A stretch of 61,508 bases of DNA from Kiritimatiellia bacterium (lineage in GTDB: Bacteria > Verrucomicrobiota > Kiritimatiellia > RFP12 > UBA1067). The stretch spans positions 1 to 61,508 of the forward strand of contig JAFXIL010000123.1 in assembly GCA_017563185.1 (NCBI GenBank), in the 5' to 3' direction. The notes under the pieces are model-generated. The model did no database searches and was not told the origin of the DNA. It saw nothing but the letters and a program-made list of their open reading frames with translations. This document shows positions 1-61,508 of this stretch, piece after piece (position 1 is the first letter of the stretch; each line of letters starts with the position of its first letter). The position numbers and the translations under genes were made by a program.

Positions 1-2630
1 CCGAGACGATGGTCGAGACGTCCACCACGTCCTCTCCGGCGTTTGGAACGCGCGTCTCGCGCGGCGTGTGCGGGCTTGTGCTGGAGGAGGAGACGGCGGA
101 CGAGACGATCGCGCACATCTACGATCCGCACGGACGCGAGGAGCGCACCGACAGGCGCGCGCACGGCGAGGCGGACTTCAGGACGGTCGCCGAATTCGTG
201 TACAATGCCATGGGCGACATAGTCGAGCGGCGCACGTACACGAACGCGACGGACTACGTGACGGAGCGCTTCGCGTACGACCACGAGGGCCGCGAGATTG
301 CATCCACCAACGCGCTCGGCAGCGTGGTCACGACGTCATACGATCCGCGCGGCAACGTGACCGCGGTTGACGGCGCCACGTATCCGCTCCGCATGGAGTA
401 CGACCTCAAGGGACGGCGCACGTCCCTCAAGACCACGCGCGACGGCGAAAGCTGGGACGAGACGCGCTGGGCCTTGGACCCCGCCACGGGCCTCTGCCTC
501 TCCAAGACCTACGCCGACGGCTCCACCATCTCCTACACCTACACGCCAGATGGCCTCCCCGCCCGCACCACGTGGCCAGGCGGACGCTGGCAGGAGAACG
601 GATACAACGCGAGGCGGGAGGTCGTCTCGACGGAGCGGTCGGACGGGGAAGAGACGGCGTTTGCATACGACGCGTATTCGTGCGAGATTGTCGTGACAAA
701 CGATTCCGCTTCGATCGAATTCACGCGGGACGACAGGGGCAGGGCGACTAACGTCACGACGACTGTTGCGGGCACGACTCATTCGCTGATGCGGGAGTTT
801 GACAATGCCGGACGCCTTGCAAGAAGCGGTGATTTGTTCTATGAATACGATTCCGAGGGACGGCTTGCGGTGGTCTCCAACTCGATCGCGGCGGTGGAGT
901 ATCAATACGCCGCAGATGGGCTTGACGCGGGATATTCGCTGACGCTTCATAACGGCAGCGTGTTCGCCCGAAGCGTGGCGCGGGATGCCATGCGCCGCTC
1001 TCTGGTGACGGGGATCACCAGTTCAATGAACAACAACCCGGTGGAGAGCATTGCATATTCATACGATGCGCTCGGAAGGCCGACAAACAGAAACAACGAC
1101 GCCTTCGGCTACAACGAGCGCGGCGAGGTGACGTCGGCGTCGATCATGGGATGGTCGCCCTCCCCGTCGACCGCGTCATACGGCTACGACGACATAGGCA
1201 ACCTGCAATTGTCCTCGTTCAACGCCGCGACGAACGCCTACACGGCCAACGGCCTCAACCAGTACACTTCCATTCTCTGTGACTCTGTGACTCTGTGTGA
1301 GCCGACATACGATACAGACGGCAACATGCTTTCCGACGGCGTCCTGTCGTTCACATACGACGCCGCCAGTCGGCTGAAGACGGTTTCGTCGAACGGCGTT
1401 ACGCTCGTCACGAACTTCTACGACGCGAAGTCGCGCCGCGTGAAGAAGGTGACGCCGAATGCCACGACCACGTTCTTCTACGACGACTGGAACCTCGTGG
1501 AGGAGCGAATCGCCTACGCGGACAATACGACATCGACGATCCGCTACTACTGGGGTGATGACCTCTCCGGCACGTTGCAGGGCGCGGGCGGCGTAGGCGG
1601 GCTTCTGTGGCTTACGGTTGACGGCACGATCTACATTCCATGCTACGACAGCAACGGCAACGTCACGCGCTATCTCAGCGTCAACGGTGGTGCCTTGGCA
1701 CGGTACTCATACGATGCCTTCGGCAAGCTCATCGCCAAGTCCGGCAGGCGCGCCAGCTTCTTCCGCCATCGCTTCTCCACCAAGTACTTTGACACCGAGA
1801 CCGGCCTCTACTACTACGGCTACCGCTTCTACCATCCAGGCCTCATGCGCTGGCTCAACAGAGATCCAATGGGGGAGGAAGGGGGGATAAATCTGTATGT
1901 GCCATGTGGAAATGACGTGTTCGGAAAATTTGACTATTTGGGACTCAGTTGGCTTATATTACGTAGTGGAGACACGTTCGCATATGCAGTGCCAACAGCG
2001 CCAGATGATACGTTCAGTGGCCTTGCCGAGGTCGTACAGCTTGATGAATCAGATTGCCAAAAATGGGCTCACACAACGGACGAACTGCCAATCAAATGCA
2101 AGTGGTATTTGATTCCAAACACGAAGGTATATCATAAGGGAGTGCGTCGGTTTTACGAAAATTGGTCTAACAGCGTCATAGGCAATTGGGATCGGCAGAA
2201 TGCGCAGCAAATGTCGCAAGATAAAAATGACGGGTTTAATGTTGTATTGAAGGACAACATCACAGATGTGGACGTTCGGTCAGCATTGGGTGCCGACGGG
2301 CTTTATGAATATGTATTTACAGGGCATGGCTCTGGCGGTGGAGATATTGTAACTGAAGATTTTGATTCTTTTTTTAGCCCATCGCGCATCACTTTATATG
2401 GGATTCACAGACTCACGATGCAGGGATGCGATACGGCAAACGATGTCATAATAAACGGCACTGTCAATCTGGCAGGATGGAGTGCCAATGTTGCAGTCGC
2501 GGGAAGATTTGTTGGTTATCTGGGTGCAGTCAATATATTCTCGGCCTCCGGGAATATGATAATCCGAGCAGGAACTAATTCAGGCGACATCTTAACCACA
2601 AGGAATATGCACGGAGGGAAAGAGAAATGA
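1..2630 (+). CDS. RHS repeat-associated core protein (5' incomplete) with C-terminal toxin domain (LysM-like + caspase-fold protease-like)
   Basis: Many YD repeats; core RFSTKYFDTETGLYYYGYRFY...RWLNRDP..EEGGINLY...DYLGL; GC drops after ~1870; tip has YVFTGHG...LTMQGC. The frame runs to the window edge. Confidence 0.93.
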   Translation, partial: ETMVETSTTSSPAFGTRVSRGVCGLVLEEETADETIAHIYDPHGREERTDRRAHGEADFRTVAEFVYNAMGDIVERRTYTNATDYVTERFAYDHEGREIASTNALGSVVTTSYDPRGNVTAVDGATYPLRMEYDLKGRRTSLKTTRDGESWDETRWALDPATGLCLSKTYADGSTISYTYTPDGLPARTTWPGGRWQENGYNARREVVSTERSDGEETAFAYDAYSCEIVVTNDSASIEFTRDDRGRATNVTTTVAGTTHSLMREFDNAGRLARSGDLFYEYDSEGRLAVVSNSIAAVEYQYAADGLDAGYSLTLHNGSVFARSVARDAMRRSLVTGITSSMNNNPVESIAYSYDALGRPTNRNNDAFGYNERGEVTSASIMGWSPSPSTASYGYDDIGNLQLSSFNAATNAYTANGLNQYTSILCDSVTLCEPTYDTDGNMLSDGVLSFTYDAASRLKTVSSNGVTLVTNFYDAKSRRVKKVTPNATTTFFYDDWNLVEERIAYADNTTSTIRYYWGDDLSGTLQGAGGVGGLLWLTVDGTIYIPCYDSNGNVTRYLSVNGGALARYSYDAFGKLIAKSGRRASFFRHRFSTKYFDTETGLYYYGYRFYHPGLMRWLNRDPMGEEGGINLYVPCGNDVFGKFDYLGLSWLILRSGDTFAYAVPTAPDDTFSGLAEVVQLDESDCQKWAHTTDELPIKCKWYLIPNTKVYHKGVRRFYENWSNSVIGNWDRQNAQQMSQDKNDGFNVVLKDNITDVDVRSALGADGLYEYVFTGHGSGGGDIVTEDFDSFFSPSRITLYGIHRLTMQGCDTANDVIINGTVNLAGWSANVAVAGRFVGYLGAVNIFSASGNMIIRAGTNSGDILTTRNMHGGKEK

Positions 2631-3037
2631 ATCGGGGCACCAAATGTCGTAACTTAGTCGTCAGTACAGTGGCAGCAATTCTATTAGGATATGTTTTCCT
2701 AATGTTTTTTGTTGCATTTAAGAGTCCGTTTACTGTACTTGGCGAACGAGCAAGGCGAGAAAAATGTAGGCGTCTAATGAGGGTGCTACTATCAGCCACA
2801 AATTTGTTTGACACGGTTCAGGAAGCCGCTGATCAGTTTCGGCATTTTGAGGATCCGTGGGGGCATAATTATAATGCCATTGTATCTGATGAGTTTTCCA
2901 ACGTTAGTTTTGGAAATATTTCAGGCTGTTCTATTATAATGTGGTCTTCGGGCCCAAATGGTATCAACGAGAATGGACAGGGGGATGATGTGATGGTTGG
3001 AGATGGGCGAGTCGGGTTCAATAAAGGAAATGATTAA
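2627..3037 (+). CDS. Putative immunity protein 1, membrane-anchored, GspG/pseudopilin C-terminal-like motif
   Basis: ATGA overlap with the toxin stop; low GC; N-terminal TM helix; DPWG..Y...WSSGPNG..E.G.GDD motif. Confidence 0.7.
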   Translation: MNRGTKCRNLVVSTVAAILLGYVFLMFFVAFKSPFTVLGERARREKCRRLMRVLLSATNLFDTVQEAADQFRHFEDPWGHNYNAIVSDEFSNVSFGNISGCSIIMWSSGPNGINENGQGDDVMVGDGRVGFNKGND

Positions 3038-4380
3038 TGATGAAGTACGCGGCCAGTCCAGTAGTGCGCACGGTCGAACACATCTACGACGAGCTGGGAG
3101 AGCGCGTCGGCTCCGTGCAGGACGGAGTGGACTGGATCGAAGAGGAAACTCACTCCTTCGCGTGGGACGGCTGGAACATGGTGCTTGAGAGAATTGACTA
3201 TGCGGACTTTACAACGTCGTCGCGCGTCATAGAATACTATTGGGGTGACGACCTCTCCGGCTCGGAGCAGGGAGCGGGAGGAGTGGGCGGAATTCTCGCG
3301 GTCACGTGCGACGGCAAGTTCTACGTGCCGATCTACGGCGGCAATGGAAACATCATGGGCTATGTCGATGATAGCGGTGCATTCGTTGCAAAGTTCGTGT
3401 ACGATCCGTTTGGAGGTGTTGTGTCCATAGAGGGCGACATCGAGGAACCTCCTCCTCCGATGTCAGGCGAGGAGCCGCCATACGTTGACCGCACTGGCCT
3501 ACACGGAAGCGAATTCTCCTTCGGCTTCTCGACCAAGTACCACGACCGCGAGGTGGGCCTGATCGCCTACCAGCTGCGCAGCTACAGCCCCCGCCTCGGC
3601 CGCTGGCTCAACCGTGATCCGATTGAGGAAGAGGGCGGGGTGAATTTGTATGGGTTTGTAGATAATGAAGTGGTGTACAGAATTGATGCATATGGTTTGT
3701 GGAAGGGCACGAAGGAAAGTTATGGGTTCAAGCGTCGCGTTTACAAGAAATCACGAGACGTGAAATCGTTGAAATCGCTTGCGAATAGGGTGGGTTTGGA
3801 CATTGAATCAATATCTGCATGGGGACGTATAGAGACTTCTCCTGTTGCGTCAGAGACTTCTTCTTCCCCAATTACCCCTACAACGCCATCGTCTAAATAC
3901 TGTTATGTATCAGTGCCAAATATTTGGATAGAAGCAGATCTTTTGCGCGGAGGTAATGTTTACAATCGTGTGATAGTCAACCCTGGTGGCACTATAGGAT
4001 CGTTTTTTGGACAGACCTTAGGGCGTTGGGGATATCACACTGTTAAACCTAAAACGCCAAAAGAGTTGTTCCGAATAGTTGGAGAAAGCGGAAAGAATCT
4101 TTATGGGTTAACAGTTTACGCACATGGTAGTACAAATGGGTATATTGTGTCCTCAGACGAGAGAATGATTCATCAAACGAGATTGACGACATCAATTCGT
4201 AGTAAAGGTTATAGGATTGCCAGAGCAAATATGATGCAATGTTATAGTGCGATTCCTTTTGGATCTATACCAGTTGAACAATATAAAGAGATGCCGTTTG
4301 ACTATACTGCCGAGTGGACGAAAACCGCTGTAAAATTTTTTGGTTATGAAGGGATGAATATCATTGGTATAGATTTCTAA
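3037..4380 (+). CDS. Orphan RHS core + C-terminal toxin 2 (LysM-like + caspase-fold protease-like)
   Basis: YYWGDDLSG..QGAGGVGG, FSTKY, RWLNRDPIEEEGGVNLY, DAYGL; tip has LTVYAHG...ANMMQC; lacks the long N-terminal YD shell. Confidence 0.88.
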   Translation: MMKYAASPVVRTVEHIYDELGERVGSVQDGVDWIEEETHSFAWDGWNMVLERIDYADFTTSSRVIEYYWGDDLSGSEQGAGGVGGILAVTCDGKFYVPIYGGNGNIMGYVDDSGAFVAKFVYDPFGGVVSIEGDIEEPPPPMSGEEPPYVDRTGLHGSEFSFGFSTKYHDREVGLIAYQLRSYSPRLGRWLNRDPIEEEGGVNLYGFVDNEVVYRIDAYGLWKGTKESYGFKRRVYKKSRDVKSLKSLANRVGLDIESISAWGRIETSPVASETSSSPITPTTPSSKYCYVSVPNIWIEADLLRGGNVYNRVIVNPGGTIGSFFGQTLGRWGYHTVKPKTPKELFRIVGESGKNLYGLTVYAHGSTNGYIVSSDERMIHQTRLTTSIRSKGYRIARANMMQCYSAIPFGSIPVEQYKEMPFDYTAEWTKTAVKFFGYEGMNIIGIDF

Positions 4381-4390
4381 AGGAGTTATT

Positions 4391-4840
4391 ATGAATAATC
4401 GGAAGTTCTTCTCCCTAGTCACATTTCTGCTGATATTTACATCAGGGTGTGTAATACCTATTCCACATAAAAGAGTGTCGCGTGTGGGATGTGAAGGAGT
4501 AGTCCTTGATGCTAGAACTGGTAACCCAATTAGGGAGGCTACAGTTTGTGTCATGTATGGGGGCGCGACAAATATTGAGGCGCGAACAGATGCCAAGGGC
4601 CATTATAGAATCTGTGACGAGACAACTTGGCATGGGGCCTATTTTATTGGTGTCCCTGTAAGTTTCTCGTTATTTCCAACGCTTGACGCACCTCTGTATC
4701 CGCTCGCAATATCCGTGAGTGCGGAAGGGTATGACCGCTGGAAGTGGCAAGCTTGGATTGATATTGATTCCAACAGTGCATTTTCCGATGAATCAGCAGA
4801 AATTTTTCCTTCAACCATGCGGTTGAATTCAATTGAATGA
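4391..4840 (+). CDS. Putative immunity lipoprotein 2 (carboxypeptidase-regulatory-like beta-sandwich)
   Basis: RBS AAGGAG; lipobox TSGC; GVVLDARTGNPI..A.V...TDAKGHY motif; directly follows toxin 2. Confidence 0.72.
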   Translation: MNNRKFFSLVTFLLIFTSGCVIPIPHKRVSRVGCEGVVLDARTGNPIREATVCVMYGGATNIEARTDAKGHYRICDETTWHGAYFIGVPVSFSLFPTLDAPLYPLAISVSAEGYDRWKWQAWIDIDSNSAFSDESAEIFPSTMRLNSIE

Positions 4841-5889
4841 GAGTGTACCTAGAACGTATGAGTAGTAGATGTGCCATAGAAAAAAGAGCCGCTGACTTAA
4901 GACGAGGATCGGGCGGGCGCTGCATGCGGCGACCGCGTGGGTGGCGTGTCGCTCGAAGTCTGAAGTCCGAAGTCGGAAGTCGTGAAAACGCGCGGGTACT
5001 GTCCCCGAGGAGGCTGTTTTTAACGCAGAGCCGCAGAGGCGCGGAGGATGCGGAGGTATGTTTGAAGAAGCGCACGGGGAAAGTCCCTGCTGGGTTAATT
5101 TCCATCGAGAACGTCCTGTCTGCGCCTATGCCGTCGCTGGACGGCTCGCCGGTCCCGATTCCGGTAGGCCTTCACGGAAGAGAGTTCTCCTTCGGCTTCT
5201 CGACGAAGTACCACGACCGCGAGGTGGGCTTGATCGCCTACCAGCTGCGCAGCTACAGCCCCCGCCTCGGCCGCTGGCTCAACCGGGATCCGATTGAGGA
5301 AAAGGGAGGGGTGAATCTGTATGGGTTTGTAGATAATATGCCATCTGGCCTTTTTGATTTATCCGGAATGCATTCATTTAAATTTGTTGACCTTGGGTGG
5401 AGCTACGCCAATATTTTATCTGGTAACATAGTGGATATGTTAGGTACACCGATTACCGATCACATCGGAGTTACGCCATATTTTTTGATAGCAGAATCTA
5501 GATGTCTTTGTGAATCAGGTAAATACGTTCCAGACTATACTTTTAAGTTATTGGTTTATAGTTTGATTCAGGATTCAAATGATCCAGTCTGGACTAACAA
5601 TGCGTATGGCACAAAAATCGACGATCCTCGGGTTAAGAACAAGTGGAACTCATTTTGGTTTTTCACGGTAAGAAGGCGTATCAATCTTGTTTTGGAGCAT
5701 GAGGAACGGCATAGAAAACATGCTCGTGAGAGTTACGATGACATAATCGCTGCGTTAAAAGTGAAAGAAGAATTCCTCATGAGAGAAGAGTGCGAAAAGT
5801 GGGCTAAGGAAAAAATTAAATCTGCAAAATGGCTTTACGAAATGATCGAGAAAGAAAAAGCAGCGAATGTCGAGAAAGGTAGGAGGTAG
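4837..5889 (+). CDS. Orphan RHS core fragment (RHS homology from ~5100) + HExxH zincin-like toxin 3; N-terminal ~87 codons derive from the intergenic junction region
   Basis: FSFGFSTKYHDREVGL...RWLNRDP...DLSGM, then LEHEERHRKH. Confidence 0.8.
   Translation: MRVYLERMSSRCAIEKRAADLRRGSGGRCMRRPRGWRVARSLKSEVGSRENARVLSPRRLFLTQSRRGAEDAEVCLKKRTGKVPAGLISIENVLSAPMPSLDGSPVPIPVGLHGREFSFGFSTKYHDREVGLIAYQLRSYSPRLGRWLNRDPIEEKGGVNLYGFVDNMPSGLFDLSGMHSFKFVDLGWSYANILSGNIVDMLGTPITDHIGVTPYFLIAESRCLCESGKYVPDYTFKLLVYSLIQDSNDPVWTNNAYGTKIDDPRVKNKWNSFWFFTVRRRINLVLEHEERHRKHARESYDDIIAALKVKEEFLMREECEKWAKEKIKSAKWLYEMIEKEKAANVEKGRR
4905..5012 (+). repeat. Inter-cassette junction repeat, copy 1 (no REP doublet)
   Basis: AGGATCGGGCGGGCGCTGCATGCGGCG...(GAAGTCN)n...AAACGCGCGGGTACTGTCCCCGAGGAG. 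Confidence 0.85.
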
Positions 5890-5892
5890 GCT

Positions 5893-6768
5893 ATGAAAAA
5901 ATTGGTGTCGTATGTTTTCTTGTGGACGGCAGTGGTGACTATCACGTCGGGCGGATGTCAGAGCATGACAGACGAGGCGCCAACGTCCTCTTTGCGAGAG
6001 CACTATTACTTTGTAAAAAAAATCGAACACAGGGCTTTGTCCATGGGGAGCGTTGCGACTAATGAGGTTCCAGATGTATGGCAAGGAAAAATATCGGACT
6101 ACTTTGGCATTCAGGATGCACTTGAGGCCTATAATATAGGCAGAACCATAACCCGTGAAGCCGCTTTCAGTCGGTCTGTTGCTTCATTGCCAGCATATAG
6201 CGAAACGAATATTGTCCAGCAGGCGTTCAAGGACGGAATCGACGATGGCACCGTAAATGACGTGAATGTCTTAAGACGCAGAGATCAAAGCCGAAGGCGG
6301 CTCCAGGAGAAGTTCTGGGGATGTGGAGTTGCCTCAGAGGAGGATGATCCTGAGGCTTGCGCTACTACGGATGGTGGTGTGGCAACTAATTATTATTCTG
6401 AATTGGCAGCTTCATATACATCTGGATATAAAAATGGGTGGCGTGTGGTCAATAGACTTAAGAAGTCGCCGATTTCCACGGTGGTTGGTTGTGGTGGGCC
6501 ATATCTTGGTCCGGATGCTATGAGGCGTGCGTATGTTTACGGGTGGTATTCGGCTTGTCATGATTATTTCGTCTTGCATGGTGATGAAGTACATTATGTC
6601 GATCAGACTGGTTGTATTCTTCAGGTAGGTCTTGATCCTTTTGATTATTACAGGATGAAGGTCGACCGTTTTAAAGAAAGGGAATTTGAGTTTCTACTTT
6701 TCTGTGCAAGGCAACGGCAAGGATTTTATAGTCAATTGTGGCAGTTGCTGTTCGTTTGCAGAAAATGA
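5893..6768 (+). CDS. Putative immunity lipoprotein 3
   Basis: RBS AGGAGG; signal peptide with SGGC lipobox-like end; low GC; follows toxin 3. Confidence 0.65.
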   Translation: MKKLVSYVFLWTAVVTITSGGCQSMTDEAPTSSLREHYYFVKKIEHRALSMGSVATNEVPDVWQGKISDYFGIQDALEAYNIGRTITREAAFSRSVASLPAYSETNIVQQAFKDGIDDGTVNDVNVLRRRDQSRRRLQEKFWGCGVASEEDDPEACATTDGGVATNYYSELAASYTSGYKNGWRVVNRLKKSPISTVVGCGGPYLGPDAMRRAYVYGWYSACHDYFVLHGDEVHYVDQTGCILQVGLDPFDYYRMKVDRFKEREFEFLLFCARQRQGFYSQLWQLLFVCRK

Positions 6769-6856
6769 ACACGAACCACGTGTGGCGAAGGAAAAGAGAT
6801 TTGAGTAGAAAAGTAACAGAAGAGAGGAATTCCGACTTCAGACGTCGGACGTGGGC

Positions 6857-7002
6857 AGGATCGGGCGGGCGCTGCATGCGGCGGTCGCGCGGCGCGCGCG
6901 TTGTCGCCTCGCGAGGCCAGGAGTTGGAAGTCACGAATCGGGGAAGCGGCACTCTTGCCGCTTATGCATTGGCGCGTCATTGTGAAGCGACAAGAGTGTC
7001 GC
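6857..7002 (+). repeat. Inter-cassette junction repeat, copy 2 (REP doublet, truncated in its right arm)
   Basis: AGGATCGGGCGGGCGCTGCATGCGGCG is identical to copy 1; 6934-7002 is near-identical to 7225-7293. Confidence 0.85.
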
Positions 7003-7154
7003 ATGACGCGCTTGGACGGCCTGTCTCCACGGCTGATTCGGAGTCCGTCGCGCGTATCTGGACGTACAACGAACGCTCCGAGATGACGGGATGCACTTCG
7101 AACGACGGCAGCTACTCGTACTTCTACGATTCGATCGGCAACCGCACGTCGGCT
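7002..7154 (+). pseudogene. Short RHS YD-repeat fragment
   Basis: Translates HDALGRPVS...WTYNERSEMTG...YSYFYDSIGNRTSAG, between two junction repeats. Confidence 0.8.
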
Positions 7155-7327
7155 GGACTGGGCGTGCGCTGCATACGGCTACCACGCGGTGGGCATGTCG
7201 TTGGAAGTCGGAAGTCGGATGTCCCGAATCGGGGAAGCGGCACTCTTGCCGCTTCTGCATTGGCGCGTCATTGTGAAGCGACAGGAGTGTCGCTTCCCCG
7301 AAACGCGTGGGAACTGTCCCTGAGGAG
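7155..7327 (+). repeat. Inter-cassette junction repeat, copy 3, with complete 73-bp REP-like doublet (7229-7301)
   Basis: TCGGGGAAGCGGCA-CTCT-TGCCGCTTC...GAAGCGACA-GGAG-TGTCGCTTCCCCGA: two 9-bp-stem hairpins in inverted orientation. Confidence 0.88.
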
Positions 7328-7334
7328 TTCGGTC

Positions 7335-7787
7335 ATAAGAAGATTCTTATTGAACGGCTTAAGTTGTATCCTGTTGTCTGTAGCGTTAGGATGTAGACCG
7401 CAGGAAAGAGTTGAGTTGGATCATGCGCACGGCTGTGATCTGCTCGTCGAAACGAGTTCCAGTCCGCTTCAATATCGCGACATCCGCTATGTTGCCAAGG
7501 GAACGGAGAACCTGTGCAAATTGGTTGAACATTCCGTTACGAATTTTAAACAGAAGCGATTTGCATATGTGATGTGTCCATACTATCTTAAATATCGCAA
7601 TAGGATGATTGGTGTGACAGGGGATGGTGAGCTTGATGTCTCTCCTACGGATCCTTCAAAGCTACATGTTCGGGCAGATCATGTTCTAGTTATTCCGGAT
7701 TCTGTTACTTGTACACAAATAGTTACAGAAATTAGAGGAATTCTAAAAGAAGGGCAATATCCTTTCTTGCCTAGGAGTAAGCCATGA
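7335..7787 (+). CDS. Orphan immunity-like lipoprotein (start uncertain: ATA 7335 or TTG 7350)
   Basis: RRFLLNGLSCILLSVALG-C lipoprotein signal; GAGGAG at 7322-7327; low GC. Confidence 0.55.
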   Translation: MRRFLLNGLSCILLSVALGCRPQERVELDHAHGCDLLVETSSSPLQYRDIRYVAKGTENLCKLVEHSVTNFKQKRFAYVMCPYYLKYRNRMIGVTGDGELDVSPTDPSKLHVRADHVLVIPDSVTCTQIVTEIRGILKEGQYPFLPRSKP

Positions 7788-8138
7788 AGCGAACGCAGAA
7801 TACGACTATCAACCGCTTGAAGACCAACGCGCGTGGACTGTTCCCGGCGAGTTTCGCTCTTCACTCCCTTTAGGACACACGACGACGAGATGCATTCGCT
7901 CGATCCATGCGACAGCTCCAACGAGAACGGCGCAGACGAGAACGAACCGGTGGAGCATGTTGCCGCAGACCGCGAAGCGCGCAGCGCGTTCTTCTTCTGA
8001 AGGCGGTCCGGCGAAATATATGTGACGCGATCGTCCCATGCCTCGGCGTCCATATATTTGTGGCAACTGCAAGATTTCAACATTAAAGTCACCGCAGAAT
8101 ACTAGCCACGAACCACGGCCCACTGGCTGCAGACCACG

Positions 8139-8816
8139 CTACCACTTCACGGGCGAGATGCCGTGGGCTACGAGATATTCATTGGCCATGCGAAAGTGGT
8201 TGCATCCGAAGAAGCCGCGCGCCGCCGAAAGCGGCGATGGGTGCGGCGACTCGAGAACGCAATGGCGCGTACGGTCGATCACGGCGCCCTTCTGCTGCGC
8301 GTAGGAGCCCCAGAGAAGGAACACTAGATTCGAGCGCCTGGCGGCAAGTGCCGCCACCGCCGCGTCGGTGAACCTCTCCCACCCGCGCCGCTGATGGCTT
8401 CCGGCGCGTCCCGCCTCGACGGTGAGAGTGGCGTTCAGCAGCAGCACGCCCTGGTCGGCCCAGGAAAGAAGATCGGGAATGCGAAGCGGCGCACCAAGCG
8501 CAGCCTCCTCTGGATACTCCGCGGCGAGCTCCTTCGCGATGTTGTAGAGCGAAGGAGGCGTGCGCACGCCCGGCGGCACGTAGAAGGCGAGCCCCTGCGC
8601 CTGGCCGGGCTCGTGATACGGATCCTGGCCAAGCACCACCACGCGCACCTTGTCGATCGGCGTGCGGTTGAACGCCTCGAAGATGAGGCGGCCGGGCGGA
8701 TAGACAGTTCCGCGCGCATACGCCGCGCGCACGAAGCGCACGAGCTCGGCGAAGTAAGGGCTGTCGAACTCGCCCTGCAGCGCCTCGCGCCACGAAGGCT
8801 CTATCTTCACTTCCAT
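8139..8816 (-). CDS. ung: Uracil-DNA glycosylase (family 1)
   Basis: GQDPYH, LLLNATLTV, HPSPLSA motifs. Confidence 0.97.
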   Translation of the reverse strand: MEVKIEPSWREALQGEFDSPYFAELVRFVRAAYARGTVYPPGRLIFEAFNRTPIDKVRVVVLGQDPYHEPGQAQGLAFYVPPGVRTPPSLYNIAKELAAEYPEEAALGAPLRIPDLLSWADQGVLLLNATLTVEAGRAGSHQRRGWERFTDAAVAALAARRSNLVFLLWGSYAQQKGAVIDRTRHCVLESPHPSPLSAARGFFGCNHFRMANEYLVAHGISPVKW

Positions 8817-8824
8817 GACTGCCC

Positions 8825-9979
8825 TCACAGACGAGTCCACACGCCGCCCGCCTTGGACGAGGCGACCACCGCGTCTATGAACCTTAGCCCGCGCACGCCG
8901 TCGCGCGCGTTCGGGAAGTCGAGCATCGATGGGGTGGGACGCTTACCTGCGTCCACCGCGCGTATCGCGTCGCAGAAGTTGAGGTAGTGGTTGGCGAAGC
9001 CCTCGATGTAGCCTTCGGGATGGCCGGCCGGCGGACGCGATGCGCGCATCGACGCCTCGCTCACCTCCGCCACGTACGGATTCGCCCGCTTCCACGTCTG
9101 CTCCGGCTCGCGCTGCGCCCGCAGTCGCAGCACATTGGGATCCTCCTGCATCCACACGAGCCCCTTCTTGTCGCCATACACCCTAAGCCGCAGGCCGTTC
9201 TCCTCGCCCGTCGCGATCTTCGACGCCGTCAATACGCCCTTCGCGCCGCCGGAGAGGCGCAGCAGCACGTTGCCGTCGTCGTCCAGACCCTTCGGCGCTA
9301 CGAAGGACGACAGGTCGGCCAGCACCTGCCTTATCTCAAGCCCCGTCACGAACTCCACGAGATTCGCGGCATGTATTCCGATGTCGCCCATGCAGCAGCT
9401 CTTGCCGGAGCACTTCGGATCCATCTTCCACTTGTTGCGCTTGTCGAGCGGCACCGAGAAGTCCATCTTGCGGAACGACCCCTGACAGTACTCGACAGTC
9501 ACCTTGCAGATCTTTCCAAGGTCCCCTCTCTTCACCAGGTCGCGCGCAAGCTTCACCATCGGATATCCGGTGTATGTGTGCATCAGTCCGAACACGCGCT
9601 TTGTGCGCTTCACGAGATCGGCTATCTCGTTCGCCTCCTCAACAGTCAGCGTCATGGGCTTCTCGCACATCACGTGGAACCCGGCCTCAAGAGATGCCTT
9701 GGCGATGGGGTAGTGGAGGTGATTGGGAGTGCAGACGGCGATGAAGTCGGCACGGTCGGCGAGCGCCGCCTCGCCCGCCACGAGAGCCTGCCATGTGGGG
9801 TAGGTGCGGTCTGGCGTGACGCCAATGCGCTCGGCGATCTCGGCGTTCTGCGAAGGGTCGCGGTTGAACATTCCCGCCACCACCTCAACGCCGCCGTCCA
9901 TTCTCACGGCCTCGCGGTGAATCTTGCCGATGAAGGCACCAACGCCACCACCGATCATTGCCATCTTTAACTTTTTCAT
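8825..9979 (-). CDS. Gfo/Idh/MocA family oxidoreductase
   Basis: MIGGG..AFIG.IH, TPNHLH, CEKP, DIGIHA, GHPEGY motifs. Confidence 0.92.
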   Translation of the reverse strand: MKKLKMAMIGGGVGAFIGKIHREAVRMDGGVEVVAGMFNRDPSQNAEIAERIGVTPDRTYPTWQALVAGEAALADRADFIAVCTPNHLHYPIAKASLEAGFHVMCEKPMTLTVEEANEIADLVKRTKRVFGLMHTYTGYPMVKLARDLVKRGDLGKICKVTVEYCQGSFRKMDFSVPLDKRNKWKMDPKCSGKSCCMGDIGIHAANLVEFVTGLEIRQVLADLSSFVAPKGLDDDGNVLLRLSGGAKGVLTASKIATGEENGLRLRVYGDKKGLVWMQEDPNVLRLRAQREPEQTWKRANPYVAEVSEASMRASRPPAGHPEGYIEGFANHYLNFCDAIRAVDAGKRPTPSMLDFPNARDGVRGLRFIDAVVASSKAGGVWTRL

Positions 9980-10038
9980 TGGATCCTCACGACAACAGGT
10001 AATAGGTAAAAGTGAATAGTGAATAGTTTTTTAGATTC

Positions 10039-10716
10039 TCAAACTCTCAACAGCTCGCTCAGGCGGTCCATAAGCCCGCACGCGAACGATTCGGGCGAAA
10101 GGGCTGCGGCCTCAGGCACGCCCATTCTGCCCGCGCAGTCACGGAACATCCGCGTAAGCACATATCGCGGCTCGAGGGCCACCACTCTTATTCCCTTCGG
10201 CGAGAGCTCGGCATCAAGCGCGCGAGCCGCCGCCGAAAGCGCGCCTTTCGCAGCGCAGTACGCCGTGCCGCCCGGCCAGCCTTCGCCTGCTGAGACGGAC
10301 GACACCGCCACCGCCGCCGCGCGCCGCGTGTGCGCGCCCTGCGCGGCGAACGCCTTCATCATCATCACGAAGCCAGTGCAGCCAACGCGAATCGTCTCCT
10401 CGAAGAACGAGCCCCCTAGCAGCGCGAGCGGCTTCACCGGACAAGTCCCCACGGCGTACACCACCGCGTTTAACGGACCCTCCGCCGTGAAGATGCGCAT
10501 CAGGTCAAGCTCCAGCGAATCCGCGTTCGCAAAATCGACCACAGCAGTCTTGTGAAGTTCAGGCTGCGGCAGGGCGGCTCTCACCGCCTCCACCGCAGCC
10601 CAGTCGCGTGCAACAAGCACGCATTCATATCCACGACGCGCGGCCTCGGCGGCCACGGCGCGGCCGATGCCGCCCGTGGCCCCTGCGATAAGAATCTTCT
10701 CGCCGCGCGCCGTCAC
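10039..10716 (-). CDS. SDR family oxidoreductase
   Basis: AGATGGIG, VSS, YCAAK catalytic motif. Confidence 0.88.
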   Translation of the reverse strand: MTARGEKILIAGATGGIGRAVAAEAARRGYECVLVARDWAAVEAVRAALPQPELHKTAVVDFANADSLELDLMRIFTAEGPLNAVVYAVGTCPVKPLALLGGSFFEETIRVGCTGFVMMMKAFAAQGAHTRRAAAVAVSSVSAGEGWPGGTAYCAAKGALSAAARALDAELSPKGIRVVALEPRYVLTRMFRDCAGRMGVPEAAALSPESFACGLMDRLSELLRV

Positions 10717-10728
10717 CGCAGAGCGGCC

Positions 10729-12573
10729 TCACTCGTCATCGTCGTCGTCATCGCCGGCGCTGCCAAGAGCAGTAACCACCGCGCCGAACGTCTTGATCTC
10801 GTCGGCCGTGAGGCGCATGGCGAACTTCAGCGCGCCGTCCTTGCGCACCCACGTGGCGCCCGCGAACGCTCCGCCAGGAGCAGCCGGAGGAAGCGCGGCC
10901 AGGATGGCGTTGTACTGCTGCCTCTCCTCGGGCGACGTGAACTTCAGGTAGATGGGCATGCCGACGTCACGCACGAGGGCGTAGGGCGTGGTGTAGAAGT
11001 AGCCCAGCACAGCGGCCTTGTCGGCTTCGGGCACTGCGGCGAACAGGCGCTGCGCGCCCTGACCGGCGGGAGCGGGGGCGATGGAAACGCCAGGCGCGGC
11101 GAGCTTCGCACACCCGCTCTTCGGACCGTTCTGGAACGAGAATTCGGTCACCGTGCCGCCGAGCACCTTCGCGATGGCGTCCTTGACCTCTGCGATCTCC
11201 TTGGGATCCGTCTTGCTCTTGCCTTCGGAGCAGGCGTCGCTCTCCTTTGCCGCGAGATCGACGAGACGCGCCCAGTCGAACGCGTACTTGCCGTCGGCGA
11301 GCTTTCTGAGGATGCCGTTCGCCGGCCACTGGCGCTCGAGGATCGCGATTATGCGATCAAGGAACTTGCCAGGAGCGGCAATGACGGCCGGCGGAATCTG
11401 CGAGCATTCGCCCTTCACAAGCACGGCGGGACGCTTCTGCGCGTCGAACGCGAAGGCAGTCGAACCCCAGTCCTGTGGACCCACCTTGACACCGTCCAAG
11501 GACTTGTACAAGTCGATCAGGGCAACCAGCAGATCGTCGAGCGTCTGCTTGTACTTGGCGAGACGTTCATCCTTGTTGTCCTTCAGGAGCGTGCGCAGCG
11601 TGCCGAAGAGGTCGGTGACCATCTTAGTGTAGTCGCCAATCTCCTTGCCCTGCAGCTGAGCGAGCGAGTTCTGCACAATCGTGAGACCCGCGCCGGCGGG
11701 AATCTCGTCGAACGCCTTGCCGGTAATGGCCGCGCCGGCGGGAACGAACAGCGCCGCGCCCTTGCGGAGGCTCGCGCCACCCCAGAGGGCGAGGCCCTTG
11801 TCGTCGAAGCCCAGCGCCACCTTCAGGCTACCGATGGAACGCAGAACATCGAACTGATTCTTGCGAATGGCCTGAATTGAGGCGAGGGTCTTGGCAAGGC
11901 CGGCGTCCATCTCGGCGGACTGCAGCTGCTTCTCCTGAGCGGCCTGGGCCTTGTCGACAATCGTGGCGATCGCGTTGACGCCGCGCCCGTTCACGAAAAC
12001 GCGCGTGAGCGCGGGCTTGGGCGACTTGAGCCAGTCCTTGGCCCTGGCCACGTCGCCGGCGGCGCGCAGCGCGATGGCGGTGCTCTTCGCGAACGCGCAG
12101 TACCTGCCGTCATCGGTGAACCTGGCGTACTTGTAGGTCTTCTTCTTGCCGGAGAGCATGATAACGCCGGATGCGCTCTTCACCGCGCCGGTGTTGACGG
12201 CCATGAATGCGCTTTCGCCGCCTGCGACGGGATAGAGCAGAGCGCCGTCGGCGATGTCGTCCAGGTCGTTCTTCCTCCCGGCCGCGAAGTCGAGCGCGGC
12301 CACCTTCGCCGTGTCAAGGTACACAAGCGCGTAGACGGGCTGAGCGCCGTCTATCGGACCATAGTCCTTGGCAAGCGCCTGCTGGGCGGCCGCCATTGCC
12401 ATGACAGGCATCATAGGCTGGTTGAACATCGTGCCGACTGCTGTCGCGGTCTGCGTGATCTCGCTGAAGGGAGCGATATACGCCGCCGCAACGAGATGCT
12501 GTTTTGGGGCGGCCTCTGCGGCCACCAGCCCGGTGGCCACGGCCATCCAGGCTATCATCATCAGTCTCTTCAT
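10729..12573 (-). CDS. Hypothetical secreted protein, acidic C-terminal tail
   Basis: Signal peptide MKRLMMIAWMAVATGLVAA; RBS AAGGA; host-like codon usage. Confidence 0.75.
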   Translation of the reverse strand: MKRLMMIAWMAVATGLVAAEAAPKQHLVAAAYIAPFSEITQTATAVGTMFNQPMMPVMAMAAAQQALAKDYGPIDGAQPVYALVYLDTAKVAALDFAAGRKNDLDDIADGALLYPVAGGESAFMAVNTGAVKSASGVIMLSGKKKTYKYARFTDDGRYCAFAKSTAIALRAAGDVARAKDWLKSPKPALTRVFVNGRGVNAIATIVDKAQAAQEKQLQSAEMDAGLAKTLASIQAIRKNQFDVLRSIGSLKVALGFDDKGLALWGGASLRKGAALFVPAGAAITGKAFDEIPAGAGLTIVQNSLAQLQGKEIGDYTKMVTDLFGTLRTLLKDNKDERLAKYKQTLDDLLVALIDLYKSLDGVKVGPQDWGSTAFAFDAQKRPAVLVKGECSQIPPAVIAAPGKFLDRIIAILERQWPANGILRKLADGKYAFDWARLVDLAAKESDACSEGKSKTDPKEIAEVKDAIAKVLGGTVTEFSFQNGPKSGCAKLAAPGVSIAPAPAGQGAQRLFAAVPEADKAAVLGYFYTTPYALVRDVGMPIYLKFTSPEERQQYNAILAALPPAAPGGAFAGATWVRKDGALKFAMRLTADEIKTFGAVVTALGSAGDDDDDDE

Positions 12574-12707
12574 CTTGAATTCCTTTTTGTTTGTTGTTTT
12601 TGGGGTAAAACTCTTTGCTTTCCGTAGTGGCCTCCCGTCAGGGAGGATGCTGTAAAGAATATCAAACCTGCGTTAAGCGTCTGTTAAAGAACTTCAGAAG
12701 GCTGCTC

Positions 12708-14291
12708 CTACTTTGCGTACTCCACGCACCTCAGCTCGCGCACAACCGTCACACGGATCATGCCGGGGAACTTCAGCTGCGCGGAGATGTCGCGGCATAT
12801 CTCGCCGGCGAGCTCCGCGGCGGCCTTGTCGCCAACCGCGTCGGGATCCACCATCACCCGCAGATCGCGTCCGGCCTGGACGGCGAATGCGTTGGCCACG
12901 CCAGGATGCGACTTCGCGATCTTCTCGAGATTCTCTAGGCGCTGGATGTAGTCGGCGGCCTTTTCCTGGCGTGCGCCAGGCCGCGCGCTCGAAATCGCAT
13001 CCGCCGCCGCGCAGATCACGCCGTACACTCCGCCGTCCACGCCCGCTTCGGAATGGTGCGCCGCCACGGCCGCGCAGACTCGTGCGTCTTCGCCGTGCGC
13101 CGCGAGGAACTCTGCGCCAAGAGCGGCGTGTGCGCCCTTCTTCTCCGCGGTGATGGCCTTGCCGATGTCGTGCAGGAACCCAACGCGCCGCGCAAGCGAG
13201 CCATCGAGCTTCATCTCCGCCGCGATGGTGCCAGAGAGAATCGCCACCTCCACCGAATGGCGCAGCACGTTCTGCGAGAACGACGTGCGGAAGCGCAGTT
13301 CGCCCATGAGGCGCAGCACCTCCGCAGGAAGGCCCGACACGCCCGCCTCCGCCGCGGCCTCCGCGCCGCATTCCTCGTTTTCCTTCTCCACGTTCTCACG
13401 TGCGGTCTCAACTGCGTGCTCGATGGAGGCGGGATGTATGCGCCCGTCGGCCACGAGCGCCTCGAGCGCGCGGCGCGCCACTTCGCGCCTGTGGGGGTCG
13501 AACGCGGAAAGCACCACCGCGTCGGGCGCGTCGTCCAGAAGCAGCGTCACGCCCGTCGCCGATTCGAACGCACGCACGTTGCGCCCGTCCCTGCCCACGA
13601 TGCGCCCCTTCATCTCGGCGCTCGGCATCAGCACCGCGGTTGTCGAAAGCTCGTTCACGTGGGCCACCGCGCAGCGCTGCACCGCCTCCGCCACGATCTT
13701 CGCGGCTATCGCCTCGCCCTGCTCGCGCGCGGCCTCCTGGATGCGGCGGCTGAGAATCGCCGCGTCGGCGCGCAGCTCCGCATTGGCGCGTGAGAGAATC
13801 TCGCGCCTCGCCTCGGCGTGCGTCATGCGCGAGAGCTCCTGCAGGCGGCGATCCGCGGCGATGTTCTTCTCCTCCGCCTCGCGGAGGCCCTTCGCGGCCT
13901 CGGCGCTCTTTGCGGCGGCCGCGGTCTCGCGCTCGTCGAGCGTAGCGGCCTTGCGGTCGAGATTCGCCTCGCGCTGCGTCTGGCGGTCTTCGATCGCCTG
14001 CAGCTCGGCGCGGCGCTTCTTTGTGGAGGCCTCGAACTCCTCGCGCACCTTCACCACCGTCGCGCGCGCCGCGATGTCGGCCTCCTTCAGGCGGGCCTTG
14101 ATCTCGGCCTCGGCCTCTTCGTCGCGAAGGCGCATCTTCTTCTCTATCGACTCCGCCTGCCAGCGGCCCACGAGACCGCGCAGAGCGTAGCCCAGCAGCA
14201 GGCCAAGGAGCAGCAGCACCGCGATGATGAGAATCGCGACGCCGTCAGAAAGGCCGTCCCACGTACTGCTGGATAGAGCGAAGAAGAGCAT
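12708..14291 (-). CDS. rny: Ribonuclease Y
   Basis: N-terminal TM, coiled coil, KH (KGRIVGRDGRN), HD domain (HSVEVA...LHDIGK), ADAISSARPGAR. Confidence 0.96.
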   Translation of the reverse strand: MLFFALSSSTWDGLSDGVAILIIAVLLLLGLLLGYALRGLVGRWQAESIEKKMRLRDEEAEAEIKARLKEADIAARATVVKVREEFEASTKKRRAELQAIEDRQTQREANLDRKAATLDERETAAAAKSAEAAKGLREAEEKNIAADRRLQELSRMTHAEARREILSRANAELRADAAILSRRIQEAAREQGEAIAAKIVAEAVQRCAVAHVNELSTTAVLMPSAEMKGRIVGRDGRNVRAFESATGVTLLLDDAPDAVVLSAFDPHRREVARRALEALVADGRIHPASIEHAVETARENVEKENEECGAEAAAEAGVSGLPAEVLRLMGELRFRTSFSQNVLRHSVEVAILSGTIAAEMKLDGSLARRVGFLHDIGKAITAEKKGAHAALGAEFLAAHGEDARVCAAVAAHHSEAGVDGGVYGVICAAADAISSARPGARQEKAADYIQRLENLEKIAKSHPGVANAFAVQAGRDLRVMVDPDAVGDKAAAELAGEICRDISAQLKFPGMIRVTVVRELRCVEYAK

Positions 14292-14297
14292 GGCAGC

Positions 14298-15458
14298 CTA
14301 CGCTTCGCCTTTCCCCGCCTTGGGCGGCGGAGCTATGGATTTGAGGAGGAGTCCGAAAAGATAGGTGCGCTCGGCCGGCGGAAGCGCGTCGAAACCGTCA
14401 AGATGCGAACGCATCTCGGCCACGCCCTCGTCGAAGCGCGCGCGCGCGGGCGACGCGTCGTCCGCCGCGAAGGGATAGCTCTTCTCGGCGATCCACTTGG
14501 CGAGGCGCTCGGCGGCGGCGGACTCCGCGCGCTGGCGGAAGTGCTCCTTGAGAATGCGCCGCACCGCGTCCAGCCACGATCGCACCTCCGGGTGCAGCTC
14601 GTCCATCACGAGCGCGTTCTCGGCGGCAAGCTCGTCGAAGCGAGCACCAACGAGGTAGGCCGTGTAGCTGAAGGGCAGCCCGCTGCGCACTCCGGACGGC
14701 CTTTCGTGCAGCGTGAAGCCGTCGCGCCCGCAGAAGACGATGCGCCCCTTCCCCGAGAACTTGCGCCGCCACTCGATCACCTCTAGCTTCGCCTCTACGC
14801 CCGAGTCGATGCGCACCATGTACGGAGTCGAGACGCGCTGCACCACGACGGGCGAAACGGGGATTCCGCAGAACCACACCCGCACACCGGGATACGCCTT
14901 GAGATAGAGGGCGAACTTCGAGGCGAGCGTCTGCACCACGTGCTCGGCGTTCGTGAGAACGTCCACCGCCGCGCGCACCCCGGTGACGTACACCTCAGTG
15001 CCGGTGGCTGGGCCGGCGGACGCGTTCTCCAGATGGAACACTCCTGGATTGTCGGCGTCGCCAGATATCGTGTAGGAAAGCAGCTCGCCGCCGGCGTTCA
15101 TCGTGGTGCGCCACTCGACGTGCGAACCAAGCGCGAACGCCTTGAACCGGCCGCGTCCGTGGCGGCCGTGGAGACGGCGGTGCGCGGTTGGCGTGGTGCC
15201 TCCACCCGCCATCTTCCAGCTGCCGCCTAGCGAACCGAACGTCTCCTCAAGGCGCAGAATGTCGATGCCGGTACCATCGTCGGACACGCGCACAGCCTCC
15301 ACGCCGCCAAGAGGGTTCTGCACAACGTCCACCTTGACCTCGCGCGCGTCGGCGTCAAGAGCATTCCACACAAGCTCCTCAACTGCGGAAAGCGGCGAGG
15401 CGCTCGAGAGAGAAGCCACATGGTCGGCACGGGCCTGAACGTAGATGTCTTTTGTCAT
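14298..15458 (-). CDS. GHKL (HATPase_c_3 / MORC-like) ATP-binding protein
   Basis: EELVWNALDA (N-box), SDDGTG (G1), HGRHGRGRFKAF (G2), GTEV. Confidence 0.85.
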   Translation of the reverse strand: MTKDIYVQARADHVASLSSASPLSAVEELVWNALDADAREVKVDVVQNPLGGVEAVRVSDDGTGIDILRLEETFGSLGGSWKMAGGGTTPTAHRRLHGRHGRGRFKAFALGSHVEWRTTMNAGGELLSYTISGDADNPGVFHLENASAGPATGTEVYVTGVRAAVDVLTNAEHVVQTLASKFALYLKAYPGVRVWFCGIPVSPVVVQRVSTPYMVRIDSGVEAKLEVIEWRRKFSGKGRIVFCGRDGFTLHERPSGVRSGLPFSYTAYLVGARFDELAAENALVMDELHPEVRSWLDAVRRILKEHFRQRAESAAAERLAKWIAEKSYPFAADDASPARARFDEGVAEMRSHLDGFDALPPAERTYLFGLLLKSIAPPPKAGKGEA

Positions 15459-15614
15459 AAAATCAGAATATACCGCTAGGTTTGAACTATGATTATATCA
15501 AAATACCCTTCCTGCTGACAAATGTGAAAGTGTAAAAGTTTCATGACTAGGTTTCGGGTTTCTGGTTTCTAGTTTCGGGTTTCTGGCTTCTATTGTGCTG
15601 GAAGCATATAATGG

Positions 15615-15887
15615 GTACTGCGGCACGTTGACGTCGGTAACCACCACGTTGCTCTGGTTGAGCTCGTGCTCGAGGAACTTCATCGGCCTGTCGGAGACCT
15701 TGAACGGTATCTTGCCTTCGGGCCATATCTTGACGTCGCGCGACACATCGTGGCGCCATAGCTTCTCGGTGAGGGCTGCGCGCTTCTCGGGCGTGGAGGC
15801 GTCGGCGCCCCACGGCGCGGGATATGGACGCTGGGCGTTGGCGGCGATGCAAGCGGCGCATGCGCACACAAGGACTTTCGTTTTCAT
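15615..15887 (-). pseudogene. Truncated secreted alpha/beta-hydrolase-like N-terminal fragment
   Basis: Signal peptide plus IWPEGKIP...VTDVNVP, typical of esterase N-termini; then runs into heptamer-repeat DNA with no catalytic core. Confidence 0.5.
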
Positions 15888-16029
15888 GGCATTTACCTTT
15901 CCCTAGCTGTCAATTTAGAGTTCAGAGTTCAGAGTTTAAAGTTTAATGACAAAGGATGGTGGATGTTGAACGCAAAGCGCCTTCCAGACCAGCCCTCTGT
16001 CTCTTGTCTTCTGCCCCCGAAACTCCCCC

Positions 16030-16136
16030 ACCTTCACACCTTCAAACCCTCAAACCTTCAAACCCTCACACCTTCAAACCCTCACACCTTCAAACTTTCA
16101 AACTTTCAAACCTTCGAACCTTCGAACCTTCAACCA
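16030..16136. repeat. Degenerate tandem octamer array (CCTTCAAA-like, about 13 units)
   Basis: ccttcaca/ccttcaaa/ccctcaaa/ctttcaaa/ccttcgaa units directly visible. Confidence 0.9.
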
Positions 16137-16138
16137 TC

Positions 16139-18559
16139 CTACTGGGGCAGCATTTCAGGCTCTTTCTGCTGTTCATCCTGCGGCTTGCTCGCCGCTTCCT
16201 TTGCTTCCTGCATCTTCTCATGAATGGCCATGATGGTCTTGCGCACGGCCTGCGACTTGGGCAGCGCGCGCGCGGCGAGCATCGCGTTCGTCTCGGCCTC
16301 GTTGTACTTGCCCTGGCGCATGAGGGCGATTGCGAGGTTGTTCAGCGCGGCGGCCTCTTCGGGATTCTTCTCGAGGCTTCTCTTGAGATACTCCTCGGCC
16401 CGTGCGTACTGCTCTTCCACGAAATAGCCCATTCCGATGGCGAAGTTTGCAGCCGAATTCTGCGGATCGCTTGCCAGCACCTGCTGCGCGTATGTTCGCG
16501 CGAGGCGGAAGTCGGCGCGGTCGAGGCCGATCTTCAGACCCTCGCGAAGCGTGAGGCGCGCGCCGCGCTGCATTCCCACCCAGTCCATCTGCCGCTTGAG
16601 ACGGTTGTAGGCATCGTTGCGGGCGTCGAGGCTGTTTGCGAGAGTGGTCTCGGCCATCGCCTCGGCCTTGCGCCCCGCAATGTCAGCCGCGTCGGCGCGC
16701 ATTCTGCACATCCGCGCAAGGCGCCACTGCATGAAGAGGAAGCGCTGCCTAAGGCCGACGTCGTCGGTGGACATCGGCTCGCCATCATCGTAGAGCTCCA
16801 CTATCCGGTGCGCGAGGTTGGTGGCCGCCGTCACGCCGCGCGCGATGACGTCCTTCGCGATGTCGGCAGAGGGGTAGGCCACGAAGCCGCCGCAGACGGG
16901 CATGGGCAGCTTGTCGTGGCGCCACAGCTCGAAGCCGAGCTGGATGGCGCAGTCCTTCATCCGCTGCGGCTTGTGGCGTACCCACGTGCGCATGGCGTCG
17001 GCGGCTCCGCTCGCGAGAGCAAGGCCGTCCTCCTCGTCCATGGCGCCGCGCGTGCGCAGAAAGACGTCGCGCGGAGCGCTGCCGGACATCATCGAGAGCG
17101 TTCGGAGCGTGCGTCCCTGCATGAACGCCGCAAGCTCCATTCCCGCGTCGAGCGCGCCGTCAGTGAACAGCGTCTTCACATTCGAGCACTCCTGCGCCGT
17201 GAACCGCAGGTACTCGTCGAGCATCTCCTTCATCTGGTGCTCCGTGGGCTTCATCCGCATGGGCAGCACGAGCGCGAAGACGAGAATCGGCTCGCAGCGC
17301 ACAAGCAGACGGCGCAGACGGTTGACCTTCTGGAACGATTCCACCACCGGATCCGCCGCGGCGTCTTCCTCCACGGCGTCCTGAAACCGCGTGACCGCGA
17401 TCTTCCTGAAGTTGCGGAAGTACACCTCAACGCCCAGCACGCAGAGCGATAGCGAGAGCGTTATGGCGCTAAGCACGGACGAGATGCAGAGAAGGTACGG
17501 CGAGCTCACGTTCTGCGGCGTCGTCCAGGCCCAGAACCAGAACACGCGCCAACCCGCGAGCTGCAGAAACGCGACGGCGCCCACGAAGACGTAGAATATG
17601 CCGGACGTGAGCGGCATGAACTGGTCGTCGTCCGTCGCCTTGCGCAGCAGCGAAGCAGCCAGGACGAGCGGCAGCAGGGCAAACACAACGAGAAACACCC
17701 ATCCCATCACGGACGCCGCCGTGGCGAAGAGCTGCACGTAGCGCGCCACCACATGGAGGACGTACTCGAATCCGTTCCACGCCTGCGCCTCGAGCCCGTC
17801 ATGCGCGCAGAAGAACACCACATTAAGCGCCACGGCCGGCAGGAACCCGCAGAAGAACGAATACGTTATGCGGCGCACCACCATCGTGCGAACGAATGGA
17901 TTGATCAGGGGGTCGGGATCGCCCGGCACTGAGGTGCGCCCGCCCTTCCAGCATCCATAGACGATGAGGCCGATTGGCAACACGATTCCCACAGGCGTCT
18001 CGGCCGCCAGCACGCCCAGCATAGCGGCGGCGGCGTAGAGATGGCGCATGACCTTCAGGCGGAACGCGCGCACGCACAAGGCCGCCGCCGCCACGGTGAT
18101 GATGAACTGCAACGTGGCCGGCGAGAAGAACCGGCATGTGTTCCACACTGGCTCGGAGCATGCGAAGCACACCGCCCCCTGGGCGAGCACGATGCGCACG
18201 ATGAAGCGGCTCCAGCCTGCCAGCTGCATCCGACCTCGCAGGACGGCCGGCACAAGCTCGTATAGGAGGATGAACCCCACGCCCGTGGCAATGCCGAGGG
18301 CGATCGGACCCGCAACGCGAAGAAACGCGAGACCGGCGTTCACGCCGATAGATCCGAATATCCCCTGCACCATCGCGTGCCATACGCATGGAAACGGAGC
18401 AGTGGGTGGACGCAGCCCCGCCGCCACGGAGATTTCCTCCCACATGTCGGACGGCGTTCCCGCGTCGCCCCACCACCATGCTAGCACCGACATCAAGACG
18501 CCTAGCATGACTGCCCACATGAAATCACTCCACGTAAGCTTCTCGCGCTCATTCGTCAT
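16139..18559 (-). CDS. Multi-pass membrane protein with C-terminal TPR domain
   Basis: Many hydrophobic segments; AANFAIGMGY...AALNNLAIAL TPR motifs; RBS AAAGGA before MTNER. Confidence 0.8.
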   Translation of the reverse strand: MTNEREKLTWSDFMWAVMLGVLMSVLAWWWGDAGTPSDMWEEISVAAGLRPPTAPFPCVWHAMVQGIFGSIGVNAGLAFLRVAGPIALGIATGVGFILLYELVPAVLRGRMQLAGWSRFIVRIVLAQGAVCFACSEPVWNTCRFFSPATLQFIITVAAAALCVRAFRLKVMRHLYAAAAMLGVLAAETPVGIVLPIGLIVYGCWKGGRTSVPGDPDPLINPFVRTMVVRRITYSFFCGFLPAVALNVVFFCAHDGLEAQAWNGFEYVLHVVARYVQLFATAASVMGWVFLVVFALLPLVLAASLLRKATDDDQFMPLTSGIFYVFVGAVAFLQLAGWRVFWFWAWTTPQNVSSPYLLCISSVLSAITLSLSLCVLGVEVYFRNFRKIAVTRFQDAVEEDAAADPVVESFQKVNRLRRLLVRCEPILVFALVLPMRMKPTEHQMKEMLDEYLRFTAQECSNVKTLFTDGALDAGMELAAFMQGRTLRTLSMMSGSAPRDVFLRTRGAMDEEDGLALASGAADAMRTWVRHKPQRMKDCAIQLGFELWRHDKLPMPVCGGFVAYPSADIAKDVIARGVTAATNLAHRIVELYDDGEPMSTDDVGLRQRFLFMQWRLARMCRMRADAADIAGRKAEAMAETTLANSLDARNDAYNRLKRQMDWVGMQRGARLTLREGLKIGLDRADFRLARTYAQQVLASDPQNSAANFAIGMGYFVEEQYARAEEYLKRSLEKNPEEAAALNNLAIALMRQGKYNEAETNAMLAARALPKSQAVRKTIMAIHEKMQEAKEAASKPQDEQQKEPEMLPQ

Positions 18560-18783
18560 GCAGTAAAATTCCTTTCTACTTCTTTCTGGCACGGCATAGA
18601 CATCTCACCTTGCCTTCCCATCCGCAATGCATCCTTGCGCCTCACCATAGCGCGCACTAGAACGCCCTGCGCTTACAATTATATCAAAGAATCCCGCCTG
18701 AAGCACGTTCAAGTTGTTCGTGGTTCGTGATCCGCGGTTCACGGGGGCTTGCGCCTTCAGACGGCATTTGGTATTCTATCGGC

Positions 18784-20463
18784 ATGAAGCACGCAGTTAT
18801 TGTCTCGTTTGCAATGATGGCCGCAGTGGCGGCCGCAGAAGACGTCGTAAAGGCGTCTTCGTTTGGATTCGACTCCGTTGACTCGACGGACGCACTTCAA
18901 AAGGCGCTCGACTCGGGCGCGAAGAAAATTGTCATCGACGCCCAGTCTTCGCCGTGGATCACGCGCCCGCTCTTCGTGCGCTCGAACTGCGAGATCGTGT
19001 TCGAGCGCGGCGCGGAGGTAGTGGCGAAGAAAGGCGAATTCCTCGGCAAGAACGATTCGCTCTTTACGCTCAAATGCTGCGAGAACGTCAAGATCAGCGG
19101 CTACGGCGCCGTTCTGCGCATGCGCCGTGCGGACTACGCGGCGGCTCCATACGTCAAGGCAGAATGGCGCATGAGCCTCAACCTCCTCAGCTGTCGCAAC
19201 GTCACGATCGAGGGCCTCGCGCTCGTGGAGTCGGGCGGAGACGGCGTATACCTGGGCGTGGCGAGAGAGAACGGACCCTGCCGCGACATCGTTCTGCGCG
19301 ACATCGTGTGCGACCGCCACTACCGCCAGGGCATCAGCGTGATCTCCGCGCGCAACCTGCTAATCGAACGTTGCACCCTTCGCGGCACTGCCGGCACAGC
19401 TCCCGCCGCGGGCATCGACTTTGAACCGAACCGCCCCGGCGAGGAGCTTTCCGACATCGTAATGCGCGACTGCATCGTCACCAGCAACCACGGCGCCGGC
19501 ATACAGTTCTACCTCGGCCAGCTCAACGCCTCGTCAAAACCCGTCTCCGTCAAGATTCTCAACTGCATCTCAACCGGCAACTCGCGCGGCTTCTGGCTGG
19601 GGAATGGACGCGAACACGCCTTCGTGCGGGGCAGCGTGACGTGCGAGAACAGCTTTTTCGCAACGAAGAACGCGCCCGCAACATACATCCCTCCAACGTC
19701 TGGCGACTCAGTCGCCGTCTCGTTCAAGAACTGTCGCCTCGTTGACTTCCAGGCTCTGCATTCGCTCCTCGAAAAGGCCCCGGCCCGCCGCGAGTTCAAC
19801 CCAGCCGCCGCACATCCTTTCGATGCCCGCCCCGGTGAACTCGTGCGCCTTAGCCCCTTCCGCTTCCGCAACGGCGTCACATACCGTTTCTACATGACCG
19901 CACCCGGCGAGGCGAAGTTCTCCGGACGTTTCACAAAGGTCGGCAAGCCGGACTTCAAGGCCGAGCCCGTGGTGTTCAAGGACGCGGAAGGCAAAACCTG
20001 CGCCACCGCCTCCATCAACGGCACCGATGAAACGCCGTTCTCTTTCAAGGCGGAGAAAGCAGGCTTCTACACGATGACCGCAAAAGCCGGATCGCACGCC
20101 TTCGGCCTTTCAGCCGCTTCCGTGCCGATAGCGGTTGTGCCGTCCGGACCCGTCCGCTCCATCTACGCAACCACGGGGACGCTTTTCTTCCGCGCCGCGG
20201 AGGATACGCCGTTCGTCATAGCCGTCTCGGGCGACAACGCCAAAGAGCGAGTGCGCGCGAAGGCGGCGGATCCTTCGGGGAACATGGTGTGGGAGGCAGA
20301 CCAGATCTTCGACTGGACGGCGTACTCCTCGGGCAAGCGTCCCGCTGCCGGCCTATGGCAAGTCACGTTCGCCCACCCCACGGGACACGCCTTCGAAGAC
20401 TTCTCGATTCTGCTTCAGGGCGCCGTGCCTGAATTCTTCCTCACTCCCGAAAAATGCTGGTGA
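18784..20463 (+). CDS. Secreted right-handed beta-helix (pectin-lyase-like) protein
   Basis: DSTDALQKALD, GGDGVYLG, RQGISVIS, AGIDFEPN motifs; signal peptide. Confidence 0.85.
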   Translation: MKHAVIVSFAMMAAVAAAEDVVKASSFGFDSVDSTDALQKALDSGAKKIVIDAQSSPWITRPLFVRSNCEIVFERGAEVVAKKGEFLGKNDSLFTLKCCENVKISGYGAVLRMRRADYAAAPYVKAEWRMSLNLLSCRNVTIEGLALVESGGDGVYLGVARENGPCRDIVLRDIVCDRHYRQGISVISARNLLIERCTLRGTAGTAPAAGIDFEPNRPGEELSDIVMRDCIVTSNHGAGIQFYLGQLNASSKPVSVKILNCISTGNSRGFWLGNGREHAFVRGSVTCENSFFATKNAPATYIPPTSGDSVAVSFKNCRLVDFQALHSLLEKAPARREFNPAAAHPFDARPGELVRLSPFRFRNGVTYRFYMTAPGEAKFSGRFTKVGKPDFKAEPVVFKDAEGKTCATASINGTDETPFSFKAEKAGFYTMTAKAGSHAFGLSAASVPIAVVPSGPVRSIYATTGTLFFRAAEDTPFVIAVSGDNAKERVRAKAADPSGNMVWEADQIFDWTAYSSGKRPAAGLWQVTFAHPTGHAFEDFSILLQGAVPEFFLTPEKCW

Positions 20464-20501
20464 CATTTTCAGATGGCGCAATGATCTCCACATTTCCGCC
20501 C

Positions 20502-22508
20502 TCAGCGCATGCGGCGCAGGACGAGCGCGGTGCGAGCGGGCAGGTACAGGCGCACATAGGCAGCGCGCGCGCCGTCTTCTTCGATCACTTCCGGCGTGAA
20601 CGTCTGGCCTGGCACGATGCGCCCTTCTCCGCCGAAGCGCGGCTCGTCGGTGTCGAGCGCTAGGCGCCATCTGCCGCCCTCCGGCACGCGTATGCCGTAG
20701 CCGGTGAACGACTGCGACGGATTGAAGTTGAAGACGAAAAGCAGCTTCCCCCGCCTGAACGCAAGCACCTTGTCGCCTTCATGGGCGCATACGCGCTCGG
20801 GCTCGCCAAGGGCGCAGCCAACTGTTTTCAGCATCGCCGCGTCAAAGTCGCCGAGGGCCTTGAAGCGAAGGCGCGGGTCGTCGCGCAGCGACCATTGCCG
20901 GCGAGCATGATGGTAGCTCCAGCCGTTCTCGGCGCGCGGGAAGTCGATCCACTCGGGGTGGCCGAACTCGTTGCCCATGAAGTTGAGGTACGCGTCGCGC
21001 GCAAGACCGCGCGTGGCGAGGCGCGCCATCTTGTGGAGGGCCATGCCGCGAGCGATCACAAGGCTATGCTGGTCAATGCCCATGCCGTCGTACACGGCGG
21101 CGTCCACAAGCTGGAAGAAGAACGTCTTGCCGCCCACGAGCGCCTGGTCGTGGCTCTCGACGTACGACACCACCTTCTCCTCGGCGCGCTTGTTGGTGAG
21201 CTCCCAGTAGATGCCGCCCATGCTCCAGTCCTCGTCGCGCACCTTCTCGGCGATACGGAACCAGTAGTCGGGCACGCCCATGGCCATGCGGTAGTCGAAG
21301 CCGAGACCGCAGTCGGAGAGAGGTGCGGCGCAGCCGGGAAGGCCGCTAACGTCCTCGGCGATCGTGAGGGCGGCGGGATTGACCTCGTGTATGACGCGAT
21401 TGGCAAGAGCGAGATAGCACCATGCGTCGTCGTCCATCGAGCCGTCGAAGTAGTGGGCGTAGTCGGTGAAGGCGCGGCCGAGGCCGTGGTCCCAGTAGAG
21501 CATCGACGTGACACCGTCGAAGCGGAAGCCGTCGAAGCGGTATTCGTCTAGCCAAAAGCGGCAATTGGAGAGGAGAAAGTGCAGCACCTCGGTCTTGCCA
21601 TAGTCGAAGCAGCGAGAGTCCCACGCCGAATGCCAGCCCTTGGGCCCGTCGTGGAAATACTGGTACGGCGTGCCGTCGAAGAGGGAGAGTCCGTCGCGCT
21701 CGTTCTTCACGGCGTGGGAGTGGACGATGTCCATTATCACCCTAAGGCCCATTCCGTGCGCCTCGTCCACGAGCGATTTGAGGTCCTCCGGCGTTCCGAA
21801 GCGCGAGCTCGCCGCGAAGAAGCTCGACACGTGGTATCCAAAGCTGCCGTAGTACGGATGCTCCATCACGGCCATGAGCTGCACGGTGTTGTATCCGGCC
21901 GCCTTGATGCGGGGAAGCATGTTGTCGCGGAACTCGGCGTATGTGGCCACGCGCCCTTCTTCGGACGCCATGCCGACGTGCGCCTCGTAGATGATCGGGG
22001 GGCCAGGAACCCTGGGTGGAGAATTCTTCCAGACGTATGGCTGCTTCGGCGCCCACACCTGCGCGCTGAAGAGATTGGTGGAGGCGTCCTGCACAACGCG
22101 CCGCGCGTAGGCGGGGATGCGCTCTCCGCCGCCGCCTGGCCAGCGCGTCTCAAGGCGGTAGAACTGACCGTGGAGAATGGCGCGCGCGGGGAAGGTGCCG
22201 GTCCACACGCCGCTGCGTGCGCGCCTGAGCTTGAAGCGCGGCTGGAGCTGCCAGCCGGAGAAATCGCCCACAAGCCACATCTCGGTGGCGTTTGGCGCCC
22301 ATTAGCGGAACGTCCAGCCGCGTTTCGTGCGATGGAGCCCGAAGTACTCATGGGCGCTTGCCCAGTCGGCAAGCGACGTGCCGCCCGCCACAAGCTCGGC
22401 CGCGCGTGAGCGGGCATGCGCGGCTCGTCCGCGCACTGCCTCCGCGTAGGGGGCGAGATAGGGGTCGTCAAGCAGATATGGACGCTTCCTCTTAGAATCA
22501 CGCTTCAT
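20502..22508 (-). pseudogene. glgB: 1,4-alpha-glucan branching enzyme (GH13, eukaryote-like) interrupted by an in-frame TAA at 22302-22304
   Basis: GWTFR*WAPNA where FREWAP is expected; YEAHVG, FDGFRFDGVTSM, ESHDQ, NFMGNEFGHPEWIDFPR. Confidence 0.9.
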
Positions 22509-22597
22509 GTGCTTCTCCATTCGGCGCATATTCTACAAAATCCCCGGTCCTCATGTCAACATTGCCATTGCGCCGCGGAATGTGCTAAAATAGTGCC

Positions 22598-24613
22598 ATG
22601 AATAACTTTCGCATCATAGCGGCCGCGCTTCTGACGGCCGCCGCGGCCGTGGCGCAGACGGCGAAGCCGACTTCAATATGGGCCATGCCCAACATCTGGC
22701 CGCGCCATCGCCAGCTGCGCGCCGAGCTGATGGCCGCCATCTACCGCGGCGACATTCCCGCTATGGAGGCCACATGCCGCGCCGCCATCCTGATCATGCC
22801 GGACGACGCGACCTGGCACTACAACCTCGCCTGCGCCCTCGCATACCGCGAAGATCCCACCGAGGCGCTCGACGAGCTGGAGAAGGCCATCGACTTCGGT
22901 TTCCGCAAGGCGGACGCCATCGCCGTCGACAAGGACTTCGCCCGCATCAAGGACAATCCCCGCTTCCAGACACTCGTGGAAAAGGCGCGCTCCCTCGCCG
23001 GCAAGCCATTCGTGAATCGCCCCACGCCCACCCCTCGCTACGCCACCGCCGGCGCCAGCGTCACCCTCTCCGAGACAAACCTCGTCTGGAATTTCGACGC
23101 CGGCGTGTTCGACGCCCTGCTAAAGCTCAACCATCCCACCACTCCAGTCGCCCAGCTTGCGCCTTCCTTCTCCAAGTCAAGGCCCGCCGCACCAGAAGTG
23201 CCCTTCGTTGTGAAGTACCTCGGCGACGAGACCGGCGCAGGAAACGCCGGCGACATATACATCAACCGCGATCGCGGCCACTCCGTGATCCCCGTAGGCG
23301 ACTACCCGCAGCTGACGACGGTGCGCTATCCGAATTCCGCACGCGCCACCGATGCGGACATCAACCACCCCAACGCCCTCTTCTCCAACCCCGTCTTCGG
23401 CAACATCTCGCGCGGCTACACCCAGGGTCCCTACTGGCGCTCCATGGCCAGGCACACCTTCACCGAACCAGGTCTCGCCGCGCGCATGGACCTTCTCTAC
23501 CGCAACAACCAGTTCTGGGTGATTCCCTGCGTGAACGACTTCGGCAAGCCGCAAATCGGCGACATCTTCCCGGCAAACGCTCCGTTCCAGTTCGTAACCG
23601 TGGGCGCGTCCTGGACCGACAAGCCCTTCGTCTGCGCCGCCCTTGCCGCGTCAGCGTCCTTCCAGCCCGTCACCAAGGAATCCATCATCCGCCGCCACCT
23701 CATGGGCCCCACCATCCAATGGCTTCTGCGCAGCACGCAGAAAGGCGTCTACACAGAAGAGGCGTATCTCACATCCATCGCCCATCCCACCGCATTCGCC
23801 CTCAGCCGCCTCGACACAGTGCGCCTTGTGAAGACCGCACACGACCTCACCCCCGACAAGGTGCCGCCTACAGTGTCGCTCTCCATCATCAACTCGCGCC
23901 TATTCCCCGTAAAATTCTACCGTCCCGGACGCGACTATCCAGACGTGATGCCGGAGCTTCTGATGTCCACCCCCTCCGCCATCGCCTTCGTGATGCGCGC
24001 CCCCGAGCGCCGCCGCACTTTCCTATTCCGCGCGCAGTCATTCCCCGAGAAGGATCCAGAGACCGTGTTCGCATGGCGCGTCATCAGCGGACACTCCTCC
24101 TGCGTGAAGATCACCGCCCCCACCGGCGAGACCCTCAACACTCCTGAACGCGGATTCGCGCAGATCGAGATCGACCGCCTCTCCGTCACAAGCCGTGTGG
24201 ACGTTGCCTGCTTCGCGAAGTCGCGCGGCACCACGTTCGGCGCCCCGGCCATCATATCGTTCAATCCCGTCTCGCTCGAAAAGCGCGCCTACCGCGCAGA
24301 CGGACAGATCGACTACATCGACTACGAGAACAGGGCTTACAACTACTGCGACCCGCGAATCGCCATGCCCCGCAACTGGAAGGACGTGTACGACTACTCG
24401 CCCGAAGGCAAACCGCTCGGCTTCACGCGCTACATCGCCAAGAAGGCCACGGCCTCGTTCACGCGCACAGGCGAACGAATCGTTGAGAAGAACGAAGACG
24501 GCACACCCAAGAAACTTGTGCGCGTACGCTACCTCATGCGCAAGACAGGCGACAACTTCCAGCCCTATGAGCTCACCTACACCGACGAAGGCGAGCCGTT
24601 TGACGCGAAGTGA
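22598..24613 (+). CDS. Secreted TPR-containing hypothetical protein
   Basis: Signal peptide; WHYNLACALA...LEKAIDFGF TPR motif. Confidence 0.75.
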   Translation: MNNFRIIAAALLTAAAAVAQTAKPTSIWAMPNIWPRHRQLRAELMAAIYRGDIPAMEATCRAAILIMPDDATWHYNLACALAYREDPTEALDELEKAIDFGFRKADAIAVDKDFARIKDNPRFQTLVEKARSLAGKPFVNRPTPTPRYATAGASVTLSETNLVWNFDAGVFDALLKLNHPTTPVAQLAPSFSKSRPAAPEVPFVVKYLGDETGAGNAGDIYINRDRGHSVIPVGDYPQLTTVRYPNSARATDADINHPNALFSNPVFGNISRGYTQGPYWRSMARHTFTEPGLAARMDLLYRNNQFWVIPCVNDFGKPQIGDIFPANAPFQFVTVGASWTDKPFVCAALAASASFQPVTKESIIRRHLMGPTIQWLLRSTQKGVYTEEAYLTSIAHPTAFALSRLDTVRLVKTAHDLTPDKVPPTVSLSIINSRLFPVKFYRPGRDYPDVMPELLMSTPSAIAFVMRAPERRRTFLFRAQSFPEKDPETVFAWRVISGHSSCVKITAPTGETLNTPERGFAQIEIDRLSVTSRVDVACFAKSRGTTFGAPAIISFNPVSLEKRAYRADGQIDYIDYENRAYNYCDPRIAMPRNWKDVYDYSPEGKPLGFTRYIAKKATASFTRTGERIVEKNEDGTPKKLVRVRYLMRKTGDNFQPYELTYTDEGEPFDAK

Positions 24614-24651
24614 GCGGTTCGCGGCCCGGGGGTCAGAGCCACACTAAACAA

Positions 24652-25446
24652 TTACTTGGCTGGTTCCCAGCGCAGGCCGCCGAGACGCAACGCGAAGCGG
24701 CGCACGCCGTTGAAGCGGGTGTTGCGCTTTGACCAGTCGCGGTCGTTGCGGCAGTTGCGCAGATAGCTTGCAACGGCGACGACGCGCCCGCGGGTGTCGA
24801 TGACGGGGCTGCCGCTGTTGCCCGCCGTGAATGCGGCGTCAATCTCTATCTCCGCGGGGCCAACGCCGAGGATGCGTCCGTTGATCTCGGTGATCACGCC
24901 TCGTCCGTCGCTGTTGCCCAGCACAGTCACCCGCTCGCCCACGCCAGGAAGGCCAGGACGCAGCTCCAGAGCGGGGCGCGCGGCGATCGCGAAGCGTGCG
25001 AGGTCGCGCCCCACGGCATACTCGCGCGCACCGAGGGCAAGCGTTGTACCGTCGAGCATCGTGGCGCGCACGACAGGACGGTCCCGCACAACGTGCGCAT
25101 TCGTGTACAGCCAAGTGCGGTTGCCCTCGCGCAGCACGAAACCAGTGGCGGCGTTGGGACCGGAAACGACCACGGCCAGCATGTTCTTCGCTGCGTCGAA
25201 TGCGTCATGGCGCTTGCTGCGGAAGGCCTCGCCGGAGAACAGCCCCGGGCCGTCGCCCCATTCCCAGCGGATGCTGCCGAAGATGTTCGAGATTGTGGCG
25301 CCGAAGTCGGCCGTGACCGCGGGTCTGCGCGGCGGAGGCGCAGGCTTGGCGCGCACGGGAACGGCGCTCATGCGCGCGGGCTGCTGCGCCGGCACGGACG
25401 GCGCAACGGCCAGCACGAGCGCCGTCAACATGAAGAGGCGCTTCAC
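24652..25446 (-). CDS. Trypsin-like serine protease, secreted
   Basis: TNAHV / DLA / GNSGSPV triad; GTG start overlaps the upstream stop (GTGA). Confidence 0.85.
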   Translation of the reverse strand: MKRLFMLTALVLAVAPSVPAQQPARMSAVPVRAKPAPPPRRPAVTADFGATISNIFGSIRWEWGDGPGLFSGEAFRSKRHDAFDAAKNMLAVVVSGPNAATGFVLREGNRTWLYTNAHVVRDRPVVRATMLDGTTLALGAREYAVGRDLARFAIAARPALELRPGLPGVGERVTVLGNSDGRGVITEINGRILGVGPAEIEIDAAFTAGNSGSPVIDTRGRVVAVASYLRNCRNDRDWSKRNTRFNGVRRFALRLGGLRWEPAK

Positions 25447-26864
25447 GCCTTTGCCGGCGCGGCGGGCGCCGGTGCTGCGGGGGCTGCAGGAGCAGGCGTC
25501 GCGGCAGGACGCGGCGGCACCTTGAAGTCCTCGGGCTTGAAGTAGTGGGTCTTGTGCGTGTCGGCCGAGACGTTGGCGGCAAGCACTGCGACTGCGCTCT
25601 CGTATGCGAGCTCTGCAGGGCAGTTGAGCTTCTCGCCGTGGCGGCACGCCGCAAAGAAGTTCTCGAGATGCGGCATGTGCGCGGGCTTGTTCAGCTCCAC
25701 GCTGATGGGATTGCCTTCCGAGAGCGCGGTGATGCGCGTGTCAACCGAGACGTCCTTGGGCGTGTCTTTCTTGATCTTGTCGTCCGCGCCGGGAAGGATG
25801 AGGCCCCTGTCGATGAAGCCGCGCCACTCCTCGTTGGTCCATCCGTTTACGGAGTTGCCGAGGTCGCGCTGCACGGCATTGCCGCGGGCCGTGATCTCGG
25901 CGATCGTGAGGGCGGCCTTCTCGCCCATGAACTGCTCGTAGAATCCTCCGCGCGCGTTGGACGAGAGCACCTGGTAGTACGCCTCGTTCTTGGTGCCGTC
26001 CGGCAACGTGAACTCATAGATGCACATCACGCGGTCATACGCCTCGCGGCGCGGAGAGAAGGCGTCCTTGCCGCCGATCGCGGTGACGCTGGAGGGCGGC
26101 ACGCCCATCGCCCAGATGAACATGTCGATCTGATGCGAGCCGAGGTCGACCATCGAGCCGCCGCCGTGCTTGTAGAACCAGCGCCAGTTGAGGAACTGCT
26201 CGGGGTTCTTGTAGCCGTACTTGTCCAGCACCGACTGCTTCGGCGGCTTCTTGACGGTGTTGAACGGCAGAAGGGAGCGATTCCACTGCGCGTATGCGTT
26301 CGTCACGCGCCCCAGCATCTGGGGGATTACCTTCTCGAAGCAGTGGCGGTAGCGGGGATTGGAGCGGCGCTGGTGGCCGATCTGCAGCAGCCTGCCCGTC
26401 TCCTTCTGCACGCGGCACATCTCGGCGGCGAGCTCGAGGCGGTTGGACATCTCCTTCTCGCAGTAGACGTGCTTGCCGGCGCGCATGCACGCGCAAGCAT
26501 GCTCGCAGTGCATCCAGTCTGGCGTTGCCACCACCACGGCGTCGATGTTCTTGTCCTCCTTCTCGAGCATCTCGCGGTAGTCTTCGTACGTCTTCACCTC
26601 GTGGCCGTAGCTCTTGAAGAAGCCCCTTGCGCGCTGCTGTTCGAACTTCCAGATGTCGCATACTGCGCGCACCCGCACGCCAGGTATGCGCACAAGCGAC
26701 TCAGAAAGCACCTTCGCCTCGGCTCCAAAGCCGATGAGCGCCACGTTGATGTCGTCGTCCTTCGGGCCGATGGTGATGTCCTTGGCGCTGAGAATGCTAA
26801 AGCTGGGCAGGAATGTGGCCGCGGCTGCGGCGCCCTTCATGAATCCACGTCTGCTTGATTCCAT
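25443..26864 (-). CDS. Tat-exported Gfo/Idh/MocA oxidoreductase
   Basis: SRRGFMK twin-arginine signal; VATPDWMH, HVYCEK, QIGHQRRS, DLGSHQID. Confidence 0.9.
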   Translation of the reverse strand: MESSRRGFMKGAAAAATFLPSFSILSAKDITIGPKDDDINVALIGFGAEAKVLSESLVRIPGVRVRAVCDIWKFEQQRARGFFKSYGHEVKTYEDYREMLEKEDKNIDAVVVATPDWMHCEHACACMRAGKHVYCEKEMSNRLELAAEMCRVQKETGRLLQIGHQRRSNPRYRHCFEKVIPQMLGRVTNAYAQWNRSLLPFNTVKKPPKQSVLDKYGYKNPEQFLNWRWFYKHGGGSMVDLGSHQIDMFIWAMGVPPSSVTAIGGKDAFSPRREAYDRVMCIYEFTLPDGTKNEAYYQVLSSNARGGFYEQFMGEKAALTIAEITARGNAVQRDLGNSVNGWTNEEWRGFIDRGLILPGADDKIKKDTPKDVSVDTRITALSEGNPISVELNKPAHMPHLENFFAACRHGEKLNCPAELAYESAVAVLAANVSADTHKTHYFKPEDFKVPPRPAATPAPAAPAAPAPAAPAKA

Positions 26865-26889
26865 GGTCTTTTCCTCTTTCGGTTTTCGT

Positions 26890-28494
26890 TTACATTCGCG
26901 TGTAGCGCGGCCCGTCGCCGCCCTGGGGGAAGGTCCAGTCGATGTTCTCGAACGGACACTTGATCTTGCACGTCTTGCAGTGCAGGCAGTTCGAAAAGTC
27001 GATCTGCAGGCGCTCGCCCTCGCGGCGGTACACCTCGGCCGGGCAGAAGCGCGTGCAGGGCGAGCCGTACGTCGCCTCGCACTCGGCGCACTTCGACGGA
27101 TCGCGCAGCCTGAGGTGGCATGGCTGGTCCTCTTCATGCACGGTGCCGCTCATGAAGACGTCGGTAAGACGGTCCGGCTGCGTTGGCGCCGCCTCCACGT
27201 CGTCCGCCGCCTCGCGCTCGAGCGCGCCCTTCTCAAGCGGCTTCATCGCCTTCGCGTCGCCTTCGTCGCAGCCCGGCACGCGGAAGTTCGGGAACTTGCC
27301 GCACGTCATCCACGCGAGGCCCGCCGCCATCACGCCGTACGGCATGCCCCAGGAGAACGACGCGCGCACGTTCCTCACGCGCTCCATCTCCTTCCACCCA
27401 GTCGTGGACTTCAGAAGCTCGAAGTACTTTGGCCCCGCCTCGCCCGAGCCCGCAAGCTCGCCGAGCATCGCCGCCGCCGCTACCTGCGCGCTCTGGAACG
27501 CGATGTGCACGCCCTTGATGCGAAGGGAGTCCACCAGCCCCGCGCCGTCGCCCACGATCAGACAGCCCGGCACGTAGGGCGTGGGCACAGAGTAGAAACC
27601 TCCCTCGGGAATCACCTTCGCGCCGTATGCCACGGACTTCCCGCCCTTGATGTGCGGCGCAACCGCGCTAGACGACTTGAAGCGGCGGAAAAGCCTGAAC
27701 GGATCGATCTCGGCGCGCGCGTAGTCGAGCGCGTACGCATAGCCCACCATCACCTGCGTCTCGGAGACGTGGTACACGAACCCGCCGCCGTACGTGTTGA
27801 AGTCGGCCGGCCAGCCGAACGTGTGCATCACCTCGCCAGCGGTCTGCGTGCCGGACGGCACCTCGATCAGCTCCTTGATGGCGATGGCGTATGTTGGCGG
27901 GCGCACGCCCTGAAGCTTCTTTTCCGCGATCAGCTTGTCGGTGAGGATGCCGCAGCCGCCTTCCGCGAGAACCGTGACCTTCGCGCGTATCTCCTCCGAC
28001 GCGAGATAGTTGCTCTTCTTGGCGCCGTTCTTGTCGAGCCCCTTCTCGCCCGTGCGCGCGCCGACTATGCGCCCGTCCTTCTCAACGAGCTCCGTGACCG
28101 CGTAGCCCGTGTAGAACTCCGCGCCCTCCTTCTGCGCTATCTGCGCGAGATAGGCCGTCACCTTCGTGAGCGACACAACAGGGAAGTCCTTCGAGCTCAT
28201 CAGCTGCGGCACCCAGGGAATCTTCACGGAGAAGCCGCGCGTCATGTTGCAGCGGAACGACTCCTTCACCACCTTCGCCTCGCACGGCAGCTTCGCCACC
28301 TCCTCGTCGGTGAGCAGACCCTTGAACCCGCTTGGGTCTATGATGGCGCCGGAAAGGACATGCGAACCGGGCGAACGACCTTTGTCAAGCACCACGACGC
28401 GCGGCTTCTCGCCGCTTGCCCTGCGCCTGAGCGCGATCGCGGTGGCAAGCCCGGCGGGCCCCGCACCTATGACAAGTATGTCTGTTTCAATCAT
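26890..28494 (-). CDS. ETF:quinone oxidoreductase with C-terminal 4Fe-4S domain
   Basis: GAGPAGL FAD motif, HVLSGA, FCPAEVY, NCLHCKTC.IKCP. Confidence 0.93.
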   Translation of the reverse strand: MIETDILVIGAGPAGLATAIALRRRASGEKPRVVVLDKGRSPGSHVLSGAIIDPSGFKGLLTDEEVAKLPCEAKVVKESFRCNMTRGFSVKIPWVPQLMSSKDFPVVSLTKVTAYLAQIAQKEGAEFYTGYAVTELVEKDGRIVGARTGEKGLDKNGAKKSNYLASEEIRAKVTVLAEGGCGILTDKLIAEKKLQGVRPPTYAIAIKELIEVPSGTQTAGEVMHTFGWPADFNTYGGGFVYHVSETQVMVGYAYALDYARAEIDPFRLFRRFKSSSAVAPHIKGGKSVAYGAKVIPEGGFYSVPTPYVPGCLIVGDGAGLVDSLRIKGVHIAFQSAQVAAAAMLGELAGSGEAGPKYFELLKSTTGWKEMERVRNVRASFSWGMPYGVMAAGLAWMTCGKFPNFRVPGCDEGDAKAMKPLEKGALEREAADDVEAAPTQPDRLTDVFMSGTVHEEDQPCHLRLRDPSKCAECEATYGSPCTRFCPAEVYRREGERLQIDFSNCLHCKTCKIKCPFENIDWTFPQGGDGPRYTRM

Positions 28495-28516
28495 CTGCCT
28501 ATCTCCGAGTGACGAT

Positions 28517-29326
28517 TTATTTTACCATATTCCGCCGCGAATTGCGAGAACGGCTTGCAGAGCGGAGAACCTCGGGCGAGCGGGACGCCAGAAGCCCCGC
28601 GCCATGCAGGGTGAGGGTGGCGTCCACCGTGAACGGCATTCCGCTGCCCTTCAGCACCCACTTCGCGAACCCGCCCGTGGCCACAAGCCGGAAGTCCGTG
28701 GAGAAGTTCGCCGCGAGCGTGCCCACTATCTCCCGCACCATCCCCCTGTATCCCACGTACGCGCCGAAGCGCATCGCCTCCTCAGTGGACCTTCCGATGC
28801 GCGGGCATCTCCCGCCCAGCTTCATGCGCGGCAGCTTCGCCGTGCGCTCGTAGAGATAGTCGCGCATGAGCGGGAACCCGGGCGCGATCACGCCTCCGCG
28901 CCACATGCGGTCTGCCGTGACGGCTGCCGCGGTGAACGCAGTTCCGAAGTCGCACACCACCACCGGCGCGCCGTAGCGGTCAACCGCCGCCGCGGCGTCG
29001 GCAAGGCGGTCCGCGCCAATCGTCTCGGGACGCGGATAGTCTAGCCGCAGCCCCAGCAGAGGCGGCGCCACCTGAGAGAAAAGCTCGTGCGTTATCGGCA
29101 CGAAGGGGAGTGCGAGCGTCTTCGCGAGGCGCCGCCACGCGGCATCGGCCTTCGGCACCACAGAGAGGTAGGCCATTGCGCACGCGCCGGCGGACGCCAT
29201 CGCGCGCACCTTCGCAGACGCGCCCGCGAAACCGTCGTCGCAGTGCGCAACGCAGGTCACGCGGCCGTCGGACCATTTGCCGACGGCCGTGGAGGTGTTG
29301 CCCACGTCAACAACGACAAGCTTCAT
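28517..29326 (-). CDS. coaX: Type III pantothenate kinase
   Basis: DVGNT, IGADR, DFGTA.T, GG.IAPG, ATGG motifs. Confidence 0.93.
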   Translation of the reverse strand: MKLVVVDVGNTSTAVGKWSDGRVTCVAHCDDGFAGASAKVRAMASAGACAMAYLSVVPKADAAWRRLAKTLALPFVPITHELFSQVAPPLLGLRLDYPRPETIGADRLADAAAAVDRYGAPVVVCDFGTAFTAAAVTADRMWRGGVIAPGFPLMRDYLYERTAKLPRMKLGGRCPRIGRSTEEAMRFGAYVGYRGMVREIVGTLAANFSTDFRLVATGGFAKWVLKGSGMPFTVDATLTLHGAGLLASRSPEVLRSASRSRNSRRNMVK

Positions 29327-29342
29327 CGCAAGTCGCCCTTTT

Positions 29343-30281
29343 CTATTCAAGCGTATGGCGACCAATGGACTCAAGATACTTGATGCAGTCGGCGGGGCGG
29401 TCGGTCTGGATCATCGTGGCGCCCTTGTCAAGACACCATCCCCAGGAGCCCTTGGCGTCGCCACCATGCCCGCGCTCGTCGGTGTGACCGGCGCAGAGAG
29501 AGTCCCAGAGCGTGTTTATCCAGATGCGCGGGCCGGCCTTGTCCTTGGCAAGCGCATCAAGAACGTCGATGGGCTTCTCTGCCTTGAAGCAGAGCTCGTA
29601 GGCGATCGGCTTGCGGGCCTGGGTCTGCCAGTCGTTGAACTTCTCCATCGCGCCCTCGCGGTTGATCCAGATGATGGGCATGAAGCAGAGCGAGCCGTTC
29701 ATCACGTCGTCCCAGCTCTTGCCAAACGTCGCCTTCACCTGCGCGGGCGACATCTCGCCCTTGAGAATCACGTACTTCTCCATGTTGTTGCGCTTCACGC
29801 ATTCGAGTATCTCGGTGGGCCAGAAGCGGAACTTGTCGATGTTTATGAGGATCTTGCCGCGAGCGATCTCAAAGGCCTCTTCGAGGGATAGCACTTCGTA
29901 CTTCGTGACCTTGGCGTTCTTGCCGCCCTGGTTCTCCCTGAGATGGAACTTCTTGATCTCGGCGAGGGTGTGGTCGGCCACCTTGCCCTTGCCTTCGGTG
30001 ACGCGGTCGAGCTTGCGGTCGTGAAGAAGCACGAAACGTCCGTCCTTGGTGCGGCACACGTCGAGCTCCACGATGTCGGCGCCGTGGTTGATGGCGCCAA
30101 TGATGGCGTCGCGCGAGTTCTCTGGGTAGTGGCGCCAGTCGCCGCGGTGCATGGTGACGAACACGTAGTTGCGGTCGTTGCCGTCGAGCTTGGCGCGGAT
30201 CTTGTCGGCGCGGGTGGCGCCTTCGGCGGAGGCGCCGAACGCAAGCGCGGCGCACACGAGAGATAGCATGATCTTCTTCAT
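29343..30281 (-). CDS. Glycerophosphodiester phosphodiesterase family protein, secreted
   Basis: HRGDW..YPENS, VELDV, LLHD, IQTDRP. Confidence 0.92.
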   Translation of the reverse strand: MKKIMLSLVCAALAFGASAEGATRADKIRAKLDGNDRNYVFVTMHRGDWRHYPENSRDAIIGAINHGADIVELDVCRTKDGRFVLLHDRKLDRVTEGKGKVADHTLAEIKKFHLRENQGGKNAKVTKYEVLSLEEAFEIARGKILINIDKFRFWPTEILECVKRNNMEKYVILKGEMSPAQVKATFGKSWDDVMNGSLCFMPIIWINREGAMEKFNDWQTQARKPIAYELCFKAEKPIDVLDALAKDKAGPRIWINTLWDSLCAGHTDERGHGGDAKGSWGWCLDKGATMIQTDRPADCIKYLESIGRHTLE

Positions 30282-30364
30282 TTGTCTTTTCCTCCTTGTG
30301 GGTTGGCTTTATTCTATCAGATTCTGTCGCGGTGCGCAATCGGCTTGGCTGTAACAACGCGGAA

Positions 30365-30443
30365 TGCCAGTATCCAGTTCCGATTCCCAATTGGAAACAT
30401 TGGCATTGGAACTGGCAGCACTTCCGAATTGGCAACATTCACA
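30365..30443. repeat. Imperfect inverted-repeat intergenic element
   Basis: CCAGTTCC...GGAACTGG arms with internal CCAAT/ATTGG units. Confidence 0.55.
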
Positions 30444-30468
30444 TCTCATGGGGACGGTCCATGCAAGT

Positions 30469-33123
30469 TCATTCAATCGAGACGATGCGGTCGAATTCGC
30501 GCTGCGACATCTTCATGAGGAAGCTTTCGCCGCCTGAGATCACTTCGCCCGCGATGAAACGCTTCGTCTCTAGAAGTTCGTCCACATGATCTTCGAGCGT
30601 GCCAGCGCAGATGAACGTGTGCACGAACACCGTCTTCGTCTGCCCAATGCGGTGCGCACGGTCGGTCGCCTGGTTCTCCACCGCCGGATTCCACCACCTG
30701 TCGAAGTGCACCACATGCGTTGCGCGCGTGAGGTTGAGGCCGAAGCCGCCTGCCTTGAGCGAAAGGATGAACACATTAGGCTCGGCTGACGCGTTGAACG
30801 CCGCAATCTCCGCCTCGCGCTGCGCAGGCGAAAGCGAGCCGTGCAGAAACGGGAAGAGACGCCCGAACGTCTCCTGCAGATGAGCGCGGATCATCCGCCC
30901 CACCTTCGCGTACTGCGTGAAAACGAGGCACGACTCGCCGCCATCGAACATCTCCGCGAGCAGCTCGTCGAGGCGCGCGAGCTTCCCTTCGCCGTCGCAG
31001 ACGAGCTTGAGCTCCGTGAGAAGCGCAAGCATGCGCCCGCGCGACGACTCGCCACCCGCTACGTCAGTGCGATACGACGCAAGCGCCGTCTCGTACTGAC
31101 GACGCTGCTCAAACGAGAGCGGACAATACTCGCGCACCTCCCTCTTCTCGCCCAGCTCCGCCGCCACGCCAGGATCCGTCTTGAGCCTTCGAAGCATGAA
31201 CGGCTCAAGCACATGCCTCAGCCGCGCCGCCGCCCCTCCCTGAGAGTCAGTGCGGATCGACTTCGTGAAATCCTCCTCGAAACTCTTCCGTTCGCCAAGA
31301 AGCCCAGGATTCAATATCTCCTCCAGCGACCACAGGTCGTTCGCGCTGTTCTCGAACGGCGTTCCCGTGAGCGCCACCTTTACCGGAACGTCCAGGGCGC
31401 GCGCGGCCTTCGCGGCGCGCGTATCGGGATTCTTGACGGTCTGCGCCTCGTCCAGAACGAGTGCCGAGAATCCTACGGACGCGAGATCGGCGAAGTCGCG
31501 CACGAAAAGCGAATATCCCGTAACCACCACGTCGGCCGCCTTGCACGCGCGGCGCAGCGTGCCGCCGATAGACCTCTCGCCGCCCTGATGCAGCAGCACC
31601 TTCAGCCCAGGCGCGAAACGCCTGAACTCGCGCGTCCAGTTCGTTGTAACGGAAACAGGCGCCACCACCAGCACGGGACGCGTCTTGAGACTCAGAATAA
31701 AGGCAATGGCCTGAATCGTCTTGCCGAGGCCCATGTCGTCCGCAAGGCACGGACCAAACCCCCACCTCGCCAGGAACGCTAGCCACGAATACCCTCTCTG
31801 CTGATAGTCGCGCAGCGCGCCCTTGAGTCCATCCGGCGGTGGCAGTATCTTGAACTGCTGCTCGCCGCGCAGTTCGTTGAGAAGGCCACGCAGCCACCCG
31901 TGCGCACTCACCTTCGCCACGCGCAGTCGCCCTGCACGCCCCACGCCGAATGCGAACGACGCCGCCTCGCGCATGGTGAGCTTCTTCGACTTCGTGGCCT
32001 TGATCGCGCGCATCGCCTCGCGCAGCACATTGCGGTCCACCTCGATCCACCTGTCGCGGAAGAAGACGAGCGAACTGCCCTGGTCGAGAAGGAACTGCAG
32101 CTCCCTCTCCGTCACCTTCTCACCGTCAACGCGAATCGTCAGCTTCGCCGCCACCTTCTGCGATGCGGCGGGCGAAGCGCCTTCTGCCCCGCCGCCTCCC
32201 TTCGGCGATGCTGCCGGCGAAAGGTCGGCCTCGGCCGTGAGGTGCTCACCAGTAACGCCGTCCGGCATGTCAACTGCGAAGCCTGCTGCCGAGAGGACCT
32301 GCGCTCCCGTGCGCAGGAACGCCTCGGCCTCCGAAAGCGTGAGCGGCGCCGCGCCGCCGCGCATCCCGCCGAGCGGCGGGAAGAGAGCGGCGGCCTGGCC
32401 TAGCGAAACGAGGCCGAGCCGCGTGACGGGAGGGGCGGCGAGCGTGAGAAGCCACGGCGAATCAGCATTGTGCGGAGGCACGAGGGCGAAACGCAACGCG
32501 GCGCGGTCGGCAGCCGACACCACAAGCGGCGCGCGCCAAGCCTCTAGATCGCGCGCGAGAGCAAGAGCGCTCTCGCGATCGCTCCACCTAAGGCGTCCTG
32601 AGTCGCTGCGAAGAGCCGCCACCCAGGCATCATGCACGGTATCGTGCGCCGAATCGTCCGCCTCCAAGACAGTACGATGGGCTCGGCGCGCCAGCTCGTC
32701 GACGCACCACTCAACAAAAACCCTTTCGCGCGGAGTGCAGTCAGGAACCTCCGCCACAGCACGCCATCGCGCCGCAAAGGCGCCGTCCTCCTCTTTGATC
32801 GAAGGCAGGTAGCACCCGGCGGCGATAATTCGGGCTGCGGAACGGAAAAGCTCCGCCGCGCGCAGCGTGTCTCCACCGAGAAACACGCCGCGCTTGAAGC
32901 GACGCACGCGAACGTCAGAGAGGAACATCAGCAGGTTCGGCGGCGTTGGACGCAAAAGCGAATCGTCTTCAGCTTCTTCAAAACCATCCGCATACCACAC
33001 AACCTCGCGCACAGCGGTCGCAAGCGCCTCGCCGCGCAGTGGCTTCAAGTCGCCGCCTTCGCCCGCCTCGGCACGAAACGCGGCGCGGCCATCATCGGCA
33101 ATCTCGACGTGCAGCTCAAACAT
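30469..33123 (-). CDS. SNF2-family (DEAD/DEAH) helicase
   Basis: LADDMGLGKT, LDEAQ, LTGTP.EN, GG.GLNLT.A, WWNPAVENQATDRAHRIGQ. Confidence 0.95.
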   Translation of the reverse strand: MFELHVEIADDGRAAFRAEAGEGGDLKPLRGEALATAVREVVWYADGFEEAEDDSLLRPTPPNLLMFLSDVRVRRFKRGVFLGGDTLRAAELFRSAARIIAAGCYLPSIKEEDGAFAARWRAVAEVPDCTPRERVFVEWCVDELARRAHRTVLEADDSAHDTVHDAWVAALRSDSGRLRWSDRESALALARDLEAWRAPLVVSAADRAALRFALVPPHNADSPWLLTLAAPPVTRLGLVSLGQAAALFPPLGGMRGGAAPLTLSEAEAFLRTGAQVLSAAGFAVDMPDGVTGEHLTAEADLSPAASPKGGGGAEGASPAASQKVAAKLTIRVDGEKVTERELQFLLDQGSSLVFFRDRWIEVDRNVLREAMRAIKATKSKKLTMREAASFAFGVGRAGRLRVAKVSAHGWLRGLLNELRGEQQFKILPPPDGLKGALRDYQQRGYSWLAFLARWGFGPCLADDMGLGKTIQAIAFILSLKTRPVLVVAPVSVTTNWTREFRRFAPGLKVLLHQGGERSIGGTLRRACKAADVVVTGYSLFVRDFADLASVGFSALVLDEAQTVKNPDTRAAKAARALDVPVKVALTGTPFENSANDLWSLEEILNPGLLGERKSFEEDFTKSIRTDSQGGAAARLRHVLEPFMLRRLKTDPGVAAELGEKREVREYCPLSFEQRRQYETALASYRTDVAGGESSRGRMLALLTELKLVCDGEGKLARLDELLAEMFDGGESCLVFTQYAKVGRMIRAHLQETFGRLFPFLHGSLSPAQREAEIAAFNASAEPNVFILSLKAGGFGLNLTRATHVVHFDRWWNPAVENQATDRAHRIGQTKTVFVHTFICAGTLEDHVDELLETKRFIAGEVISGGESFLMKMSQREFDRIVSIE

Positions 33124-33787
33124 GACTCCCCGCGAATGCCTTCTCGCAGGCATCGCGCAGAGCAGCCACGCCGAGCGCCATGTCGGCCATTTTGAAGAGG
33201 TGGCTGCCGGCCACAAACTGGTTCGCGCCAGCCGCTGCGGCCAGCACTCCTGTTTCGGCGTTCACGCCGCCGTCCACCATGATGTCGAGCTGGGGACGCA
33301 ACGCGCGCGCCTCGGCTATCTTCGGCAGACACTCCTTGATGAACGCCTGCCCGCCGTAACCGGGATGGACGGTCATCACAAGCAGCTCGTCACACTCGTC
33401 CAGATACGGCATAACGCGCACTATGGGCGTCTCGGGATTGACGACAAGGGCCGCACGCGCGCCGAGCGCGCGGATGCGCGCAAGCACGGCATGCAGATCG
33501 CAGTCGGCCTCGATATGCACCTGCACTGTCTGCGCGCCGGCGGAGACGAACTTCTCGAGATAAAGATCTGGCCGCGTCATCATCAGATGCACATGACGGT
33601 AGAAGCCAGGCTCCACTCGCCTGCACATCTCCACCACTGCTGGACCGAACGAGAGATTCGGAACGAAGTGGGCATCCATCACATCAAGGTGAAGTGCGTC
33701 TGCGCCAGAAGAGGCGGCGCGCGAGACGTCCTTTGCAAGGGCGCCCTGGTCGGCCGCCAGAAGAGAGGGAAGTATCTGTATGCGCAT
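33116..33787 (-). CDS. rpe: Ribulose-phosphate 3-epimerase
   Basis: PSLLAAD, HLDVMDAHFVPN, MTVHPGYGGQ, VDGG. Confidence 0.95.
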   Translation of the reverse strand: MRIQILPSLLAADQGALAKDVSRAASSGADALHLDVMDAHFVPNLSFGPAVVEMCRRVEPGFYRHVHLMMTRPDLYLEKFVSAGAQTVQVHIEADCDLHAVLARIRALGARAALVVNPETPIVRVMPYLDECDELLVMTVHPGYGGQAFIKECLPKIAEARALRPQLDIMVDGGVNAETGVLAAAAGANQFVAGSHLFKMADMALGVAALRDACEKAFAGSHV

Positions 33788-33813
33788 AGTTGTTCCCTTC
33801 TCCGCCACAAAGG

Positions 33814-36800
33814 CTATTCCATGATGAGACGCACGGGGCCGACGAGACCGGACTTCACGAGCTTGGTGCCTTTGCCGCAGCAGGGAATGCTCGTCCATGT
33901 GGGACGCTTCGCCACGTCGTTGTCGCCCACAAGACGGTTGATCCACAGGTCGCACACCTCCACCTCGAGCTCGTTCATTCCCTCGCGCACGAACTTCGTG
34001 ACATCAAGGCGATAGGGCTCGAAGCAGACGCCGCCCGCGTACTTGCCGTTCACCTTCACCTTTGCGGTCACCGCCACGTCGCCAAGATCGAGCACAACGC
34101 GCGCGCCCGGCTTGCCGCAGCGGAACTTCGTGCGGTACGTGATGCGGCCAGAGTAGTGCTTCACGGCGGAATCATCCGAAGTGGAGAGATCGAAGAGCCT
34201 GGACGTCTTCAGAGGACGCGACGGACCGCGGTGGAGGGCGTCGCTCTGGAACTCGAGCGTCCAGGGTCCGGCGATCTCGATGGGCGCCTTGGCTGGCACT
34301 GCTGCGTTTCCGGTGCGTCCCGCGGCGTCCTTCGCGAACACCACGAACACGCTTCCATGACGTGCGAGCGAGAGGTTGACAAGCGTGCGCCCGTTTTCGA
34401 AGCGCCAGGTGTCGGCCTCGCGCATCTCGCCGGTTGCTGCGTCCCACAGCTCGGGCACGCGCCCGCTCACGCGGAACGACACATCCACTGACGGAGCTGG
34501 CTTCCCGCCGAAGCAGGCCACAAAGTAGATTTCTGCATTGGGCATCGTGCGGTGCGCGTGGATGAGGTGGCTGCGCCCGTCGTGCAGAAGGTCCGTCTCG
34601 ACGCCGCGCATGGCGAACGCCTCGTCCATCGAAAGGCCCCAGGCGATGGTGCCCTTGCCGCGGCGGGCGCTCTTCACGGTCTTTCCGTCCACCTCGCCCC
34701 AGAGACGGTCGGCGATTTCCTTCACGCGCGCATCGGCCTGCGGCTGGCCCGCGAGCGAAGGAGAGCGCAGCGGCTTCGGACCCATCACGAACGCTCCTGC
34801 GTGCACAAGCTTCTCGATGCGGGCAAGCAGTTCGGGGCGCATCGTCTCGAGCTTCGGAAGCACCAGCACCTCGTATGTGGTGCCATGCGGCAGCACGATG
34901 CGCCCTTTCGCGTCCACGCCCGCCGTCTCGCGCAGCACCTCGGCGTTGATGTAGTCGAGCTGGCGGCCGCGCGGCACGGGGGGATCCATAACGCCAGTCA
35001 TCTTCGGCACGTCCTCGCCGATGAAGTATGCGGCGTCGGCAACGTTGAGTCCCTGCTGGAGCATGTAGCCGGTTCGCTTGAGGTAGCCGGTGAAGAGATC
35101 GAAATGCTCAAACCATGTGTTGTGGCGGTTGAACTCGTTGCCGAACCAGGCGATGAAGCCAGGTGCGCGGTCATCGGGCTGGTGGATGTAGAGATGCAGG
35201 ATGGTGGCGTTGATGCCGTCCGCGAAGAAACGGTCGGTGCGCGACTTGAGGTCCATCGGCGTACGTGCGTATGGACGGCCGCCGCAGGTGTTGGATTCGG
35301 CCCATATCTGGCGCTTGCCGTAGATGTGGCCGCAGCTTGAGGCGGCGCGGTTCTCGATGTCGCCGAGCGAGCCCTCGCTCCAGAACTCGCCGCCAATACC
35401 GTCCGACTGGCCGCCGTACTGCAGGAACTCGCCGGGAAAACCCCAGTGTCCGTAGCATTCAAGCCATGTGCGCAGGCCATGGTGGTTGCTCGCTGCGCGC
35501 AGGCCGCCCACGTAGGAGTACGCGACTTCATCGGCGATGAAGCGGCGGAGGTCCCAGAGGAAACGGTTGGAATCGGCGCGGCTAGCAGCGGGCATTCCAA
35601 AGAATGCGGGAAGATACGGAGTGGGGTCGTAGCCGAAGGAGGCCTTGAAGCGAGCGGCAAAGTCGTCCGTGAAGTTCTGTCCGCCCATTTCGTAGCTGTC
35701 GAGCACCGTGTGGCGTATGGCCTTGCGGTGGGCGGGCGGCGTGCGGGCGAGGATCTTGCCGAGGTAGGCGTCGAAGTGAGCGGCCACATGGGCACGGCTC
35801 ATCTTGTCCACCTCGTATCCCGTGGCTTCGGGATTTGCGGGACCGTTCTTCGTGCCGGTGGGAGCGGCGGCGAAGCGGTAGATGACCCACTTGCCGGCGG
35901 GCACCTGCCAGTCGAGCGCGCCGTCAGCCGCCACCTTGCCACGCAGCACAACGGCCTTTGCGGGATCGAGCGCGGTGCCGGGAGCGTTTTCGGGCTCGGC
36001 AGGCCACTGGTATTCGTTCCACATCGGCAGCGGGCTTTCGAACATCTTCGCGAGCGTCTTCTCGTATGCGCGCGCCACGAGCGGCGCGCCGCAGACTGCA
36101 ACGGATGCGAATCGGGACTGGTGGCGGCCCTGAGGCGCCACTGTGACACGGAACTTGTTCGCCGTCACAGGCGCGAAAGAGGCGAGAATGGGCGCGTGAG
36201 GGGCAAAGCCAACATTGCCTGAATGGTTCACACGGCTGAACGGCATGTCACACAGCGTCTTCCATGCGCCGTTCTTGTCCGCAGCCTCCACCTTCACGCG
36301 GCCAGCTATCTTACCATCGATGAAAGCGAGTTCGGCCGACTGCGCGGTGAACGGCGCTTGGGATGCCAACTCCACCACGAGCGGTTTCCCGGCTAGCTGC
36401 AAAAGAGAGTCGTTGACGTCCTTCGTCTCAATTCTGTCGGCGAAGCCAGCCGGCATGGGATATGCCACGGCAAGGACGTCGCGGCAGTCCTCGGCAGGCG
36501 CACACTCAAACTTCGGCGCGGGCAGCTTCACGCCCGACCTCGGACCCTCCACCACCACGCTGCTCGCCACTAGGCGGCGCATCGCCTGTTCGGGCTTCAC
36601 CCAGGGTCCGCCGCTCTGGCTCCACCCGGGCGAGTTGAACAGCCCTATCTCGATGTCGAGCGCGCTCGCCGTCTCGAACGCCGTCGCGAGAGCCTTCTCC
36701 CATTCTGGGGAGAAGGTCTTCACCGGACCCTGCTTGTTTCCGCCGCCGCCGATGTCGCCGATGTAGGCGCGGTCGATGCCGGCGCGCTTCATCGCCTGAA

Positions 36801-37035
36801 GGTCTTTCTTCACGCCCTCGCTGGTGACGTTGCCGGCCATCCAGTACCAGTATGCGCCGGTGCGCACCTTGCCGAACGGGTCGCGGAAGTCGGCCGCCAT
36901 CTCGGCGTATGCGGGATTGGTGGGCTTCTCGTTGGTGGATTCCGGCATGTCGTGCGAGAAGCGTCCGGGCGACATCTCGCCCGCGCAGACGCCGGCAAGC
37001 GCGGCGGCCGCAAACAACGAGTAAGATCTTTTCAT
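33814..37035 (-). CDS. Glycoside hydrolase, GH106-type (alpha-L-rhamnosidase-like)
   Basis: YWYWMAGNVT.EG...DL..M, GWSQSGGPWV, DSYE.G, GEFW, C-terminal LDLGDV...SGL.GPV. Confidence 0.88.
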   Translation of the reverse strand: MKRSYSLFAAAALAGVCAGEMSPGRFSHDMPESTNEKPTNPAYAEMAADFRDPFGKVRTGAYWYWMAGNVTSEGVKKDLQAMKRAGIDRAYIGDIGGGGNKQGPVKTFSPEWEKALATAFETASALDIEIGLFNSPGWSQSGGPWVKPEQAMRRLVASSVVVEGPRSGVKLPAPKFECAPAEDCRDVLAVAYPMPAGFADRIETKDVNDSLLQLAGKPLVVELASQAPFTAQSAELAFIDGKIAGRVKVEAADKNGAWKTLCDMPFSRVNHSGNVGFAPHAPILASFAPVTANKFRVTVAPQGRHQSRFASVAVCGAPLVARAYEKTLAKMFESPLPMWNEYQWPAEPENAPGTALDPAKAVVLRGKVAADGALDWQVPAGKWVIYRFAAAPTGTKNGPANPEATGYEVDKMSRAHVAAHFDAYLGKILARTPPAHRKAIRHTVLDSYEMGGQNFTDDFAARFKASFGYDPTPYLPAFFGMPAASRADSNRFLWDLRRFIADEVAYSYVGGLRAASNHHGLRTWLECYGHWGFPGEFLQYGGQSDGIGGEFWSEGSLGDIENRAASSCGHIYGKRQIWAESNTCGGRPYARTPMDLKSRTDRFFADGINATILHLYIHQPDDRAPGFIAWFGNEFNRHNTWFEHFDLFTGYLKRTGYMLQQGLNVADAAYFIGEDVPKMTGVMDPPVPRGRQLDYINAEVLRETAGVDAKGRIVLPHGTTYEVLVLPKLETMRPELLARIEKLVHAGAFVMGPKPLRSPSLAGQPQADARVKEIADRLWGEVDGKTVKSARRGKGTIAWGLSMDEAFAMRGVETDLLHDGRSHLIHAHRTMPNAEIYFVACFGGKPAPSVDVSFRVSGRVPELWDAATGEMREADTWRFENGRTLVNLSLARHGSVFVVFAKDAAGRTGNAAVPAKAPIEIAGPWTLEFQSDALHRGPSRPLKTSRLFDLSTSDDSAVKHYSGRITYRTKFRCGKPGARVVLDLGDVAVTAKVKVNGKYAGGVCFEPYRLDVTKFVREGMNELEVEVCDLWINRLVGDNDVAKRPTWTSIPCCGKGTKLVKSGLVGPVRLIME

Positions 37036-37047
37036 GTCAATTCTCCT

Positions 37048-38502
37048 TTACGCCTTCTTCATCTGCGGGAACAGGACGACGTCGCGAATCGAGTCGCAGC
37101 CGGTGAGCAGCATCACGAGACGGTCAACGCCGAAGCCGAGTCCGCCCGTGGGCGGCATGCCGCACTCAAGAGCGGAGATGAAGTCTTCGTCAATCTTCTC
37201 GGTGTCATCGCCTGCCTGATGCTCAAGGGCCCTGCGCTGTTCAAGGGGGTCGTTCTGCTCGGTGTAGCCAGGGCACAGCTCGCGGCCCGCGATCACGAAC
37301 TCGAAGACGTCCACGAGGGACGGATCGTCGGCGCACGTCTTGGCGAGCGGCACGAACTCGTGCGGGATGCGCGTGACGAACGTGGGCTGGCGGAGGTTGC
37401 GTTCGATGAGCTTGTCATAGACCTCGTGCGTGAGCATCAGCTCGGTCGTCACACCGTCGAGCTCGAGGTTCGTGTCGGTTTCGCGTCCCTTGGCCTTCGC
37501 CTTCTCGAGCTGTGTCTCGAACGGAAGGTCGAACCAGTCGTCGCCCATCAGCTCCTTCACGAGATCGCGGTATGCCACGCGGCGGTAGGGAGGCGTGAAG
37601 TCGATGATCTCCTTGTCGTCGCCGTACTCGATCTTGCGCGTTCCCACCACCGTGTCACAGAGGTGCGGCAGCAGGCCCTCCATGATGGCCTCCATCGAAG
37701 TGCGGTCTCCGTACGCCTCGTAGATCTCGCACACGGTGAACTCCGGATTGTGCGAACGGTCGATGCCTTCGTTGCGGAAGTCCTTGCCGAGCTCGAACAC
37801 CTTGTTCATGCCGCCCACTATCAGGCGCTTGAGGTAGAGCTCTGGGGCGATGCGCATCACGCAGTCCTTGTCGAGGGCGTTGTAGTGCGAGAAGAACGGC
37901 TTGGCGGCGGCGCCGCCGGCCTGGTCCTGGAGGATGGGCGTTTCCACCTCGTGGAAGCCGAGGCCCCAGAGATATTTGCGGATCTCCATGATGAGGCGGC
38001 TGCGCATGAAGAAGCGCTGGCGGCTCTCGTCGTTCGTCATGAGGTCCACGTAGCGACGCCTGTAGCACTCCTCCTGGTCGGCGAGGCCGTGGAATTTCTC
38101 GGGCGGCTGCTCGAGCGCCTTCGCGAGCATGGCCCATTCCTGCACCACCACGCTCTTCTCCCCCTTCTGGGTGGTGAAGAGCTCGCCCTCAACGCCGACG
38201 ATGTCGCCGAGGTTGAGCAGCTTGAAGCCGGCGAACATCTTCTCGGAAAGGACGTCGCGCTTGAATATGAGCTGGAAGTGGTCGGTGCCGTCGTTGAGCG
38301 TGCAGAAGTTCATCTTGCCCATGCGGCGGATCATAAGCAGCCGGCCAGCCACGCGAACCTTCTTTCCCTCCTCGAACGTCTCGCGCACCTTCGCGAGGTC
38401 TTCATGCGGATAGGCGTGCCCGTACGGGGTGAAGCCAAGTTCTGCGAGCGCCTTCATGGACGCGATGCGGTTGTCGCGGTACTCGTTTGTATTCTGTTCC
38501 AT
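37048..38502 (-). CDS. lysS: Lysine--tRNA ligase (class II)
   Basis: EVETP, GGAAAKPF, RIAPELYLK, FRNEG, GMPPTGG.G.G.DR. Confidence 0.98.
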   Translation of the reverse strand: MEQNTNEYRDNRIASMKALAELGFTPYGHAYPHEDLAKVRETFEEGKKVRVAGRLLMIRRMGKMNFCTLNDGTDHFQLIFKRDVLSEKMFAGFKLLNLGDIVGVEGELFTTQKGEKSVVVQEWAMLAKALEQPPEKFHGLADQEECYRRRYVDLMTNDESRQRFFMRSRLIMEIRKYLWGLGFHEVETPILQDQAGGAAAKPFFSHYNALDKDCVMRIAPELYLKRLIVGGMNKVFELGKDFRNEGIDRSHNPEFTVCEIYEAYGDRTSMEAIMEGLLPHLCDTVVGTRKIEYGDDKEIIDFTPPYRRVAYRDLVKELMGDDWFDLPFETQLEKAKAKGRETDTNLELDGVTTELMLTHEVYDKLIERNLRQPTFVTRIPHEFVPLAKTCADDPSLVDVFEFVIAGRELCPGYTEQNDPLEQRRALEHQAGDDTEKIDEDFISALECGMPPTGGLGFGVDRLVMLLTGCDSIRDVVLFPQMKKA

Positions 38503-38527
38503 TTTTCTTCGCTTTCGATTGCAATCT

Positions 38528-39319
38528 CTACGCCTTCGGCGGATCGGGCAGTATTCCCTTATCCAGCAGGTCCTTCACTATCATCCTTGCGTCCGCCTCG
38601 AAGTCGCCCTTCACGAACCATTTCAGCCACTTCTGCTCGTTTGTGAACATGTCCTTGAGCCTCATGCCTCTCTTCTGCCCGAAGTTGACGCAAAGCTCGC
38701 CGTTGATCCACCTGAAGAGCCCCCTGCGGTCGGCGTTGAGCGGATCGTGGGGGACGAGATACTCGTCCATCGCGGCCGTAGTCCTTGGCAAGTCGGGGTA
38801 CTTCTCCATCTGGGCCTTGAGCACGTCGAGCGTCGCGCGCGCGTCGGCTTCCGCGCCATGCGCGCCCTCATGGGCGCGGCCGCAGTAGAAGCGCACTGCG
38901 GCCGTGAGGTCGCGCGGCTCCATCTTGTGGTAGATGCGCATCACGTCAACATGGCGGCGGCGGCTCTCTCCGAAGTTGCGTCCGGCGCGGGCAAACTCCT
39001 CTTCGAGGCAGGGAACGTCGAAACGGTCGGAGTTGAATCCGGAGAGGTCGCAGCCGGCGAAGAACGCCTCAATCTCGTCGACCTTGTCGGCGAACGTGGG
39101 GCAGTCCTTGACGATCTCGTCCGTGATGCCGTGTATGGCCGTGGTCTCGGGCGGAATCTTGACTCCAGGATTAAGAAGCCAGCACTTGGAGGTCTCCGTG
39201 CCGTCCGGCTCGACGCGTATCGCGGCGAGTTCGATTATGCGGTCCTGGCGCGGGTTGACGCCTGTCGATTCAATGTCGAAGACCACAAGCGGGCGGTCAA
39301 GCTGCAGCGGGAAACTCAT
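38528..39319 (-). CDS. DEDDh 3'-5' exonuclease (DNA pol III epsilon-like)
   Basis: FDIESTG, GFN..RFD, AHGAEAD. Confidence 0.92.
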   Translation of the reverse strand: MSFPLQLDRPLVVFDIESTGVNPRQDRIIELAAIRVEPDGTETSKCWLLNPGVKIPPETTAIHGITDEIVKDCPTFADKVDEIEAFFAGCDLSGFNSDRFDVPCLEEEFARAGRNFGESRRRHVDVMRIYHKMEPRDLTAAVRFYCGRAHEGAHGAEADARATLDVLKAQMEKYPDLPRTTAAMDEYLVPHDPLNADRRGLFRWINGELCVNFGQKRGMRLKDMFTNEQKWLKWFVKGDFEADARMIVKDLLDKGILPDPPKA

Positions 39320-39349
39320 CTTTGCAAGGTGTCCTTTTCTGGAAGCGCG

Positions 39350-40792
39350 TCAGCGCGCAATGCGGTAGCGCAGGGTCTCGCCTGCGGCGTGACGGCCTGA
39401 GACCGGCACAAGCACGAAACGGTCGTTCACCACGGCGCGGGGCACGTCCTTGCCGTCGGCGTCAATGAGGCGCGTCCCCTTGGGCGGCGTATCGGCAAGC
39501 ACCATCACGGGGCGGGCGCTCTTAACATCGGCGAGCTTGCCGAAGTTAAGCTCCTTCAAGAACGTGATCTTGACTTCATCCCCATTTATCTCCGTCTTGA
39601 GCGTGCGCCGCTCGGCGGGGAAATTGACGCTCTCGGCCGGATCGCCGTAGAAGGCCACGATGTCGCGGTCCCAGAGGAGTCCCAACGCCGTTTGGTCGAT
39701 GCCTGTGACCACGCCGCCGGTCACACCGGAGTCGAGCACCTCTGAATGTACTTCGATGAACTTCCGTGTGCTGGAACGCCCGTTGCCGAAGTCCTCGACC
39801 GCGATCTTTCTCGCCGGCAGCTCCGCATCCACCTGCGCAAGAGCCCAGAGAAGCATCTGGTTCTGCAGGTAGTACGCCTCGGCGAACGAGCAGCGCCCTT
39901 CCTCGAGGTGGCTCTTCACGCCCCAGCCCATGAAGCCGAAGAACGTCACGGCCGTGTAGCCGCACATCTGCTCCGCGCCGCCGGTGTGCATCCACGCCGT
40001 GGCCATGCAGGCCTTGCGGTCCACGTTGCCGATCAGGCAGTTTCCGGCCGCGAGGTAGATCTTGGGCGAGGCCTTGGTGACGGGGTATATGCCGCCCTCA
40101 GGGTTCATGAAGGCGAGGCGCGCCTCGCTGTCATGGCGGAGGGAACCTTCGTTTCTGTTGTAGATGATCTGCCAGTCATGCTGCGTGGCGTGTCCGCTAG
40201 TCACGAAGTAGTCAACGTCAATCGTGTTGAACGCATCTGCAAGAGCCTTTGCGGGGTTGCCGTCGGTGGGGACCTTCTCCACCTCGCCGCCCGGAAGCTT
40301 CCGCCAGAAGTCGTTCTTGTTGCCTTCGTTCGAGGCAAAGCCCGCGCTCCACCCCTTGACCGCGCCTTCCGAACCCATGCTCGTCGCGGCACGGCGAATC
40401 ACCCTCTCGCGCGGCGCCTTGACGATGCGCATCGCGTCCGCCGCCTCGTATCCCGTGAGAATTCCCCAGAATGCGTCGCCGTACGGATCGTCGTCTATCC
40501 TGCGCAGCAGCTGCGCGGCGCCCACCACGAGGTCGCGGCCTGCGGTCTCGGGACGCGAGACGAAGCACACGTACTTGGGACGCGCCTTCTTCAACTCCGG
40601 CAGAATCGAATCGAGCTTCTCGTTGCCGTCGTACTCGAGGCGCGTCGCGGAATGCTTCGCCACAAGGGCGTCCGCAACCTTCTTCCACTCGGGATCCGCG
40701 TACGTTTCCTTCTCAACGGCAACCACGTAAGAGCCGAACAGCGCCTGACTGGCTGCCGCCAGGGCGAACAGAATCAAATTCTTTGCATTCAT
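39350..40792 (-). CDS. Secreted hypothetical protein, possible gingipain/caspase-fold (clan CD) protease
   Basis: Signal peptide; YFVTSGH...IYLAAGNC dyad-like spacing; AFYGDPA. Confidence 0.55.
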   Translation of the reverse strand: MNAKNLILFALAAASQALFGSYVVAVEKETYADPEWKKVADALVAKHSATRLEYDGNEKLDSILPELKKARPKYVCFVSRPETAGRDLVVGAAQLLRRIDDDPYGDAFWGILTGYEAADAMRIVKAPRERVIRRAATSMGSEGAVKGWSAGFASNEGNKNDFWRKLPGGEVEKVPTDGNPAKALADAFNTIDVDYFVTSGHATQHDWQIIYNRNEGSLRHDSEARLAFMNPEGGIYPVTKASPKIYLAAGNCLIGNVDRKACMATAWMHTGGAEQMCGYTAVTFFGFMGWGVKSHLEEGRCSFAEAYYLQNQMLLWALAQVDAELPARKIAVEDFGNGRSSTRKFIEVHSEVLDSGVTGGVVTGIDQTALGLLWDRDIVAFYGDPAESVNFPAERRTLKTEINGDEVKITFLKELNFGKLADVKSARPVMVLADTPPKGTRLIDADGKDVPRAVVNDRFVLVPVSGRHAAGETLRYRIAR

Positions 40793-40802
40793 GTGTTGAA
40801 CC

Positions 40803-42047
40803 CTATTTTTCCAAAGCCTTGACAAGAGCAGGAAGAATCTCGAAGAGGTCTCCGACGATGCCGAGATCGGCCACGCCGAAAATCGGCGCGTTGGGATCGG
40901 AGTTGACGGCTATGATCGTGTCGGCCCCGCGTATGCCTTCGAGGTGCTGTATCGCGCCCGAGATTCCAAAGCACAGGTAGAGGCGCGGCGCAACGGTCTT
41001 GCCGGTCTGGCCGACCTGGCGCGATACGGGGCACCACCCGGCGTCCACGCACGCACGCGAGCACGACACCTCGCCGCCCAGCAGCTCCGCGAGGCGGAAG
41101 AGGAGCTTGAAGTTCTCCTCCTTCTTGAGGCCGCGTCCGCCGGAAACGAGAATATCGTGCGCCGCTATGTCGATCGCCGCAGGATCCTTCACCTTGCGAA
41201 CGAGCTTCGTCTGCGGCGCGATTAGCTTGAGCGCCTCGACAAGCACCTGTCCTTTCCGCTTTGGATCTGACGGCGCCTTCTTGAACACCTTAGGGCGCAC
41301 GGTGGCCATCTGCGGGCGGTGGTTCGGCGTCATGATGGTGGCCATGATGTTGCCGCCAAAGGCCGGACGCGTCTGGTGGAGCAGCATCTGCATCACGCCC
41401 GTGTCCTTGTTCTCCGTCTCTGCCACCTTGAGCATCGTGCAGTCCGCCGTGAGACCGGTGCGCACCTTCACCGCGACGCGCGCGAAGAACGCGCGCCCCA
41501 CGGCCGTAGCCCCGGCGAGCACCACCTCGGGCTTGTGCTTCACGATGAGCTGGCTCACGGCGTCCACATAGACGTTGGCCTCGTACTCCGCGAGCTCTGG
41601 AGCGTCCACCTTGTACACCACGTCGGCGCCTGCCGCCACGAGCGACTTTTCGGCCGTCTCGGGCAGGGAGCTTCCCAGCAGTACTGCACACAGCCTCGCG
41701 CCGCCGCCGCGCTGCGCCTTCAGCTCAAGTCCCTTCGCGAGCAGCTCGTATGCGACTTCCGCCACCGTTCCGCCGCTCTGCTCCGCAAACACCCAGATGT
41801 CGCGGTAAGACTCCACGTTTTCGGTGCCGTACACTTTCTGGCGCACTTCGCTGATGGCCTTGAACGGACACGCCTTCACGCAAGCGCCGCACGCCTTGCA
41901 CGCGGAGGCGTCCACCACGGCGAGCTTCCCCGCCTTGTTCGCGCCCTTCGCCTCGACCATCGAGATCGCGCCGAAGCCGCACCCCTTCACGCACTTTCCG
42001 CAGCCCTTGCAGAGCTTTGGATCGATGAAAACCGGCGCGTCAGCCAT
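40803..42047 (-). CDS. etfA: ETF alpha subunit with N-terminal 2x[4Fe-4S] ferredoxin domain
   Basis: Two CxxCxxCxxxC motifs; GLTADC, RPAFGGN, QVGQTG, GISGAIQH. Confidence 0.93.
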   Translation of the reverse strand: MADAPVFIDPKLCKGCGKCVKGCGFGAISMVEAKGANKAGKLAVVDASACKACGACVKACPFKAISEVRQKVYGTENVESYRDIWVFAEQSGGTVAEVAYELLAKGLELKAQRGGGARLCAVLLGSSLPETAEKSLVAAGADVVYKVDAPELAEYEANVYVDAVSQLIVKHKPEVVLAGATAVGRAFFARVAVKVRTGLTADCTMLKVAETENKDTGVMQMLLHQTRPAFGGNIMATIMTPNHRPQMATVRPKVFKKAPSDPKRKGQVLVEALKLIAPQTKLVRKVKDPAAIDIAAHDILVSGGRGLKKEENFKLLFRLAELLGGEVSCSRACVDAGWCPVSRQVGQTGKTVAPRLYLCFGISGAIQHLEGIRGADTIIAVNSDPNAPIFGVADLGIVGDLFEILPALVKALEK

Positions 42048-42855
42048 TGCCCTTCACCAGACCTTTCTTCGCGAGGAAATCTACTATCGCCTTCGCCCCC
42101 GCAGCTGCATCGCCGCGCGCATCCACCTTCTCTCCGCCGCTCTTCGCGGGCGGCGGGAATATCGTGACCACCTTCGTGGGCGAGCCCTTGAGCCCGATTC
42201 GGATCGGATCGGCGTCAAGCGCCTTCTCGTCAAGCACCTTCACATCGGCCTTGGCGGCCTTCATCCAGCCCGCGAGCGGCGCGAAGCGCGGCGTGGAGGC
42301 CTCCTTGAGAACCGTCATCACACACGGGAACGAGCCCTCGATCACGTGTTCGCCGTCGTCCATGACCGTCGTCACTGAAAACGTCTTCGCGTCATCGCCG
42401 ATGGAAAGCTCCTTCACGTACGTGACGAGCGGCACGCCGAGGAACTCGCTTACGCCGGGTCCGACCTGCGCGGTGTCGCCGTCGATTGCCTGCTTGCCGA
42501 AGAGGACAAGGTCGGGCGCCTTTCCGCCGCACGCCTTCTTGATCGCCTGGGCGATCGTGTATGAGGTGGCAAGGGTATCCGCACCGCCGAAGGCGCGGGA
42601 CGACACCAGATACGCGTCGTCCGCGCCACGCGCCAGCGCTTCGCGCAGCACCGCCGTCGCCTGAGGAGGTCCCATCGAGACCACCGTCACCTTCGCGCCG
42701 ACAAGGTCCTTCAGGCGCAGTCCCTCCTCGAGGGCGTATTCGTCGAACGGGTTGACGATCGACTCGACGCCCTCGCGCATGAGGGTGTTCGTCTTGGGGT
42801 TTATCCGGACGTTCGTGGTGTCCGGAACCTGCTTTATGCAGACGACGATATGCAT
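42040..42855 (-). CDS. etfB: ETF beta subunit
   Basis: VCIKQVPD, NPFD, GADTLATS, DGDTAQVG. Confidence 0.95.
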   Translation of the reverse strand: MHIVVCIKQVPDTTNVRINPKTNTLMREGVESIVNPFDEYALEEGLRLKDLVGAKVTVVSMGPPQATAVLREALARGADDAYLVSSRAFGGADTLATSYTIAQAIKKACGGKAPDLVLFGKQAIDGDTAQVGPGVSEFLGVPLVTYVKELSIGDDAKTFSVTTVMDDGEHVIEGSFPCVMTVLKEASTPRFAPLAGWMKAAKADVKVLDEKALDADPIRIGLKGSPTKVVTIFPPPAKSGGEKVDARGDAAAGAKAIVDFLAKKGLVKGNG

Positions 42856-42874
42856 GACAACAGCACGCTATTCT

Positions 42875-44113
42875 TTACTTGTCCACGCCGAAGCGGTACT
42901 CGGTGTGCGACTTGAACGTCTCGCCGGGCTTCAGCACGGTGGAGGGGAAGTCGGGGCGGTTGGGAGAGTCGGGATAATGCTGCGTCTCGAGCGCAACGCC
43001 GGCGAACTGGCAGAGGTGCTTGCCGGGCGTCTTGGCAGGAACGGTGTCGTCCATGTTCTGCGCGCCGTACATCTGCATGCAGGGCTCGGTGGTCCATATC
43101 TCCATCGTGCGGCCGGACGCGGGATCGCGCATCTTCACGGCCTGCTTGAGCTCGCCGGGCTTGCCGCGCAGCACGAAGTTGTGGTCGTACCAGTTGTCCA
43201 TGGGCGCAAGCGACTTGTCGGCCTTCATGAGATCGGCCTTGGCGCCGATCGGACGAAGCTCCGTGAAGTCGAAGCCGGTGCCCTTGACGGGGGCGTTCTT
43301 GGTGGGAATCAGGCCGGGCGTGGTCTGCGTGTACTCGTCGGCGAAGATCTGGAGTTCCTGCTTGAGCACGTTGCCGCTCGCTTCGCCGGCGAGGTTCCAG
43401 TAGGAGTGGTGTGTGGGATTGATGACGGTGGTCTTGTCGGTGGTGGCCTCGTAGTCAACGGTCCAGGTGTTGTTCGGCAGCACCTTGTACGTGACCTTGC
43501 AGGTGACGGTGCCGGGGAAGCCCATCTCTCCGTCTTTGGAGACGTATGTGAGCTCGAGGCCCTGCACGAAGCCCTGGCGGATCGGGCGAGCCTTCCACAC
43601 CTTCTTGTCCCAGCCTTCGGGACCGCTGTGGAGGTTGCAGTGGCGTTGCGTGGCCGCGGTCTTCTTGTCCTCGTTGATCGGCAGCTGACACACTTTGCCG
43701 TCGAGCGTGAACTTGCCGTCGGCGATGCGGTTGCCGTAGCGGCCGATGAGCGTGCCCATCGAGAAGCCGAGCTTTTCGTACTCGCCGGGCGTGTTCCAGC
43801 CGAGCGTCACGTCGGCGAGGTTGCCGAACTTGTCAGGCGCGTAGCAGCGCACGACGCGCCCGCCGTAGTCGGAGACGTCGAGGATGAGCCCGCCCATCCC
43901 GCGCAGGCGGTAGATCTTCACCTCGGTGCCGTCGGCCAGCTTGCCGAACGAACGCACGAAGCCGTTGCGCGGCACGAAACCGGAACGCGCGCGCTGCATG
44001 GGCGCACCTGGACGGCGGGGGACGACGGGGCGCGCCGCCGGGCTGGGCGCGTTTTGCGCAAGGCACGCACAGGCCGCAAGGGCCATGCAAAAAGCGATTG
44101 TTGACTTCTTCAT
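42875..44113 (-). CDS. galM: Aldose 1-epimerase, with signal peptide
   Basis: GRYGNRI, NPTHHSYWNL, YDHNF, ALETQHYPD. Confidence 0.93.
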   Translation of the reverse strand: MKKSTIAFCMALAACACLAQNAPSPAARPVVPRRPGAPMQRARSGFVPRNGFVRSFGKLADGTEVKIYRLRGMGGLILDVSDYGGRVVRCYAPDKFGNLADVTLGWNTPGEYEKLGFSMGTLIGRYGNRIADGKFTLDGKVCQLPINEDKKTAATQRHCNLHSGPEGWDKKVWKARPIRQGFVQGLELTYVSKDGEMGFPGTVTCKVTYKVLPNNTWTVDYEATTDKTTVINPTHHSYWNLAGEASGNVLKQELQIFADEYTQTTPGLIPTKNAPVKGTGFDFTELRPIGAKADLMKADKSLAPMDNWYDHNFVLRGKPGELKQAVKMRDPASGRTMEIWTTEPCMQMYGAQNMDDTVPAKTPGKHLCQFAGVALETQHYPDSPNRPDFPSTVLKPGETFKSHTEYRFGVDK

Positions 44114-44134
44114 GATATGCTTCTCCTTGTTGTT

Positions 44135-46795
<2,661 letters not shown>

Positions 46796-46812
46796 TTTTC
46801 CTCTTCTTGAAT

Positions 46813-49800
46813 CTACTCGGAATAGATGGAGTTCTTGTTCAGCATTTCGGCCGTATCATAGTAGGCGGGTTCGCCGTCGAGACGGTACTTGTACCACACC
46901 GGCACGCCCGGGAAGTCGCCCCAGCCATAGAACCAGCCGGGCGAGTTGCGGGAGTGGGGATCCCAGATGTCAATCGTGGCGGTGAAGTCGTCGTCGAAGG
47001 AGTCGGGACCGAACACGAACCAGCGCAGAGGCAGGTAGAGCGACTGCACCTCAGCGTCGCCGTTGCGCAGCGCGCCCACGATCTTGAAGGTGACGCTTGT
47101 CCACGCAGGCGAGTAGAGGTTGTAGTCGATGCTGGAGCTTCCCGGCTCCAGGCCGAGCAGATGATCTGGCTTGCGGGCCACGTTTGTTATCCTGTTCGTG
47201 ATCATCATCGTCACGGTAACGCGGTCATTGGTGTAGACAATGTCATTGCCCAGATCGTAAATCGGCTGCAAGACGGGCTGCACCGGGGCAGAGCCGCCGC
47301 CCATGCCGGACTTGAACACCCAGCCGTCCTGGGTGGGGTCGATGTCGAGCCAGTACATGTCCTTGAGTTCAAGCATGCCCAGCTTCTGGTTGGAGAGGCT
47401 CCAGTCCTCGGCCATGTAGAGTCCGCCAGAGTCGTCCTTGTCCCCCAGCCAGGCCATCACTGCGGGGAAGTACGGGTCGCTGGCGTCCATGCCGAGATCG
47501 GCCACGTCGCTTCCGGCCTCCGCCTTTGCGTACACCGTCACCGTCTCGTTCACGTCGGGGAGATGAAGCGTCCAGGTGTGGTTGTCGGCTCCGCGGTCGC
47601 CGCGGCCCTTCGCCTCGGCCACAACAACGCCGTTGGTCGTCACCTCGCCCATGCGCCACCACTTGTCGGTCGTGTACACGATGTTGGTCGAGGTGCCCTT
47701 GCGGATGATGAAGACCTCGCTGTCCTTAGTCTTGTTGCCGATGGCCTGGTGGAGGTGGCCGCCCAGCACGGTGGCGTAGATCCACACGTTCGTTCCGTTG
47801 GGCTTGAGGAACCAGTTGGCGTCGATTATCTGGCGGGTGTCGTCCTCGAACTTGTTGAGCTCGGACGCAGTGGAGACGAGCACGTTCGTCCAGCACGACG
47901 CATCCTCGCCGTGGCTCTTGAACACGCCCAGCGTCTTCGGCGTGTCGTCGCAGCCGACGAAGAACCACTGCGCGCCTGGCTCGACGGAGAGCACGTCGTT
48001 CAGCATGTTCGTGCCGGAGCCCCACCACTCCCAGCTCGTGCCAGCGTAGGGGTTCGTGCCCTGCACTATGATCTGGTGCTCGATCACGCCGCTCGGGCGC
48101 ACAAGCTCGATGCCGTAGGTGCTGGAACTGTAGAAGTTGCCGCCCCTGGCGAGACTGAGCATGTTGCAGGTGTCAACGGAGAGCGTATCCCACGTGCCAT
48201 CGGCTGCCGCAACGCCGCTTATGACGCCCTGGCTGTCGCGCGTGCCCGCAGCGGGGCTGCGCAGAGCCACCACCGTGTAGTCGTTCGTCCAGTCCTTGCC
48301 CATGCAGGTGCCGAGCTTGGGATTGGGGTTGATCTTCGCGTCGTAGTAGCCGAACCGCGCAATCGATCCCCTGTTCAGGCGCTTGACGCCGTCGCTTCCC
48401 GTCACGATCGTGTTCGCGACGACGTTTATGTACCAGTTGGAGAGGTCGGCGCCGCGCGGCACGGCGACCTCGATGAACTGCTGCTTGGCGTCGTCGTTGG
48501 ACATGCTGTTCCCGGCGTCGTCGCAGATGTTCACCTCGTTGATCCACGCGCGCTTGGGCGAGATGGTGTCCAGAATGGTGTAGCCGGCGAAGCCCTGGCT
48601 TCTATACGTCTCGTTGAGGTCCCTGATGCCCCAGTACCAGTCGGGCACGGTCCAGTCCAGGCTGTCGAGGCTGTGGCGATGCTTGTTGCCGTCCTTGTCC
48701 TTGAATTCGCACCACAGATAGTACTGCCACACGTTCTCCGGGTAGAAGGAGCTGGGCGTGTCGGCCGGGGAAATGATGCTGTCGGGGGTATTGTAGGTGG
48801 AGCGGAACGTGAGCGTGCCGGGAATGCGGTCGAGGCGCACCGCAGCCACATGGTTGCTCCAGTTCGCATAGCCCCAAGGCGAAATGCCGCGCTTGAACGC
48901 CGCGTACACGACAAGGCTCGAGTCATCCAGCTGGTCGCTCATCTGCTGCGGCTCGATTGTGCACTGGAGGCCCCAGCTCTCGCCGAGAAGCGGCTGCTCG
49001 CTGAGGTCGGTGACGTTCGGCACCACCTTGGCGGGGATGTCCACTAGGCCGGAGCGGAACGGACGCACGTTGCGGAACACGATGCGCGGCTGAATGGGCT
49101 CGCCAACGGATATCTCGTCGATAAACACGCGCTGGAGCGGCGTGGCCTTTGGCTTCTCCCAGTCGGCCGAGGACGAAATGCTGGGGCTGCGCCCGTGGCG
49201 CGAGCCGGCCACCTCCAGGCGTATGGCCTTGAACTGCGACGTGTCGTCGGTCGTGGCCCACGAGAACGTCTGGTATGTGGTGTTGGTGATCTCGAAGTCC
49301 GTGATGCGCTGCCAGCTTTCCGGCGCCACCACCTGGTCGTCGTCGGGCTCGAACGAACCGTAGAGCGTCACCCACGAGCTCTTGCGGTTGGCCGCAGTGT
49401 CGAACGTGCGGGCGCGGAAGCTCACGCTGCCGATGCCGTTCGTGAGCGGCGGGCACTGCACGAAGGAGTTGTTTGCGGCGTATGCGGCGAGATTCGCCTG
49501 GTCGGTGAGGCCGATGCCCTGCGCGGCCTCGGTGTTGTTGTCCGAATTGAGCGCCGAGAAGTTGAGCGATCCGGAAATGCCGTCCGGCGAGTCGAAGAGA
49601 TATGCAAAGCGCTTGTCGGCGGTGTTCCAGCCGGCGGTGTGGAAGTTCCAGGCGTACCACGAGCGCATGTCGAGGGCGGGCTCGTCGTAGCAGTAGGCGC
49701 TCTCGATCATGATCTGGCCATAGTTGATGTCGCGGGTGGGAAGGGTTTCCGTCTCGCGGCAGTGCCTGATCACCGACTCGTCCACCACAAGACGCACAAG

Positions 49801-52800
49801 GCCGTGCACCGGCGCGCGGAAGCTCATGTAGTGCGTGAGAGTGCCCCTCTGGCGCGCGGTGGCGCTCATCGCCGAGAAGTCGAAGTTAGTCACGGTGGTC
49901 CAGTTGTAATTCGACGACGGGTACGTGGTGAGGGACTCGCTCACGCCGCCCACGCTCGTCAGGTTCGTGCACACCTGCAGAAGCAGCTTGGCGTGCGAAT
50001 CGGCGTTGCGGTAATTGGCGCTGAACATCGAGATGCCGTTCTCAAGGTACGGCGAGCGTATGCCCATGGCGTACTCCTCCACGCCGCGGCTCGGCTGCAG
50101 ATGCACAAGCTTCGTACCGGCGACGTTCGTGACCACGCCGCACATGTACACCCACCTGCCGGACTGGCCGTTGTAGTAGGCAAGGCCGGGATAGTCCGGC
50201 GCGCGCCAGCTGCTGACCTCTAACTCGTCCACCACGACGTCCGTGCGCACGTCGTCGTACGAGTTGCCGCCGGTGCGCAGACGCACCTGGTAGTTCGGCG
50301 ACACGCGCGAGACGAACTGGAACACGTTGGTGCCGAAGCTGTTTATCGTCATTTCCTGGCCGCTGGGCTGCCAGCCGTTTCCGCCGGTTGCGCTCTTGAA
50401 CTCAAGTCTCACCGTCTGGTTCGTGGGCAGCGTAGCCTCGAGATTCGACTTGCCGCCCGGAGTTATGGAAAAGCTCGGATCGAACGTCCATCTGTCGCGG
50501 TAGAACGCCCAGTCCCCGCTCTCCAGACCGCCCACATACGAGCCGGCAGTGTTGATTTCCACGGTCGTTCCACTGACTATCAGAGGATGCTTCTGCATAG
50601 CCATGAACGAAGCCATGCAGTCCGTGGAGCCGACGCCATACGTTCCCTTTGAGAAAGCATTCTGCGTGTCGGTAATCTCGACAAGCGTCTTCAGATTCTT
50701 GTCCGCGCTGACAATGTCGCTTCCGTACCCCGAACTCAACACGCCGCGCAGACGCACGGTCGAGCCAGTCCTGTGTATGAGCAGATACGCATTGGAGCCG
50801 TTGGCTCTCGCCGATTTATTGCTGCCGCTCGGAACAAGATAGTTTCCGAAGCTGGTTATGGCTGTCTGATTTGGCCCCGGACGCGCGTATGCGGTGTTGT
50901 CGCTCACGGCAACGACGTTCGATGCAAGAAGCGTGGCAGTCATGCCACTCGACTTGGGAAGCCATTTGTATATCGCAGCGCACAGCTGCTCCGGCCCGCA
51001 GCGGGTTATCCGGAACTCGTAGCACCCAACGGTCGGGCGATAGTAGCCGACAAGCGAAACGGACGGCGTTCCGGGCGATATGTCCTTTGCGTTTCCAAGT
51101 GTGCCGCCTTCGTGTCCCATCGCGAGACGAGCGCTGATCGCGTAGTTCGTAAAGGAGGTGCCGTCCATATACCATGCGAAGTCCTCGAAGCGCGGCTCCT
51201 GCGCGACGCGCGCCTTGAACTTGACGGTGTCCACGCCCTTGGGCATGACGTCCTCCGTGAAGCCCTCCATTCCGATCCAACCCTGTCCGCGTCCCTCCAT
51301 CTGGAGGGACATGTTGCCTTCCAGGCCGCGCACCGCGCGCACGAACTGCCCATGGCCGGCGGTCCAGCCGTTGGGGGTGCGGTGCTCGTCGAATATCTGG
51401 TTGAATGGATAGGTCTTGTAGTCGGTCGTGTCGAACGCCACGCGCCACTCGTCGCGCACGAAGGACGATGTGGCCCAGCCGCCCTCGCCGTCCAGACCCC
51501 TCAGCTCGTCGTCCATCACGAACTTCTGTTTCTTGTCCGATACGCCGATCGCGCCCATGCCGTTCCAGTTGGTGTGGCCCACGTAGCCGACGGTGGCGTC
51601 CGTCCAGGCGTTGAAGCTCTGGTACGCCGCATGGCAGATGCTGAACGAAAGGAGCTCGTCGTTGAACTCGATCAGCAGGTGCGTGGCCGCATCGTCCAGC
51701 CGGCACGAGATGTCGTTGTGGTAGCCAAGGCCGGCGGCGGAGGTGTATGGAATGTACGGCAGCTCCTTGAGGTCGCAGTACCAGGTGTTCGTGCGGCTGT
51801 GATAGCCGACGTCGACCCTGTTAGTGTACAACTGCTCGCCCTGGAAGTGGAAAGAGAACGTCTCGCCCACCATGTTCGTGGGCACGTAGTAGTGCGTGCG
51901 CCAGGTGTGGTCGCCCACCAGCTCCATGCGTATGTCTTCGCTCTTAACGCCTTCCGCGCCGTTGGTGGTCACTGTAGTGCACAGCTTCACCCACTTGTAG
52001 TCGCTTATGCCTTCGCGTATTCGCGTGAAATGATGGTTTCCAAGGGCCGGCGTCCGGAAATCCTCTGCGACTTCCAAACGATTGGTAACATACTTAATCT
52101 CTTCAGACCATGCAGTATTGGCACCGGGATTCTTTCCAAATACTGTCGCACTGTCATTTGCATAATCGCGAATCCTGTAGTATGGACAACTTGTCCTGGC
52201 CGTATAGTAATACTCCAAATCTCCAACTCCATCCGCAAGCTTTATGCCGGCCACAGAAACCAATTGCGTTATGGTGGAGTCTTCTTCAAACTCAATGTAC
52301 GCAGAATCGGTAGCACTGTTGTTTTTATCCGTAGTAAGGGGAATGCTCTGCCAGTCATTGACTTTCTGGTCAAGATATCGCCACCGATACCAGAATTCGG
52401 GCTCGGACAATCTCAAATCCTGTGCTATCCCCTGAAAATTGGTCACCCATGAAAAATGGAGTTGCGTGTTAACCTTCTGGTCGGCATACGAAAGAAATGG
52501 TCTGTCAAAATCCCCTGTACAGCCAATAACGCTCGTCCCTCCAAGTTCCGGATCGTAAGAATCGCCGTATCGCTCCAGTTTGACTGTCGTAGGAGGATAC
52601 GATGCAATGACGTTGTCAATCAATATAAGACCGGTGTTGTCAACGTTGGAGCCAGAATCTATTGCCGTGCGGCAAATCCTAAATCGCATGGGGCCATAGT
52701 AGTTAAACCGCGTGCGACATCTGTAATAACCCTCAGAGCTGCTTGACTTGACTGCCATCACCAGATTTGTAGTCTCGACAGTATTGGTTATCGAAGTCCC

Positions 52801-53601
52801 CTTGACATACAGAATCGTCATAGGAACCGTTTTCCATTCATAATAGTCATTCCACTTCTCGAAGGGAACTTCCTTATGGACATTCTCAAAGGAAACATTT
52901 CCTACTGCAATGGCCTCCTCCGTCAAATTAGTGCATATCTGCAATGCAATTGCCCCTTCTGAAGCATTGACATGCGAATTTACCGTGTCAAAATAAATTG
53001 TCCCAATTCCATCGGTGTAAAAGGGAGAGTAAACCCTAGCCTGCATTGTGTTGCGCATGACAATGGTTGCATTGGCTGCATTGTCATAGCAGTCAACCCA
53101 TTCGCCGTCCTCGTCATACACATGATCTACCGAAGAGACACTCGGCTGGGCATAACGGGAATAGGGCAATGTATTACGATTTCGCGCTCCTACTTTAACA
53201 TATCCCGCTCTACAATCCTCCAGTCGCCACAGCGGTTCATCTTCAGGACTGTAAAGGACGTGTTGGGTACCATGAAGAAGAAGCCCCGTGGTCGTCCTTC
53301 GATTGTCCAAAGCCGGTTCATGCGTCCAGTATGTAACATTTCGCGCCACACCATTGACTAGCACCGTCCTATTTGTGTCATAGTAGCCCTGGTACTCTAT
53401 TCGCCCATTATTGACCGACCGTGAATCGTTGTTCATGAGGAGAATGCGGTCGTTCCCCATGTTTTGATAAGAAGCTGCCAGGGCGCGGCGCGGCGCGGCC
53501 GCGAGGCCGAGCGCCGCGAGCACGACGAGCATGGCGCGGAAGCCAACACCGCGCCGGCGCGTCCCTGCCGGGAAGAAGATGTTTTTCAGTCTGTTTTTCA
53601 T
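46813..53601 (-). CDS. Giant (~2260 aa) secreted/surface protein with repeated beta-rich modules and a lamin-tail-like domain
   Basis: Signal peptide ending ALA; P...G(I/V)..(Y/V)xF-type motif recurs about 4 times; WINEVN...QFIEV...ADLSNW near 48430-48546. Confidence 0.8.
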
Positions 53602-53670
53602 GTCTGTTCCCCTGAAATCGGCCAATCGGCGCACTGTGCCCGCCGGAAGAGGGCACACTACACCTATCGT

Positions 53671-53700
53671 TCGGTCAAGATTTTACCATAATCTGACCGA
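53671..53700 (-). promoter_or_regulatory. Extended -10 promoter (TGgTAAAAT) embedded in an inverted repeat (operator-like)
   Basis: TCGGTCA(A)GATT-ttaccat-AATCTGACCGA upstream of the giant gene. Confidence 0.6.
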
Positions 53701-53761
53701 TGTGTGAATGAAAAAGTTTGGGAGTTTGAAAGTTTGAGCGTCAGGTTCTCAACCTGGCCAC

Positions 53762-54676
53762 TCAGCGCTCCTGAAGGTCGGTATACACGCCGCTGCGGTA
53801 GGAGAGCTCGTGGCCGTCGCAGAGCTTCTGCGTTAGCTTCTCGAGGTTGATGGAGCCTTTTTCGGGCACGAGGAATCTCTGCACATGGCCGTCGACGAAG
53901 GCAACGTGGCCTGCCCAGTGGCCGACCTTCTGCTTGTGGTTGAAGCCGATGACCTCCTTGTCGTCGTACTGCAGCACGGAGTCCCCCTTGTCGCCCTTCT
54001 CGTTGAGGTTGGCCTGCAGGTTGAACTCGGGATCGTCCACGCCCTGGATTTCCGCGAAGAGCAGCACGCGGTCGGGCGAGCCAAAGGAGCCGTGGCACTT
54101 TCCGCTCCACGATCCGATGGGGTCCTTGCCATTGCCTGCCCATCCGAACTTTGCGTTCATGACGTAGCTCCAGCCCGGATTCCTCTTGTTCTTCTTGTAG
54201 CAGGCCGCCGCGTGCACCGGGCACTGGTAGAGCTTGCGGCTGCCGTTGACGTGGCTCCAGAGCCTGCCCTGCGTGAGCGCATAGCGCAGACCGTCGGTCG
54301 CGTTCTTGTTCTTGAAGTTGTCCTCGTCCGAGAACACGATCTGCGCGCCAACCTGCTTCGCGCCGAGCGGACGGGCGATCCAGCCGTGACGCTTGGCGAT
54401 TCCCTTCCCGCCCATGCCGTACGTGTAGTACAGGTAGGAGCCTGCCGCGGGATAGGCGCCCGTGTGCGGCTGTTCAAGGTCCTGCATCGCGTAGCTGTTG
54501 GCCGCCTGGGCGAGAGCGCGCATGTTGTTCATGCACTCCGTCGCGCGCGTCGCCTCGGTGGTGCCGCTGAAGAAGCCCAGCATCACCGTGGCGAGAATGC
54601 CGATTATGGCAATCACCACGAGAAGCTCAAGAAGCGTGAACGCGGACTTCGAGCCGGAGATTGACTTGCCTTGCAT
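53762..54676 (-). CDS. Prepilin-type N-terminal cleavage/methylation protein with H-X9-DG-like C-terminal motif
   Basis: AFTLLELLVVIAIIGIL; CMNNMR; ...AGHVAFVDGHV. Confidence 0.9.
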   Translation of the reverse strand: MQGKSISGSKSAFTLLELLVVIAIIGILATVMLGFFSGTTEATRATECMNNMRALAQAANSYAMQDLEQPHTGAYPAAGSYLYYTYGMGGKGIAKRHGWIARPLGAKQVGAQIVFSDEDNFKNKNATDGLRYALTQGRLWSHVNGSRKLYQCPVHAAACYKKNKRNPGWSYVMNAKFGWAGNGKDPIGSWSGKCHGSFGSPDRVLLFAEIQGVDDPEFNLQANLNEKGDKGDSVLQYDDKEVIGFNHKQKVGHWAGHVAFVDGHVQRFLVPEKGSINLEKLTQKLCDGHELSYRSGVYTDLQER

Positions 54677-54687
54677 GTGAGCTCCCC

Positions 54688-55134
54688 TCACCCGACCTTG
54701 CCGAGGGCGATGATCGTGAACACCATTGTGAAGATGGCCACCGTCTCGACGATGCCGAGCGCGCCGAAGTAGTTGGTGAGGCCCTGCCCGGTCTCGGCCT
54801 GCGCATCGCACGCCGCCGCCGCCGCGCGCCCCTGGAAGAGCGCCGAAAGGCCGATTCCAAGACCGGCGAAGATGCCGAGCAACACGCACGCGAGGCCCGC
54901 GCCGGCGGCCTTGTCCTTGCCGAGCATGATGAACATCAGGATCATTCCGTACAGCGTCTGCGTGATCGGCGCGCCCACGAGGCCGAGCAGAATGAACGGC
55001 GCCGGCTTGTTCGCCGCATAGCATTTCTTCCACGCGCCCACGGCGGACGACGCCGCGAAGCCAGTTCCGAATGCGGACCCCGCCGCGCTGAGACCAAGGC
55101 ACGCAATCGCGCCAGCTACTATCATTGGATCCAT
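54688..55134 (-). CDS. ntpK: V/A-type ATP synthase subunit K (probably Na+-type)
   Basis: 4-TM proteolipid with PITQTLYG, FQG and VET. Confidence 0.92.
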   Translation of the reverse strand: MDPMIVAGAIACLGLSAAGSAFGTGFAASSAVGAWKKCYAANKPAPFILLGLVGAPITQTLYGMILMFIMLGKDKAAGAGLACVLLGIFAGLGIGLSALFQGRAAAAACDAQAETGQGLTNYFGALGIVETVAIFTMVFTIIALGKVG

Positions 55135-55151
55135 TGTCTTTTTCCTTTCTG

Positions 55152-56831
55152 TCAGTTTTTCCTAAATGGACTGAATGCATATCCCGCCCACGACACGCCC
55201 TTGTGGTTCGAGAACTCGAGCGTGTTCAGGCGCACCGCATGCACAAGAATCGAAAGCCCGGCCATCGCCAGGTTGAGCCCGTGCCCCACAAGGAGTATCG
55301 CCACCATCGCCACGCACATCACCGCCTTGAGGGCCATGGAATCCGCACCCGCCACGAGCCCCGTGGCCATGCTGTTGAAGTTCTCCGCCACCTTCACGCT
55401 CGCAAGGCCCACCGCGAAAAGGCGCACGTAGCTGATGATGTCGCCAAGCGCGCTCATGATGTTGAGCGGCAGCATCCCAAGCTCGATTCCCCTCGACTTC
55501 AGCTCGCTTCCCTTCAGCGTGAAGCCAAACACCATCACAAGCGACACGCCGAACATCCAGAACGCCCACTGCGGCACACCGCCGAATATGCCCACGATCG
55601 AGTTCGTGACGATGTACATGAAAAGGAGCACGCCCGCCCATCCGAACTGCGCTATGCACGTGCGGTCGTTTATGATCTGGATTCCGCTCCAGATGCGCGC
55701 GAGCATCAGATGCGACACGCCTATCGTGAAGCAGAGCAGCATCATGTTGGAGTAGCTGGGATCGGCAAGCCACTTCACCGTGGGCCAGTCCTTAGCGAAC
55801 GGAAAGCCCGCGCCGAACCACGTGTTCGAGAGAAGTCCCCACACGACGGTCGCCGACGAGAACACGGTCAACAGCGTGAGCCAGCTGCGCACAACGCGCG
55901 GACGATGCCCCACGCCCTCCTTCGGCTTCGTCTTGCGCCACCCCCACAGCGTGGCCGCAAGGAAGATGAGGCCGTACGCGCCATCGCCCACAAGCATCGC
56001 GAAGAAAAGCGAGAAATAGCACATGAACGGCACCGAAACGTCGCTTTCCGTGTACCCAGGCGCAATCCCAAGACCGGCGAATAGCGCCGCCACGGGGCGG
56101 AACAGCTTTGGCGGACGTATGAGCGTAGGAGGCGTCTCATCCCCCTCCGGATCGCGTAGCAGAAGGCCCCATGCCTTTGTGACGGCCTTCGCCCTCAGGC
56201 GCGGAACGCTTTCCACCGGCACCCATCCCTCGATCCACGACACCGCTCCTTGAGTCTCAAGCACATCGCGCGCCGCCTCGAAGGCAACACGGTCCTTCAG
56301 CTCCGGACTGCGCGCCGTGATCCACGTCTCGTCCGTTGCGGCAAGCTCCGCCTTCAGCGCCACAACCTTCGCCTCTACCTCCGCGAGAAGCCTCTTCGTA
56401 TCAGAAAGACGCACCTTCGGAAGAGGATCCGGCAGCTCGCAGACTTTCGAGAGGTCGATGCCGCGCGCGATCAGACTGCGCGCGAGCTCGGGATCGAAGT
56501 CGCCGTACGGCTCGTAGAGCGCGATCTGGCGGCGAAGTTCGTCAGCCTCGGAAACGGCCTTCTCGCGTGCCGCCGCCAGCCGGCGCACGTCATCCACCGT
56601 GCGGCGCACTGCGGCAGTACCGGCCTTCGGCGGCGCCTCACGCTTCACCTTCTGCACGGTCCTCACCGCCTCCGCTGCGCGCTCGAGTTCGCCCTTCGCC
56701 TCCGCGAACTCGTTCGACGAGCCGCGAGAAAGGTCAACATGCACACAGCCGAGATCGCGCAGCGCCTCAAGCGCCTTGCCGCTTTCGCCCGCCACGCAAA
56801 GGAGCGTGAGATGCTTCATCGGCACGATCAT
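55152..56831 (-). CDS. ntpI: V/A-type ATP synthase subunit I
   Basis: GD.AYG, DIISYVRLFAVGL, HAVRLNTLEF. Confidence 0.93.
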   Translation of the reverse strand: MIVPMKHLTLLCVAGESGKALEALRDLGCVHVDLSRGSSNEFAEAKGELERAAEAVRTVQKVKREAPPKAGTAAVRRTVDDVRRLAAAREKAVSEADELRRQIALYEPYGDFDPELARSLIARGIDLSKVCELPDPLPKVRLSDTKRLLAEVEAKVVALKAELAATDETWITARSPELKDRVAFEAARDVLETQGAVSWIEGWVPVESVPRLRAKAVTKAWGLLLRDPEGDETPPTLIRPPKLFRPVAALFAGLGIAPGYTESDVSVPFMCYFSLFFAMLVGDGAYGLIFLAATLWGWRKTKPKEGVGHRPRVVRSWLTLLTVFSSATVVWGLLSNTWFGAGFPFAKDWPTVKWLADPSYSNMMLLCFTIGVSHLMLARIWSGIQIINDRTCIAQFGWAGVLLFMYIVTNSIVGIFGGVPQWAFWMFGVSLVMVFGFTLKGSELKSRGIELGMLPLNIMSALGDIISYVRLFAVGLASVKVAENFNSMATGLVAGADSMALKAVMCVAMVAILLVGHGLNLAMAGLSILVHAVRLNTLEFSNHKGVSWAGYAFSPFRKN

Positions 56832-57448
56832 GCGGCACCCTCCTCTTCATCGGACCCGCCGGGCGAACGGCTCTTTGCGATCTTGCCGCGCGTCACGGCA
56901 GCGGTCTGCTCGTCGCCGATCGCGATCTTGATCACTCGGATGTTCTCCCGGCATTCGGGGATCTTCACCTTCTCGAAGAGATTCACGCGCTGCGATGTCG
57001 TGCGCAGCTCCTCGGTGACGAGCTCACGCTGGCGCTCAAGGATCAAACGCTCGCTGCGAAGTGAAAGTACGTCCGTGAGCGCCTGCGCTGCATCGTCCAG
57101 CCAGGCCGGCGTCTCCCACAGGTCAAGATCCTTCACCTCCACGTCGATGCCGTCGAACACGGGTATCTCGACGCCGGCGATGTTCGCGGCGCCGCAGCGG
57201 ATCTCCTTCACGGACACAAGCCCGTCGAGCGCATCGCCACCCGAGGCGAAGAGAGCCACCCACCCGTCCAGACGCTCCCGCACGGCACGTTCGCGCGCCG
57301 CCACGGCCTCGGCCTTCGCCGATATGCCAGCGATTTCGCCCTGCAGCTGCTGCTTCTTCAGCTGCAGCATGGGCAGAAACCGGCAGAAGCGCTTCAGCGC
57401 ATCCATCTGGGCCTTTAGCTCGGTCTTTGTGAGTTTGATTCTCGCCAT
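56828..57448 (-). CDS. ntpD: V/A-type ATP synthase subunit D
   Basis: LTKTELK, LQLKKQQL, TSQRVNLFEKVKIP. Confidence 0.94.
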   Translation of the reverse strand: MARIKLTKTELKAQMDALKRFCRFLPMLQLKKQQLQGEIAGISAKAEAVAARERAVRERLDGWVALFASGGDALDGLVSVKEIRCGAANIAGVEIPVFDGIDVEVKDLDLWETPAWLDDAAQALTDVLSLRSERLILERQRELVTEELRTTSQRVNLFEKVKIPECRENIRVIKIAIGDEQTAAVTRGKIAKSRSPGGSDEEEGAA

Positions 57449-57480
57449 GGACTCTCTTCTTTGGAAAAAGTTCGCCTTAC

Positions 57481-57491
57481 ATTATACACCA
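57481..57491 (-). promoter_or_regulatory. -10 promoter box (TATAAT) for the ntpD-I-K-pilin operon
   Basis: Minus strand reads TGGTGTATAAT about 30 bp upstream of ntpD. Confidence 0.55.
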
Positions 57492-57509
57492 TTCGCGCGC
57501 GAGAATCAA

Positions 57510-58622
57510 TCATACTATGAGCATGCAGTCGCCGTAGCTGAAGAAGCGGTACTGGGCCTTCACGGCGAGCGCATAGGCGATGAGCATGCGCTCGCGCCCC
57601 GCCAGCGCGCTCGTCATCATGAGAAGCGTGGACTGCGGCAGGTGGAAGTTCGTGAGCATGCAGTCGCACACCTTGAACTTGTACGGCGGGTAGATGAATA
57701 TGTCGCTCGCGCCGCTTCCCGGCACCACGAGCGGCTCGCCCTCGCCCCTCTCGCGCGACGCCACCGCCTCGAGCGTGCGCACGCTCGTGGAGCCCACGCA
57801 GAACACGCGTCCGCCGCGCGCCTTGCACGCGTTCACCGCCTCGGCCGTCTCGGGCGGCACCGAGAACGCCTCGAAGTCCATCACGTGCTCCTCGATGTTC
57901 TCCGCCTTCACTGGACGAAAAGTGCCCGGCCCCACATGCAGCGTCACAGCCACGCGCCGCACGCCTTTCGCGTCAAGCGCGGCGAAGATCTCAGGCGTGA
58001 AGTGCAGCCCCGCCGTGGGCGCTGCCACGCTCCCCACATGCTTCGCGTAGATCGTCTGGTAGCGCTCGCGGTCCGCAGCCTCCTCCTCGCGCGTCCCCTC
58101 CCGCCGCACGTACGGCGGCACAGGGGTGCGGCCGAACTCGTCGAGAAGCGATGCGAGAGGCCGCCGCCCGCGGAATGCCGCACGCCACATTCCGCCGCCC
58201 AGCTTCTCCTGCAGCTCCACCTCAAGCTCGCCTTCCGGGCCGAACACCGCCACCTGTCCCTCGCGGCTCGGCCTCCCTGAGCCGATCATGCAGTTCCACA
58301 CCGTCTCCTCGCCCGCAAGCGAAGTCTCGGCCGCGCTCACCGCCTGCTCCGCATCCACTGCGGCGGCGCTCACCATCAGCACCTCCACCGCGCCAGGCGA
58401 GTCCTTCCACACGCCAACCAGCCTCGCGGGGAACACCTTCGTGTCGTTCACCACCAGAAGGTCGTTCGGCGTGATGTACTCCACGAAATCGCCCACCATC
58501 CTGTGCTCGAGCATTCCCGTGTCGCGGTGAAGCACCATCATGCGGTCTTCGCCGCGCTTCTCCGAGGGATGCTGCGCTATGAGCCGCTCGGGAAGCGGAT
58601 ACCAGAACTGCCTAGTCTTCAC
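57510..58622 (-). CDS. queA: S-adenosylmethionine:tRNA ribosyltransferase-isomerase
   Basis: LP..LIAQHP, NDTKV, YQT.YA, AAPTAGLHF, TNFHLP, FFSYGD. Confidence 0.96.
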   Translation of the reverse strand: MKTRQFWYPLPERLIAQHPSEKRGEDRMMVLHRDTGMLEHRMVGDFVEYITPNDLLVVNDTKVFPARLVGVWKDSPGAVEVLMVSAAAVDAEQAVSAAETSLAGEETVWNCMIGSGRPSREGQVAVFGPEGELEVELQEKLGGGMWRAAFRGRRPLASLLDEFGRTPVPPYVRREGTREEEAADRERYQTIYAKHVGSVAAPTAGLHFTPEIFAALDAKGVRRVAVTLHVGPGTFRPVKAENIEEHVMDFEAFSVPPETAEAVNACKARGGRVFCVGSTSVRTLEAVASRERGEGEPLVVPGSGASDIFIYPPYKFKVCDCMLTNFHLPQSTLLMMTSALAGRERMLIAYALAVKAQYRFFSYGDCMLIV

Positions 58623-59833
58623 GCCCCGCGCCCTCCGCGCGCGCAGCGAAGGCCGCGCACGAAATCCGCCAGGCGCTTCATCGCAAGCTCGATCTTCTCG
58701 TAGCTCGTCGCGTAGCTCATCCGCACGAACCCCTCGCCGCACGCGCCGAACGCTGAGCCCGGCACGCACGCCACCTCGTGCTCGTTCAGAAGGCGCAGGC
58801 AGAACTCCTCGGAAGAGAGGCCGGTGGAGCGTATGCACGGGAAAACGTAGAACGCGCCCTTCGGCATGAACGTCTCAAGCCCCATCGCGTTCAGCGCGCC
58901 CACGATGAAGTCGCGCCGGCGCTGGTATTCGCGGCGCATGCGCTCCACGTCGTCGTCGCCGCGGTTCATGGCCTCCACGCCCGCATACTGCGCGAGAGTG
59001 GGCGCGCTCATGATACCGTACTGGTGGATCTTCATCATCATATCCACCACCTCGGCCGGGCCGCACGCGTAGCCGAGGCGGTAGCCAGTCATGGCCCAGG
59101 CCTTCGAGAATCCGTTCAGAAGCACGAGGTTGCCGCGCAGCTCCGGCAGGCTCGCGAACGAAATCGGCTTCGGCGCCTGCCTGCCGCCCGCAGCAGGCGG
59201 ATACACGAGCTCGCCGTACACCTCGTCCGCCAGCAGCAGCAGGTCGTGGCGCAGCACGAACTTCGCTATCGCCTTCAGGTCGGCGCGCGTGAGCGTGGCG
59301 CCGGTGGGGTTGCACGGGAAATTCAAGAGCAGAGCCTTCGTGCGCGGCGTCACCTTCGCCTCGAGGGCATCGACCGTGAGACGGAACGAGTCCTCCGCGC
59401 GCGTCTCAACGCGAACGGGCACGCCGTGCGCAAGGCGGATCGTGGGCGCGTACGACACGAAGCACGGCTCGTGGTAGAGTATCTCGTCCCCCTGCGAAGT
59501 GATGGCGCGCACGGCGAGGTCTATCGCCTCGCTCACGCCCACCGTGACAAGCACCTCCTTCTTCCAGTCGTACTCCGCGCCGAGGCGGCGCTTGACGTAG
59601 GCGACGATGGACTGCCTGAGCTCGGGGGTGCCGAGGTTGGACGTGTAGTGCGTGGCGCCATCCTCAAGCGCCGTCACCGCGGCGCGCGAGATGTGCCAGG
59701 GCGTGTCGAAGTCGGGCTCGCCCACGCCGAGCGAGACCACGTCCTTGCGCTGCGCCACTATGTCGAAGAACTTGCGGATGCCGCTTTTCGGCAGCTCCGC
59801 CACATGCGGGGCGATGAAGCTTCTTCCTGCCAC
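58619..59833 (-). CDS. PLP-dependent class I/II aminotransferase (AlaT/YugH-like)
   Basis: SGIRKFFD, GEPDF, NPTG, DEVY, FSKAWAMTGYRLG. Confidence 0.93.
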   Translation of the reverse strand: MAGRSFIAPHVAELPKSGIRKFFDIVAQRKDVVSLGVGEPDFDTPWHISRAAVTALEDGATHYTSNLGTPELRQSIVAYVKRRLGAEYDWKKEVLVTVGVSEAIDLAVRAITSQGDEILYHEPCFVSYAPTIRLAHGVPVRVETRAEDSFRLTVDALEAKVTPRTKALLLNFPCNPTGATLTRADLKAIAKFVLRHDLLLLADEVYGELVYPPAAGGRQAPKPISFASLPELRGNLVLLNGFSKAWAMTGYRLGYACGPAEVVDMMMKIHQYGIMSAPTLAQYAGVEAMNRGDDDVERMRREYQRRRDFIVGALNAMGLETFMPKGAFYVFPCIRSTGLSSEEFCLRLLNEHEVACVPGSAFGACGEGFVRMSYATSYEKIELAMKRLADFVRGLRCARGGRGA

Positions 59834-59843
59834 TTGCGCCACC

Positions 59844-60161
59844 TCACACAATCGGCAGCCGCCCGTCTTCCGCAAACGCGGCCAGCACGCCCTTCGCCTT
59901 GTACGTCTTGAGCATGAAGTGCGTGGCGGTGGAGAGAACGCCGTCGATCGTGGAGAGCTCGGCCGAGACGAAATGCGCCACATCCTGCAGCGAACCGCCG
60001 CTCACGAACACGAGAAGATCGTACGCGCCGCTCATCAGAAAGCACGCGTCCACCTGCGGGAACTTCGCGATCCGCTGCGCGATCTTCGCAAAGCCCGTGT
60101 CTCTTGCCGGCGTGATCTTCAGCTCGATCACCGCCGTCACCTTCTCAACCTTCTTCTTCAT
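59844..60161 (-). CDS. Lrp/AsnC ligand-binding-domain-only protein (AlaR/YugG-like, no HTH)
   Basis: VTA.IE.KITP..D.GF..IA, LMSG.YDL, STATHF.LK.YK. Confidence 0.85.
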   Translation of the reverse strand: MKKKVEKVTAVIELKITPARDTGFAKIAQRIAKFPQVDACFLMSGAYDLLVFVSGGSLQDVAHFVSAELSTIDGVLSTATHFMLKTYKAKGVLAAFAEDGRLPIV

Positions 60162-60202
60162 TGCCTGTCTCCTTCGTTGCACGCCGTATATTATAGCATT
60201 TA

Positions 60203-60243
60203 TAGTGCCTAGTGCCTAGTGCCTAGTGCTTAGTGCCTAGTGC
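60203..60243. repeat. Tandem heptamer (TAGTGCC, about 5.5 units)
   Basis: Directly visible. Confidence 0.9.
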
Positions 60244-60417
60244 GGGAGTGACTAGTGCTTATTCGGCTGGCCGGTTGACCGCTCGGTGTCTACTGGCACT
60301 CGTCATCAAAGGTCAAGCGCCAGCGGAGCGAGCAATCAGCCGATCAGCCGATCATCCGACCAGCCGAAAGCCTGGAGGCCGTCCCCCAAAAGTTCAAACG
60401 AAGCATAGGCCCTTGGG

Positions 60418-60979
60418 TCACGGCATTGGCAATAGAGCGACCCGTTCGCCCTCCGGCAATCCGGCGTTGATGATCTCCGCCGCCAATGCCGCCGCATTCA
60501 CCGTGTTTGTCTCGGCGCACATGTGAAGGACAAGGTTCTTGTAGATCAGGACATCTCTAACACTTGGGTTTCCATGCGATGAACATAAAAACAACATATT
60601 TGTGGCCGAGTCAAGATTACGGAGCAGAAAGATTAAGTGCCTGCGTCAGGGACGTCCCTGCTGTTATCAAGGCCTTACGCTGGGCGAAGCTTATGACATT
60701 CGTGTCCAGACCCATTCTGACTGCATATTCCCTGTTTGAGGCCATGATTTCTGCCAATACTGGTATTCTGTTTGTAACCTGGAACGCTTCGTACTCCATA
60801 ATCACGTTTGTTGGAGGTTTCATAGATTCCAGTATGCCGGCCCACACTTCATCAAGATTGGCCTCGCTCCCATACCACAGATTCGTCTGATCATGCATTT
60901 CGGCATCTGTGTAGGCAATACACCGTAACAAAATAATCAAACTGGCAACGAAAAGAAAGAATGATTTGTGGCGTACCAT
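60418..60979 (-). pseudogene. Low-GC secreted hypothetical gene, apparently frameshifted near 60640
   Basis: The 120-aa ORF stops at 60617; a shifted frame continues RNLDSATNMLFL...NAGLPEGERVALLPMP*. Confidence 0.45.
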
Positions 60980-61045
60980 GGCAGCTCCTTCACTTTCACT
61001 TTAGATTGTAGTTGAACTTTGGACTGGCATCTTCAAGCTTGACAC

Positions 61046-61289
61046 CTATCTGGTATCTTCAAATTCCTTTTCGTGGTACTGGTTGTAGAGGATCCCCCAC
61101 TCCACCTTCTCCATGCCCTTGCGATATGTGGGGAAGAGGCGCTTTGTCCACGCGATGACGTCCTGGAAATACCGCCACAGCGGCTTGGTGGCGGAAAGAC
61201 GCTGGGCGGGGGAGTTTGTGCGCGAGAAGTAGCGCTTCAAGTCCGTCAACCACCTCGCGCACCGTCACTTTAAGAGGCTTGATGTTCAT
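61046..61289 (-). pseudogene. Internally deleted relic of a DUF262 (GmrSD-like)/HNH-type nuclease gene
   Basis: N-terminus MNIKPLKVTVREVVDG joined out of frame to TDLKRYFS...LWRYFQDVIAW...VEWGILYNQY; family recognised from memory. Confidence 0.55.
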
Positions 61290-61426
61290 GCGGAACATCA
61301 TACAAACTTCTTTGATTGAACGCAAACACGTTCTTTGCCCTGTTCGAAGTTGGGCGCATCCGCGAATGCACGGCGATTTCAGATAGTTGAGCAAGGTCCA
61401 ATTTCGTATTGAGTTTCCGCCCCCTA

Positions 61427-61508
61427 TTGACAAACAGGCCGATTTTTGAGATACTACACTTGCCGCGCCATAAGGCGGGCAGGGAGTGTCGATGAACATA
61501 ACAGTGCG
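61427..61508 (+). promoter_or_regulatory. Sigma70-like promoter (TTGACA-17-GATACT), leader hairpin, RBS and start (ATG 61492) of a gene running off the window
   Basis: TTGACA at 61427; GGAG followed by ATG AAC ATA ACA GTG. Confidence 0.55.

Follow-up and report, generated by a model that had tools for sequence, protein, structure and literature searches.

Spacers between RHS toxin-immunity cassettes in a Kiritimatiellia genome are a patchwork of small repeats

The window, i.e., the whole stretch of 61,508 nt analyzed here (contig JAFXIL010000123.1 of the assembly GCA_017563185.1 of a Kiritimatiellia gut bacterium), opens within a main RHS gene. Behind it come toxin-immunity pairs in which core fragments are kept, the layout of an RHS orphan array arising by C-terminal displacement (Table 1). 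The assembly, referred to as G000, is fragmented into 206 contigs, and G024 denotes a same-genus genome. Orphan 2 aligns over 3040-4251 with residues 458-812 of the main RHS protein (tblastn), and a core repeat of 171 nt (family D1) is 95% identical between 3496-3666 and 5167-5337. In the open frame starting at 4837, the RHS core tail spans about 5100-5337 and toxin 3, with an HExxH motif, about 5338-5889. The lipoprotein-like ORF at 7335-7787 matched no Pfam family, and an Rfam search of window positions 4000-9000 returned no known RNA family. The RHS fragment between spacer copies 2 and 3 is 94% identical to C169:23106-23259, and contigs of run X17 set its homology limits at 6998 and 7151.

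Table 1. Genes and repeat modules at the RHS locus (window coordinates).
Feature	Position	Strand	Remarks
Main RHS gene	3..2630	+	5' end off contig; ORF of 875 aa, 5' open; Pfam RHS_repeat E 6.7e-23
136-aa ORF in immunity position after main toxin	2627..3037	+	start overlaps RHS stop; no Pfam family
Orphan 2 (RHS fragment and toxin C-terminus)	3037..4380	+	no H, T or R module 5' of it
Immunity 2 (149-aa ORF in immunity position)	4391..4840	+	CarboxypepD_reg match weak, below cut-off
Open frame: H and T, RHS core tail, toxin 3	4837..5889	+	ATG overlaps immunity-2 stop (ATGA)
H, copy 1	4888..4981	+	E 2.1e-19; left heptamer arm 12 nt shorter; DNA fold z -0.26
T module, copy 1	4983..5091	+	E 1.6e-31; fold z -0.28
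Immunity 3 (291-aa lipoprotein-like ORF in immunity position)	5893..6768	+	no significant Pfam family
Open frame: copy 2, RHS fragment, copy 3, lipoprotein-like ORF	6765..7787	+	ATG overlaps immunity-3 stop (ATGA)
H, copy 2, complete (inverted heptamer arms on both sides)	6825..6939	+	E 2.6e-28; DNA fold z -0.08
R', copy 2, shortened REP doublet	6936..7002	+	E 1.1e-20; model positions 2-70 of 78
153-nt RHS fragment between copies 2 and 3	6999..7151	+	Pfam RHS_repeat E 7.9e-5
H, copy 3, left arm replaced by RHS fragment	7152..7230	+	nhmmer 7130-7230, E 1.1e-19, model positions 7-115
R, copy 3, full REP doublet	7227..7303	+	E 2.3e-26; DNA fold -28.6 kcal/mol, z -7.91
First T hairpin unit, copy 3, ending in GAGGAG	7304..7327	+	sequence reading

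A first-pass annotation of the locus had proposed that three copies of one element separate the cassettes. Three copies are indeed present at about the positions it gave and lie far beyond chance (nhmmer E 1e-19 to 1e-28, the H profile being built from 8 seed copies), and a repeat search of the window links them through families D2, D4 and D5. However, the element is not one unit but a mosaic of modules that we call H, R and T, and the intercassette spacers are a patchwork of two genome-wide hairpin repeat families and one 115-base piece (H) that in this lineage is found mostly at RHS cassette borders. H measures 115 nt and is bounded by inverted GACTTCN/GAAGTCN heptamer runs; the left arm of copy 2 consists of the inverted GACTTCN heptamers, which the first reading had overlooked. 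The T module of copy 1 comprises two GGGGACNGTCCCC-type hairpins enclosing a TTTTTAACGCAGAG... spacer and is 92% identical to C169:23705-23809, and as copy 1 includes this module, it extends about 80 nt beyond the end first assigned to it at 5012. The doublet of copy 2 was correctly described as cut in a hairpin arm and fused to an RHS fragment, since it ends within the second hairpin's 3' arm, directly against the fragment listed in Table 1. On C139 and C168, R is accompanied by the right half of H, and the R-plus-T-hairpin junction of copy 3 is also found on C142 between two convergent genes. The GAGGAG of copy 3 (7322-7327) had been taken as a possible ribosome binding site supplied by the element. 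It lies 7 nt 5' of codon 7335, at which a lipoprotein-like signal sequence opens, but this codon is ATA, no standard start, and the first in-frame ATG, GTG or TTG is the TTG at 7350. Moreover, the binding-site idea holds for copy 3 only, and there before an ATA codon, and GAGGAG is intrinsic to the T hairpin unit, including that on C142.

R is a genuine REP doublet of a REP/RAYT system. It consists of two palindromes of 22-27 nt in inverted orientation, and none of 200 shuffles folded as well as window 7226-7304, for which the energy and z value are those of R in Table 1. Besides the two in the window, full doublets occur on C168, C142, C14, C139 and C6, and R arrays on C164, C107 and C46. The genes neighbouring R copies are unrelated housekeeping genes and the copies lie in ordinary intergenic DNA, with R standing alone on C142, C14, C6 and C182 and T on C125 and C169. 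A RAYT-like gene at C164:13452-13688 (Y1_Tnp 38.5 bits) is flanked by R doublets at 13154-13352 and 14065-14262; its best family is NF047646 with 59.5 bits, under the cut-off of 80. T combines two GGGGACNGTCCCC REPs, which belong to a second REP/RAYT system, with the spacer they surround. The hairpin motif has 150 matches over both strands, i.e., about 75 sites genome-wide, and hairpins at C29 8128-8182 and 9892-9967 flank a second Y1_Tnp ORF (NF047646 71.2 bits), while a third REP family flanks a Y1_Tnp gene on C146. All three Y1_Tnp genes have a REP-associated tyrosine transposase model as best NCBIfam match, and the RAYT-like genes score under its equivalog cut-off. H, with a total of 8 copies in the genome, flanks none of these three loci. 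A conserved GTAG or CGTC tag at one end is a REP trait in the cited part of the literature (PMC3733652); inspection of aligned R copies revealed no GTAG at the ends, and CGTC solely in the linker. The notion of a single dedicated element therefore fails, as R and T hairpins are genome-wide REPs in ordinary intergenic DNA.

The setting resembles the REP, BIME and REPIN elements with RAYT (TnpA-REP) genes of E. coli and Pseudomonas fluorescens, as outlined in the sources cited (PMC3116915, PMC3337134, PMC3479197), in that R is multi-copy and intergenic and its hairpin arrays surround a single RAYT-like gene, with T hairpins behaving likewise. In contrast to these descriptions, the REPs here form, together with the non-REP H, a nested composite that recurs in fixed orientation and is linked to RHS cassettes, H is without a cognate transposase, and the RAYT-like genes fall under the equivalog cut-off.

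In the studied lineage, H is found mostly at RHS cassette borders. In G000, 5 of the 8 copies adjoin RHS fragments (three in the window, one each on C36 and C177), a figure that is partly post hoc because C36 and C177 were added through a 31-aa YD stretch and a Pfam match; blind RHS zones (tblastn E<1e-3, ±2 kb, 1.16% of the genome) take in just the three window copies. In G024, 7 of 9 H matches lie on 4 contigs also bearing RHS, and in the metagenome RHS is within 2 kb on four of five H-bearing contigs, the fifth having H-T at its end, pointing off the contig. Wherever H and RHS occur at one locus, the two are co-oriented (20 of 20 H copies). The element copies share descent and these counts therefore overstate independence; for example, the H copies of Ga0310695_10065395 (loci L155-L157) are identical to those of G024:C489, and H copies in general are 72-94% alike in sequence. 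H-R lies 3' of immunity genes in the window and at L021, L022 and L026, whereas H-T lies directly 5' of RHS tail fragments. The suggested enrichment at RHS borders consequently stands for H but does not extend to the R and T hairpins, which are genome-wide. RHS was not detected at the H loci on C121, C139 and C168, and the largest other RHS array, C161 with 5 fragments, has no H, T or R. GAAGTCN heptamer runs form 18 clusters across the genome, many of which do not lie near RHS.

Homology between arrays begins and ends at element edges. Homology of the window to other arrays is limited to H, T, R and the RHS core; it ends at 5292-5312, the end of the RHS core, and restarts at 6786, 18 nt past the immunity-3 stop. 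Among public proteins, the H-T peptide occurs in 16 clusters, of which 15 run on into an RHS tail or fragment, although the protein search detects in-frame fusions only and is therefore biased. Fourteen of these 15 lead into at least 10 unlike toxin C-termini, and P0014 is without the RHS core end. Similarly, locus L153 has the H-T-tail junction of copy 1 with another upstream gene and another toxin. Breaks in strain variants fall at module edges as well as in the core repeat. One X15 contig, anchored in immunity 2, is without exactly 4891-5012, i.e., H plus the first T hairpin, with GCTG flanking both sides, in line with the first-pass interpretation. An X18 contig joining T-core (5014-5205) to toxin 2 (3535-3841), on the other hand, has its break within the core repeat, as expected under the classical model. 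The contigs, as distinct from raw reads, of four runs contained no recombinant between two H copies, be it a deletion, a circle or a duplication joint.

H shares with integron attC sites that it is an imperfect-palindrome repeat at cassette borders, always oriented as the cassettes. As to the 3' ends of cassettes, H-R follows immunity genes at the four loci named above, and orphan 2 and the C161 array lack it. However, attC sites are conserved mainly in structure, while H is conserved in sequence, only 3 of 32 predicted pairs show compensatory change (covariation term -1.08 kcal/mol), and H copies in the window fold no more stably than shuffles (z values in Table 1). The RHS arrays here have neither integrase, attI nor Pc. 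The best TIGR02249 score for an integron integrase is 71 bits against a cut-off of 265, and none of the six PF00589 tyrosine recombinase matches in the assembly, with its 206 contigs, is on an H or RHS contig. The first-pass annotation's analogy with attC is not supported, and the RAYT search it proposed succeeded for the REP doublet; overall, its interpretation is partly supported. With regard to MITE traits, complete H copies have heptamer arms that serve as terminal inverted repeats, a consistent target-site duplication was not seen, and the piece missing from the X15 allele has no inverted ends.

The analysis establishes how the copies are built, that R and T are genome-wide, that H is linked to RHS, where homology begins and ends, and two strain variants. 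On this basis, we lean with moderate confidence towards the three copies being a lineage-specific inter-cassette spacer of RHS orphan arrays, built from independent small repeats and providing homology for ordinary recombination. The best reading is that the spacer does this rather than being a dedicated attC-like site. Each toxin-immunity cassette would be bracketed by an RHS core tail on the left and the next H block on the right, and these two may act as homology arms for ordinary (RecA-type) cassette exchange, duplication and loss. The hairpin and heptamer parts might contribute slippage and microhomology breakpoints, and a dedicated recombinase would play no role. From this we infer that H probably helps cassettes get swapped. 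The modules missing from C161 and upstream of orphan 2, the three H copies at loci without detectable RHS, the partly post hoc count in G000, the shared descent of the copies and the absence of H x H recombinants among the contigs of the four runs speak against this reading. A rather unlikely alternative views the three modules as selfish or neutral repeats that accumulate in the dispensable orphan region and are co-copied with RHS duplications, with cassette turnover confined wholly to the RHS core and the repeats having no part in it. Such passive repeats would be consistent with R and T hairpins being ordinary REPs that have their own RAYT-like genes and sit between housekeeping genes, with the dispersed GAAGTCN clusters, with the shuffle-like fold and weak covariation of H, with the X18 break in the core repeat, and with a C161 array that works without modules. 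However, between-array homology blocks end exactly at H edges, the X15 allele is without precisely H and the first T hairpin, and co-orientation of every shared copy with RHS is not expected from random insertion of a palindromic element.

The inter-cassette spacer reading also leaves the reading frames unaccounted for. ORFs on one strand cover the array from 3 to 7787 with no gap longer than 10 nt (Table 1), all 7 distinct element-RHS junctions are in frame (chance about (1/3)^7 if independent), and the H frame is stop-free in 17 of 17 unique copies, its three indels being 3, 6 and 12 nt. This might point to transcription and translation of the spacer, which would serve as a linker or leader that keeps the frame, so that ribosomes traverse the whole array, polarity is avoided and the main RHS gene is not needed for expressing the orphan toxin-immunity pairs. 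Translation would start at a promoter-bearing leader of 330 nt or at the ATG overlapping the upstream immunity stop. The leader has a promoter-like site (TTGTCT-17-TAAAAT with TG before the -10 hexamer; 0.2 such sites expected) conserved on C121, C177 and G024:C489, and a contig from an RNA-library run covers 4666-5106, although such contigs are no proof of transcription. We nevertheless regard this explanation as doubtful. Variable columns (21/21/21) and minimum changes (26/32/27) show no codon-position bias in H, and stop-creating substitutions are not significantly depleted (2 observed, 4.5 expected). Among the 17 distinct H copies that have an ORF upstream, 3 show the ATGA overlap and 14 do not, the H-frame ORFs of C121, C177 and L153 copy 2 terminate without any fusion, a promoter-like site on the + strand is lacking from the window copies themselves, and the bias of the protein search towards in-frame fusions applies here as well. 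Least probable, and very unlikely in our judgment, is a dedicated site-specific system in which an enzyme cuts or recombines the hairpins and thereby captures or excises cassettes, the enzyme being either a RAYT that targets R or an attC-type recombinase that targets H. The cognate RAYT-like gene would fit, as would the R cut in L153, which matches the R' cut of the window within 1 nt while adjoining a different RHS position (about residue 353 in the window, 534 in L153), and the boundaries recurring directly 3' of GAGGAG at 5012 (X15 and X18 alleles) and 7327 (copy 3). Yet the two R' junctions are of one H-R subtype and may go back to a single event, and the recombinase and H-fold results above argue against such a system. 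So does the junction microhomology of 4-7 nt (TCGC at 6999-7002, ACGTCGG near 7147, GCTG at 4891 and 5013), which fits illegitimate recombination.

Non-RHS repeats have been found within Rhs elements before, namely the H-rpt of E. coli, a 1.3-kb insertion sequence of ISAs1 type that encodes a transposase, whereas the present element measures 100-200 nt and has no transposase gene. A full-text literature search found no description of such a spacer in RHS arrays. Orphan rhs-CT/rhsI and cdiA-CT/cdiI cassettes are reported to arise from C-terminal displacement and to be reused via core recombination (PMC3967940, PMC3150448, PMC5361080). The window agrees with this in having a main RHS gene followed by orphan pairs that retain a core piece, with a 95% identical core repeat in which one strain variant crosses over. 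It differs from the cited accounts in its conserved non-RHS block (H-T) 5' of orphan core pieces, in the promoter-bearing leader of some copies, and in a right cassette edge that is also a conserved repeat. In Neisseria, Correia repeat-enclosed elements (CREEs) and REP clusters surround T6SS and surface-antigen loci (PMC10210955), and porA deletion by recombination between REP clusters is cited there (its reference 108). Common to both cases are small inverted-repeat elements flanking toxin-system loci, which can carry promoters, interrupt genes and mediate recombination deletions; CREEs as portrayed in that source are dispersed and transposon-like, are not cassette-oriented, and form no fixed 5' block of toxin modules.

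A more far-reaching, and in our view improbable, idea is that the H-T/H-R spacer is a functional cassette adaptor that is co-oriented, frame-preserving, with or without its own promoter, and serves as a second homology arm. If this is true, translation would continue uninterrupted from cassette to cassette, and orphan toxin-immunity pairs would be expressed without the RHS shell. RAYT-targeted REP hairpins would then seed breaks, and toxin-immunity pairs would be exchangeable in an integron-like cassette economy without an integrase.

The RHS locus of the window is a classical main-gene-plus-orphans array (see table), with a 171-nt core repeat at 3496-3666 and 5167-5337 (95% identity). The window corresponds to contig C75 in an assembly of 3.2 Mb (206 contigs, 62.8% G+C; here G000), and the runs that hold the locus come from animal-gut metagenomes. 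The three copies of a composite element at the cassette borders, described in the first-pass annotation, are confirmed. They are real and mutually alignable, and a profile of their head matches all three (E 1e-19 to 1e-28), but the first description understated both their length and their modularity. The modules are H, a 115-nt head with inverted GACTTCN/GAAGTCN heptamer arms; R, a REP doublet (hairpin pair), cut short as R' in copy 2; and T, two hairpins around a spacer. RNA genes were ruled out as the nature of the repeats shared between contigs, as neither an Rfam family nor a tRNA turned up in window 4000-9000 or in six related loci. The suggestion that the GAGGAG tail acts as an RBS held only in part: copy 3 has it 7 nt ahead of a lipoprotein-type signal sequence, but the opening codon is ATA (7335) and the first standard start in this frame is TTG at 7350. 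GAGGAG is part of the T hairpin unit at every occurrence, even between convergent genes on contig C142.

Features of the RHS array, the element copies and related sites (C75 is the window; strand is relative to the RHS array for C75)
Feature	Contig or locus	Position	Strand	Remarks
Main RHS gene	C75	3-2630	same as array	window starts inside gene; Pfam RHS_repeat E 6.7e-23
ORF	C75	2627-3037	same as RHS	
RHS fragment and toxin C-terminus	C75	3037-4380	same as RHS	
ORF	C75	4391-4840	same as RHS	
ORF	C75	4837-5889	same as RHS	
ORF	C75	5893-6768	same as RHS	
ORF	C75	6738/6765-7787	same as RHS	
Copy 1	C75	H 4888-4981; T 4983-5091		
Copy 2	C75	H 6825-6939; R' 6936-7002		H complete, left arm of inverted heptamers; R' truncated REP doublet
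RHS fragment after copy 2	C75	6999-7151		153 nt; Pfam RHS_repeat match; 94% identical to C169:23106-23259
Copy 3	C75	H 7152-7230; R 7227-7303; first T hairpin 7304-7327		H without left arm; R full; T hairpin GAGGAG-ended
Second heptamer-armed foldback	L153	1690-1790	reverse	
Second heptamer-armed foldback	L021			
Second heptamer-armed foldback	C169	23860-23935		
Heptamer run in RHS	C75	1260-1290		CTCTGTG (main RHS)
Heptamer run in RHS	C17	27525-27550		CTCTGTG
Heptamer run in RHS	C161			CTCTGTG
Heptamer run in RHS	C181	5690-5720	-	GACTTCN
Heptamer run in RHS	C154	9405-9432		GACTTCN
RHS segment starting at ...EYAYQYDDIGNR	C17	27300-27440		
RHS segment starting at ...EYAYQYDDIGNR	C181	5850-5960	-	
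RHS segment starting at ...EYAYQYDDIGNR	C154	9230-9300		
RHS segment starting at ...EYAYQYDDIGNR	C169	18080-18250		

By sequence comparison, H is the RHS-linked part of the mosaic. A profile search found eight H copies in G000, three in the window and one each on C36, C177, C121, C139 and C168. On C36, a block of leader (a ~330-nt A+T-rich stretch ahead of some H-T copies), H and T continues directly into a stretch of YD repeats where the contig ends; behind the block on C177 come two ORFs, the first of 145 aa and the second of 136 aa, the latter with an RHS_repeat match (E 2.8e-7). The C121 copy lies ahead of a LamG-domain protein, and on C139 and C168 the right half of H is present alone, attached to R and neighboured by unrelated genes. 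RHS zones drawn blind by tblastn make up 1.16% of the genome and take in just the three window copies; once C36 and C177 are added, H lies beside RHS in 5/8 copies or 3/6 loci (binomial ~3e-5, partly post hoc). In the same-genus genome G024, seven of nine H matches are on four contigs that also carry RHS. A metagenome scan gave 18 loci with true H at seven, on five contigs; RHS lies within 2 kb of H on four of these, and the fifth has H-T at its end, pointing outward. H has the orientation of the RHS gene in all 20 copies that share an RHS locus and, as for the other H counts, these are not independent, since copies share descent and one metagenome contig duplicates G024 contig C489. H is not universal: together with T and R, it is missing from an array of five RHS fragments on C161. 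GAAGTCN heptamer runs form 18 clusters in G000, many distant from RHS.

The profile did not recover H at the other 11 metagenome loci (L147-149, L152, L158-164; 65-67% GC), which were discarded as chance matches to the search pattern. A degenerate 23-nt H-core pattern was rejected as too G+C-rich, with 118 chance matches in unrelated high-GC genomes. At C139:49410-49681, about 25 nt from the 3' end of a 178-aa ORF are repeated after the H-R-hairpin insert at the contig end, a pattern that may reflect displacement of a gene end, a long target duplication or an assembly artefact.

The R and T hairpins are ordinary REPs. R folds strongly in the window (-28.6 kcal/mol, z -7.9), and full doublets occur elsewhere in G000 on C168, C142, C14, C139 and C6, adjoining genes that include an ABC transporter, convergent MutL and rhamnosidase genes, and NrdD/NrdG. 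The T hairpin GGGGACNGTCCCC has about 75 sites in G000. The proposed search for a REP-associated tyrosine transposase (RAYT, Y1_Tnp domain) flanked by hairpins of the element was successful: one Y1_Tnp ORF has R-type hairpin arrays on both sides (C164:13154-14262), and a second is flanked by the T hairpin (C29:8128-9980). A third, on C146, has a separate REP family (locus L166, 730-2554). The best NCBIfam model for all three is REP-associated tyrosine transposase, with scores of 59.5, 71.2 and 41.6 bits that are all below the equivalog cut-off of 80. Long matches among same-genus relatives are limited to G024 and G021; the others gave only a 28-nt GGGGAC hairpin. G000 has three distinct REP families, each around its own RAYT-like gene, and that of C146 is a 60-nt-period array of at least eight units. 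Two or three single R-family hairpins, 93-96% identical to one doublet arm, are found at 45579-45642 of the window, distant from the RHS array.

Between arrays, the spacer and RHS core are constant and the cassettes variable. The window shares only RHS core, H, T and R with all other arrays compared; homology stops at 5292-5312 and restarts at 6786, 18 nt past the immunity-3 stop, and the toxin and immunity sequences have no match among those arrays. In a collection of 5.8 billion proteins, 16 clusters (193-484 aa) start with the H-T peptide, and 15 of these run on into the RHS tail or a longer RHS fragment, the remaining one into a non-RHS domain. Judged by eye, 14 of the 15 then enter at least 10 unlike C-termini, P0014 having no RHS core end. 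The H-T peptide was absent from proteins of 614-2000 aa, which counts as weak evidence. Additionally, the metagenome contig L153 has an array homologous to the window, with the same H-T-RHS-tail junction as copy 1 and a different upstream gene and toxin; its H-R' is cut within 1 nt of the window cut at 7002 and joined to another RHS position. An HExxH motif (HEERH, HEEKH, HEGKH) is present at window 5690-5720 and in the toxin regions of L021 and L157. These C-termini behind the H-T-RHS tail match no Pfam family and may represent an undescribed zincin-like toxin group.

On G024 contig C489, the coding-strand order is gene, H-R, T-type hairpin, a further heptamer-armed foldback, GAAAC-type repeats, 330-nt A+T-rich leader, H-T, RHS from about residue 392, and toxin. 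The leader has a promoter-like site (TTGTCT-17-TAAAAT, with TG before the -10 hexamer; 0.2 such sites expected), which is kept on C36, C177 and C121 and has the form TACAAT in G024. The H copies in the window lack both this leader and any promoter-like site of their own. A second heptamer-armed foldback (K; see table) has GACAGAG/CTCTGTC-type arms around a GGCTGCATG... core and often lies between immunity gene and H. Heptamers inside RHS genes are those that form the arms of the H and K foldbacks; they occur as an in-frame run of about three, of CTCTGTG or GACTTCN type, at a fixed site in the RHS coding sequence (after ...LNQY). A different upstream block, with a -10 of the TGnTACAAT type and two G+C hairpins, precedes recurrent RHS segments that start at ...EYAYQYDDIGNR, near residue 392 of the main RHS; this suggests that truncated RHS genes have several alternative 5' modules. 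A CTTCAAAC-type 8-nt tandem repeat is found at window 16019-16136, on more than 20 other contigs and just upstream of the C36 leader.

The usual explanation of orphan toxin arrays is recombination confined to the conserved core. The first-pass annotation instead suggested that the element may be a recombination or capture site loosely like attC, an interpretation that is partly supported: H is linked to RHS, but R and the T hairpins are ordinary REPs and the evidence speaks against a dedicated site. Strain variants were surveyed in contigs only, from four runs, and the breakpoints are divided. In a DNA-run contig anchored in immunity 2, 4890 is joined to 5013, skipping H and the first T hairpin, with GCTG at both edges of the skipped segment, whereas an RNA-library-run contig joins 5205 back to 3535, which places the T-core ahead of toxin 2 through a crossover in the core repeat. 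Loose contig ends at 5012 and 5046 hint at additional alleles, and no H x H joint was seen in the four runs' contigs. Contigs of the RNA-library runs X18 and X19 do not cover 5360-6830, which is not evidence of silence. Microhomology at the junctions is 4-7 nt. A dedicated tyrosine recombinase linked to the element was not borne out, as the contigs that hold the six matches have neither H nor RHS, and no match reached the integron-integrase cut-off. H was also rejected as a significant hairpin in the window, where shuffled sequences fold equally well (z -0.08 and -0.26). The complete copy on C121 does form a good fold (z -4.12), and compensatory change is seen in only 3 of 32 consensus pairs.

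A rival explanation is that the spacer is a translated linker. The H frame reading ...GRCMRR... is stop-free in 17/17 unique copies, H has three indels, of 3, 6 and 12 nt, and all seven distinct element-RHS junctions examined are in this frame. Both window spacers lie within ORFs whose ATG overlaps the upstream stop (ATGA), a start found in 3/17 distinct H copies with an upstream ORF; in 5/17 the frame is already open at that stop. However, the variable columns of H are evenly spread over codon positions (21/21/21), and substitutions that would create a stop are not significantly depleted (2 observed vs 4.5 expected). H as a protein-coding gene was rejected on this lack of codon-position bias, and the translated linker is for both reasons kept as a rival and not as a finding, leaving the in-frame junctions and stop-free frame unexplained. 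The spacer most likely acts by passively supplying homology and fragile hairpins at cassette borders.

The locus combines known kinds, i.e., REP-type mosaics with RHS orphan arrays, and full-text literature searches found no publication that connects Rhs orphan arrays with REP/RAYT elements or with a fixed spacer of any kind. The block is also a practical marker for locating the borders of RHS cassettes where metagenome assemblies of this group are fragmented. Collectively, each cassette has its other edge marked by a second block, conserved and of fixed orientation, which stands ahead of at least 10 types of toxin in an uncultured lineage of the gut. If this block is a homology arm or a translated linker, toxin-immunity pairs would be made modular without a dedicated recombinase, and REP-type repeats would, if this is true, gain a concrete role in the evolution of a weapon locus.
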